This document shows positions 1 through 64,000 of a stretch of DNA of 64,000 nucleotides, piece after piece. The translations under genes were made by a program, and so were the position numbers. Numbering within the stretch: position 1 is the stretch's first letter; each line of letters starts with the position of its first letter. Below the pieces are notes generated by a model. It did no database searches. It had not been told where the DNA came from and saw nothing but the letters and a program-made list of their open reading frames with translations. Source of the stretch: Somniosus microcephalus. Lineage: Eukaryota. Location: assembly GCA_052327205.1 (NCBI GenBank), contig CM126205.1:184264001-184328000 (forward strand), in the 5' to 3' direction.

Positions 1-1
1 T

Positions 2-2008
2 GGACAACCAGTCCGATTGGAACGGCCTCCCTGCCCATCACAAAGGGAAAGATCAGGGTACCCAGGCGGTTGGTCATATGAACTTGAGGTCCATCCCGGC
101 ACCACGCAAGTAGACTCCCTCAACTCGGTCTGGATCCCTGTTGTCAGACCCAGAAGTGACAATTATACACAACTACAAACTAGCGTGGATACTGATGGAC
201 ATATAACGGTCACTGGCATATATGATGATGCTGGACTGGGACGTTAGTCATATTCCTCCTGCTCACCGCACAAGGGGCAGCATGAAAAAATGATGGGTGT
301 GGTCATCAGTACCATCAACATTATAGCAGGGTGGACTAAATTACACCCATTCATTTGGGAACCAGGACTTGAGGGACAATATTGCCAAGAATTGTGTAGC
401 GATGTTCTTAAGTGGTTGGGACGTACTGATATAAGATGCTTTGATTTAACAACATGTGGATATCAAAAGCCGTTGCGATGTCCCACCACGGTGCCACCTC
501 CAATGGATGGCATGATTAGGGTCGGGGGCCTGAAGGCATTGTTACATGATGTAACTATAGTCACTTTAGAAGTAATCTATAACCTGAGCAGTATAGTGCT
601 GGTGTTGGAGGGCAATTGTGGTGATCACCCAGCATCAATTACTTGGGTGGAGCATAAATTGCAGTGATTACTTAGTGATTATAAGGACCGCATAGCCCCC
701 GAAGTAGGGGCCCCCAAGGGGCGGCGGAGACGGAGTATATTAGGGGAAGTGGGGGGCTTGTTTGGACGTGCCAACTCGGTCCTAAATTCATGGCAAATCA
801 CGGGCCTGGATAGCTATGCCTCCTGGGTGGTGCAGGAAAGCGCCAAGGGCCTGCGGTTCACAGCTCAGGGATTAGAGTATGCACTTACGGCAGTAGAGGT
901 GCTTGGAACCGGGTTACAGAGAGGTATAGAGGTCCTAGGGAAAGCCGTAATAAAGGCGACTGATTTACAGTCCAAGGGGTGAGCATGTGACATGCTGGCT
1001 CGGGACTTGATTGACAGCGTTGAATCAGACATTGAAGACATCAGGTTTGGGACGGTGCCCCATCATGCGCAGAAGTCAGCGGTCTTAATCTGATTAACTG
1101 GGAGGAAGATAGACAGGAGCTCTTGGTAACCCGACCAGCAGGCTGGGGGGCCTGCGGATGCATTTAGATTTCTAATGATGGTGCCACAGGGGCACAAGAA
1201 TGGGACATGTCGGGGGGGGATGTAAAGTAGAGTCTCTGGGAGTGGTCAGAGGCGAATCGGCATACCGGGTGGGTATCCACAGATACGTAGCACCTGGCAA
1301 GAATGGCACCCTGCTTATGACCACGGATGAGTGCTGTACTGAGTCACAGCACTACATAGTGTGTACCTGTAACACCCTGAAACCAATAGATGAGGGCTCA
1401 GCAGTGGTGGTGATGGCAGAGCCTCTGGAAGGTGCCTTTAGGGCAATTCAGGCATCTCCAATTCAGTGGTGTTTTCTGACCGACGAGAATAACTACCTCT
1501 ACGGAGGATTGGTATGTGCAAGTAATCATATATTTCGCCTTCAAGTTTCAGACTCTCATCTTGGGAGATTTCCATCGACCAGGCAGAACCCTCGCCGGCC
1601 TGGTCTTCAGCTCATGGTGGGATGACGAGTTGAGTGTGGATGATACACCAGGGAGGGCCGCTAGGGTGGCAGTGGAACAGGCCTTGAATGCCACAATGGA
1701 ATACATTGCACGGAGTAAACAAGCTCTCACGGGGACGAGTGGAGGTGGACTTGACCAAAAGAACGGCGAGAAGGCTGGCTGCTAAAAGGCAGGGAGCTTC
1801 AGCCATAGGCCCAGTAGGAGAGGGCCAAAGACAGCCTAACTGGTGGGACATAGGTAGAATGGCAACTGCCATCGCCACCACGCTCATCCTTATCGTCAGT
1901 AGATGCATCTGTTGCTATCTTAAACGGATGATATCCCAAGCAGTGCAAATAGTGGTGATGTCAAATAGGGGATACGCCCCGGTGTCAGTAGCCAAGGTGC
2001 CACTCTGA
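2..2008 (+). pseudogene. env: Decayed retroviral-like envelope (class I fusion glycoprotein) gene, 5' end outside window
   Basis: ORFs 17-247, 290-667 and 749-982 share one frame broken by in-frame stops. Furin site CGG CGG AGA CGG (RRRR, 722-733) is followed by fusion-peptide-like SILGEVGGLFGRANSVLNSWQI and a helical segment. Cys-rich ECCTESQHYIVCTC follows in 1200-1625, then WW plus hydrophobic anchor WWDIGRMATAIATTLILIVSRCICCYLKR in 1688-2008; frameshifts between these parts. Confidence 0.8.
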
Positions 2009-2233
2009 GACTGGGGAAAAGTGGGATGCGTATGCAATATAAATCTGGCCGACTGGGTCCCAAGCACAGCCAAAGTCACTAGGACATCGGTGAGGCTGTA
2101 AGAGGACCATGTAATTTATGGATTTGACACTTGCGGGAGTTCAGTTGGATCCCTGGACAATCCAGCAGGTAGAGAATTCGGGGATTTAGTTATGTCCTAC
2201 CTGGATCAGACGAGGTCTGACCAGGGGCCAACA
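1915..2233 (+). repeat. env 3' end / 3' untranslated segment, copy 1 of a ~320-bp direct repeat
   Basis: Near-identical to 4290-4611 (ATCCCAAGC.GTGCAAAT.GTGGTGATGTCAAATAGGG ... CTGGATCAGACGAGGTCTGAC.AGGGGCCAACA). Confidence 0.9.
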
Positions 2234-2486
2234 GATGAAGTGGGGTGAGTACGTTAATTTATACCACCCAGTAGTTAGGTCTGTGGGCACGGCGCAGTCC
2301 CTCGGACTATCGGGGATCTCGAACAATACAGAGTCAGAATGGCTGTCATGTAAGCGAGAGAGAGGGCAACATTGCAAAGTGGTTGTGGTCGCCGACGGCC
2401 AAGAGAGGGCCGGGGTAGAGAGCTTAACGGGTGTCTCACTGGGGGTAGAAGACCCCCGCGATTTCTAAAGTGTTAAGTTTTGCAAG

Positions 2487-3117
2487 ATGGCCGAGGGAAA
2501 GCCGGGTTCTCAGGGATCCATAATGGAGTATTTGTTAAATAAACATGACCAGGTAATAAAAAGAATGGGCAAGGAAGGCTCGGATCCTGAATGGGTTCCC
2601 AACCGACAGAAAGAATGGTGGAATAAGGAGGAGAAAACTGTAGTGGTTCTTTGTCAGGTCCACCTGAAAAATGTGTAAGATTGGAGCCACGCAGGAGAAG
2701 GAAAAAAGGGAATTAGTGGAACAGTTAATAAAGGTAGGCGCCAAGTGTGCCACTGTAATGAAGGCAAGGTCAATGCAAAGTGGAAGGAATGATAGTGAGG
2801 AGGTTGATTGGGATGATTTTGAAAGAGAGGCAGCAGAATGGGAGTGAGATGATGATATCCTCACGCAGGATGATAAGATGTTAGAACAACAAAATCAGAT
2901 TGAGCTTCTGCAGCGTCAAGTTGCCTCATCTGCTGCGATCATGCAGCAGCAGAGTGTAAACGTGGTTCAGGCAGGCTCCACACTGCAGAATCTTGAGGAA
3001 GCCAGGTGTCAGATAGCCACCCTAACAAAAAATCTAATTTGCAGGCTAACCAATCTGAAAACTCAGCAAAGGAAGGGGAAAAAAACAGGGATTTGGAAAG
3101 CCAGGGAAAGCTGCTGA
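2487..3117 (+). pseudogene. gag-like N-terminal ORF (coiled-coil), left copy, frameshifted with a stop
   Basis: MAEGKPGSQGSIMEYLLNKHD...EVDWDDFEREAAEW...LEQQNQIELLQRQVASS. Inverted copy at 8252-8861 sits about 300 bp downstream of LTR+PBS, the gag position. Confidence 0.6.
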
Positions 3118-3616
3118 GATGCCAATTTAAAGAAAAAAGGAAAAAAAGAGAAATCTAAAGTTTTACCGACATGGAAGTTATTAACGTCTGTGCTGAGACA
3201 AATAAAACACCAGATTGCTGAGTGAAAGGAACCTTAAAAAATGCTGGAATTTTAGTTTGTGTGAAAGTGTGTGTTAAAGTGTGAAAGTTTTCCTGACTAT
3301 GAATGTTTAAGAAGTTACAGTATTCCTTTTGTCTGAAAGTCAAAAAAAGAAAAATGTCTGTTGTGTGTTTTAGCTCCACCCACTTTGTTTTAAAAATAAC
3401 CTTTAACCCTTTTGTCTCGTCGTGGATTTTGAAAGTTTTAAGAATGTGCGAATAAGATTGTGCACCCAGAATTGAAACAAAACTTCAAACTACAATTTGG
3501 TGTGGAAAAACTGAGGAAAAACAACGTTTGTTTAACAAAAGATTAAGTTTCAGTCTAAGATTTAACCTTGGAGTCGTGGTTGCTATGGTGAAATCTTCCA
3601 AAGCATTTTTAATGTG

Positions 3617-3665
3617 GAAGCAAGTCATCCTCGGTTCCGAGGGACTGCCTAAGAGAAGAAGAGAG
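3617..3665 (+). mobile_element. Short RTE-like LINE 3' end with long (~70 bp) target-site duplication
   Basis: CAAGTCATCCTCGGTTCCGAGGGACTGCCTAAGAGAAGAAGAG flanked by direct repeats 3545-~3616 and 3666-~3741. The inverted sister arm (about 7715-7790) has one copy and no insert. Confidence 0.6.
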
Positions 3666-4289
3666 AAGTTTCAGTCTAAGATTTAACCTTGGAGTCGTGG
3701 TTGCTATGGTGAAATCTCCCAAAGCAATTTGTTTAAATGTGAAAAACTGCTTGTTCTCCAGTTGTATTCAATGTTTTCAGTCATTTGGAAAGGCATCTGA
3801 AGAAAGGACAATAAGAACTATGACGTAATGTACTGTTTTCTGCAAGCATGTGCTATTTTGTTTTGTTTTATCTGTTCTGTTCATGTTTAGTTGAAGTGTG
3901 AAAGTCTTTCTCGTTCGGGATTTTTTTAAATACATTTACGTGCAGTAACATAATTGCGTGCACCTGACAATGTTCGCTCCGCCTTCTTAAAAAACCTACA
4001 AAGGAGTTAACCTTTTCCACTGACAGCTGTTTAAGTTCACCAAGCAACAACTTCAGTATTGCTGAATGAAATTTAAAGATATTGGACATTATTAAATTTA
4101 AGTTTCTTAATTTTAAGTTAATATTTCCCTACAGTGACAGAAGGAAAATTATGATTTGATAAATTAACTCCTTGGGCTCTTAAACAGAGCCACAATGGAT
4201 TCTCTGCTTTTTTTTGTTATATGAAAGTTACCGTGTAAACTAATTGTAGCACTTATGTCTCTAATGATAAAACACCGTATAAACCCCAT

Positions 4290-4611
4290 CTATCAAAAAC
4301 AGATGACATCCCAAGCGGTGCAAATGGTGGTGATGTCAAATAGGGTATACGCCCACGGTGTCAGTAGCCAAGGTGCCACTCTCAGCGACTGGGGAAAAGT
4401 GGGACGCGTATGCTATATAAATCTGGCCGACTGGGTCCCAAGCACAGCCAATGCCACTAGGACATCGGTGAGGCTGTAAGAGGACCATGTAATTTATGGA
4501 TTTGACACTTGCAGGAGTGCAGTTGGATCCCTGGACAATCCAACAGGTAGAGAATTCGGGGATTTAGTTATGTCCTACCTGGATCAGACGAGGTCTGACT
4601 AGGGGCCAACA
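4290..4611 (+). repeat. env 3' end / 3' untranslated segment, copy 2
   Basis: Direct repeat of 1915-2233. Confidence 0.9.
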
Positions 4612-4624
4612 TGAGTAAGTGCTG

Positions 4625-5503
4625 CAGTTACACAGACATCCCCCCACTGACCAAGCACAGCTACACACACAGTCCCACTGACCCAGCACAGCCCCACTGA
4701 TCCAGCACAGACACACACAGCCCCACTGACTCAGCACAGTAACAGACATCCCCACTGACCCAGCAGTTACACACAGCCCCACTGACCCAGCAGACACACA
4801 CACAGACCCACTGACCCAGCACAGTTACGCAGACATCCTCACTGAGCAAGCTCAGCCACACACAATCAGTCTGACTGATCCAGCATAGACACACTAACCC
4901 AGAACAGACACACACAAAGCTCCACAGACCCAGCAGTTTTACACACACAGCCCCACTGACCCAGCACAGACCTACACAGCCCCACTGACCCAGCACACAC
5001 AGAGCCCCACTGACCCAGCAGAGACACAGCACCACTGACGCAGCAGTTACGGACAGCCCCACTGACCCAGCACAGTTACACAGACATCCCCACTGACCCA
5101 GCACAGTTACACAGGCATCCCCACTGACTCAGCAGTTACACAGGCATCCCCACTGACCCAGCACAGAGACACAGCCCTCCCCACTGACCCAGCACAGACA
5201 GACAGCCCCACTGACCCAGCACAGACGCACAGCCCCACTGACCCAGCACAGTTACACACACAGCCCCACTGACCCAGCACAGAAACACACAGCCCCACTG
5301 ACCCAGCACAGTTACACACAACGCCACGGACACAGCACAGTTACACAGACATCCCCACGGACACAGCACAGTTACACAGACATCCCCACTGACCCAGCAC
5401 AGTTACACAGATATCCCCACTGACCCAACACAGACACACAGCCCCACTGACCCAGCACAGACACACACAGCCCCACTGACCCAGCACAGTTATACACACA
5501 GCC
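4625..5503 (+). repeat. Minisatellite, ~30-40-bp unit CAGCCCCACTGACCCAGCACAG(TTACACA)
   Basis: Visible tandem array; reverse complement of the array at 9652-10443. Confidence 0.9.
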
Positions 5504-5980
5504 TGATAGGGTAACCTGTAGGTTTGGATAACTTTTACATGTATATTATGGTTGCGTTAGAAGCCATGCTATTAAAATGTTACTGTAACTGCAAGGCATG
5601 ATGGGAAGTTTGACCAAAACCAGACCAAAGCGTAGTGTCAGCATTTAACAGTAGCAGTAGTTGTAATAAAGTTTCTTCACGAAACCTTGAATCAGGAACA
5701 ATGAACAAAGATAATGGCAACTGGAGGCCGGATAAGATAAACAAAACTGCAGAAAGGCAGAAGTAAGGACCTTGGGTCCAGGACAGTTGAGATAGCGGGA
5801 AACATCTGCCAAAGCCTACGTAACCGGTAATTAACAGTTGATTATGTATAAATAAACTGTCTTGACCATTGTAAATTTGAGAGACTTCGGTACGCTGAAG
5901 GCTCTCCCCTGCATGCTTGTAATAAAGTTTCTCTCATATCACAGCCTACCCTTGACTCCAAGTGGTTTCTTTCCACAACA
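5504..5980 (+). mobile_element. LTR (duplicated copy of the 5' LTR)
   Basis: TG...CA termini (TGATAGGG...TTCCACAACA), TATA-like TATAAATAAA at 5847-5856, AATAAA at 5921-5926. Inverted near-identical copy at 9179-9651 is followed by a PBS. Confidence 0.85.
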
Positions 5981-6034
5981 ACTATCTAATTAGTGAAACA
6001 ATCAGAATAGAGTTAAACACATTGGTACCTGTGC

Positions 6035-6290
6035 TCGCAATCGCTTTTCAGGGTTCTATTCATACACTCCACCATTCTGGAACTCTGAGGGTGGTAAGGT
6101 ATGTAGAACCTCTGCTTTACCCCCAATAACTGACATGCCCTCTTCATGACCCTACCCGTAAAGTGGGTCCCCTGGTCTGAATTAATTTATAGGGGGACCC
6201 CCCCACTGGGGTATCACCTCCTCTGCCAAGATTCTTGTGGCCATATTGGCGGTGCAATTTCGTGTTGGGAAGGCCTCTACCCAGTTCACA
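6035..6290 (-). pseudogene. pol: Retroviral integrase core fragment
   Basis: Manual minus-strand translation gives WVEAFPTRNCTANMATRILAEEVIPQWGVPL*INSDQGTHFTGRVMKRACQLLG / KQRFYIPYHPQSSRMVE, a typical rve DDE core. Confidence 0.85.
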
Positions 6291-6435
6291 CTGATGTTCT
6301 TCTCCTTCCGTTAATATGCCACCTGCAGGGTTTAATCCACCATTTTTAACAATCTTTACGGACTATAAGTACCGCTTCTCTTCCCACGCTGCTCTTCAGC
6401 TATCTGATACTGCACTTAACCTTCCAGTATTAAGT

Positions 6436-6585
6436 AGGATATTGTTTATGTAGTTTGTGGGTTTCCCCCTTGATCATGACGGGTGTCATATCGACCCTCC
6501 CGCAATCCTGTTTGTGTCTAGCCCATACCTCTGGAAATTGTGAACACAAGCCCAAAGACACCCTCAGCTGTCCAATCCATATTCC
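6436..6585 (-). pseudogene. pol: Retroviral reverse-transcriptase N-terminal fragment
   Basis: Minus-strand translation LCSQFPEVWARHKQDCGRVDMTPVMIKGETHKLHKQYP, the VW...G...QYP start of RT; most of pol is deleted between this and the integrase piece. Confidence 0.7.
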
Positions 6586-8251
6586 ATGTAACTCTCCACT
6601 TAAACTTCAATTTCAATTCCTCTAACAGGTACCAGTGTGTTTAACTCTATTCTGATTGTTTCATTAATTAGATAGTTTCTCGTTGGAGTAAGTGTCAATG
6701 CAGGGACACAAAAATGTCTCCAAGAGAAAGCTATCAATTTACTATTTGTAACTACACTTTTCTGACTTTCACTAGAAAGCTAGGAAAATTGTCATTTGGT
6801 AGTGTAATTTTCCTGTTTCTATCTTATACCCTCAATCACATCCTCTCTCCATTTTACACATCCCATTAATTACCATTCATATCTCATTCATGAGCCCTGG
6901 AGGAACTTTACTGTCCAGTACAATATTTAAGATAGAAAACATAGCTCAGATGTTCTCACTTGGTCCAAGTTATTAACACTTTTTATTTATCATTATTTTA
7001 GAGGATCTTTTATTTACCCAAAAGTAACCCAATATATCGTGCCTGAGTCCATTTTGTCATTTCAAAATTATCCCAAAATCCAAACAGCAGTATTGTTGAA
7101 CTGACAGGTTTTGTCAATGTTCAATTTCATTCTTATCAATTTATCTTATCAATTCCGATTTCAGAAACAAGTGATTCCCATGCTGGGTGGTATACACAGT
7201 GTTTTATCATTAGCGACATAAGTGTTACAATTAGTTTACAAGGTAACTTTCATATAACAAAAGAAAGCAGAGAATCCATTGTGGCTCTGTCCAAGAGCCC
7301 AAGGAGTTAATTTATCAAATTATAATTTTCACTGTGGGGAAATATTAACTTAAAATTAAGAAACTTAAATGTAATAATGTCCAATATCTTTAAATTTCAT
7401 TCAGCAATACTAAAGTTGCTTGATGAACTTAAACAGCTGTCAGTGGAAAGGGTTAATTCCTTTGTAGGTTTTTTAAGGCGGCGGAGCGAAACATTGTCAG
7501 GCACATGCAATTACGTTCACATAAATTTATTAAACTTTCCCGATCGAAAAAGACAGTTGTTTTTTCACACTTCAACTAAACACGAACAGAACAGATAAAA
7601 CAAAACAAAATAGCACATGCTTGCAGAAAACAGTACATTACATCATATTTCTTATTGTCCTTCCAAATGACTGTAAAAGCATTGAATACAACTGGAGAAC
7701 AAGTAGTTTTTCACATTTAAACAAATTGCTTTGGAACATTTCACCATAGCAACCATGACTCCACGGTTAAATCTTAGACTGAAACTTAACCTTTTGTTAA
7801 ACAAACTTTTTGTTTTTCTCAGTTTTTCCACACAGCTTAACTTAAATTGTAGTTTGAAGTTTTGTTTCAATTCTGGGTGCACAATCTTATTCGCACATTC
7901 TTAAAACTTCCAAAATCCAAGTCAAAAGGGTTAAATGCTTTTTTTAAACAGAGAAGTGGGTGGAGCTAAAACACACAACAGACATTTTTCTTTTTTTTAA
8001 AGACAGACTTTCAGACAAAAGGAATATTGTAACTTCTTAAACATTCATAGTCAGGAAAACTTTCACACTTTCACACAAACTAAAATTCCAGCATTTTTTA
8101 AGGTTCCTTTCACTCAGCAATCTGGTGTTTTATTTGTCTCAGCACAGACGTTAATAACTTCCATGTCGGTAAAACTTTAGGTTTCTCTTTTTTTCCTTTT
8201 TTCTTTAAATTGGCATCTCCGCAGCTTTCCCTGGCTTTCCAAATCCCTGTT

Positions 8252-8861
8252 TTATCCCCCCTTCCTTTGCTGAGTTTTCAGATTGGTTAGCCTGCAAATT
8301 AGATCTTTTGTTAGGGTGGCTATCTGACACCTGGCTTCCTCAAGATTCTGCAGTGCGGAGCCTGCCTGAACCACGTTTACACTCTGCTGCTGCATGATTG
8401 CAGCAGATGAGGCAACTTGACACTGCAGAAGCTCAATCTGATTTTGTTGTTCTAACATCTTATCATCCTGCATGAGGATATCATCATCTCGCTCCCATTC
8501 TGCTGCCTCTCTTTCAAAATCATCCCAATCAACCTCCTCACTATCATTCCTTCCACTTTGCATTGACCTTGCCTTCATTACAGTGGCACACTTGGCGCCT
8601 ACCTTTTTTAACTGTTCCACTAACTCTTTTTCCTTCTCCCGTGTGGCTCCAATCTTACACATTTTTCAGGTGGACCTGACAAAGATCCACTACAGTTTTC
8701 TCCTCCTTATTCTTGCTCTCCTTACTCCACCATTCTTTCTGTCGGTCGGGAACCCATTCAGGATCCGAGCCTTCCTTGCCCATTCTTTTTATTACCTTGT
8801 CATGTTTATTTAACAAATACTCCATTATGGATCCCTGAGAACCCGGCTTTCCCTCGGCCAT
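8252..8861 (-). pseudogene. gag-like N-terminal ORF (coiled-coil), right copy
   Basis: ORFs 8655-8861 and 8252-8662 overlap at one frameshift (CACCTGAAAAATGTG); downstream of LTR, PBS and a leader with a GG|GTGAGT donor. Confidence 0.65.
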
Positions 8862-9157
8862 CTTGCGAAACTTAACACTTTAGAAATCGCGGGGGTCTTC
8901 TACCCCCAGAGAGACACCCGTTAAGTTCTCTCCCCCGGCCCTCTCCTGGCCGTCGGCGACCACAACCACTTTGCAACGTTGTCCTCTCTCTCGCTTACAT
9001 GACAGCCATTCTGACTCTGTATTGTTCGAGATCCCCGATAGTCCGAGGGACTGTTCCGTGCCCACAGACCTAATTACTGGGTGGTATAAATTAACGTACT
9101 CACCCCACTTCATCTGTTGGTCCCGGAACAGTGTCCTTGTTTCGGAACTAGCAGCGG

Positions 9158-9175
9158 ATTCTACCGACTACGCCA
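9158..9175 (-). promoter_or_regulatory. Primer binding site, tRNA-Ser
   Basis: Minus strand TGGCGTAGTCGGTAGAAT, 3 nt after the LTR CA; 16/18 match to the complement of the vertebrate tRNA-Ser 3' end ATCCTGCCGACTACGCCA. Confidence 0.9.
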
Positions 9176-9178
9176 AGT

Positions 9179-9651
9179 TGTTGTGGAAGAAACCACTCGG
9201 AGTCCATGGGTAGGCTGTGATATGAGAGAAACTTTATTACAAGCATGCAGGGGAGAGCCTTCAGCGTACTGAAGTGTCTCAAATTTACAATGGTCGTAGT
9301 AGTTTATTTATACATAATCAACTGTTAATTACCGGTTACATAGGCTTTGGCAGATGCTTCCTGCTATCTCAACTGTCCCGGACCCAAGGTCCTTACTTCT
9401 GCCTTTCTGCAGTTTTGTTTATCTTATCCGGCCTCCAGTTACCATTATCTTTGTTCATTGTGCCTAATTCAAGGTTTCGTGAAGAAACTTTATTAAACTA
9501 CTACTGTTAAATGCTGACACTACTCTTTGGTCTGGTTTTGGTCAAGCTTCCCATCATGCCTTGCAGTTACAGTAACATTTTAATAGCATAGCTTCTAACA
9601 CAATTATAATATACATGTAAAAGTTATCCAAACCTACAGGTTACCCTATCA
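9179..9651 (-). mobile_element. 5' LTR of endogenous retrovirus-like element
   Basis: TG...CA termini, TATA and AATAAA, directly followed by PBS and gag-like ORF on the minus strand. Confidence 0.88.
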
Positions 9652-10443
9652 GGCTGTGTGTATAACTGTGCTGGGTCAGTGGGGCTGTGTGTCTGTGCTG
9701 GGTCAGTGGGGATATCTGTGTAACTGTGCTGGGTCAGTGGGGATGTCTGTGTAACTGTGCTGTGTCAGTGGGGTTGTGTGTAACTGTGCTGGGTCAGTGG
9801 GGCTGTGTGTTTCTGTGCTGGGTCAGTGGGGCTGTGTGTCTGTGCTGGGTCAGTGGGGCTGTGTGTGTAACTGTGCTGGGTCAGTGGGGCAGTGTGTCTG
9901 TGCTGGGTCAGTGAGGCTGTGTGTCTGTGCTGGGTCAGTGGGGATGTCTGTGTAACTGTGCTGGGTCAGTGGGGCTGTCCGTAACTGCTGCGTCAGTGGT
10001 GCTGTGTGTCTGCTGGGTCAGTAGGGCTCTGTGTGTGTGTGTGCTGGGTCAGTGGGGCTGTGTAGATCTGTGCCGGGTCAGTGGGTCTGTGTGTGTAAAA
10101 CTGCTGGGTCTGTGGAGCTTTGTGTGTGTCTGTTCTGGGTCAGTGTGTTTATGCTGGATCAGTCAGACTGATTGTGTGTGGCTGAGCTGGGTCAGTGGGG
10201 ATGTCTGTGTAACTGTGCTGGGTCAGTGGGTCTGTGTGTAACTGCTGGGTCAGTGGGGATGTCTGTTACTGTGCTGGGTCAGTGGGGATGTCTGTTACTG
10301 TGCTGGGTCAGTGGGGATGTCTGTTACTGTGCTGAGTCAGTGGGGCTGTGTGTGTCTGTGCTAGATCAGTGGGGCTGTGCTGGGTCAGTGGGACTGTGTG
10401 TGTAGCTGTGCTGGGTCAGTGGGGGGATGTCTGTGTAACTGCA
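9652..10443 (-). repeat. Minisatellite (CTGTGCTGGGTCAGTGGGG unit), inverted partner of 4625-5503
   Basis: Visible tandem array. Confidence 0.9.
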
Positions 10444-11698
10444 GCACTTACTCACCAATAACTTGCTCACTGATGCCCAGTTTGGGTTCTGCCAGGACCA
10501 CTCAGCTCCAGACCTCATTACAGCCTTGGTCCAAACATGGACAAAAGAGCTGAATTCCAGAGGTGAGGTGAGAGTGACTATCCTTGACATCAAGGCAGCA
10601 TTTGAGTGTGGCATCAAGGAGCCGGAGTAAAACTGAATCGGGGGGAAACTCTCCACTGGCTGGAAGATGGTTGTGGTGTTTGGAGGTCAATCATCACAGC
10701 CCCAGGACATTGCTGCAGGAGTTCCTTGGGGCAGTGTCTTAGGTCCAACCATCTTCAGCTGCTTCATCAATGACCTTTCCTCCATCACAAGGTCAGAAGT
10801 GGGGATGTCCACTGATGACTGCAGTGTTCAGTGCCATTCGCAACTCCTCAGATAATGAAGCAGTCCATGCCCGCGTGCAGCAAGACATGGATGACATTCA
10901 GGCTTGGGCTGATAAGTGGCAGGTAACTTTCGCGCCACACAAGTGCCAGGCAATGACTATCTCCAACAATCGAGCGTCTAACCACTGCCCCTTGATCTTC
11001 AATGGCATTACCATCGCCGAATCCCCCACCATCAACATCCTGGGAGTCACCATTGACCAGAAACATAACTGGACCAGCCACATAAATACTGTGGCAACAA
11101 GAGAAGGTCAGAGGCTGGGTAGGCTGGGTGTCTCTCCTTCTGACTCCCCAAAGCCTTTCCACCATCTACAAGGCACAAGTCAGGAGTGTGATGGAATACT
11201 CTCCACTTGCCTGGATGAGTGTAGCTCCAACAACACTCGACACCATCCAGGACAAAGCAGCCCGCTTGATTGGCATCCCATCCACCACCTTAAACATTCA
11301 GTCCCTCCACCATCGGCGTACCGTGGCTACAGTGTGTACCATCTACAAGATGCACTGCAACAACTCACCAAGGCTTCTTCAGCAGCACCTCCCAAACCCG
11401 CGACCTCTTCCACCTAGAGGGACAAGGGCAGCAGGCGCATGGGAACACCACCACCTCCAAGTTCCCCTCCAAATCACACACCATCCTGACTTGGAAGTAT
11501 TTTGCCAGACCTTCATCATCGCTGGGTCAAAATCCTGGAACTCCCTCCCTAACGGCACTGGGGGAGTACCTTCACCACACGGACTGCAGCGGTTCAAGAA
11601 GGCAGCTCACCACCACCTTCTCAAGGGCAACTAGGGATGGGCAATAAATGCTGGCCTTGCCAGCGACGCCCACATACCATGAATGAATATTTAAAAAA
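10444..11698 (+). mobile_element. 5'-truncated LINE family B (CR1/L2-group non-LTR retrotransposon), decayed RT and 3' end
   Basis: GVPWGSVLGPTIFSCFINDL, WADKWQVTFAPHKCQ, VRSVMEYSPLAWMS; 3' end GGCAATAAATGCTGGCCTTGCCAGCGACGCCCACA...ATGAATGAAT; same family as 50141-51858. Confidence 0.9.
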
Positions 11699-12094
11699 AT
11701 TATCATATGCTTAATAAATCTGTGAATATCTACCTGTAATACTGTGAATGCTATTATTTTGCGGAGTAACTTATAAGTAAGAACACCGATCCTCTAACAA
11801 ATTGACACCCCATTAAAGGAGCTATTTTGTAGATATATCATAGAACAGAGACTTAAGGACGCTACCTGATTTCTCTGATTGGTAGAGTCGTGCCTAGAGC
11901 CTTCTCACTTTTAGTACTTGCATGTTTCAGTAACATTATTTTAAAGCTATGACTGTACCTAAATCTAAACTAGATGAATGTTTAGAGAAATATATCCTTA
12001 AACACAAGGAACTGCGCTTGATGCTGTCCTACAAGCTGATCCATTAGATTAGGTCCAAATTTGCTTTGAGCAAGAATTTATTGTTAAAATTATT

Positions 12095-13050
12095 AAGGAA
12101 CAGAAACATTTAAAACAGTGATCACTAGAGTCCAGGAGAAATATATTCCACTAAAAAACAAGAACAAATTCCGCAATAATGAAACACCATTGGGTGAATA
12201 AAGAGAGAAGGGCAAAATTGAAACTAAAGAAAAAGGCATACACTAAACAGATAGAAAACAAAGGAGAGGATGACAAAATGGAATGCAAAGAGGTTATGAA
12301 AGAAGTCAAAAAGCAATTAAGAAAGCAAAGAGGAACTACAAAATTAAATTATCAAGAAATATAAAAAGAAATAGTAAAGTATTTTACAGACAAATAAATA
12401 ATAAAAGAAAAATCAGGATCGGGATAGTGCCACTAAAGGATGCACAAGATAAATTTGCAAGTAATGACAGCGAAATGGCAGAAATATTGAATAGTTACTT
12501 TGCCTCAGTATTTACCAGGGAGACTAACAAGGTGGACATGAAATTAGAAGAGATCAAAAAAGATGTAACAACATTTAAGATAGAAAAGAGTGTGAATTAA
12601 TAAACTAACCAAACTTAGGATAAAACCCTTGCTCCAGATGGATTGCATCTATGCATAGTAAAAGAAGCGTTAGCAGAGGCACTATTACATATATAAAAAA
12701 TCATTAGAAAAGGGAATAGTGCCAGAGGACTGGCGGACTGCGAATGTTATTCCTATATTTGAAAATTAGATAGAACAATTCCAGGTAATGTCAGTGGTAG
12801 GAAAGATAATGGAATCTTTACTCAAAGATGTAATAGAAAAACATCTGGACACTGAAAATATAATAAAGTATAGTCAACACTGTTTACAAAAGAGAAGGTC
12901 ATGCTTGAACAACCTTATTGAATGCTTTGCAGAAGTAACAGAAAGAGTAGACAAGGGTAATGCAGTAGATATAATATATTTGGATTTTCAAAAGGCCTTC
13001 GATAAGGTTGCGCATAGTAAATTCACGAATAAGGTAAGAACATGTGGAGC
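12095..13050 (+). mobile_element. CR1 LINE ORF2 fragment
   Basis: AEILNSYFASVFTRE; DIIYLDFQKAFDKVAH. Confidence 0.85.
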
Positions 13051-13206
13051 TAGGCCAATGTTCCCTCTAAGGTGCGCGTGGCAAAGCTGTGCAGCAATCG
13101 TAAATGTACCACGCATTAAAAGAAAGAGGCCGCTCACTACTGCAGAGATCAAGGCCAACAGCAGAGTCAGAAACCACAAGGCAAGGACTACAGCGGGAGA
13201 GGAGAG

Positions 13207-13962
13207 TGTAAGAATAAGCCATTTGCTGTAAATATTGCTGTGACTTGACCAAAACTGAAAACAAACTTGACCACATTTTGGTATACCAGCATGCTTCGGG
13301 AAGGTGAGAGGCTCTTGTGAGAACTTTTGTTCGAAAACTGCTCACAGATAATGACAACCTTGGGCAAGAACAGAACTTTGCTAAATGAATTGTTACAGCT
13401 GTAAGCTGTGAAAGGCTGCCAGCTACCTTTTACCAAGATAAGGAAAGCATGCTTTGAGAGTCCTGTGGGAACATCTTCAGACTTTGGAATGTAATCTCGA
13501 AGGCCCGTGGATGCCTAACAGACTAGTGATAAGAAGGTATGAGAAACAACTGATGACCATTATGCCGTATAGTTAGGGACACGTACGCAGTGGGAGGGTT
13601 GCCAAATTTTGGGGTATAACAGGTGCTGTTTCAAGACACTTGGGGCTGCAGTCAGGAGGGGTGACCTGGTCAAGTGCCAGAAATCATACATCTAGTCACA
13701 ATCGAATTGACCACTCATTGGTGTTAGTACGTATGTGGTTTCGTTTTTCTTGAGCTTAAAGTAAAGGGATAGCTCTGTGTATGTTTAGGTATAATTGGGA
13801 ATTATTATACATTACAAGACTATTGGATTACTTCTAATCTCTTGCTGATGTTTAAGTAAAAGAAGTTTTCACAGATTCATTGGGTTTTGTGTTGTCCATT
13901 CGATGGGTCTGAACTTTGGAAACGGTTTAATGGGGCGAGGGGCGATTTCCGCACATCTTACA
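13207..13962 (+). mobile_element. Solo LTR (756 bp)
   Basis: Inverted termini TGTAAGA...TCTTACA, 4-bp TSD AGAG (13203-13206 and 13963-13966), TATA-like GGGTATAA near 13612, AGTAAA near 13856. Confidence 0.8.
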
Positions 13963-14019
13963 AGAGCGAGGCTTACAGCAGAGTGGGAGACCACAAGGCG
14001 AGGACGGCAGCGGGAGAGG

Positions 14020-14185
14020 CGAGCGAGGCCGACAGTGGAACATTATAAAGGATGAGGCCTGAGAACAGAGCATTGGAAAGGGCGAGGTCCGAGAGCGGAG
14101 CATTGGAGAGGGCAAGGTCCGAGAGCGGAGCATTGAAAAGGGCAAGGCCCGAGAGCGGAGCATTGAAAAGGACAAGGTCCGAGAG
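14020..14185 (+). repeat. 30-bp tandem repeat (GAGAGCGGAGCATTGAAAAGGGCAAGGCCC-like), ~5 copies
   Basis: Visible 30-bp periodicity. Confidence 0.8.
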
Positions 14186-14189
14186 ATCC

Positions 14190-15288
14190 ACTGTTGGGGA
14201 TAATATATTAGACTGGATAGAGGATTAGCTAACTGACAGAAAACAGAGAGTCTGAATAAATGGGTCATTTTCAGGTTTGCAAACTGTAACTAGTGGGGTG
14301 CCACAAGTATCGGTGCTCGGGCCTCAACTATTTACAATCTATATTAATGACTTGGATGAAGGGACCGAGTGTAATGTAGCCAAGTTTCCTGACGATACAA
14401 AGATAGGTGGGAAAGTAAGTTGTGAGGAGTACACAAAGTCTGCAAAGGGATATAGATAGGTTAAGTGAGTGGGCAAAAATTTGGCAGATGGAGTATAATG
14501 TGGGAAAATGTGAGGTTATCCACTTTAGTAGGAAGAATAAAAAAACAATATTATTTAAATGGAGAGAGACTACAGAATGCTGCAATACAGAGGGATCTGG
14601 GTGTCCTCGTACATGAAACACAAAAAGTTAGCATGCAGGTACAGCAAGTAATTAGGAAGACAAATAGAATATTGGCCTTTATTGCAAAGGGGGATGGAGT
14701 ATAAAAGTAGGGAAGTCTTGCTACAACTGTACAGGGCGTTGGTGAGACCACACCTGGAGTACTGCGTACAGTTTTGGTCTCCTTATTTAAGAAAGGATAT
14801 ACTTGCATTGGAGGCAGTTCAGAGAAGGTTCACTAGATTAATTCCTGAGTTGAAGGGGTTGGGTCTATACTCATTGGTGTTTAGAAGAATGAGAGGGGAT
14901 CTTATTGGAACATATAAGATTCTGAGGGGGCTTGACAGGGTAGATGCAGGGAGGATGTTTCCCCTAGTGGGGGAAATCTAGAACTAGGGGGCACAGTTTC
15001 AGGGTAAGGGGTTGCCCATTTAAACCGGAGATGAGGAGGAATTTCTTCTCTCAGAGGGTCGTGAATCTTTGGAATTCTCTACCCCAGAGAGCTGTGGAGG
15101 TGGAATCATTGAATATATTCAAGGCGGAGATAGACAGATTTTTGAAAAACGGGATTCAAGGGTTATGTGGAGCGGGCAGGAAAGTGGAGATGAGTTTGAT
15201 GATCAGCCGTGATCTCATTGAATGGTGGAGCAGGCTCGAGGGGCCGAATGGCCTACTCCTGCTCCTATTTCTTATGTTCTTATTCTTA
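14190..15288 (+). mobile_element. CR1 LINE 3' part
   Basis: [36 protein letters not shown], 3' tail GAATGGCCTACTCCTGCTCCTATTTCTTATGTTCTTAT. Confidence 0.92.
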
Positions 15289-16029
15289 TGCCCGGGACCA
15301 GCTTTTCCAATGTTAAGTTTCACACGTGTGCAGAACTGTGAATGGGCTGCGCAGCCCTTTTAAAGAGGCCACGCACCCAAAAGAAAATTAGGGGGACCAT
15401 TGCCTGGGTGTATATCATTCTCTGTCTTTTGAGTTTCCAAACTGTTTGTTTATACATTTCCCCTTTCCCCCACATTCGCTCTCTGGCTAAAATGCTAAAG
15501 CAAAAGCATGCTGGGATACTTTGACCATTTTAAACCATTTTATGATATTCTAAGTTCTCCTTTTTGAACCTGAATGAAACATCATTCTGAGTTAATTAAC
15601 TTTCTTTCTGGCTTTACTTTGGATCATCTTGGAGTTTACAGTGGATTAATATTACATTTACAAAAGCACACCTATCTAGTCTAAGCTTAATTTGGTCAAT
15701 ACTATACGTCATGATACATACAGAGAAAATCATAATACATTGTACAGAAAGCTACAGTGTACCATATTATCAAGAAATCATGGACGTAAAAGATTCTCCA
15801 TCTCTCCCTTTACCCGTATCCATCTTGTGGATAATCCTTGCTAAGTATTATTTCTCCCTAGCCCTCAATTGTCCCAATTTCATTTCAAAGGAATCCAATC
15901 CTGAATTCTGTAAATCCAAATTCTACATCCCTCTTTACTTTAATTTCAATCCCTCTGACAGGTACCAGTGTGCTTAACTCTATCCTTATTGTTTCATTAA
16001 TTAGTCAGTTTCTCTATGGAGCATGTGTC

Positions 16030-17190
16030 AGTGTTGATTTGCCTTTAACAAATCCGTGCTGACTTTTATTTATTAGCCCATACCTTTTCAAATGCCTATT
16101 AATTTTGTCCTGAAGTATTGTCTCTAAAAGTTTCCCCACCACTGACCTTAAGCTGACTGGCCTGTAGTTGCTGGCTTTATCCCTCTCCCCTTTTTTGAAC
16201 AGTGGTGTAACATTTACAATCCTCCAGTCCTCTGGCACCACTCCATATCCAAGGAGGACTGGAAGATTGTGGCCAGAGGGTGTGCAATTTCCACCCTTAC
16301 TTCCTTCAGTAACCTAGGATGCATTCCATCCGGACCAGATGACTTTTCTATTTTGAGGACTGCCAACCTTTTAAGTGCCTCCTCTTTATTTATTTTGATC
16401 CTATCCAATATCGCTACTACCTCCTTTACTGCTACATTAGCAGCATCCTCTTTAGTGAAGACAGATGCAAAGTGTTCATTTAGTACCACAGCCTTGCCCT
16501 CCGCCTCCACAAGAAGACCTTTTTGGTCCCTAATTGGTCCCACCCTTCCTTTGACTACCCTTTTACTATTTATGGGTTGATAAAAGACTTTTGGGTTCCC
16601 TTTTATGTTAGCCGCTAATCCATTCTCATTCTCGCTCTCTTTCTGCCCCTTGTATTCCCTTTTTCAGACCTCTGTACTTTCTATTTTCAGCTTGGTTCTT
16701 TATTTTATTGTGAACCTTACAATTGTCATAAATCTCCTTTTTCTGTCTCATTTTAACTTCTACATCTTTAGTCATCCAGGGAGCTCTGGCTTTGGATGCC
16801 CTTCTTTTCCCACTCATAGGAATGTGTCTACTCTGTACTTGAACTATCTCCTCTTTGAAGGCCTCCTACTGTTCAATTACTGTTTTGCCTACCAATGTTT
16901 GATTCCAATCTACCTGGGCCAGATGCCTTTTCAATTGACTGAAATTAGCCCTTCTCCAGTTTAGTATTTTTATGCTTGATTGAACCTTGTCCTTTTCCAT
17001 AACTATTCTAAACCTAATGATATCGTGATCACTGTTCCCCAAATGCTCTCCCACAGAAACATGCTCCACTTCATTCCCCAGAACTAGATCCAGCATGGCT
17101 TCCTCACTGGGCTGGAAACACACTGATCACACATTTCAGGAATTCCTCCTCCTCTTTGCCCTTTATGCTGTTACTATCCCAATCTATATT
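16030..17190 (-). mobile_element. CR1 LINE ORF2 fragment
   Basis: VPEDWRIVNVTPLFKKG, NYRPVSL, GPDGMHPRLLKE, HLGNSDHDII. Confidence 0.88.
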
Positions 17191-17484
17191 AAGATAAAGG
17201 GGAAGCTAGATAAACACATGAGGGAGAAAGGAATAGAAGGTTATGCTGATAGGGTGAGATGAAGAGGGATGGGCGGAGGCTCGTGTGGAGCATAAACACT
17301 GGCATGGACCAGTTGGGCCGAATGGCCTGTTTCTGTGCTGTACATTTTTGTAAATCTATATAAGCTATCGATGACTTCCATGGTGCTCTGATTGTGCCAG
17401 ATCTGGTTTGGTATCGGAAGAATAGGCTTAGTTAGTACTTGGATGGGAGACTGATGGCAACTACCAGGTGTAGTAGTCTTCTCT

Positions 17485-17502
17485 TGCCACCAGAGGGTGC
17501 TC
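17485..17502 (+). promoter_or_regulatory. Candidate CTCF motif
   Basis: TGCCACCAGAGGGTGCTC resembles the CTCF core CCACCAG(A/G)GGGCGC; motif match only. Confidence 0.4.
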
Positions 17503-17779
17503 TCAGCTCTGCACGTTCACGCTGCCTTCAGTCAGCAATCTTTTTGCTGCATGTTCCTGCACTCACTCACTCTCTCTCACTTCCCTTTGCCCCATTTCTA
17601 CACTGTACATTTTCCTGCTGCTTTCCAGTTCAGCGCGAGAGTAGGAAGCAGCATCAACACAGTCATCAATGGACCGGAAAAAGTGGTGAGGGGGGGTGGG
17701 CAGCTGAGTACCACTGGAACAAAGAACGTTCCACATATTCCATGAAAAAACAGGCATTGCTAGGATTCATACAGGTTCC

Positions 17780-19190
17780 CATAGCATGATAAATAAGGTT
17801 GGTGAGCTGCAGGCACAAGTTTCCACATGGGGTTATGATATAGTGGCAATAACGGAGAACTGGCTCAAACAAGGGGAGGATTGGGAACTTATATTCCTGG
17901 CTACAATGTATTCAGGAAAGATAGGGAAGGAAAAAAAGGTGGGATGGTGGGTGGTGGTAGGATTTGTCAAAGATACTGTTGCAGCCCTGGTAAGGGATGA
18001 TGTTCTTGAGGATTCAAAGACAGAATCTATGTGGATAGAGCTGAGGAGCAGAATAGGAGCTTCTTTGCTGCTGGGTGTACACTGTAGACCACCAAATAGT
18101 GGGAAGGAGAGGGAGGAGCAAATCTGCAGGCAAATTTCAGAATGATATAAAAGCAATAGAGTAGTGACAATGGGGGACTTCAATTATCCTAATAGAGACT
18201 GGGGGGTGGGGGGGAAGGGGAAGGAAGTCCTGAATTGTGTACAGGAGAACTTTCTTGATCAGTATGTTTCCAGCTCAATGAGGAAGGAAGCAGCGCTGGA
18301 TCCAGTTCTGGGGAATGAAGTGGAGCATGTTTCAGTGGGAGCGCATTTGGGGAACAGTGATCACTATATCATTAGGTTTAGAGTAGTTATGGAAAAGGAC
18401 AAGGAAAAAAAATCAAGGTGAAGATACTCAACTGGAGGAGGGCTAATTTCAGTGAGTTGAAAGGGGATCTGACCCAAGTGGATTGGAATCAAAGATTGGC
18501 AGGTAAATGAGCAATGGGAGGCCTTCAAAGCAGAGATGGTTCGGATACAGATTAGACACATTGCTATAAAGGGGAGATGAAGGGCATCCAAAGCTAGAGC
18601 TCCCTGGCAGACTAAAGATATAGAGATTAAAATGAAACAGAAAAAGGAGGCTTATGATAAATGTCAGATTCATAATCACAGAATCACAGATCACAGAAAC
18701 CCCACAGTGCAGATAGAGGCCATTTCGGCCCATCGAGCCTGCACTGACACATATCCCACCCGATCCCCGTAACCCCTACACCAACACATATCCCACCCTA
18801 TCCCCGTAAGCCCACATATTTTAATCCCCCTAACACTAAGGGTCAATTTATCATAGCCAATCAACCTAACCTGCACATCTTTGGACTGTGGGAGGAAACC
18901 GGAGCACCCGGAGAAAACCCACGCAAACACGGGGAGAATGTGCAAACTCCACACAGACAGTCACCCGAGGCCGGATTCGAACCCGGGTCCCTGGCGCTGT
19001 GAGGCAACAGTGCTAACCACTATGCCACCGTGCTGCCCATACAGTGGAGAATCAAGCAGAATACAGAAAGTGTAAAGGAGAACTGAAAAACGTAATAAGA
19101 GGGGCAAAGTGTATGAGAATAGATTAGCAGGTAACATAAAAAGAACACTAAAGTCCTTGAAAAACATATAAATAGTAAAAGGGTAGTCGA
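17780..19190 (+). mobile_element. CR1 LINE endonuclease region, interrupted by HE1 SINE
   Basis: YDIVAITENWL, LLGVHCRPPNS, MGDFNYP, GNSDH (APE endonuclease motifs). Confidence 0.85.
18675..19038 (-). mobile_element. HE1-type V-SINE (tRNA-derived head, V domain, CR1-like tail)
   Basis: Minus strand GGGCAGCACGGTGGCATAGTGGTTAGCACTG...GGGTTCGAATCC (A/B boxes), V-domain GTGGAGTTTGCACATTCTCCCCGTG...GGGTGCTCCGGTTTCCTCCCACAGTCCAAAGATGTGC, CR1-type 3' tail. Confidence 0.9.
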
Positions 19191-19224
19191 TTCATGGACA
19201 GAACCAGTGATAGAACAGTGACAG

Positions 19225-19716
19225 GTATAAAGGCCTTGTACCAGGGAAGCTAAAAATGAAAGAGATAAAGTAAATTCCAATGGGGTGAAAAACTATAAAC
19301 AAGATAACACTGAACATGGTAAAGTTGGTGGAAAAATACTGGAAAGGCGGGATGCTACCTTAGTCTGAATGACAATGGTATTTTGACCATTAGAACCAAT
19401 TAAAAAAGGTGATTTTGTTAAAGACCATATACGGACACTGGCCAAACCAACTTTTAATAAGAAAAGGGTTAAAACCTCGATACTCAAAGAACTACTTTAC
19501 ACAGACGTACTGCGAGAACAAAGGAACAGACTTAAGATGACATCATCTGTGTCCGAGAGGTTCCAGAGACCAAGGGAAGCGAGCTACTCATTAAAACTAT
19601 CGCCTAATAAGTATATTACACTGTATGCTTAATAAATCTTGATCTATTGCTCAAACATACTGACTGCTGCCTATTGGTGTCTTGTCCAAGGACTCAGAGA
19701 TCATTAAGATCTTACA
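19225..19716 (+). mobile_element. Possible LTR remnant inserted in the start of the 12-bp satellite
   Basis: Unique segment with AATAAA (about 19631) ending TCTTACA, flanked by satellite units on both sides; 5' terminus unclear. Confidence 0.35.
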
Positions 19717-22700
19717 GATACATGGACAGATCCATGCACGGATGCACTGGTGGATCCACTGACGGATCCATTGACAGATCCATTGACAGATCCATAGACA
19801 TCTCCATTGACAGAACCAGTGACAGATCCATTGACAGATCCATTGAGAGAACCAGTGATAGATCTATTGACAGATCCATGGAGAGATCCAGTGATAGATC
19901 TATTGACAGATCCATGGAGAGATCCAGTGACATCTCCATTGAGAGATCCATTGACAGACCCATTGACAGACCCAGCGACAGATTCATAGACAGATCCATT
20001 GATAGATCCATGGACAGATCAATTGCAACAAGACCTGGACGATGTTCAGGCTTGGGCTGTTAAGTGGCAGGTAACATTTGCACCACAGAAGTGCCAGGCA
20101 ATGACTATCTCCAACAAACGAGAGTCTAACCACCGCCCCTTGACATTCAATGGCATTACCATCGCTGTATCCCCCAAAATCAACATCCTGGGGGGGGGTC
20201 ACCATTGACCAGAAATTTAACTGGACCAGCCACACAAATACTGTGGCAACAAGAGCAGGTCAGAGGCTAGGTATTCTGCGGCGAGTGTCTCACCTCCTGA
20301 CTCCCCAAAGCCTTTCCACCATCAACAAGGCACAGGTAAGGAGTGTGATGGAATACTCAACACTTGCCTGGATGAGTGCAGCTCCAACAACACTCAAGAA
20401 GCTCAACACCATCCAGGACAAAGCAGCCCATTTGATTGGCACCCCATCCACCACCTTAAACATTCAATCCCTCCACCACCGGTGTACCGTGGCTGCAGTG
20501 TGTACCATCTGCAAGATGCACTGCAGCAACTCGCCAAGGCTTCTTTGGCAGCACCTCCCAAACCCACGACCTCTTCCACCTAGAAGGACAAGGGCAGCAG
20601 GCGCATGGGAACACCATCACCTCCAAGTTCCCCTCCAAGTTACACACCATCCTGACTTGGAAGTATATCGCCAATCCTTCATCGTCACTGGGTCAAAATC
20701 CTGGAACTCCCCCCCCCCCCCCCCCTAACAGCATTGTGGGAGTACCTTCACCACACAGACTGCAGCAGTTCAAGAAGGCAGCTCACCACCACCTTCTCAA
20801 GGGCAACTAGAGATGGGCAATAAATGCTGGCCTTGCCAGCGATGCCCAGATCCCATAAGCGTATTAAAAAAAAGATCCATGGACAGATCCATTGACCGAA
20901 CCATGGACAGAACAATTGATTGAAACATTGACAGAACTATTGATAGAACCATTAACACAACAATAAACAGATCCATTGACACAACAATAAACAGATCTAT
21001 TGACAGATCCGTGGACAGATCTATTGACAGACATATGGACAGACCCACAGACAGATCCATGGAGAGATCCATTGACGGATCCATTGAGAGATTCATAGAT
21101 AGGATCATTAAGAGGCCCTTGGACAAAGCCTTGGAGAACCATTGATAGCACTATTCATAGATCCATGGACAGATCCATTGAGAGAACCGGTGACAGATCC
21201 ATGGACAGATCTACTGACAGATCCATTGACAGACTTATGGATAGATCCATTGACAGACTTATGGATGGATCCATTGACCGATCCATTGACGGATTCATGG
21301 ACAGAACCATTGACAGATCCAGTGACAAATCTACTGAAAGATCCAGGGACAGAGCTACTGACAAATCTACTGACAGATCCATTGACAGATCCAGTGACCG
21401 ATCCAGGGACAGGTCCATTGACAGATCCAGTGACAGATCCATTGGCAGATTCATGGACAGACTTATGGATGGATCCAGTGACAGATCTACTGACAGATCC
21501 ATTGACAGACTTATGGATGGGTCCATTGACAGCTCCAGTGACAGATCCATTGACAGATCCAGTGACAGATCTACTGACAGATCTGTTGACAGAGCCATTA
21601 ATGGACTTATGGATGGATCCATTGACAGATTCAGTGACAGATCCAGTGACAGATCTACTGACATATCCATTGACAGATCCAGTGACAGATCTATTCACAG
21701 ATCCAGTGACAGATCCGTTGATAGACTTATGGATGGATCCATTGATAGATCCAGTGACAGATCCATTGACAGATCCAGTGTCAGATCTACTGACAGATCC
21801 ATTGACAGACTTATGGATGGATCCATTGACAGATCCAGTGACAGATCCATTGACATCTACTGACAGATCCATTGACAGATCCAGTGACAGATCTACTGAC
21901 AGATCCATTGACAGATCCAGTGACAGATCTACTGACAGTCCAATGAAAGATCCATTGACAGACTTATGGATGGATCCATTGACAGATCCATTGGCAGACT
22001 TATGGAAGGATCCATTGACAGATCTACTGACAGATCCATTGACAGGTCCAGTGACAGATATACTGACAGATCCAGTGACAGATCCAGAGACAAATCCATT
22101 GACAGATCTACTGACTGATCCATGGACAGATCCATTGACAGACTTATGGATGGATCCATTGACAGATCCAGTCACAGATCCATTGACAAATCCAGTGACA
22201 GATCGATTGACAGATCTACTGACAGATCCATTGACAAATCCATTGACAGACTTATGGATGGACCCATTGACAGATCCATGGAGAGATCCATGGACAGAAC
22301 CAGTGACCAAATCATTGTACAAATCATTGAGAGGATCATTAACAGATCCATTGACAGGAAAATTGACAGATCCATGGACAGATCCAGTGACAGAGCCAGT
22401 GACAGATCCATTGACTGATCAATTGACAGATCCAGTGACAGATCCATTGACAGATCCATTGACAGATCCATTGACAGACTTATGGATGGATCCATTGACA
22501 GATTCATGGAGAGATCTGTGGACAGAACCAGTGACCAAATCATTAGATGAATCATTGACAGGATCATTAACAGATCCATTGACAGGACAATTGACAGATC
22601 CATGGACAGATCTACTGACAGACCCAGTGACAGATCTACTGACAGATCCAGGGACAGATCCATGGACAGATCCATTGACAGACTTATGGATGGATCCATT

Positions 22701-25610
22701 GACAGATCCAGTGACAGATCTACTGACAGATCCATTGACAGACTTATGGATGGGTCCATTGACAGCTCCAGTGACAGATCCATTGACAGATCCAGTGACA
22801 GATCTACTGACAGATCTGTTGACAGAGCCATTAATGGACTTATGGATGGATCCATTGACAGATTCAGTGACAGATCCAGTGACAGATCTACTGACATATC
22901 CATTGACAGATCCAGTGACAGATCTATTCACAGATCCAGTGACAGATCCGTTGATAGACTTATGGATGGATCCATTGATAGATCCAGTGACAGATCCATT
23001 GACAGATCCAGTGACAGATGATTGACAGATCCAGTGTCAGATCTACTGACAGATCCATTGACAGATCCATTGACAGACTTATGGATGGATCCATTGACAG
23101 ATCCAGTGACAGATCCATTGACATCTACTGACAGATCCATTGACAGATCCAGTGACAGATCTACTGACAGATCCATTGACAGATCCAGTGACAGATCTAC
23201 TGACAGTCCAATGAAAGATCCATTGACAGACTTATGGATGGATCCATTGACAGATCCAGTGACAGATCCATTGGCAGACTTATGGAAGGATCCATTGACA
23301 GATCTACTGACAGATCCATTGACAGATCCATTGACAGGTCCAGTGACAGATATACTGACAGATCCAGTGACAGATCCAGAGACAGATCCATTGACAGATC
23401 TACTGACTGATCCATGGACAGATCCATTGACAGACTTATGGATGGATCCATTGACAGATCCAGTCACAGATCCATTGACAAATCCAGTGACAGATCGATT
23501 GACAGATCTACTGACAGATCCATTGACAAATCCATTGACAGACTTATGGATGGACCCATTGACAGATCCATGGAGAGATCCATGGACAGAACCAGTGACC
23601 AAATCATTGTACAAATCATTGAGAGGATCATTAACAGATCCATTGACAGGAAAATTGACAGATCCATGGACAGATCCAGTGACAGAGCCAGTGACAGATC
23701 CATTGACTGATCAATTGACAGATCCATTGACAGATCCATTGACAGATCCATTGACAGATCCATTGACAGACTTATGGATGGATCCATTGACAGATTCATG
23801 GAGAGATCTGTGGACAGAACCAGTGACCAAATCATTAGATGAATCATTGACAGGATCATTAACAGATCCATTGACAGGACAATTGACAGATCCATGGACA
23901 GATCTACTGACAGACCCAGTGACAGATCTACTGACAGATCCAGGGACAGATCCATGGACAGATCCATTGACAGACTTATGGATGGATCCATTGACAGATC
24001 CAGTGACAGATCTACTGACAGATCCATTGACAAATCCATTGACAGATCTATTGACAGATTGATGGACAGATCCATTGACTGATCCATTGACAGACTTATG
24101 GATGGATCCATTGACAGATCCATGGAGAGATGCATGGACAGAACCAGTGACCAAATAATTGACAGGATCATTGACAAATCCATTGACAGGACAATTGACA
24201 GATCCATGGACAGATCCATTGACAGATCTATTGACAGAACCATTGACAGATCTGTTGACAGATCCATTGAAAGACCCAGTGACAGATCCATTGAGAGATC
24301 TGTTGACAGATCCACAGACAGATCAATGGACAGATCCATAGACAGATCCATTGAGAGAACCGCTGACAGATCCATTGACATATCCAAAAACAGATCCATG
24401 GAGAGATCCATCGGGAGATCCACTGAGAGATCCATGGACAGAATCAGTGACTGAATCATTGGCCAAATCATTGACCAAATCATTGACAGATCCATTGACA
24501 GATCCATTGACAGAACAATTGACAGATCCATTGACAGATCCATTGACAGATCCATTGACAGAACCATTGACAGATCCATTGACAGAACCATTGACAGATC
24601 CATTGACAGATCCATTGACAGAACCATTGACAGAACCATTGACAGAACCATTGACAGATCCATTGACAGAACCATTGACAGATCCATTGACAGAACCATT
24701 GACAGGAGCATTGACAGATCCATTGACAGAACCATTGACAGATCCATTGACAGGAGCATTGACAGATCCATTGACAGGACCATTGACAGAACCATTGACA
24801 GATCCATTGACAGATCCATTGACAGGAGCATTGACAGAACCATTGACAGGAGCATTGACAGATCCATTGACAGGAGCATTGACAGATCCATTGACAGAAC
24901 CATTGACAGAACCATTGACAGACCCATTGACAGATCCATTGACAGAACCATTGACAGAACCATTGACAGATCCATTGACAGGAGCATTGACAGATCCATT
25001 GACAGATCCATTGACAGGAGCATTGACAGATCCATTGACAGAACCATTGACAGATCCATTGACAGAAGCATTGACAGATCCATTGACAGGACCATTGACA
25101 GAACCATTGACAGGAGCATTGACAGGAGCATTGACAGATCCATTGACAGATCCATTGACAGGAGCATTGACAGATCCAGTGACAGATCCATCAACTGATC
25201 CATTGACAGGTCCATTGACAGGAGCATTGACAGATCCAACGACAGATCCATCGACAGATCCAGTGTCAGATCCATTGACAGATCCAGTGTCAGATCCATC
25301 GATAGATCCATCGACAGAACTATTGCAGAACAAATTAGAGATCTATTGACTGAGCCATTAACAGAATGATGGAAAATACCCTGGAGAGAGCCTCAGAGAA
25401 AGACATGGAAAGAACCATGGACAACACTATTGACCAAACCATAGACAGAATTATAGACAGGTACATGGACAGCAGCATGGCCAGAGCCATTAACACATCC
25501 ATGGACAAAAACTCAGAGTAATATTGCCAGATCTATGGACAGCTCCATTGACAGATCATAAATGGAACCATGGACGAAGCCATTTGGACAGCCATTGACA
25601 GAACCATTTG
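19717..25610 (+). repeat. 12-bp satellite (TTGACAGATCCA)n with variants, ~6 kb including a LINE insertion
   Basis: Hundreds of units, degenerate at the edges; remnants also at 19190-19224 and 28455-28570. Confidence 0.97.
20022..20872 (+). mobile_element. LINE family B 3' fragment inserted into the 12-bp satellite
   Basis: QQDLDDVQAWAVKWQVTFAPQKCQ, VRSVMEYSTLAWMSAAPTTL, family B 3' end plus A-tail. Confidence 0.9.
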
Positions 25611-26755
25611 AATGCATTCTATGAACTTGTCCTCCAGACTACCTTTGCCAATTTGATTTTCCCAGTCTATATGGAAATTAAAGTCCCCTATGATTATTGT
25701 ATTATCTTTGTTACAAGCTCCTGTTATCTGTTGATTAATACTCTGTCCAATGGTATAGCTATTGTTTGGGGGCCTATAAATTATTTCCACCAGTGTTTTC
25801 TGCCCCTTATTATTTCTTACCTCCACCCATACTGATTCTGCTTCCTGATCTTCCGAACCAAGATCCTTTCTCACGACTGACCTTATGTCATCCTTTATTA
25901 TTAGGGCTACCACCCCCACCCCTCCCCCTGCCTTTTCCATTCTGCCTGTCTTTTCTAAACATCAAGTACCCTGAAATATTTAGCTCCCAACCTTGGTCAC
26001 CTTGCAACCATGTCTCTATAATGACTGTAAGAAGTCACACAACACCAGGTTATAGTCCAACAGCTTTATTTGAAATCACAAGCTTTTGGAGCGCTGCTCC
26101 CACTTCACCTGAAGAAGGAGCAGCGCTCCGAAAGCTTGTGATTTCAAATAAAGCTGTTGGACTATAACCTGGTGTTGTGTGACTTCTTACATTTGTCCAC
26201 CCCAGTCCAACTCCGGCATCTCCACACCATGTCTATAATGACTATAATGACTATTAGATCCACGCCATTTATCTCTATTTGTGCCACTAATTCATCTATC
26301 TCATTACGAATTCTATGTGCATTCAGATAAAGAGCATTTAATTTTAACTTTTTACCATTTTTCGCTGCTTTGACCTTATTCGCTGATGCACTTTTACCGT
26401 GAAACTATCTGTCCCTTCCTGTCACACTCTACTTATCTTTACCCAAATCGCTGCACTGCTCCATTGCCTTGAATTTTCTCTTTAGATTTCTAAATTTCCC
26501 CTCTCCTGACTGCCCCCCACCCCCATTTTTAGTTTAAAGCCTATCTACAGCCCTAGTTATTCGACTCACCAGGACACTGGTCCCAGCCCGGTTTAAGTGG
26601 AGATGGTCTCAATGGAATAGCTCCTTTTCCCCCCTGTACTGGTGCCAGTGCCCCATGAATTGAAACCCCTTCCTCTCACACCACTCTTTGAGCCACACAT
26701 TTAACTCTCTGATCTGCTTGTCTCTGTGCCAATTTGCATATGGCTCAGGCAACAA
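25611..26755 (-). mobile_element. CR1 LINE 5' part (ORF1 end and endonuclease), inverted relative to 26760-28452
   Basis: ESVWVEVRNNKG..IYRPPN..IIIGDFNF; ORF1 esterase-like LNVWLKEWCERKGFQFMGHW. Confidence 0.85.
26026..26229 (+). mobile_element. Penelope-like element terminal fragment forming a hairpin, with minimal hammerhead ribozyme motif
   Basis: Inverted arms 26026-26100 and 26117-26191 (TGTAAGAAGTCACACAACACCAGGTTATAGTCC...). Core TCAC-CTGAAGA-A-GGAGC-AGC-GCTCC-GAAA-GCTT-GTGA at 26105-26141. Flanked by a CATGTCT(CT)ATAATGACT duplication. Confidence 0.75.
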
Positions 26756-26759
26756 TCCA

Positions 26760-28452
26760 GAATGCATACCAAAAATAGTGGGGAACCAAGGGGCTAATAA
26801 GAGTGAGGAACTTAAAGTAATTAATATCAGTAGAGAAAAATTACTAGAGAAACTAATGGGACTAAAAGCCAACAAATCCCTTGGACCTGATGGCCTACAT
26901 CCTAGGGTTCTAAAAGAGGTGGCTGCAAAGATAGTGGATGCATTGGTTGTGATCTTCCAAAATTCCCTAGATTCTAGAATGGTCCCAGTGGATTAGAAGG
27001 TAGCAAATATAACCCTGCTATTCAATGAAGCAGGGAGAGAGAAAACAGGGAACTACAGGCCAGTTAGCCTGACATCAGTCATCAGGAAAATGCTGGAATC
27101 CATTATTAAGGAAGTCTTAATGGGGCACTTAGAAAATCATAATATAATTAGGCAGAGTCATCATGGTTTTATGAAAGGGAAATCGTGTTTAACAAATTAA
27201 TTTTTTGAGGATGTAACTGGCAGGGTAGATAAAGGGGAACCAGTGGATGTAGTATATTTGGATTTCAAAAAGGCATTCGATAAGGTGCCACATAAAAGGT
27301 TGCTATGCAAGATAAGGGCTCATGGGGTTGGGGGTAATATATTAGAATGGATAGAGGATTGGTTAACAGACAGAAAACAGAGTAGGGATAAGCGGGTCAT
27401 TTTCAGGTTGGAAGGCTGTAACTAGTGGGGTGCCGCAAGGATCAGTGCTTGGACCTCAGCTATTTACAGTCTATATTAATGACTTCGATGAAGGGACCGA
27501 GCGTACTGTATCCAAGTTTGCTGATGATACCAAGCTAGGTGGGAAAGTAAGCTGTGATGAGGACACAAAGAGCCTACAAAGGGGTATGGAGCGGTTAAGT
27601 GAGTGGGCAATAAGGTGGCAGATGGGGTATAATGTGAGGAAATGTGAGATTAGTTACTTTGGTAGAAAGAATAGAAAAACAGAATATTTTTTAAATGGAG
27701 AGTAACTATTAAATGTTGGTGTTGAAAGGGATTTAGGTGTGGTCATACAGGAAACACAGAGAGTTAGCAGCAGGTACAGCCAGCAATAAGGAAGGCAAAT
27801 GGCATGTTGGCCTTTATTGCAAGGGGGTTGGAGTATAAGAGTAAGGAGGTCTTACTACAATTGTACAGGGCTTTGGTGAGACCACACCTGGAGTACTATG
27901 CACAGTTTTGGTCTCCTTATCTGAGAAAGGACATACATATCTTAGAGGCGGTGCAACAAAGGTTCACTCGATTGATCTCTGGGATGAGAGGTTGTCCTAT
28001 GAGGAGAGATTGAGTAGTTTGGGCCTATACTCTCTGGAGTTTACAAGAATGAGAGGTGATCTCATTGAAACATATAATATTCTGAGGGGGATTGACAGGG
28101 TAGATGCTGAGAGGTTGTTTCCCCTGGCTGGAGTATCTAGAACTAGGGGGGCATAGTCTCAGGATAAGGGGTCAGACTTTTAAGCCTGAGATGAGGAGGA
28201 ATTTCTTCACTCAGAGGGTTGTGAATCTTTGGAATTCTCTACCCCAAAGGGCTGTGGAAGCTGAGTCTTTGAGTATATTCAAGGCTGAGATAGATAGATT
28301 TTAGTATTCTAGGGGGATCAAGGGATATGGGGGCTGAGCGGGAAAGCGGAGTTGAGGTTGAAAGTCAGCCATGATCTTATTGAATGGCGGAGCAGGCTCG
28401 AGGGGCCATATGGCCAACTCCTGTTCCCAATTCTTATGTTCTTATGTTCTTA
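26760..28452 (+). mobile_element. CR1 LINE RT and 3' end
   Basis: GPDGLHPRVLKE, DVVYLDFKKAFDKVPH, PQGSVLGP, KFADDTK, RPHLEYYAQFWSP; tail TTCTTATGTTCTTATGTTCTT. Confidence 0.92.
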
Positions 28453-29149
28453 CCATTCACAAAGTATGGACTGAACCATTGCCAGATCCATTGACCAAAC
28501 CATTAACAGAGCCATTCACATAGTCTGGACAGAACATTTGACAGACATATTGACAGGTCTATGGTCAGAGCATGGAGGAGTCCCACTCCAACTTGTGTCA
28601 AGGCTCCACGCAGGACGTGGAGTGAGTGGTCCGCTCGATCTACATGACAGTGGCATCCACCATGGCGGTGCCCTTTCTGACAGCTCTCACTGCTGCTAAG
28701 GAAGCTCAGATGGCTGCCATTTTGGCTTTGGGGACCACTGTTGACAATGGCTTCCAGAGTGTCACGTCACTCCTGCACTCTGCTCTCACACAGAGCCGAA
28801 GTCCCAGGAGAGTGACCTTGGTGCCATGAGAGAGGCACCTGCTGTCCTCTCTCAGGAAAAGGGTATGCCTGCTCCCCCACCACCCACTCCACCTTGTTAG
28901 TGCTGCACACCTAGCTGGGCCAGCCTGCCTCGGCCCACACCGAGGTACTGTAGTCTGTAGCCGAGCCCTCAAGGGCCAGAACTGCTCGAGGATAAGCTTG
29001 GAGAGGGCATGGTGGGAGATGGGAGAGAAACTATAGCCAGATACAAGTTTAGGCCTAGAGCAAGGGGAAGCTTTGGCAGAAGCTTGGCTTGGTGGGCTAG
29101 GGGAAGGGAGGTAAGCGGCAGAGGCAGTTGAACAAAAGAAGTGCATGAG

Positions 29150-29700
29150 ATCCTTGCACTTGTTGTTGGAAGTGAGGGTGGAGGAGGCAGGGGAGGGGGT
29201 TTAATGAGATGGTTGGTAGTGGAGAAGAGAAGCCGGGGTTAGCTTTCCATTCCAGATGGTCCTGGAGAAGTGATCAGTTTTGGCAGAGGAGAGCAGGGCC
29301 CGATCGTGCTTGATGTAGTCCAGCTGGATTGGCGATGAATGGCTAAATCAGCTATGCACCATAAATGTTCAAATCTGCGTCCCTTGGACTTAAGGGAATG
29401 GAGAGAGAGGTCGTACCAATGGGAATGACCAGTGTGGGAGACAGTAAGGGTTTTATAAGGAAAAGGGGCATCTAAAGTGGAGGTAAGGGTGTGATTGAGC
29501 AGATCGGTAGCTCCAGTAATGTGGTGAATGGAGGGTCAAAGGCTAGACAGTTGGGAGTTTGAAATTACCGTTGTAAGTGACTTAAGCGAGATTTTTTTCC
29601 CAAGGCGAATGCAGAAGGAAATGGGGTTACAAGAGCAAAGCGGGATGAGTGATGAGGAATACAATGACCTGATCAGAGATGGCTTTGTCTGTGATTTGAG
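29150..29700 (-). mobile_element. Decayed L2-type LINE ORF2 fragment
   Basis: Minus strand reads ...PLVRPLSPFP*VQGTQI in one frame and SKGRRFEHLW in another, similar to the L2 linker region; heavily degraded. Confidence 0.45.
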
Positions 29701-29744
29701 GTTAACCTATTGGTTTGGGGGTTAATCTGTGAGTTTTGGGGTCA

Positions 29745-30186
29745 CTTTGTGATGTTGGGGTCAGTCTGTGGAGTTTAGGGTCAGTCTGTGAGTTTTAGGG
29801 TCAGTCTGTGGAGTTTAGGGTCAGTCTGTGGAGTTTAGGGTCAGTCTGTGGGTTTTAGGGTCAGGCTGTGGGTTTTAGGGTCAGGCTGTGGGTTTTAGGG
29901 TCAGGCTGTGGGTTTTAGGGTCAGGCTGTGGGTTTTAGGGTCAGTCTGTGGGTTTTAGGATCAGTCTGTGGGTTTTAGGGTCAGTCTGTGGGTTTTAGGG
30001 TCAGTCTGTGGGTTTTAGGGTCAGTCTGTGGGTTTTAGGGTCAGGCTGTGGGTTTTAGGATCAGTCTGTGGGTTTTAGGGTCAGTCTGTGGGTTTTAGGG
30101 TCAGTCTGTGGGTTTTAGGGTCAGTCTGTGGGTTTTAGGGTCAGTCTGTGGATTTTAGGATCAGTCTGTGGGTTTTAGGATCAGTC
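29745..30186 (+). repeat. 20-bp tandem repeat (TCAGTCTGTGGGTTTTAGGG)n, ~21 copies, telomere-like TTAGGG in most units
   Basis: Exact 20-bp periodicity, three units per 60-bp line. Confidence 0.95.
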
Positions 30187-30189
30187 TCC

Positions 30190-30365
30190 GTCACTCGGAG
30201 AGTTAAATCGTTCAATCAGACGGTATTTTGGGGAGAGGAGCTGACTGTGAGCCGGGGGAGGAGTCCCGTCCTTGGGGCAGACTTTAAATAGCGGAGGAGC
30301 GGAGGGTTTGGCCAGGCTGGGATTGGCTGACAGTCGCGGGGAAGTGCGGCTCGGTTCGGCTCCTG
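30190..30365 (+). promoter_or_regulatory. RAMP1 CpG-rich promoter / 5' UTR
   Basis: GC/CpG-rich; TATA-like TTTAAATA at 30283-30290; ATTGG (inverse CCAAT) near 30322; directly upstream of exon 1 ATG. Confidence 0.6.
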
Positions 30366-30408
30366 ATGGCTCCCTGGATCGGCCGGGTCCTCGGCCTGCT
30401 TCTGCTCG
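30366..30408 (+). CDS. RAMP1: Receptor activity-modifying protein 1, coding exon 1 (signal peptide)
   Basis: MAPWIGRVLGLLLL+G then canonical donor G|GTAAGT. Phase 1 joins exon 2 to give LLLLAHHL, as in human RAMP1 LLLAHHL. Confidence 0.85.
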
Positions 30409-30664
30409 GTAAGTCGCTGCCTCTGCGGCTCTGGCTGTCCCCGGTTCCCCTGTCTCTTGGAAAGGCTGCGAGCGGCGCCGTGCTGCTACGGGGCAGGCGA
30501 GGAGGGTCCGCGGCTGGGCACCAGTCCCGGCTGCTGAGGTTTCGGTGCCGATCTCTGCACTCCCCTACCTTCTGCTCCCCTGCTTTACAGGATGCCCGCT
30601 GCCCACCACTGTCGGCCAGTTAGTAAGAGAGGGAGTGAGGTGACGTTAGTGGGCAAGGGGACAC

Positions 30665-31675
30665 CGAGAGACCGAGTGAGTTACAGCACCGAGTGAGACA
30701 CAGGGTGAGGGACAGCACCGAGTGAGACACAGAGTGAGCGACAGCACCGAGTGAGACACAGAGTGAGTTACAGCACCGAGTGAGACACACAGTGAGGGAC
30801 AGCACCGAGTGAGACAGAGTGAGGGATAGCACCGAGTGAGACACAGAGTGAGGGACAGCACCGAGTGAGACACAGAGTGAGGGACAGCACCGAGTGAGAC
30901 ACAGAGTGAGGGACAGCACCGAGTGAGACACACACTGAGGGATAGCACCGAGTGAGACAGAGTGAGGGATAGCACCGAGTGAGACACAGAGTGAGGGACA
31001 GCACCGAGTGAGACACAGAGTGAGGGACAGCACCGAGTGAGACAGAGTGAGCGACAGTACCGAGTGAGACACAGAGTGAGTTACAGCACCGAGTGAGACA
31101 CAGAGTGAGCGACAGCACCGAGTGAGACACAGAGTGAGCGACAGCATCGAGTGAGACACAGAGTGAGTTACAGCACCGAGTGAGACACACAGTGAGGGAC
31201 AGCACCGAGTGAGACACAGAGTGAGACACACAGTGAGGGACAGCACCGAGTGAGACACAGAGTGAGTTACAGCACCGAGTGAGACACAGAGTGAGCGACA
31301 GCACCGAGTGAGACAGAGTGAGCGACAGCACCGAGTGAGACACACAGTGAGGGACAGCACCGAGTGAGAGACACAGTGAGGGACAGCACCGAGTGAGACA
31401 CAGAGTGAGGGACAGCACCGAGTGAGACACACAGTGAGTTACAGCACCGAGTGAGACAGTGAGTTACAGCACCGAGTGAGACACAGTGAGGGACAGCACC
31501 GAGTGAGACACAGTGAGGGACAGCACCGAGTGAGACACACAGTGAGTTACAGCACCGAGTGAGACAGTGAGTTACAGCACCGAGTGAGACACAGTGAGGG
31601 ACAGCACCGAGTGAGACACAGTGAGGGACAGCACCGAGTGAGACACAGGGACAGAGAGTGAGACACAGAGTGAGT
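30665..31675 (+). repeat. ~29-bp minisatellite (GAGTGAGACACAGAGTGAGGGACAGCACC)n in RAMP1 intron 1
   Basis: More than 30 visible units with GGGA/CGA/TTA variants. Confidence 0.95.
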
Positions 31676-32154
31676 GCCACACAGGCAGAGACTGAGACAC
31701 AGAGATAAGACAGTGGGCTACAGAGAGGCACTGATACTGAGTGACACACACACAGACAGACAGATACAAAGTGAGTGTACACAGTGGGACACAGAGATCG
31801 TCAGTCACGCACCCTGGGAGATACCGAGTGAAACAAGGGCTGTTTATGCTGCAAATAATTGCCCGATAGATTCCCACTCACTCCGCACAGTGGGTGGCAC
31901 TGGGTCTGCGCTTTAATATTGAAGATGCAGTAAAATTCTGACAATGACGGAAACTAACGATTTGGGTCAAATCGCTGGCGATCAGCTCCCGCTGCTGGGC
32001 GACCACTTTGTAAACTTCATGCAGACCCTGCACTGTGCATGGTTGGGATGCAGCGTATGAGTCCAGCAAGGACTGACCTGTGCGTCCCCTAACTCCTGTG
32101 ATAGTGGAGAGTGGAAGCACCGTTCCCACAGCTCTCACTTGCAGCTCACTTTCT

Positions 32155-33915
32155 TTTTATTCGCTTATGGGATCTGGGCGTCGCTGGCAAGGCCAGCATT
32201 TATTGCCCACCCCTTCTTGCCCTTGAGAAGGTGGTGGTGAGCCGCCTTCTTGAACCGCTGCCGTCCGTGTGGTGAAGGTAGTCCCACAGTGCTGCTAGGG
32301 AGTTCCAGGATTTTGACCCAGCAACGATGAAGGATCGGCGATATATTTCTAAGTCAGGATGGTGACTTGGAGGGAAACGTGGAGATGGTGGTGTTCCCAT
32401 GTGCCTGCTGCCTGTGTCCTTTTAGGTGGAACAGGTCGCAGGTTCGGGAGATGCTGCCGAAGAAGCCTTGGCGAGTTGCGGCAGTGCATCTTGTAGATGG
32501 TATTCACTGCAGTCACGGTACGCCAGTGGTGGAGGGAGTGAATGTTTAAGATGGCGGAGGGAGTGAATGTTTAAGGTGGCGGATGGGGTGAATGTTTAAG
32601 GTGGGGGGGTGAATGTTTAAGGTGGCGGAGGGGGTGAATGTTTAAGAAGGTGGGGGGGTGAATGTTTAAGGTGGTGGAGGGGGGGTGAATGTTTAAGGTG
32701 GTGGAGGGGGGGTGAATGTTTAAGATGGCGGAGGGAGTGAATGTTTAAGGTGGCGGATGGGGTGAATGTTTAAGGTGGCGGAGGGGGTGAATGTTTAAGG
32801 TGGCGGAGGGGGTGAATGTTTAAGGTGGCGGATGGGGTGAATGTTTAAGGTGGGGGGGTGAATTTAAGGTGGGGGGTGAATGTTTAAGGTGGGGGGGTGA
32901 ATGTTTAAGGTGGGGGGGTGAATGTTTAAGGTGGCGGAGGGGGGGTGAATGTTTAAGGTGGCGGAGGGGGGGTGAATGTTTAAGGTGGGGGGGTGAATGT
33001 TTAAGGTGGTGGAGGGGGGTGAATGTTTAAGGTGGGGGGTGAATGTTTAAGGTGGTGAGGGGGGGGTGAATGTTTAAGGTGGTGGAGGGAGTGAATGTTT
33101 AAGGTGGCGGAGGGGGGGTGAATGTTTAAGGTGGGGGGGTGAATGTTTAAGGTGGTGGAGGGAGTGAATGTTTAAGGTGGCGGAGGGGGGGTGAATGTTT
33201 AAGGTGGGGGGGGTGAATGTTTAAGGTGGGGGGGTGAATGTTTAAGGTGGTGGAGGGGGGGTGAATGTTTAAGGTGGCGGAGGGGGTGAATGTTTAAGGT
33301 GGTGGATGGGGTGAATGTTTAAGGTGGTGGAGGGGGGGTGAATGTTTAAGGTGGTGGAGGGGGGGTGAATGTTTAAGGTGGCGGAGGGGGTGAATGTTTA
33401 AGAAGGTGGGGGGGTGAATGTTTAAGGTGGCGGAGGGGGTGAATGTTTAAGGTGGCGAAGGGGGTGAATGTTTAAGAAGGTGGGGGGGTGAATGTTTAAG
33501 GTGGTGGAGGGGGGGTGAATGTTTAAGGTGGCGGATGGGGTGAATGTTTAAGGTGGTGGAGGGAGTGAATGTTTAAGGTGGCGGAGGGGGGGTGAATGTT
33601 TAAGGTGGGGGGGGTGAATGTTTAAGGTGGTGGAGGGAGTGAATGTTTAAGGTGGCGGAGGGGGGGTGAATGTTTAAGGTGGGGGGGGTGAATGTTTGAG
33701 GTGGTGGAGGGGGGGTGAATGTTTAAGGTGGCGGAGGGGGTGAATGTTTAAGGTGGTGGATGGGGTGAATGTTTAAGGTGGTGGAGGGGGGGTGAATGTT
33801 TAAGGTGGTGGAGGGGGGGTGAATGTTTAAGGTGGCGGAGGGGGGGTGAATGTTTAAGGTGGTGGAGGGGGGGCCAATCAAGTGGGCTGCTTTGTCCTGG
33901 ATGGTGTTGAGCATA
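32155..33915 (-). mobile_element. LINE family B 3' fragment carrying an internally amplified minisatellite
   Basis: Family B 3' end at about 32160; LNTIQDKAAHLIG at about 33870-33910; array in between. Confidence 0.88.
32528..33873 (+). repeat. G-rich minisatellite (GTGAATGTTTAAGGTGG[CT]GGAGGGGG)n, ~20-27-bp unit
   Basis: About 50 units; the unit is the reverse complement of LINE B sequence CCACCACCTTAAACATTCACTCCCT. Confidence 0.95.
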
Positions 33916-34864
33916 AATGTCTTGCACCAACAAACAGCCTCAAACACTTCACTTAAAGCTTTGTTTCCAAATCTTATTGGGTATATTTACCAATTGTGTT
34001 GGCTGGTACTAGTTTTTTCCCCCCTGTCCCCCCCCATTAACACCTGCTACAGAGCTTGCTTCAGAGAAATGAATGGATAAAGGGATGTTTCTCGCGTGTC
34101 GTTGAAGGAATTGTCTGTATTGTTCTTTGCTGAGCACATCTTCCTTTGTTCAGAGTGCTGATTTTGAAAGTAACCTTAAAACATGAAGCCAGGTAGTTAA
34201 CAGTCATTGGTGGGGCAATACATGGATTTGCCTCTTTCAGAGGTTGAGGTAAGTGAACAGTGGTCTGATTTAATGGGCAGTAAATGTGCAGTCTCTGGCA
34301 CTGGTTACATTGGCAATCTGCAGCTAAGCTGGAATGCTTTTGAATTTTGAATTTAGTTGGTGGAGATTAATTATTGATTAAAATACAGGAGCAATTTGTT
34401 CACTTAGAGTTAAATAATGATCTTTAGTTAATTAAATTTATGTAGACAGTGCCAATGCTGATCTGTATATAGTGACATACAGTAATATAAAACTATTTAA
34501 TTAAATACCAAACAGCTTCAAGATAATTTTAGACCCATATTTATACAGTTGAATAACACAGAATATGTTATGACCAAGGCTTGGAAATCATAGAATTCTA
34601 CAGCACAGAATGAGGCCATTCGGCCTGTCATGCCTGTGCTGGCCCTTTGAAAGAACTATCCAAATAGTCTCAAACCCCAGCTTTTCCCCCATAGCCCTGC
34701 AAATCAGACCTCTTTAATAAAATAGTTAGTCCCTGCTTGGGATCAATACTATTCTTGAGCCTCGTGTGTTTAACCCTTACACTGCCAGCAGATTCAGAGA
34801 AATTCCACTGATTTTGCTTGTTTGGAGCTCAGGAATTGACTGTGTAATGAAAATTGACAGTAGA

Positions 34865-35185
34865 GTTATAAAGATTAATAATATACACAACAATAATAAT
34901 ATAAACACTAATGGCACAATAATTTACACTAAGAATAAAATATTAAATGCTAATAGTATTAAACAATAAAGTAGAATATACAGTACACAGTAATGATCCT
35001 GTAATAAATTCCAATAAAAACCAGTAGTACAATAACATGCTATTGCTCCAAATGACACAAATAATACAAGAAACCCTAATGATACAATAATAAAAGCTAA
35101 TAATGCAAAAAACATTAATAGTGGTAACCACTAAAAACAATGGTAAACACTAATAGTACATTCATAAACACTAATATTACATAAA
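34865..35185. repeat. AT-rich low-complexity (AAT/TAA-rich) tract
   Basis: Degenerate AATAAT/TAATA repeats. Confidence 0.6.
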
Positions 35186-35199
35186 GTTCTGTACATGCT

Positions 35200-35720
35200 G
35201 AAACACAATTTGACACTGAGCCATATAAGGAGCTATTAGGGCAGATGACCAAAGGCTCGGTCAAAGAGGTAGGTTTTAAGGAAGGCCTTAAAGGAGGAAA
35301 GAGAAGTAGAGAGGTTTAGGGAGGGAGTTCCAGAGTTTAGGGCCTTGGCAGCTGAAGTCACGGCCCCCAATGGTGGAGCGATTAAAATCGGGGATGTGCA
35401 AGAAGCCGGAACTGGAGGAGTGCAGAGATTTTGGAAGGTTGTGGGGTTGGAGGAGGTTACAGAGATAAGGAGGGTTGAAGCCATGGAGAGATTTGAAAAC
35501 AAGATGCGAATTTTTAAATTGAGCCTTTGCCAGACTAGGAGCCAATGTAAGTCAGCAAGCACAGGGATGATGGGTGAACGGGACTTGCTGCAAGTTAGGA
35601 TACAGGAAGCAGAGTTTTGGATGAGCATAAGTTTATGTAGGCTGTAAGATGGGAGGCCGGCCAGATGTGTGTTGGAACAGTCAAGTCTAGAGGTGACAAA
35701 GGCATGGATGATGGTTTTTT
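35200..35720 (-). mobile_element. L2 LINE ORF2 C-terminal fragment
   Basis: LIQNSASCILTCSKSRSPIIPVLADLHWL; FKSLHGFNPPYL; GPKLWNSLP; FKAFLKTYLFDRAF. Confidence 0.85.
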
Positions 35721-36014
35721 GGGCGCTGTTTGAACTACTAAGGCCCCAATATGACGGGCAGGAAGTGACTGCACACTTCTAGCCAGACATGTGCCACCCG
35801 CCAGATTGGTTGCGGAGATTGCGATGTCAGGAGGAGCACCCGCCATAATGCTTCAGGAGGTTATGATGTCAGGAGTGCCCCGGCACAATGGAAGTAGCCA
35901 AATAATTAACGTGCTGCGTGTCTTTCATGAGGCCATTTAAATTTTTGTGTTCCCCAGTGTTTCACCCGCCACTTGCTGACCCCACTACTCCGCCCCTTTG
36001 TAATCCAGCCCCCT

Positions 36015-37810
36015 TGAGATAAAGTCAGCATTCCAGTCGCCTTTTTGATTACTTTTTGTACCTATACACTGGCTTTTAATGATCTGTGAACATGGACACC
36101 CTGATCCCTTTGATCCACCAAAGCTCCCAGTCTCTAGCCATTTAGAAAATATTCTGTTTTCTCTTTCTCGGGTCCAAAGTGGATGACCTCACATTTCCCC
36201 ACATTGAACTCCATCTGCCACAGTTTTGACCACTCACTTAATCTGTATGTCCCTTTGTAACTCCTTCCTCCCATCTACACAACTTGCCATATACCTCCTA
36301 ACTTAGTGTCAACTGCAAACTTGGACACAGATCATAGAGTGATACAGCACAGAAGGAGGCCATTCGGCCCATTGTACCTGTGCCGGCTCTTTGGTAGAGC
36401 TAGCCAGTTAATCCTACTCCCCTGCTCTTTCCCCATAGCCCTGTAAATGCTTCCCCTTCAAGTATTTATTCAAATAGGATATAGATTTTTATATCAATTA
36501 TTTTCTGCTTAATTGTATTTAAAACTTTGTTAAAATATTTAGGGAAATATAATTTATTTTGTTCCATATGGGGAGTTCCATTCATTTTGTGCTGAGCTCG
36601 ATAATACAATAATGTTCACAAAAGGATATTGAAGAAATATACTTGAGAATAAGATTCTACCAGCGTTTCACTTCCAGTATCCAAGTTAATACATTCACAC
36701 CACTAATTCAATCCTTAGCTAGTTACATAGATGACAAAAGCCAGGGGTCACCAGCAAACAGCCAACTTGTATATCTAAAGCGCATGTGGTTTATAACATT
36801 CAACAATAACAAAATAACCACTGTCCTCTCATTTCCAGTTGTCCATTATTTTCAAATAATAAAGATGCTGGAAATCATGGGGCAATTCCATTGTACCTTT
36901 TCCCGAGAGATAGCCGGTACCATGGCTGACATGATCGTCAGGATTTATATATTGCAATCCCTGCGAGTTCGTAGAGCGATAAATAATCGTCGAGAAAGTA
37001 AATTGATTGTACCAAGGATATACTTATTTCCATAACCATCGTCACTCTATAGTGGCATGCGACAGCTGGGTACATGTATACACCGAGGCATCTCTTACTT
37101 ATTTCCAAAGCAGAAGGCAGCGTGTACAACAGCTGAGTGCTGCCCTTCCAGCAAGTCACCTCGGGCCCTGTCACCAACACTCCTGACGCTGGCTCAGCTC
37201 GGGCCTTCAGTGTAGTGATGAGCAGACTGCACCGCGAGGGATGCGGAAGCTCCACATGGAATGAAACTTCATACTGAAGACCAATAAGGAGCAGCGGGAA
37301 GGGGCAATGTGAGAACGCTCGTGGCGCCAGCACCCCGGGCAGTGACGGCCTGGAGCCCGTTCAAATCCTCTGGCATTATGGCACAGCGCGACGGTCTTCC
37401 TGCTCCAGTCGCCAGCCGCGGCTCTTCCCGGGAATCCTGTGCCCTGAAGCCTTCCTCCCCTGGTCCCACTGCAGAGGCGCACAGGCTCCTGCTGGAACTC
37501 GCGCGTCCAATGCTCTGGCGTAAATTGCACCTTCTCCCTAAAAGCTCCAATCTCTACCTGATTTCTTTTCCTTCCCGTTCTCAAACTCTACTCATATTAA
37601 TAATATATATAGTGAAAAGCTGAGGACCCAGTACATATCCCTGGTGAACAACACTTGCCACATTCTGCCAGCCAATCGGAGAATATCCCTACTTTCTGCC
37701 TCGCCTCCTACCAACCAACCAATTCCCAACCCATTACCTCTAAGCATATGCGCGCTCACTTTTGCTAATGATCTCTTGTGCGGAACCTTATCAATGCCTT
37801 CTAGAAGTCT
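36015..37810 (-). mobile_element. CR1 RT fragment split by a 1.26-kb insert (36331-~37590)
   Basis: CR1 minus-strand sequence stops at ...GCAAACTTGGACAC (36328) and resumes at about 37595 (ATATATAGTGAAAAGCTGAGGACCCAG, complement of the GPQLFTIYI region). Confidence 0.7.
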
Positions 37811-37849
37811 ATCACAGCACTAGACTATCCTGTGGGTTCTATTAAGACA

Positions 37850-40690
37850 AAATCCATATGGATAGAGTTAAGAAATAAGAAGGGAAATGGTGCAATTCTC
37901 GGTGTGCATTACAAGTAACCAACCAGTGGAGATAAGATGGGGCGAGATCTGGACAGTTCAGAAAGAGAGAGATGCAAGAGCAACCGGGCAATAATACTGG
38001 GTGATTTTAACGATCCCAAGTTAGACTGAAATAATAAAGGTAATATGGGTGGGCAAAGTGGGGACTAATTCCTAGATCAGTCTGTTTCTAGTCCAACAAG
38101 CACGAAGCATTGCTTGATTTTGTTCTAGGAAATTAAATGGGCAAATAACTGATATGAGAGCAGGAGAACAATTGGGAAACAGCAGCAATATCATAATTAG
38201 GTCCAATATAAGAATTGAAAATTAGAATGAAGAGAAAGGTAAGTGTGCTGGACTAGAAAAAGGCAAAGTTCAGTGACATAAGAGGGGATCTGGAACAAAT
38301 TAGCTGGGCAGCAAAGTTAGCAGACAGGATCATGGATTGGCAGTGGGAAAGCTTCAAATACAAGACAAAAATAGTATGAAATAAATATATTCCTATAAGC
38401 CAGAGGTAGGTTTAACAAGATACATCAAGGAATAAATAGAGAAATTTAAACCAAACTAAAACTATTATATTATCTGCTAGCCTTTTTTCACATCACCTTT
38501 TAATCTCCCTTTTCCCCTCCCCATTAGACTTTCTATACTCATCATGATTATCTTTAGTATTATTAGCACTACCTTTATCATGTCTCTCTCTCTCTTGTAA
38601 GTTTCAGTTTAGTTTAAATCTCTCTATCTTTCCACAGAACATTATCCTTAGATAAAGCCATAAAAATGGCAGCAGCATTTAGAGTTTGATAAATAGAGAA
38701 TGCAGGAGTAAATAAGTAACAATAGATTTATACAAATGATTGGTTAGGCCACAGTTCGAGTATTGTGTGCAGGTTTGGGAGCCCCATTGTAGAAAGGACA
38801 TTAAAGCCATAGACAGCGTACAGCACAGATTCACTAGGTTGATGCCAGGGATGGGAAACTATAGTTATGAGGAGAGACTTGAGATACTGGGACTGTTTCC
38901 ACTGGAGCCGAGAGAGATAAGAGATTTAACAGAGGTTCTTAAAACTATGAAATTTTTTTATTCTGTGAATGTGGAAGGACTATTTCCCGTGGTTGGGGAG
39001 TCAGAGATGAGGCTCATTAATTTAATATTGACACTGAGAGTGAAGAGGGAGAAATTTCTTTATACAGAGGGTTGTTGGAGCATGGAATGCTTTGCCAAGG
39101 GAGTGGTTGAGGCAGATCTTATAGTATCTTCTAAAGGAAATAATTGAAGCAGAGGAAGATGAATTTCGCTCCCAATGAAATGGAATGTGGTTATACTAGG
39201 ACACGCAACTCCTGCATGGCCTGGAAAGAAGGGAGAATAGGGACATATTCTCTGGGAGAGCTAAAAAAAAGCAACAACGTGTTACAAAGAAATTAATAGC
39301 TGCAATATGGGAATATTAAAAAAACATGCAAGTGATATCAAAGCTAACAGCAAAAGTTTTTATGTTGCTAACTATATTAAGGGAAAGAGAGCAGTAAAGG
39401 GGAATGTGGACCCATGAAAGACAGATGCAGGTGAGATCATAATGATTTATAAGGAAATGGGAGACTTGTTAGATGAATACTTTGTATCTGTTTTCACAGT
39501 GGAGGGAGAGGACAAAATACCAGGGAACCTAAAAAAATAAGTCAGAGGTACTTAATGGATTTAATATAAATTTTTTAAATGGTAATGGAGAAAATAATGG
39601 GACTTAATATAGGCAAATCTCCAGGACCTTCTAGTTTCCACCCTAGGGTATTAAAATAAACTGCAGATGCATTAGTCATAATTTAAGAATTGTGTCCTTG
39701 GATTGGAAAATTTCAAAATTTCACTCCATTATTTAAGAAGGGAGCGAGGGAGAAACCAGGTAACTATTGACCCATCGATTTAACAGTTGTGGGGAAGTTA
39801 CTGGAATTTATCATTAGATAGAGAATGACTAAACACTTGGACAAATATAAGATGATCAAAAAGAGTCAGCATGAATGTGTGAAGGGGAGATCATGTCTGA
39901 CTAATCTAGTTGAAGTTTTGAGGAGGTCACTAGCATAATAGATGGGGAAATGCCTACGGATGTTGTCTATATGGACTTGCAGAAGGCAATGGATAAGGTT
40001 CCACATAAGAGCTTATTTACAAAAATGAAGGCATATGTATTTGGAGGTAACCTTGTGGGGGGTGGTAATTGGTTAGGAGGTAGGAGATAGAGAGTAGGGA
40101 TTAAGGGAACATTCTCTGATTGGTGGGATGTGACAAGTGGTGTTCCTCAGGGATCTGTACGAGGGCCTCAGCTTTTTAACCATATAGATCAATGACTTGG
40201 ATGCAAGATTAGAGAGTCCTATATCCAAGTTTGCAGGTAACACTGTTAGGAGGCACAGTAAGTTGTGTCGATTGGAGCAGGAAGTTATAAAGGCATATAG
40301 ACAGACTAAGTAAGTGGGCAAAACTGTGCCAGATGGAGTTCAATGTAGGGAAGTGTGAGGTCATCCCCTTTGGATCCAAGAAAGACAAATCGGAATATTT
40401 TCTTAATGGTGACGAAGAGCTGTGGAAGAGGAAAGGGATTTAGATGTCAATCTACACAGATCACTAAAAGCTAGTGTACAAGTACAAAAGTAATCAAAAA
40501 GGCTAATGAAATATTGGCCTTTATCTCTAGGGGGCTAGATTAGAAAAGGAAAGAGGTGATACTTCAGTTGTATAGAGCCTTGGTGAGACCCCAACTGGAG
40601 TATTGTGTTCAGTTTGGACACCGAACCTCAGGAAGGATATATTGGCCTTGCAGGGGGTACAGTGCAGAGTCACCAGAACGATACCGGGGC
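37850..40690 (+). mobile_element. Cluster of decayed CR1 LINE fragments
   Basis: ILGDFN-like region near 38000, VRPQFEYCVQVWEPH (38740), GGTGTTCCTCAGGGATCTG (GVPQGS) at about 40139, GTGAGACCCCAACTGGAGTATTGTG at about 40583. Confidence 0.8.
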
Positions 40691-40900
40691 TACAATGATT
40701 CTTGAGACTCTTGCTGGGCTATATTGCAAGGTTTATTCAGGCACCTAAAACAAGTCTTCAGAATGCTTATAGTCTGCTCTATAACACTACTTGTAGTGCA
40801 ACGAGTTTCATTATATCTGTTGCCCCCCTCTGTCTGTGAAGTCTTACTGGAGTCATCAGCCATGACTATCCTGATCATCAACCAACCATCCTGATAGATG
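40690..40900 (-). mobile_element. PIF/Harbinger (HARBI1-like) transposase C-terminal fragment
   Basis: RYNETRCTTSSVIEQTISILKTCFRCL resembles the Harbinger motif YN..H..TR..IE..IG.LK.RFRCL. Confidence 0.7.
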
Positions 40901-41049
40901 GCTCTGAGTCATGAGGGCTGATATACATAGAAGTTACAACACAGAAACAGGCCATTTGACCCAACTAGTTCATTTTTGTTTGTTTTTATCCCCCACATGA
41001 GCAAATAGTTTAAATCACATTTACCCATCCTGTTCTTATATCCCTTCAT

Positions 41050-41318
41050 AGAAAGAAAGACTTGCATTTATACAGCACCTTTCACAACCACCAGACATCC
41101 CAAAGCACTTTACAGCCAATGAAGTACTTTTTGAAGTGTAGTTACTGTTATAATGTAGGGAAATGCGGCAGCTAATTTCCGCACAGCAAGCTCCCACAAA
41201 CAGCAATGTGATAATGACCAGATAACCTGTTTTTTTTATGTTGCTTGAGGGATAAATATAAATAACTCCCCTGCTCTTCTTCGAAATAGTGCCATGGGAT
41301 CTTTTTTACATCCACCTG
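41050..41318 (-). mobile_element. DeuSINE (SacSINE1/AmnSINE-like) fragment
   Basis: Deu-core complement CTCCCCTGCTCTTCTTCGAAATAGTGCCATGGGATCTTT and L2-like tail AAAGACTTGCATTTATACAGC. Confidence 0.8.
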
Positions 41319-41432
41319 TAGCCCCAGTATCCTTCCCTTTTCCTTCATCCACCTCACCAATCTATTCTTGAATGCTGACATTGTTTCTTCCTCAACCACT
41401 GACCCTGGAAGTGAATTCAAGAGCCTCACAAC

Positions 41433-41703
41433 CAACGTTCCCTCTCATTTATTTTTCATGCGTGGTCCCTTTAAATTTGCAGTGCAGCTGCGCCAGCATG
41501 GTATCTTTCAGCGGCAACGGCTTGTGAGCGGCTTGTGCAGGGCCTCCAGATTAACATAGAAACATAGAAGATAGGAGCAGGAGTAGGCCATTTGGCCCCT
41601 CGAGCCTGCTCCGCCATTCAATGCGATCATGGCTGATCATCCAATTTCAGTACCCGGTCCCTGCTTGATTGATGTGTGCCCGCGTACCTTAGGGGGAACA
41701 TTG
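41433..41703. mobile_element. hAT-type MITE with a nested CR1 3' fragment
   Basis: Imperfect TIR CAACGTTCCCTCT...AGGGGGAACATTG; perfect 8-bp TSD CTCACAAC (41425-41432 and 41704-41711). Confidence 0.85.
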
Positions 41704-41744
41704 CTCACAACTCTGCAGAAGTTTCTCTTGATCTCTGCTCTGAA

Positions 41745-42585
41745 TCAATTCAATTCAATTCAAATCGCTTTATTGGCATGACAAGTTACATCTTATGTTG
41801 CCAAAGCATCGAAAAACATTCATGTTTGTACACAAAAATACAGATCTATCCATACAGTGTATAAACAGATATATCCCTGAGTGTATAAATATACTTTCAT
41901 ATAATTTATATATACTCTTTTCTTTTATTTAGTGGTTGTCCCTCTGTTTATGGCAAGCTGTAACATAGTGTGCCGCTAGTGTTACACAATTTCTCTCTTC
42001 CCCTAGTAGGTATGGGAGTTTTTGGTCATCATTCAAATTTCTGAATTCCGGGCATATTTTTGTGAATTTTGGGTAGAAATTCTCCCTTATGCCCTGATAC
42101 TTTCTACAAGCTGTGAGGAAGTGCATCTCTGTCTCTACCACTCCCTGACTGCAGTGAGAGCACATCCTGTCCTCTCTTGGTAGCCGGGTCTGCCTGTGTC
42201 TACCTTTTTCGATCGCCAGGCTATGTTCACTAAGTCTGTACATTGTCAAGGTTTTTCTCAGTTTGCTATCCTTTACCATGGTCAGGTAATCAGCCATGTT
42301 GTATTGTCTGTTTAGGGCCAAGTAGCAATTGAGTTTGCTTTGGGTTTTTGTTGTTTCTGCCCAATATGACAGATATTTTTCCTTTTGCTTAGCGACGATT
42401 GTGTTGGGTCGAATTCTTTGTGTTACGCTGTCACTGTCCTGGGGCTGGTTATTGTTAGTAGTGTTAGTAGTTACTTCACTGAGTCCCAAGACTAGTTGAC
42501 TGAGGGTATTCTTCTTTATGGTCCTCTCTTGGCATTTCAGGGCGTCGTAATGATAGCATTGGGGGTTGCTCTTTAAATCTTGCAT
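41745..42585 (-). mobile_element. RTE-X-like LINE, 5'-truncated, uninterrupted 218-aa C-terminal ORF
   Basis: YRLSEHSLAIEKGRH..PREDRMCSHCSQGVVETEMHFLTAC (CCHC-like C-terminus); 3' end GCTTTGGCAAC...CATGCCAATAAAGCG followed by (ATTGA)n. Confidence 0.75.
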
Positions 42586-42589
42586 CTGT

Positions 42590-44960
42590 GGACCCTCGTT
42601 CTTGACCCCTCAACTATTGGAGATGGTCTGTTTCTATCTACCCCCATCCTATCCTTTCATCATTTTAAACACTTATTATATCACCCTTTAATCTGTGTTG
42701 TTCTAATGAAAATAATACCCAGTTTTTAAAGTCTTTCTTTGTATTTGTATTTCCTCATACCAGGCAGCATCTTAGTAAATCTGAGTGGTACCCTCTCTAA
42801 AGCCTCAATATACTTCCTATAGCGTGGAGCCAAATACTGCACACAGTCCTCCAACTGGGGTATAATTTAAAGCTTTATATAGGCTCATCATTGCCTCTTG
42901 GCTTTTATATTATATACCTTGTGATAAAACCTGCAATTTAATTTCTTACGGCCTTAACAACCTGAAGTGCTGGTTCTTTCTACCCTGACCCATCCTTTTC
43001 TAATTTTTAAAATTTCTATCCTATTTTGTCATAATCTGTATCATTCTAATGAAAAAAGATCCAATTTTTCAAGTCTTTCTTTCATATTTGTGTTTCCTCA
43101 TATCAGGCAGCATCCTAGTGAATCTGTGTTTTACCTTCTTTAAACCCTCAATATGCTTCTTATAGTGTGGATCCCAATACTGAACGCAATACTCCAACTG
43201 AGGTCTTATTAAGGTTTTATATAGGCTCATAAATGCCTCTTAGAGAGGGAGAGAGGGAAGGAGATAGAGAAGAGAGGAAGACACCCCGGGGAAGGGGCTG
43301 GACTCAGAGCCCGGCGGGTGAAGAAGGGCGGCCGCCATTTTGTGAGGTCGGGGGGAAGTTTGAATTGTGGCGGCTGAAGAAGGCGAGCTCTCCCTCCCTC
43401 TCCCACCCCTTCACACTTTCCCTCCCTCACCCTGTCTCTCTCCCTCCCCCTCTCTCTCTCCCCTCTCTCTCTCTCCCTGCCCCTCTCTCTCTCCCTCCCT
43501 CTCTCTCCCTCCGACTCACCTCGGTACCAGAACGGAGTCAGTCCGACACCAGGAGGCCGGGTGCCCATCGCTCAGAAGCGAGCCCGGGGTTCCTCATGTT
43601 TAACCAGGCGGGCCTTTGGACCTGGTTGGCCGGGCGGCAGTCAAAGGCCTTTCTCTCCGGACTCCCATGTCCAAGAGGCCGGCCGGTGAAGAAGAGCGGC
43701 CGCCATTTTGTGAGGTCGGCGGGAGAGAGAGAGAGAGAGAGAAGGAGAGAGAGAGCCGCCGCTCCTCCGGTCGATGTGTTGCGGGCCGACCCCTGATGAG
43801 CGCCCGATCCGCTGAGCCGGAGCCCTCTCCACTGCTCGCTGTCTCTCGGGCCGTGTAGTTCTCTGTTGTTCCCGCGCAGCCGGCCAGAGAGAAGAAAAAC
43901 AAAAGAGATGAAGAGAGACGCGACTGAGTGAACAATCTAATTTAAAGCAGCCTCTCCCCCGCTAAAAGGTGAGAGCCGGAGGGAGATTTTGCGGGTGAAG
44001 AAGGGCGGCCACCAGCGCTTCAGGCCCGGCTGGTCTTTAATGGCCGCCACTCACCTCAGCTCAGCTCCCACTCGGCAGTTTGAAGGATTGGCCCCGCCCA
44101 CAAACACCATGAAATGCGCCCCCCCCCCCAATTGGTCAACCATCACGTCACTCAACGCTAATGAGCCGTAGGATTGGTCAACCGCTAATGAGCGGATTTT
44201 TGAAAGTTTTTTGTATACTGTCCGAACAATTTTTGTCTGACCAAAAAGTAAATACGCCTATGACACTCCCCTGATCATCAGCTTTCTTTTGATATAACAT
44301 ATGTGTAGGTACGCTCTAACTTTTGAGTGTATAGCGGACATAAAAAAGCAGACAGACAGACAGTTCTTGTGATAAAACCTACAATTCCATTAGGTTTTTT
44401 ACAGCCTTATCAGCCTGAGGTGCTGCCTTTAGTGACATGTGAACTTGTCCCCTCTAAATCCCTCTGCTCTCCCACAGCACCAATTCTACTTCCATTCACT
44501 GTATAAATACTGCTTTTTTTTTAACCAATATGTATCACCTCACACTTACTGACATTAAATTCCATCTGCCACTTTTTAGCCTATTCCCCAATTTATCAAA
44601 GTGCCTTTATAGCTTCCTTTAATCTTCTAAAGAATTAACTGTACCTCCTATTTGGGTAACATCTGTAAATTTCCATACCACTCCGTCAAGGCCTATATCT
44701 AAATCATTGATACCCACAGTGAACGGTCGTGGCCCCAGAACTGAACCCCTGGACACCACTACCCACAGCTCTGAAAAACTGCTCTTAACTCTGCTCTGGT
44801 TTCCTCCCTTCAAACCAATCTTGAATCCAATTTTTTGCACACCCCCCACCTCCTCCCTGCCCAAAAAAAAATCCATATCCTTTAATCTTCTTTAGTAATC
44901 TCCCAAATGGTACCTTGCCAAAGGCTTTCCTAAAGTTCACGTACACTACATCACTACAGG
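42590..44960 (-). mobile_element. Decayed CR1 (minus) host element with internal duplication, interrupted at 43242-44364
   Basis: VSRGSVLGPRPFTVGINDL (44619-44876); segment 42640-42970 repeated at about 43000-43241. Confidence 0.7.
43242..44364. mobile_element. GC-rich insert with promoter-like motifs and a Helitron/Helentron-like (GACA)n end
   Basis: Interrupts CR1 sequence. Internal repeats GGTGAAGAAG.GCGGCCGCCATTTTGTGAGGTCGG; end ...AAAAAGTAAATACGCCTATGACACTCCCC...GCGGACAT...CAGACAGACAGACAG. Family call from resemblance only. Confidence 0.45.
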
Positions 44961-45313
44961 GCTAGACAGACTGGATGCAGGGAGAATGCTTCCCCTGGCT
45001 GGGGGGTCTAGAACGAGGGGTCACAGTCTCAGGATACGGGGTAGGACATTTAGGACTGAGATGAGGAGAAATTTCTTCACTCAGAGGGGTAGTGAACCTG
45101 TGGAATTCTCTACTACAGAAGGCTGTGGAGGCCAAGTCACTGAATATATTTAAGAAGGAGATAGATAGATTTCTAGACACAAAAGGCATCAAGGGTATGG
45201 GGAGAGAGTGGGAATATGGTATTGATAGAGGATCAGCCATGATCATACTGAATGGCAGAGCAGGCTCGAAGGGCCGAATGGCCTACTCCTGCTCCTATTT
45301 TTCTATGTTTCTA
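44960..45313 (+). mobile_element. CR1 LINE 3' end
   Basis: NLWNSLLQKAVEA; tail GAATGGCCTACTCCTGCTCCTATTTTTCTATGTTTCTAT. Confidence 0.85.
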
Positions 45314-45459
45314 TCCACAGAATTTCCCCCATCAATCATATCTGTTACCTCCTCAAAGAATTCTGAGGTTTATTGAGCATGATTGTCCCTTTTGAAATCC
45401 AGGCTGGCGACTTCTATTTTCTCTTTATCTAGATAGATGGTAATTTCATCTTTAATTAA

Positions 45460-46988
45460 TGGGGCCTCAGCTATTTACAATCTATATTAATGACTTAGAT
45501 GAAGGGACTAAGTGTAATGTATCCAAGTTTTATGACAATACCAAGCTAGGTGGGAAAGTAAGCTGTGAGGAGGACACAAAGAGCCTACAAAGGAGTATAG
45601 ACCGGTTAAGTGAGTGGGCAATAAGGTGGCAGATCGAGTATAATGTGAAGTTATTCACTTTGGTAGGAAGAATAGGAAAACAGAGTGGGGGAGAAATTGG
45701 GTGAGTAGCGCCACCTGTTAGCGCCTAAAGAGGCAGTCAGTGGCTGTAGCGCCACTGGCTGCGTCTCCCGCGATATTAAGTAGGGGCGCTAATGGTGGCG
45801 TTAGGCTTTTGCGCTGCGCCGCCACCGATGACGTCATCGGTGTGCGCAGCGCCCCATTCGTGCCCCGTTCGCGATATTTGGTAGCGAACGCCGCAGTTGC
45901 GCCACTCGCTACCCGCGCCCGGCCTTACTGTGCCGGCAGCGGCGCAAGTTAAGGTGGAGGTGCGGGGCGGCCGCTTTTTCGGCGGCCGCCTGCCAGCACC
46001 TCCGTCCCCAGCCTCCTAACCGCCCCCTCCCACCTTGGTGCTGGGCTCATTTGCCGGCACTCGCGAGCGGGGATCGCGCTGTTGCATGCACCTCCCCCTT
46101 AACAGTGGGAGGAAGGCCTGCAGTACCGCAGCGTGGTGTGGCGCTGCGGCACGTTGCGCTGCGATAATCAGTTTCAGCGCCCTAAGAGGGACGCGGAGCG
46201 CCTCGAGCCTCGCCCCGTGTCCCTCGAGTGGCACTGAAACTGAATTTCTGGCGATCGGTATCACTCCGATTGCTGCGCTAAATCCTGCGCTCAGGCGACT
46301 TTTGCGCCACTTTGGCGCCCCAACCCAATTTCTAGGCCAGTATGTTTTAAATGGTGAGAAACTATTAAATGTTGGTGTTCAGAGGGATTTGGATGTCCTT
46401 GTACAGGAAACGCAGAAAGTTAAACATGCAGGTACAGCAAGCAATTAGGGAGGTAAATGGTATGTTGGCGTTTATTGCAAGGGAATAAGAGTACAAGTGT
46501 AATTGTTGCAATTGTGTAGGGCTTTGGTGAGACCACACCTGGAGTACTGTACACAATTTTGGTCTCCTTATCTGAAGAAGGACATACTTGCCATGGAGGC
46601 AGTGCAAAGAGGATTCACTAGATTGATTCCTGGGATGAGAGGGTTGTCCTACGAGGTGAGATTGAATAGAATGGGCCTATACTTTCTGCAGTTTAGAAGA
46701 GTGAGAGGTGATTTCATTGAAACATATAAGATTTTGAGATGTCTTGACGGGGTAAATGCTGAGGGGCTGTTGCCCCCGGCTGGAGAGTATACAACTAGTC
46801 TCAGGATAAGGGGGTCGGCCATTCAAGGCTGAGATTGCTAAATTTTTGGACTCTAATGAAATCAAGGGATATGGGAATCAGGCGGGAAAGTGGAGTTGAG
46901 GTTGAAGATCAGCCATGATCTTATTGAATGGCAGAGCAGGCTTGAAGGGCTGTATGGCCTACTCCTGCTACTAATTCTTATGTTCTTA
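45460..46988 (+). mobile_element. CR1 LINE 3' part interrupted by a Harbinger MITE
   Basis: [29 protein letters not shown]1 tail. Confidence 0.88.
45687..46338. mobile_element. PIF/Harbinger-type MITE (652 bp, CpG-rich)
   Basis: TIR GGGGGAGAAATTGGGT ... ACCCAATTTCTAGGCC; 3-bp TSD AGT (45684-45686 and 46339-46341); host CR1 reads through when it is removed. Confidence 0.85.
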
Positions 46989-46999
46989 ATTAAAAAAAC

Positions 47000-48660
47000 T
47001 AAAATTTTCTCCACCACAGATGTTAAACTAACTGACCTGTAATTACCCAGATTAGCTCTGTCTCCCTTTTTAAAACTGGGATTAAATTGGCCACTCTCCA
47101 GTCCTCCAGCACACATCCACTCTCCGTAGAGCCTGAAATATAATTCTCAGACCTCTTCAATTATCTCCCTCAGCATCCTAGAAGGTATCCTGTTGGGCTC
47201 TAGTGTTTTGTCTTCCTTTAGCTTAACTAACGTATCTAAAATTTTCCTTTCATCCATTAAAATGTCACTCATCTCACACTCAACCACTTCAGGATTCACC
47301 CCCTCTCTGATATCCTTCACTTTAATAAAGGCCGATGCAAAGAATTTATTGAACACCTCTGCCATTCTTTTTATCATCCCTACAAATTGACAAACCCCTT
47401 CTCTCGGGTCCCACCTCACTTTTAACAATTCTCTTTTCACTGATACATTTGTAAAATACATCACTATTCCTTTTGCTGTTTATTGGATTTTTCTTCATGC
47501 TCCCTCTTGGCTTTCCTTATCCTCTTATTTTCTCATATTCTCCTTTTAGTTTTTTCATTAGTATTCTTATAGTCCTCAGACCCTCTTCAATGTTAATTGC
47601 TTTTGAACATCTTTATTTATCCATGATATCCTGATGCCAATAGTAATTTCCTTTTTTTAATGGAATATACTTATTCTGTAACTTTGCAATCTCTTTTTCC
47701 AAAACAGTTCACTGTTGCCCTACAGATCTGTGCCAATTTCTCCTTCCACCTCACCTCAGCTAGCTCACTCATCTTTCTAAAATCTTCCCTAATCCAATAT
47801 GGCTTTCTAGTTTTTGTACTTTTTTTTTCCATTTCTAGCTGGATCTTAAACCTTAAGATATTGTGGTTACTGCTCCCAAGGTGCTTACCCACGTTTATCT
47901 CATCAACTTATCTATTTCATCGCTCATAACCAGATCTAACAACACTTCCACCCTTGAAGGCTGTCTAACATATTGCTCAAGGAAGGAGTCCTGTACAGTT
48001 CAGGAATTCCATTCCACTTCCTCCCTGTCCCAATTGATAATTAAAATCTCCCAGAACAATAATTTTATTATTCCTACTCACCCCACTCTAATCTGATTGC
48101 AGAATTCCTCTTGCATTTCCTTCCCACAATTTGGAGACCTGTAATACACCCTCCTCCCAACACTATTTATTTTCCTTTTCTTTTGTCTATGCTAAGTCTT
48201 TACTTCAGTCTTTTCCCCATTTAAAATGCGTACATTTGATTTTATTTCTCTACTCCAAATTCCTCCTGCTAAATTGCTTCCTGAATGCATATTATTATCC
48301 TCATTTATTTCTCCCTTCACTATTGGATGATTCTGGTTGATTTTATTTTCCCAGCCCCCTCATTCCTAATTTAAATCCTCATCACTTCCATATGTAACCG
48401 TTTTGTACCTTGGCAACCTCTCTGTTCAGATGTAGCCCACCCTTGTAGAATAGATTCTCTGTCCAAGAACTGGTGCCAATGTCCTACGAAATGGAATCTC
48501 TCTTCCTGATACCATGCTTTTAGCCAGGCATTGATTTCCCTAATCTTCCTGTCCTTCCCTATTCTATCACGTGGCTAAGGAAGTAATCCTGAGATTACCA
48601 TCTATGTAAATTACCATCTGTGACGTTCTACTCCTAAACTCATTTCTTAATCTCCTAAAT
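47000..48660 (-). mobile_element. Decayed CR1 LINE (ORF1/EN/linker)
   Basis: KHLGSSNHNILRF; AEVFNKFFASAF; FKKGDRANLGNYRSVSLTSVV. Confidence 0.8.
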
Positions 48661-48886
48661 TAATTTTATGGGACCTGAAACCTTACTCTGAAACCCTGTT
48701 TCTCTCTCTACAGATGCTGCCTGACCTGCTGAATATTTCCAGCATCCACAGTATTTTGCTTTTGTATTGTGGTCAAGTCTCTGTAGTGAGAATTGAACCC
48801 TCAACCTTCTGACTCAGTGGCGAGAGTTATAAGTTTATTAGGGCTCTATTTGATCTACTAACATTGCTATCAACGTCTGTTTGCAG

Positions 48887-49025
48887 CACATCACCTTATT
48901 CTGCTCACTGCCTGCAATGAAGCCTATTACTCCTATCTTATCAAACATATTTGCTTGGAGGCCTACAGATTTCAGATGACAGATGTTGGACAGAGGTTCT
49001 GGTGCGACTGGGAAGAAACACTAAG
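48887..49025 (+). CDS. RAMP1: RAMP1 coding exon 2
   Basis: Acceptor TTTGCAG|, donor AG|GTACG; 139 bp; (A)HHLILLTACNEAYYSYLIKHICLEAYRFQMTDVGQRFWCDWEETL, homologous to human AHHLFMTTACQEANYG...LWCDWGRTI. Confidence 0.95.
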
Positions 49026-49334
49026 GTACGTTGGGAATTCTTGAAAACTTGATTTGAAGCTCTTTTCACTTGCACTGTTTTCATTATGTGTTGTCATCAA
49101 ATCCTCCCAGGCTTTCTGCGTAGCTGAACAGTGAAGCTGAAGGATCTGTTGAGTAAATGCACTGTCCTGTCTTGTATTGAGCTCTACAGGATAGGAATCT
49201 CTCCGCTTCCATTCCTGGTCTGTGCTGAGTTAACCTGTGCAGCACTACAGACTCCTCCGATCCCTGCAATAGGGAAGGAAAATAAAAAATTAATCTGCAT
49301 TCCCACTCCTGATCACGGTTCAGTGACTCCTGCG

Positions 49335-49580
49335 GGAATGCATGAGTGCGCATCCGTGTGAATCTGTGTGCATGCACCTGAGCAGTGTGTGTATGTGAGC
49401 GCGTGTGCATATAAACACGCATGTCTGCATTTGCATGTAAGTGTCTGCATGCATGTTTGTATATATCAGTGCGTGTATGTATTTGTGTGTGTATGTATGT
49501 GTATCTGCGCACTGTTGTGTATCTACATGTGTGCATGCATCTGTGTGCGTGTGTGTGTATCTGCATGCATGTGTGTGTAA
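49335..49580. repeat. Degenerate (TG)n/(TGCA) microsatellite
   Basis: Alternating purine-pyrimidine tract. Confidence 0.8.
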
Positions 49581-49834
49581 CCCTAATCATTTCCCTGGCT
49601 GAAATCAGCAAACTCAACATAACCAGACACATTTCTGCTCTATGTAGCTTGGTGATAAGTTTGGTGGTGTGCATTTAGCAAGGAGGAACTGAAGCTTGGG
49701 GCCTGGAGTGGGGAGGAACACAGATAATAAAAAGATTTCTTCCTAGTAATACTTTGTTACTCAGTGACATCAGTTAAGCAGAGTGACTTGGGCCTGTGAC
49801 CATTATTGCTTCAAAACTTTGTCAATAAACACTG

Positions 49835-51985
49835 ACAAGAAAGAACATTTCTATAGCTCCTTTCACAACCTCAGGATGACCCACAGCACTTTACAGCCAA
49901 TGAACTAATTTTGAAGTGTAGGCACTGTTGCAATGTAGGAAATGCGGCAGCCAATTTGCGTACAGCAAGGTCCCATAAACAGCAATGAGGCAAATGATCA
50001 TTTTTTTTAGTGATGTTGGTTCAGGGATAAATATTGACCAGGACACCGGGGAGAACTCCCCTGCTCTGTTCTTCAAATAGTGCCATGGGATCTTCTACAG
50101 CCATATAAGAGGACAGACGGGGTCTTGGTTTAATGTCTCAATGACAAGGCTGAAGCATTTGCAACTATCTTCAGCCAGAAGTGCCGAGTGGATGATCCAT
50201 CTCGGCCTCCTCCTGAGGTCCCCAGCATCACAGATGCCAGTCTTCAGCCCATTCAATTCACTCCACGTGATGTCAAGAAACGGCTGAAGACACTGGATAC
50301 TGCAAAGGCTATGGGCCCTGACAACATTCCGGCAATAGTACTGAAGACTTGTGCTCCAGAACTAGCCTCACCTCTAGCCAAGCTGTTCCAGTACAGCTAC
50401 AACACTGGCATCTACCCAGCAATGTGGAAAATTGCCCAAGTATGTCCTGTCTACAAAAAGCAGGACAAATCTGACCCAGCCAATTACCGTCCCATCAGTC
50501 TACTCTCAATCATCAGCAAAGTGATGGAAGGTGTCGTCGACAGTGCTATCAAGCGGCACTTACTCAGCAATAACCTGCTAACTGATGCCCAGTTTGGGTT
50601 CCGCCAGGGCCACTCAGCTCCTGACCTTCTTACAGCCTTGGTCCAAACATGGACAAAAGAGCTGAACTCAAGAGGTGAGATGAGAGTGACTGCCCTTGAC
50701 ATCAAGGCAGCATTTGATCGAGTGTGGCATCAAGGAGCCCTAGCAAAACTGAAGTCAATGGGAATCAAGGGGAAAACTCTCCATTGGTTGGAATCCTACC
50801 TAGCACAAAGGAAGTTGGCTGTGGTTGTTGGAGGTCATTCATCTCAATCACATGACATCACTGCAGGAGTTCCTCAGGGCAGTGTCCTAGGCCCAAGCAT
50901 CTTCAGCTGTTTCATCAATGACCTTCCCTCCATCATAAGGTCAGAAGTGGGGATGTTCGCTGATGATTGCACACTGTTCACCATTCGAGACTCGTCAGAT
51001 ACTGACGCAGTCCGTGTCCATATGCAGCAAGACCTGGACAACATTCAGACTTGGGCTGACAAGTGGCAAGTAACATTCGCACCACACAAGTGCCAGGCAA
51101 TGACCATCTCCAACAAGCGAGACTCTAACCATCTCCCCTTGACATTCAATGGCATTACCATCGCTGAATCCCCCACTATCAACATCCTGGGGGTTACCAT
51201 TGATCAGAAACTGAACTGGACCAGCCATATCAATACTGTGGCTACAAGAGCAGGCCAGAGGCTGGGAATTCTGCGTCGAGTGTCTCACCTCCTGACTCCC
51301 CAAAGCCTTTCCACCATCTACAAGGCACAAGTCAGGAGTGTGATGGAATACTCTCCACTTGCCTGGATGAGTGCAGCTCCAACAACACTCAAGAAGCTCG
51401 ACACCATTTAGGATAAAGCAGCCCGCTTGATTGGCACTCCATCCACCTTCAACATTCACTCCCTCCACCACCGGCGCACTGTGGCTGCAGTGTGTACCAT
51501 CTACAAGATGCACTGCAGCAACTCGCCAAAGCTCCTTCAACAGCACCTTCCAAACCCGCGACCTCTACCACTTAGAAGGACAAGGGCAGCAGACGCATGG
51601 GAACATCACCACCTACAAGTTCCCCTCCAAGCCACACACCATCCTGACTTGGACCTGTGTCGCCGTTCCTTCACTGTCGCTGGGCCAAAATCCTGGAACT
51701 CCCTTCCTAACAGCATTGTGGGTGTACCTACACCATATGGACTGCAGCGGTTCAAGAAGGATGCTCACCACCATCTTCTCGAGGGCAATTAGGGCTGGGC
51801 ACTAAATGCAGGCCTAGCCAGCCAGCGACGCCCACATCCCATCAATGAATAAAAAAAACCCAAAAGACGGCACCTCCAACGATGTAGCACTCCCTCAGTA
51901 CTGCACTGAAGCGTCAGCTTGGATTATGGGCTGAAGTCTCTGGAGTAGGACTTGAACCCACAACCTTCTGACTCAGGGAGGAAAG
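49835..51985 (-). mobile_element. DeuSINE (SacSINE1-like), split by LINE B insertion
   Basis: Deu core stops at GGTTTAATGTCTCA (50140) and resumes at CCAAAAGACGGCACCTCC (about 51859), then a tRNA-like head (CTTGAACCCACAACCTTCTGACTCAG). Confidence 0.8.
50141..51858 (+). mobile_element. LINE family B, 5'-truncated, near-intact RT (407-aa ORF, one stop) in RAMP1 intron 2
   Basis: NYRPISLLS, QFGFR, ALDIKAAFDRVWH, GVPQGSVLGP, MFADD; 3' end with AATGAATAAAAAAAA. Confidence 0.95.
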
Positions 51986-52259
51986 GGAAATCCATGACAC
52001 CTACATTTCAGATGAAGGACTTTGGCCTATTTGATCCCATCCTTCCAGAATATCAATCCTAGTGTGTTCTTAGCATGGAGCTAGTCCTTAAATGAGTTCC
52101 AGCCTCACCCACCCTTTCTGGAAACTCTGTCAGCTGTACACCCTCTGTGTAAAGAATACTTCCTGGTTTCATTCCTAAACTTACCCTTCACATCCTGACC
52201 CTGTGTCCTCTTGTCCTCCTGCCCTGAGGTATCCAACAGTATTGTTCTATATTGTTTCC

Positions 52260-52743
52260 GGGGATGAGAGCACTGTCCTTTCGAGGAGAGATTGCGTAGA
52301 ATGGGCCTATAACATCTGGAGTTTAGAAGAATGACATGTATAAAATTCTTAGAGGCCTTGACAGGGTAAATGCTGAGAGTCTGTTTCCCCTGGCTGGAGA
52401 GTCTAGAACTAGAGACCATAATCTCAGGATAAGGGGTCGGCCATTTAGGACTGAGATGAGGAGAAATTTCTTCACTCAGAGGGTTGTGTATCTTTGGAAT
52501 TCTCTCCCCCAGAGGGCTGTGGATGCTCAGTCGTTGATTATATTCAAGACTGAGAGCGACAGATTTTTGGACACTAAGGTAATCAAGGGATATGGGCAAT
52601 TAGGGATGGGCACTAAATGCAGGATATGGTGATATTGCGGGAAAGTGGAGTTGATTTAGAAGTTCAGACATGATCCTATTGAATAGCAGGCTCGAGGGGC
52701 CGTACGGGTTACTCCTGCATCTATTTCTTTGGTTCTTATGTTC
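52260..52743 (+). mobile_element. CR1 LINE 3' end
   Basis: [32 protein letters not shown]; CR1 tail. Confidence 0.85.
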
Positions 52744-53227
52744 CAGGTTAGTTTACGTTATCCCATTCAGTACCTTACAACCCTCTAAGAGCCCCTCCTG
52801 CCCTGGGGTATCTGACAGTATTGTTCCAGGTGTATTTTCACTATCTTGCTCAGTATCCTATAATTCTCATTAAGGACCCCTCCTTCTATTCTTCATTTGG
52901 CGAGTCTCCGGTTTTCTATAAGACATACAAAGATTAATGAAAAATGTTGGAAATACATAGGCCAATGAAAGATACTCATTTAAGTTTCAGGTGTAAACCA
53001 TTTCTCAGAACAGGTGGCCAAGTCGCATCAGAAAAATACTAAAGTAATTTTTCTCTTTTAGATTCTTATGGGCCTGCTGTTCATTTTACCATTCTTCTCT
53101 TTGTAAATTCTATTTTCCTTTGGTGGATCATTTATTTAATGAGCTCTATTTTCATGTGCACCCAATTGTTTTCAGCAGTGACCATTGTACTTGGCCTTGC
53201 TAATGAATGCTTTCTCTTTCCTTGCAG

Positions 53228-53483
53228 CTCCTATGGAGATCTCACCAACTGCACATTCTTGATCGCTAAAAAGATGGACTGTTTTTGGCCAAACCAGGTG
53301 GTGGACCAATTCTTCGTCACCATCCACAAGGAATACTTTCCAAACTGTTCCATCTCTGGGAGAGCCTTGGGGGATCCCCCAAACAACATCATAGGGCCCT
53401 TCATTGTGATCCCAGTGATGATTACTCTGCTTATGACAGCACTTGTGGTGTGGAGAAGCAAACGGAATGAGGGCATTGTCTAA
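53228..53483 (+). CDS. RAMP1: RAMP1 coding exon 3 (rest of ectodomain, TM helix, C-tail)
   Basis: Acceptor TTTCTCTTTCCTTGCAG|; SYGDLTNCTFLIAKKMDCFWPNQVVDQFFVTIHKEYFPNCSISGRALGDPPNNIIGPFIVIPVMITLLMTALVVWRSKRNEGIV*. The tail matches human RAMP1 VVWQSKRTEGIV; spliced CDS is 438 nt, 145 aa. Confidence 0.97.
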
Positions 53484-54690
53484 AGACTAATTTTACAACC
53501 CCTTCTATTGGGTTAAAGGACACTTATGGATTTTAATTTTGATCTGGAAAAGCAATGATACTGTTTCAACCAACTTTACATTGGAGGGGGTGAATGTCTG
53601 AACTGCAGAGTCTGAAGCTGAACCAAACTCACTTTTGAATGGTTCTTTGGTGTCTAAACAGCAAGTGGAAAACTTAAGACATTCTAGGCACTCACTGGTC
53701 CTAATCAGGGATATTGCTCGTGTTTAACAAACCGTTCTGCAACATTCTGTATTCTCTTTCAAACCTTAGTACTTGGGCGCAGTGAAGTTTAAACCACCTG
53801 GACTGGGCCACTAAATATTTATGACTTTAGTGGCTATGATTTTGACAAATGTTATAGCTTATGTGTTGGGTAACCAGGCTGGTTTCTCACTGCATGTATG
53901 ACAAACCATGCTAATGACTGAACTCCCATCTGGAGACCATACCAGGTACTCAATGCATGTGTGGACATCTATGTAATTTTTTGATTCTAAGTAATGCATT
54001 TGTACAAAACCCATTGATATACTCATGCAGACTTTTGATGTCCATACTGACACACATTAATTTTGCTTATTGAATGAGAATGAATTGGCTAAACATTCTG
54101 AAGGAATAACGAACAAAATTATGATCATGGAACAACAAGAAGAATCAAAGGAGGGAAGAAAGAACCAAAACATTTTGTTTCAATCCAGAAGGTTTTCTAA
54201 TCTTATCAGTGGTTTTTCATTATTTTGGATGTTACATCCAACCAGATGAGCAGTCTGCACTGCATTCTGGAAACAAAGCATTACATGGGGGCTCCAGTCC
54301 TGAATTATCAGGGGCGGAGAAGGTGGGTGAGGTGCTGGTACGGTACTGAGTCATTTAAAGCAGGAACGGCCAAGCTTCCATTCCAATCTATGCTAAAATA
54401 CCTGCTCTCGACCAGTTGCTTTCAGTGCCCTGGATCAAGGAGCGCAATATTGTGGTATCTTGCTGCTATTGACTATCCATCATCCCTGCTGGAAAGAGTA
54501 CATTTGGATGTCCAATGAGGTCAGAATTGGATTAGTCTGTGTCTGCTGTCAAATACCCTCGAACACTCATTGTCTGGGCTAACAGATAAAGAATGGAATT
54601 ATTTCCCAAAAAGATATAGCACCTCCGAGAGAAGGGGAGAACAATGGGAGAAAATTGGAAAGGAATATTTTTGTAAACATTGGTTCATTA

Positions 54691-54696
54691 AATAAA
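54691..54696 (+). terminator. Candidate RAMP1 polyadenylation signal
   Basis: AATAAA about 1.2 kb after the stop, at the end of non-repetitive 3' UTR-like sequence. Confidence 0.45.
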
Positions 54697-56114
54697 ATGT
54701 ACATCTGTCACACTGATTAAAGGTACAGTAAACCAACATAATGCAATGGAAGCTCTGAAATATTAAACAGGAAATAGCAGTAAAAGATTAGAATAAAAAC
54801 AGAAAAGGCTGGAAACACATAGCTGGTCAAGCAGCATCAGAACTGGAAGTTAGAGATTTAACAGTTTTTAAGCAAATACAGAGCTAGAGGGGTGAGGCAG
54901 AGGTGGAGGGGAGGGAAAGAACAAAAGGTTGCATCTATTTGCAATGCCAGATTTCTGACCCTTGGAGGACAAGACACATCCAGCAGTTTATCTGGAATGT
55001 GTAATTAGATCCTGCCTGCCTAAGTAATCAAGTACTTGCAATGTGTATTTCGAGCCATTCATTTTCAGTGCCAGGCTCCAGACAGAGCGCAGAGAACAGA
55101 CAGGGCTCTCCCCGCCCCCCACCCCCTGGCAAAAGGTTCCTAACCTTCCCCCCCACTCCTCAGAGTTTCTGATCTTTTCCCTCCCCAACAAATTCCTGGC
55201 CTTCTCCAAGTCCGTAACAGTCCACCACACCACCCCACAACCGGGTCCCTGACAGTCTTCTCTCCTCGCCCCAAATTCCTGATCTCCCCATCCCAACTTC
55301 CTGACCATCCACCTCGAACCCCCCCCACTCCAGGCTTCCTGATCTCCCCCCAAGTTCCTAACCTTCCCATCACCCCCATAAATGGGGCATTGTGTGTGGG
55401 TCGTAGATTGTTAACAGGTTTATTGGGTATAAAGTGAATAATGACAGTGTCAAGACTCCCGGATTTCATCCAGTCCAATGATGACACTTGCCACACCCGG
55501 GGCTTTCTGAAAAATCAACCAGGTCTGTGGGGGTGGGAAGAATGTGATCTACGTCTAACAGAGGGGGGAGAACGAGATCTATCTTCCCATCTGGATCACA
55601 TTCTCACTCTCACCGCGCCACCCCCCCCCCCCTTCCGCCACTTTAGGCCTGGATCACATTCTTCCCCTATCCCCACTGTGCTCTTTATCCCCCCCACCAA
55701 ACTACCTGACATTTTCTCCCCCTTTGATCACCTTTCTCTCCCCACCGCCACCCACCCCCCCGGAAGTACCTGACATCTTCTCCCCCTTCAATCACCTTTC
55801 TCTCCCCACCGCCCCCCTCCTTCAATCTCCTCTCTCTTTCCGCCCCCCGCTTCGATCCTCTCTCCCCACCTCCACCCCGCCCGCCCACCAACAGATCCCC
55901 TGACCTCCGCACGGAGCCAAGGAAAGCGTGTTGTGCAGGCCGCAATAGTTGTTCACTGCACATGCATGGCTCCGGCATACTGCGCACATGTGCAGAAGGG
56001 GAATCAGGCCCAGGTATACTGTGCGCATGCGTAGAAGGCCGCAAAGGTGTTTGTGCAAATAATCAGTGAGAAGAAAAGGGAAGTTCTGTGGTACAGTGGA
56101 TGGCAGGAGTGATT

Positions 56115-56455
56115 AAAAAGAAAGACTTGCATTTATATAGCGCCTTTCACAACCGCTGGATGTCTCAAAGCACTTTACAGCCAATGAAGTACTTTTGAAG
56201 TGTAGTCACTGTTGTAATGTGGGCAACGCGGCAGCCAATTTGCGCAGAGCAAGGTCCCACAAACAGCAATGTGATAATGACTAGATAATATGTTTTGTTA
56301 TGTTGACTGAGGGATAAATATTGGCCAGGACACCGGGGATAACTCCTCTGCTCTTCTTCGAGATAGTGCCATGGGATCTTTTATATCCACCGGAGAGAGC
56401 AGACAGGACCTCGGTTTAATGTCTCATCCAAAAGACGGCACCTCTGACACTGCAG
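56115..56455 (-). mobile_element. DeuSINE (SacSINE1-like)
   Basis: Same tail and Deu core as the copies at 41050 and 49835. Confidence 0.85.
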
Positions 56456-56799
56456 CAATACAGCACATTAAATGACAAATGGGATGATGGAGTAAGGCAA
56501 AAGGAGGTGGTAATGGGATAAGTAAAGAAACAAAAAATGGGTCCAGAGGAGGTGTAAATGGTTACAGCAGAATAGTAGAGGGGGAGGGAAGCATGGGAAA
56601 TCTGGCAAAGTGGTCCAGGAATGTGGCAGAGAAAGGTAGGTAGACACCAAGGGTGTGGACCACCCCCGGCCGTGTACTAACAGGGGGTCCCCACCCCAAG
56701 CACCACTCCTGACCTCCTCCATTCCCAGTGGCTCTGGTGCAGCCATCCTCAATTACCAGTACCTGCTTTCCAAGAGAATGGAAGTGGTGACCAAGAACT

Positions 56800-57335
56800 A
56801 AAGCTGTTGAACTCAATGTTAAGGCCGGAAGGCTGTTAAGTGCCTAAGAGTAAGATGATGTGCTGTTCCTTGAGCTTCTGTTGAGTATCATTGGAACAGT
56901 GTAGGAGGCCGAGAACAGAGGGGTCAGCTAGGGAGTGGGCAGAGAATTAAAGTGGCAAGCAACCAGAAGCTCAGGGTCATGCTTGAAGATTGAATGGATG
57001 TGTTCAGCAAAGTGATCACCCAATCTGCGTTTGATCTCCCCAGTGCAGAGGAGACCGCATTGTGAGCAGTGAATACCAATTTTGAAGAAGTACAAGTAAA
57101 TCACAGTTTCACCTGGAAGGAGTGTTTGGGGCCCCTGCCGGCTGGAAAGACAGGAGGTGAAAGAGCAGGTCTTTCATCTCCTGCGCTTGCATGGGAAGGT
57201 GCCGGAGGAAGGAGGTGATGGACGATTGGGCCAGGATATTGGGGAGGGAATGGTTCCTTCAAAATGCTGAAAGCGGAGGGGAAGATGTGTTTGGTGGTAG
57301 CATCACGTTGGAGGTGACAGAAATGGTGGAGGATG
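56800..57335 (-). mobile_element. Penelope-like element, decayed GIY-YIG endonuclease region
   Basis: Minus strand FQVKL*FTCTSSKLV followed by GEIKRRLGDHFAEH in a shifted frame, the PLE GIY-YIG signature; related PLE-type terminal pieces at about 48695-48770 and 54790-54930. Confidence 0.7.
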
Positions 57336-58283
57336 TAGTATCACATGTCACGGACTAGTAACTGCACATGCAGTATCATTTGTTATAGACTAGTAGCTGG
57401 ACACACAGCATCACATGTCATGGACAATTAACTGGACATGCAGTATCATATGTCATGCACTATAACTGGACCTGCATTATCACGTAACTAGTAAGTGGAC
57501 ACGCAGGATCATGAGAACTCCATCACCTCCAAGTCACACACCATCCTGACTTAGAAATATATCGCCGTTCCTTCATCGTCACTGGGCCAAGATCCTGGAA
57601 TTCCTTCCCTAACAGCACTATGGGAGTACCTTCACCACACAAACTGCAGCAGTTCAAGGTGGTGACTCACCACCACCCTCTCAAAGGCAATTAGGGATGG
57701 GCAATAAATGATGGCCTAGCCAGCAACACCCACATCCCATGAACGAAAGACTACAAATAGGACATGCAATATCATGTTTCATGGACTAGTAGCTAGACAT
57801 GCAGTATAACGTCATGGACTAATGTGACCTGCAAAATCACGTCATGAACTAGTAAGTGGACAGGCAGTATCACGTGTCATGGAGTAGTAACGGGACATGC
57901 AGTATCACGTGTCATGGACTGGTAGCTGGACATGCAATATCACGTCTCGGACTAGTAACAGGACTTGCAGTATCACATGTCATGGACTAGTAACGGGACA
58001 TGCAGTATCACGTGTCATGGACTGGTAACTGAACATGCAATATCATGTGTCATGGACTAGTAACGGGACATGCAGTATCACATGTCATGGACTAGTAATG
58101 GGACATGCAGTATCACGTGTCATGGACTCATAACTGGTAAGGCATTATCATTTGTCATGGACTCGTAACTGGACATGCATTATCTTGTGTTACTGATTAC
58201 TCAGTATCACATGTCACGGACTAGTGACTGGGCATGCAGCATCATATGTCATGGACAAGTGAGTGGGCATGCAGTATCACGTG
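57336..58283 (+). repeat. 35-bp tandem repeat (CATGGACTAGTAACGGGACATGCAGTATCACGTGT)n, interrupted by LINE B 3' end (~57515-57745)
   Basis: Visible 35-bp periodicity, about 20 degenerate copies. Confidence 0.88.
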
Positions 58284-58289
58284 TTTTTT

Positions 58290-59640
58290 CTTTATTTTGA
58301 TATGGATGTCACCTGCAAGGCTGTCATTTATTGCCCATCTGTAGTTGCCCTTGAGAAGGTGCTGGTGAGCTGCCTTCTTGAATCGCTGCAGTCAATGTGG
58401 TGTAGGTGCTCCCACAGTGCTGTAGGGAGTACCAGGACTTTGACCCAGTGACAATGAATGCAATATATGTCCAGGTCAGGATGATGTGTGACTTGGAGGT
58501 GATGGCACCCTATTCATCTACTGCCCTTATCTTTCTAAGTGATCGAGGGCGATGGTTTGGAAGGTCCTGTCGAAGAAGCCTTGTTGAGTTGCTGCAGTGC
58601 ATCCTGTAGATAATATACACTACACTGGTGGTGGAGGAAGTGGATGTTTAAATTGGTGGTTGGGCTATTGATCCTGGATGGTGTCGAGCTTCTTGAGTTT
58701 TAGCTAGTTTCTCTACATTGGTCATGAACCTTCAGTGATCTGTACATAATAACACCAAGATTTTTTTTTCTCAACCTCTCAGTATTGTTCCCTGCAAATG
58801 ATACATACGTATATTCTGCATTGACCCTACATTTATCTAAATTAAACACCATTTACCATTGTGTAGGCCACTCCCCTAGCCTATCTAAGTCTTTTTCAAT
58901 TTGATTGCACTCTTCACACCTGCTTATGTGGCGCAAATGTTACTTGCTGCTCATCAACCCAAGCCTGTATGTTGTCCAGGTCTTGCTGCATGCGGACATG
59001 GACTAGTTTATTATGAGGAGGAGTTAGGAATAGAGCTGAACACTGTGCAATCATCAGCGAACAGCCCCACTTCTGACCTTGCGGCTGAGGAAGGTCATGG
59101 ATGAAGAAGCTGAAGATGGTTGGGCCTAGGACGCTGTCCTGAGGAACCCCTGCAGCAATGTCATGGGGCAGAGATGATTGTCCACATTATCGACTAGATG
59201 CCAGTGGTGTAGCAGTACTGGAACAGCTTGGCTAGAGGCACAGCTAGTTCTGGAGCACAGGTCCTCCGCACTACAGCTGGGATGTTGTGGGGACCCGTAG
59301 CCTTTGCTATGTCTAGTGCACGCATCTGTTTCTTGATATCATGTGGAATGAAACCAATTGGCTTAAGGCTGGTATCTATGCTGGTGAGGACATCAGGAAG
59401 AGGCCGAGAAGGACCATCCACTTGGCACTTCTGGCTGAAGGTGGTGACGAACCACTTTTGCATTCACGTGGTGGGCTCTGCCATTATTGAGGATGGGGAT
59501 ACTAATGGAGTATCCTCTTTCCGTTAGTTGCTTAATTATCCACTACCATTCACAACTGGATGTAGCAGGACTGCAGAGCTTTGATTTGCTGCGTTGGTTG
59601 TGGGCTCGCTTAGCTCTGTCTACAATATGTTACTTCCACT
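58290..59640 (-). mobile_element. Decayed LINE family B pieces
   Basis: TGPHNIPAVVRRTCAPELAVPLAKLFQY; family B 3' end at about 58310-58400. Confidence 0.8.
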
Positions 59641-59644
59641 GTTC

Positions 59645-62228
59645 CTCTAATGAGGCCATATGGGTAGAACTTAAAAACAAAAAGGGGGTTAGTACTTTGG
59701 TGGGAGTGTACTATATGCACCCAGTCAGGGGGAGATAGAGGAACAGATATGTAGGCAAATCTCAGAGAAGTGTAAAAATAATAGGGCAATAATAGTAGGG
59801 GATTTCAACTTCCCCAATATTAACTGGGATAGTCAGAGTGTGAAAGGCTTAGAGGGTGTGGAATTTTTAAAGTACATCCAGGAGAGCTTTTTGAGCCAGC
59901 ATGTAGAAAGTCCTACAAGAGAGGGGGCGGTACTGGATCTAATTCTAGGGAATGTAGCCGGGCAAGTGATAGAAGTGTCAGTAGGAGAGCATTTTGGTGA
60001 CAGTGACCATAATTCGGTGAGATTTAAGGTAGTTATGCAAAAGGACAGAGATGGACCGGAAATAAAGGTTCTAAATTGGGGGAAGGCCGATTTTAATATG
60101 ATAAGGCAGGATCTGGCCAAAGTGGACTGGGATCAGCTACTTGTAGGAAAATCCACATCAGAGCAGTGGGAATCATTCAGAAAGGAATTAGAGAGAGTAC
60201 AACGCCAACATGTTCCCGTAAAGATCAAGAGTGGGACCAACAAGCCCAGGGAACCCTGGATGTCAAGGGCTATACAAGAATGGATTAGGAAAAAAAGGGA
60301 GGCTTTTGGCAGATACAAAGGACTAAAAACAGTGGAAGCCCTAGAGGAGTATAGAAAGTGCATGGGGTTACTTAAAAAAGAAAGTAGGAGAGTGAAGAGG
60401 GGGCATGAAAAAACACTGGCGGGCAAAATAAAGGAAAATCCCAAGGTGTTTTATAAGTATATTAAGGGCAAGAGGATAACCAGGGAAAGAGTAAGGCCCA
60501 TTAGGGATCAAAGTGGCAATGTGTATGTACAGCCGGAAGATGTAGGTGAGGTTTTAAATGAATATTTTGCATCTGTTATCACTATGGAGGATGATGTAGG
60601 CACATATATCAGGCAGGGGGATTGTGATATACTTGAACAAATTAGTATTGAGAGGGAAGAGGTACTAGCAGTTTTAGCGGGCTTAAAAGTGGATAAATCC
60701 CCAGGCCCAGACGAGATGTATCCCAGGCTGCTACGAGGCAAGGGAGGAGATTGCAGGGGCTCTGCCACAAATTTTCAGAACCTCTCTGGCCACAGAGGAG
60801 GTGCCAGAGGACAGTTAAGGGTAGTAGGGATAAACCAGGGAATTACAGGCCAGTGAGCCTAACATCAGTGATAGGGAAATTATTGGAAAAAATTCTGAGG
60901 GACAGAATTAGTCTCCACTTGGAGAGGCAAGGATTAATCAAGGATAGTCAGCATGGCTTTGTCAGGGAGAGATCATGTCTAACCAATTTGATTGAATTTT
61001 TCGAGGGGGTGACTAGGTGTGTGGATGAGGGTAGTGCAATTGATGTAGTCTACATGGACTTCAGTAAGGCTTTTGACAAAGTCCCACATGGGAGACTGGT
61101 CAAGAAGGTAAGAGTCCATGGGATCCAGAGCAATTTGGCACATTGGATCCAAAATTGGCTTAGCGGTAGGAGGCAGAGGGTGATATTCGAAGATTGGTTC
61201 TGTGACTGGAAGCCTGTGTCCAGTGGTGTATCGCAGGGATCGGTGCTGGGTCCCTTGCTGTTTGTAGTGTACATTAATGATTTAGATATGAATGTAGGAG
61301 GTATGATCAGTAAGTTCGCAGATGACACGAAAATTGGTGGAGTGGTAAATAGCGAGAAGGGAAGCCTCAGGCTACAGGACGATATAGATGGGTTGGTCAA
61401 ATGGGCAGAACAGTGGCAAATGGAATTTAATCCTGAAAAGTGTGAGGTGATGCATTTTGGGAGGACTAACAAGGTAAGGGAATACACAATGAATGGTAGG
61501 ATCCAAGGAAGGACAGAGGATCAGAGGGACCTTGGTGTGCATGTACATAGATCACTGAAGGCAGCAGGACAGGTAGATAAGGTGGTTAAAAAGGCATATG
61601 GGATACTTACCTTCATTAGCCGAGGCATAGAATATAAGAGCAGGGAGGTTATGATGGAGCTGTACAATACGCTAGTTAGGCCACAGCTGGAATACTGTGT
61701 GCAGTTCTGGTCGCCACACTATAGGAAGGATGTGATTGCATTGGAGAGGGTGCAGAGGAGATACACCAGGATGGTACCTGGGCTGGAGCGCTTCAGCTAT
61801 GAGGAGAGACTGGACAGGCTGGGGTTGTTTTCCTAGGAGCAGAGAAGGCTGAGGAGGGACCTGATTGAGGTGTACAAAATTATGAGGGGGAAAGATAGGA
61901 TAGATGGAAAGGAACTTTTCCCCTTAGTAGAGGGGTCAATAACCAGGGGGAATAGTTTCAAGGTAAGGGGCAGGAGGTGTAGAGGGGACTTAAGGAAAAA
62001 TGTTTTCACCCAGAGGGTGGTTGGAATCTGGAACTCACTGCCTGAAAGGGTGGTAGAGGCAGGAACCCTCACAACATTTAAGCAGCATTTAGATGAGCAC
62101 TTGAAACGCCATAGCATACAAGGCTACGGACCAAGTGCTGGAAAATGGAATTGGAATAGACAGGGCTTAATGGCCGGCGCAGACACGATGGGCCTCTTTC
62201 TGTGCTGTATAACTCTATGACTCTATGT
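59645..62228 (+). mobile_element. CR1 LINE, near full-length ORF2 (EN+RT) with few lesions
   Basis: 338-aa and 361-aa ORFs: [55 protein letters not shown]; tail CTCTATGACTCTATG. Confidence 0.95.
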
Positions 62229-62389
62229 TTAGCATGCATGGAGGCCTGTGTTGTAGCTTCACCGGGTTGGCATCTCTTTTTTAAGTACGTCTAGTGCTGT
62301 TCCTGGAACGCTCTTCTACTCTCATCATTGAACCAGGGTTGGTCACCTGGCTTGATGGTGATGGAGGAGGGAGGAATATGCCAGGCAAT

Positions 62390-63210
62390 AATGTTAGTTT
62401 GCTTCTTGAAATGACCATTTCATGCCCAGTGTTTAAGCAAGGTGATGCATTCCAAAATCTAGCTCCTACCCGTAATATCAGGACCATACAAGAAGTGCTC
62501 ATAGAGCACATCTATATGCCTGACCTGTTGGTCTGTAGCCTGGAAGAACAAGAGAGGTTTCAGCCTGATACACCATGCTGCACTGGATCTTGAGATACTG
62601 TGTGTGCAGGGGTGATGTGTTACATGTGAGATGACCAATATGCAGAATGCATGATGAAATTGCACTGAAGAACAGGTCCCTGTCATGTACTGTCACACTG
62701 ACAAGGATACAACATGACATGGTAAATGTGGTTCAGGTGAGTGAGAATACTTATTTTATCACAACCAATTTGAACACTTTCACTTATGGTGTGCGTCAAT
62801 GTCGCATAAGGAAACCAATCTTCTGTATACAAATTAATAAAACAGATAGGATATTGGTGAAACACACTAGTAACTATCAGGGGGATGGAAATTCAAGTAG
62901 AGAAAGATATAAAATTAGAAATTCCAAAATTAAGGTGGATTCCCCCAAGTTGACACTAAAATTAGAACAATTAATGCCCACGAAAAAGGATCTTTTGATT
63001 AAGATTATCCACAACATGGATAACAGTAAGAGTATACTGGAGGATATTTTAAGTCCATAGGATGACCTTTTGATATATGGCAGTACTTGGGAAGAAATAG
63101 GCATTCAGCCTTGTTCGCCATTCAATACACAATGATAGTCATAATATTTCTGGTAATATGTTATGTAAAACAAATGGGTAGAAATTTGCATGGCAATAGA
63201 TCGAGATAGA
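62390..63210 (+). pseudogene. Second env-like (fusion glycoprotein) remnant, C-terminal half
   Basis: DTPCCTGS*DTVC ... VVQVSENTYFITTNLNTFTYGVRQCRIRKPIFC aligns by eye with the env at 1200-1560; followed by STWEEIGI and hydrophobic MIVIIFLVICYV. Confidence 0.55.
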
Positions 63211-64000
63211 TACATGATGCTGATGAAATAATGTTTAGAGTTGGCCTTAAATATCTCCAGACCAACAAGGGGAGAGCTATCAGGAAATGGTTAATCAGAT
63301 CGTACTGCTATTGATTTCTAACTTTTCAATTGTAGCTGATCTCACTAGCTGTTTGATTATCCCTTTGATATAAACAGACTCTCTAACTAACTTGTAACAA
63401 GCCCTTGAGTGTTTAGAGACTCGATTGGGTGTGCAGACAAAGCGGCATCTTTTAGGCTATTCATCTTTTAACTTCACAGGGATGCAGGATCTGAGAGACA
63501 TTTTTATGATGGTTAGATGAAGGTGGCAGGAAAGGGCTGTATTGATCAGACATAAACCGCTGCATGCGAAGGCAACCTTGGAAGGCTACATCTGTCAAAG
63601 GGATATGGTCCAGGATGATCACAGAAGGTTAGGAGGCCTTTGTTAGTTTCAATTTCTGTAACTGGCACCCGCCTAAAGATTTGATTCACAAATCAATCAG
63701 GATGTGTAAAACTGAAGTTATTGGTAAGGGGCATGAAAGGAAGAATAGGTAATGTTGAAACATATTTGAATTGGATTGGATTGAAAAAAGGGTATAAAAG
63801 AGTGGGTGCTGGGGAGTTTTCTCAGAATTCAATGAGGCCTGATCAGCCTTGAAAATCCTCAAGCTCAAAACTGTTAACGTGTATGAATTCTCTGGTGAAC
63901 TCACAAGGTTTTGCCGTAAATGCTGCTGTTCAGTGTATGTTTAACTATTGTCAATAACAGTTATCATATGCTTCTGTGAATATCTACCTGTAATACTCTG
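63210..64000 (+). mobile_element. Probable LTR / 3' region of the second env-bearing element
   Basis: Follows the env remnant; last 40 bp (TATCATATGCTT..CTGTGAATATCTACCTGTAATACT) recur at about 11700-11745, so the sequence is an interspersed repeat. Confidence 0.35.

Follow-up and report, generated by a model that had tools for sequence, protein, structure and literature searches.

The 64,000-nt window from Somniosus microcephalus analyzed here holds broken, rearranged and dead remains of an endogenous retrovirus family that is present in many genomic copies. It is probable that the Pol of this family lies between SnRV and class I endogenous retroviruses (ERVs) and that its env is of class Ib (paramyxovirus-F/foamy-type) rather than gamma-type.

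Within the window, env lies on the plus strand and the other features (LTR, primer binding site (PBS), gag, RT and integrase) on the minus strand, a division that the preliminary description of this DNA does not mention. The 3′ 87% of env occupies 1..2008 (+), and the gene begins ~300 nt before the window. In-frame stops interrupt the reading frame, which also shifts three times (near 1200, at 1440-1570 and near 1730), and most pieces show 77–82% amino acid identity to other copies. At 722..733 lies an RRRR furin-type cleavage site, with a putative fusion peptide rich in Gly behind it. From the cleavage site to the stop codon at 2006-2008 there are 1275 nt, or 425 codons, matching the RRRR site and the roughly 420 post-cleavage codons of the preliminary description. 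The predicted transmembrane segment (1859..1918; hydropathy peak at residues 735-753 of P0001) is followed by a short tail.

The 3′ untranslated region (2009..2232, +) ends just 5′ of the polypurine tract (PPT); an interpretation of 2027-2232 as a second type of LTR was rejected. This region is joined at a short common sequence to a leader copy that begins an inverted duplicate of leader, gag 5′ part and AT-rich segment (2224..4285, +), which differs from the minus arm by a K2P distance of 0.034 in the gag part. Next follow a second copy of the env tail and 3′ untranslated region (4290..4621, +; 93% to 1915-2242), a host satellite with a unit of ~29–31 bp beside the LTR (4687..5503; mirror copy at 9652-10424) and an inverted duplicate of the LTR (5504..5976, +), which shares its flank with the minus-strand copy. 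The locus as a whole thus contains an inverted duplication, 2224-4285 versus 7189-9124 and 4612-6032 versus 6625-10454.

On the minus strand, the 5′ LTR of 473 bp (9179..9651, TG...CA) is followed after 3 nt by a tRNA-Ser PBS (9158..9175). The leader contains a candidate splice donor, recognized by its GTGAGT motif (9098..9103, −; also 2245-2250, +). The gag 5′ part is broken (8252..8861, start at 8861), and an AT-rich segment (7189..8200), common to many deletion-type copies, occupies the place of capsid, nucleocapsid and protease in fuller copies. Only the start of RT is present (6358..6549, with VWARHKQDCG at 6499-6528 and QYP at 6436-6444); deletions join it and an integrase core fragment (6043..6283; WVEAFP, SDQGTHF, PYHPQSS) to the end of the RT tether domain (6288..6437). 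Deletions have removed the greater part of gag, protease, RT and RNase H. All the retroviral landmarks listed in the preliminary description, from the LTR to the env with its RRRR site, are real.

Comparison with further copies in the genome places LTR, tRNA-Ser PBS, gag, pol and env in one family, in line with the single element of the preliminary description. Both LTRs flank gag and env within 9.9 kb at 6 of the 19 other env loci, and at 16 of these 19 a PPT and LTR lie downstream of env. The order across copies is LTR-PBS(Ser)-gag-pro-RT-tether-RNase H-IN-env-PPT-LTR. The window PBS is identical to the 3′ end of the genome's own tRNA-Ser(AGA) gene in 16 of 18 bases, and in four copies (L018, L027, L058 and L064) all 18 match. 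In the fuller copy L023, gag runs on to a CCHC knuckle and protease. Pfam assigned the Pol domains RVP, RVT_1, tether plus RNase_H, rve and MLVIN_C, the last in the integrase with an E-value of 4.5e-4, below the cutoff.

The env protein is ~775 amino acids long and has a signal peptide and a single C-terminal transmembrane segment. Several results support an env that is not gamma-type and has a long subunit after the cleavage site. The gamma-type ISD motif was found in none of 20 env copies scanned by a pattern that did find the gamma control, and TLV_coat matched 0 of 20 env alignment members versus 7 of 7 sister-family controls, consistent with the earlier observation that env has no recognizable gamma-type ISD motif. 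The claimed lack of a CX6CC motif is a weaker point, since the pattern, which found nothing in P0001, P0070 and P0084, missed the gamma control as well. The accompanying premise about gamma- and epsilonretroviral transmembrane subunits was too broad, as exogenous epsilonretroviruses also do not carry a gamma-type Env (PMC9967133). The R-x-K/R-R cleavage motif is also present in the env homologs P0070 and L091. The putative fusion peptide is weakly hydrophobic, with no hydropathy peak above 1.5. The helices HR1 and HR2 are predicted from low-confidence models. Pfam returned no meaningful match, and none to PF00523, for the window ORFs or for pieces of either this env or a second non-gamma env family (see below), and PDB sequence searches with profiles of both families were empty or returned noise.

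We identified 36 env homologs at E ≤ 0.001 among 1.84 billion proteins; those named come from Scyliorhinus, Carcharodon, Caretta (turtle) and many teleosts. The env family includes many unannotated vertebrate database proteins without a Pfam name. A word-seeded search with one env ORF, restricted to longer proteins, matched none of 7,469 candidates. In the Atlas, the near-full-length homolog P0034 scored 0.93 to Gypsy env, Baculo_F and Fusion_gly, the 10 best family-bearing matches all falling within one family or clan. Foldseek searches against 350,542 PDB chains placed RSV, hMPV and measles F at ranks 1–4 for a first env model, and six foamy Env or henipavirus/measles/RSV F rows among the top seven for a second. 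None of these was significant: there was no row at E ≤ 0.001 (best 0.33 and 0.12), TM-scores were <0.3, and both models were poor (pLDDT 38.3 and 37.5). For the DI-DIII core that both subunits of a class Ib fusogen (F/foamy/spike) build together, the comparisons gave these non-significant top rows and, with VIA-align, helical hairpins. A single BFVD row at E 9e-4 had a TM-score of 0.07 and was not used. An F-like env is nevertheless the best reading, likely though not proven: its layout fits, P0034 reaches 0.93 against F families, and F or foamy Env heads the Foldseek lists of both weak models without significance. The resemblance to F proteins proposed in the preliminary description is therefore retained as likely.

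It is less likely that env represents a separate type of class I fusogen, or is distantly related to the uncharacterized Env of WDSV or SnRV, and that its likeness to F stems only from two long helices. VIA-align comparisons with env yielded generic helical hairpins and coiled coils only (best Z 9.3 over ~100–116 residues), and the epsilonretroviral Env is likewise non-gamma (PMC9967133), as this reading would have it; but the Foldseek alignments to F span 317–480 columns and so extend beyond the helices, and no entry named as WDSV or SnRV Env appears among the named homologs, which include 10 of the 36.

A class III fusogen akin to chuvirus or rhabdovirus glycoproteins, captured by a retrovirus, appears improbable. 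Class III fusogens use internal fusion loops, and the mid-chain furin site, the Gly-rich peptide and a modeled helix of 75–90 residues would instead make up a class I layout. Monjiviricetes_fusion does top the Atlas list for P0035, the closest shark homolog (0.95, 18 of 30 matches), with rhabdovirus G at 0.92, but P0035 is a fragment without the cleavage site and most of HR1, whereas the longer P0034 gives F families, and the PDB rows listed by Foldseek include neither rhabdovirus G nor gB. A chuvirus-like env has been reported for BEL/Pao elements (10.1101/2023.10.26.564294).

Judged from its sequence, Pol groups with orthoretrovirus-type sequences and is probably placed between SnRV and the class I ERVs. 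In quick tree searches without bootstrap over 37 chosen rows, with no loki, foamy or WDSV rows (P0031 and loci <250 residues were left out of an earlier tree), the shark clade received an SH-aLRT support of 99 and its union with Pimephales 94. A class I-like group is sister to this clade (93), and SnRV Pol (P0020) falls outside both on a long branch (93–95 in these quick trees). An earlier "class I" label taken from PDB scores was withdrawn after P0020 was recognized as SnRV Pol. A position outside the canonical gamma/epsilon and Gypsy groups is supported: Pol is sister to the class I-like rows, not within them, and is without their YR.VQDLR and DL..AFF motifs, while neither an RT within Metaviridae nor a single RNase H, the marks of Ty3/Gypsy, was found. 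The RT-RNase H of the sister family L035 scored 344 bits to XMRV over 585 residues, versus 172 to foamy and 114 to Ty3; its RNase H matches MLV/XMRV chains, and foamy chains align over RT only. The family motifs are LPQGFHNSP in RT and TDSRYAFG in RNase H, and its RT has W.LTIDY and D.[AS]NGFW.

The earlier suggestion of a loki-like lineage is not supported. A cartilaginous-fish lokiretrovirus is very improbable: loki Env is F-like (PMC7947760) and loki rows share the last two RT motifs, but so does SnRV, and the loki-like reading fails because loki RT and RNase H rows read CPFGY.NSP and TDSNYARL (supplement of PMC7947760) and Pol lies among orthoretrovirus-type sequences; the L035 scores, the MLVIN_C match and the loki study itself, which screened sharks and marked none positive (PMC7947760), also speak against it.

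Sister Pol lineages of the same genome carry either a gamma-type env (7 of 7 sister env ORFs tested match TLV_coat) or the second non-gamma env, interspersed on the tree. This second family is homologous to the window env (hhalign 97.5%, E 8e-12). In AU tests on 24 chosen rows, with groups chosen after seeing a tree and with L036 and L037 assigned to the gamma type by motifs read by eye, monophyly was rejected both for the gamma carriers (p 0.010) and for the sharks' F-like env carriers (p 0.020). F-like and gamma-type env were therefore likely exchanged by recombination several times within this Pol clade.

In the proposed mechanism, env would be translated from a spliced RNA and then cleaved by furin, freeing an N-terminal fusion peptide. 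The long HR1 helix and the membrane-proximal HR2 helix, with the Cys-rich beta region between them, could then refold into a six-helix bundle and drive membrane fusion, and the N-terminal extension of roughly 250 residues probably serves receptor binding. Many copies are of a deletion type in which the stretch from capsid to RNase H is gone while env is retained; they would have spread in trans.

Retroviral Env has been divided into class Ia for orthoretroviruses and class Ib for foamy viruses (PMC11468914), and four scenarios for its origin were left open (PMC7947760). A class Ib env on a Pol adjoining class I ERVs, alternating with gamma-type env, would break this division and make the order of env gain and loss testable by phylogeny. 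We tentatively suggest, while holding it somewhat doubtful, that F-like (class Ib) env is widespread beyond foamy viruses and lokiretroviruses, in retroviruses of fish, sharks and turtles whose Pol is of orthoretrovirus type, and that it may represent the original envelope of retroviruses, which gamma-type env displaced repeatedly. If so, the shark clade preserves the env swap in both states in one genome.

Several known systems share parts of this arrangement. Lokiretroviruses, not reported in cartilaginous fish, have the same LTR-gag-pol-env order and tether plus RNase H (common to all retroviruses), and an F-like Env with signal peptide, basic cleavage site, fusion peptide, coiled coil and transmembrane segment (PMC7947760). 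Lokiretroviruses are further marked by an RT sister to that of all other retroviruses, an RNase H that groups with foamy viruses and an integrase related to CGIN1; the shark RNase H is of the TDSRYAFG type, and the shark integrase gave the MLVIN_C match above. They differ in the RT and RNase H motifs and in Pol placement (the tree containing no loki row), and Loki-Str Env has ~120 residues before the cleavage site versus ~345 in the shark env. The epsilonretroviruses WDSV and WEHV are fish retroviruses thought to have swapped a gamma-type Env for another (PMC9967133); WDSV RT, however, reads YRMIHDLR and DLSNAFF, no env homology was seen, and no accessory genes were seen in the shark family. 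The SnRV clade has fish hosts and the RT motifs W.LTIDY and D.SNGFWS, but in our trees SnRV falls outside the shark clade. Gamma-type Env and incongruence between Pol and Env are known among SnRV-related ERVs (10.1101/2021.11.23.469661); the shark env type lay beyond the net of that study because only gamma- and beta-type Env were screened. Errantivirus (Ty3/gypsy; 10.1101/2023.10.26.564294) likewise combines an F-type env, the top Atlas cluster for P0034, with an LTR element, whereas the shark Pol is retroviral and not gypsy. Foamy viruses differ from the fuller shark copies, which encode a CCHC knuckle in Gag and a signal peptide of normal type. Foamy Env and the paramyxo- and pneumovirus F proteins (PMC11468914), without a sequence match, gave the best, non-significant Foldseek rows for the shark env, with which they appear to share a long post-cleavage subunit whose two helical regions flank a Cys-rich beta region.

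All features named in the preliminary description, an endogenous retrovirus (ERV)-like element with a tRNA-Ser primer-binding site (PBS) and an env resembling a fusion (F) protein, were found in the window, and we judge the feature to be real. The locus is not a single provirus and consists of pieces on both strands. The env gene is on the plus strand, begins ~300 nt before the window and ends at position 2008; the LTR, PBS, leader, gag start, reverse transcriptase (RT) start and integrase core lie on the minus strand from 9651 to 6043. These two parts are separated by a duplicate of LTR, leader and gag in inverted orientation. Just short of its own polypurine tract (PPT), the piece with env is joined to the leader copy. 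Most of pol is deleted on the minus strand, as the RT start is joined to the end of the tether, followed by the integrase core. This copy codes for nothing intact. An AT-rich segment (3143-4285, 7189-8200) takes the place of the element's middle; it also lies directly 3′ of integrase in other ERV families (L035:6828-7033, L038:6577-6939). Further along are a LINE reverse-transcriptase remnant (10441-11650), with more copies elsewhere in the window, and big tandem arrays of 12-bp period from about 19600 onward.

Used as a DNA query, the window env gave 42 matches among the 40 scored of 156 candidates. The PPT and the same LTR follow env in 16 of the 19 other env loci fetched, and both LTRs flank gag and env in six of the 19; env and LTR/gag therefore belong to one family and do not come from unrelated elements. 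Fuller copies additionally possess a CCHC knuckle, protease, RT, tether, RNase H and integrase. The PBS is matched by a tRNA-Ser(AGA) gene of the same genome, the LTRs of four pairs diverge by 0.034-0.069 (K2P), and target duplications of 4 bp (L030, L059) and 5 bp (L027) were seen. Some copies arose by segmental duplication rather than new insertion, because 5′ flanks are shared among L022, L058 and L064 and between L060 and L061. In six of six copies checked (L020, L021, L024, L026, L033, L046), a 39-bp pol coding unit is repeated about 34 to 130 times in tandem between RNase H and integrase, a minisatellite that arose within an ERV gene. An env piece alone (query residues 66-185, about 81-82% identity) occurs at many dispersed loci (such as L055-L057), which probably constitute a separate non-autonomous repeat. 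For env and Pol, the closest relatives with a name come from Scyliorhinus, Carcharodon and Heterodontus.

Translated from one copy in a single frame, with X at stops, Env has ~775 residues with a hydrophobic N-terminus, a furin site at 343-346, a transmembrane segment at 735-753 and 27 cysteines. As initially described, there is no gamma-type ISD, none being present in the 20 env copies scanned. Pfam and PDB sequence searches returned no meaningful match. When 1.84 billion proteins were searched with an env profile, 36 homologs emerged; ten of them were looked up and come from sharks, teleosts, the loggerhead turtle or records without a name. A second search gave 89 proteins, the majority from teleosts and many full length. 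The evidence on the fold is mixed, with a class Ib protein (paramyxovirus-F/foamy-type) being the probable assignment. The layout points to it, F or foamy Env heads both Foldseek lists (two env models), and the near-full-length homolog P0034 scores 0.93 in Atlas to Gypsy env, Baculo_F and Fusion_gly; of 100 shuffled proteins, 4-10 also score at least 0.9. However, the models are poor (pLDDT 38), Foldseek E-values are 0.12 or worse, VIA-align returns generic helices only, and the truncated shark homolog P0035 scores 0.95 to chuvirus-type glycoproteins.

Against PDB, a sister-family Pol matched XMRV/MLV (344 bits) better than foamy virus (172) and Ty3 (114); snakehead retrovirus (SnRV) is absent from these matches. 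The SnRV Pol used here (P0020) agrees with the SnRV RT row in the lokiretrovirus supplement (PMC7947760). The window family and SnRV have the motifs W.LTIDY and D.SNGFWS in common, and the family's RT lacks both the class I motif YR.VQDLR and the loki motif CPFGY. With two gypsy-like Pols as root, a quick tree search of 37 rows without loki or foamy Pols grouped the shark clade (support 99) with Pimephales (94) as sister to class I-like rows (93); SnRV and one teleost Pol fell outside. Judged by these motifs and this placement, Pol represents an orthoretrovirus-type lineage in the grade from SnRV to class I, and the suggested loki-like affiliation is not borne out.

The sister Pol families of this genome, several of which have the identical PBS, mostly bear a gamma-type env (TLV_coat matched by 7/7 ORFs tested); gamma-env relatives at L083, L085 and L086 adjoin C2H2 zinc-finger gene arrays. 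Another non-gamma env, which shows homology to that of the window over 360 columns, also adjoins related Pol (L043, L044, L089-L108; L043 was placed by motifs and alignment A5) and is far commoner, with at least 150 scored matches (18,747 first-look candidates). A 24-row tree requires four changes between gamma-type and non-gamma env, a count that does not separate gain from loss, and AU tests rejected monophyly of each type (p-AU 0.010 and 0.020) for groups defined after a tree had been seen. These trees come from quick searches, with two of the gamma labels assigned by eye. Teleost elements with window-type env (P0009, P0122, P0128) appear to differ in Pol: integrase reaches 72% to P0009 and at most 49% to others, and a clade with the shark family was rejected by an AU test (p 0.0002).

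An F-like envelope on such a Pol was not found in the titles and abstract openings of the literature searched, which did not extend to subscription papers or repeat libraries; related shark ERVs may be contained in the supplements of 10.1101/2021.11.23.469661. The literature compared comprised that preprint, PMC7947760, PMC11468914, PMC9967133, PMC4977317, PMC12193657, 10.1101/2021.11.05.467493, 10.1101/2023.10.17.562709 and the errantivirus preprint 10.1101/2023.10.26.564294, which announces a vertebrate analysis for a separate report.

Gene order, priming site, Env layout, the lack of an ISD and the mixed env types on related Pol are direct observations, and the family likely combines an F-like envelope with an orthoretrovirus-type Pol, env having been exchanged repeatedly. 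Such exchange would have proceeded through recombination, and the deletion derivative may have spread in trans. Env would be made from a spliced RNA and activated by furin, with HR1 and HR2 refolding in the manner of F. Its N-terminal extension may bind the receptor, as N-terminal binding modules are tolerated by the F scaffold according to PMC11468914.
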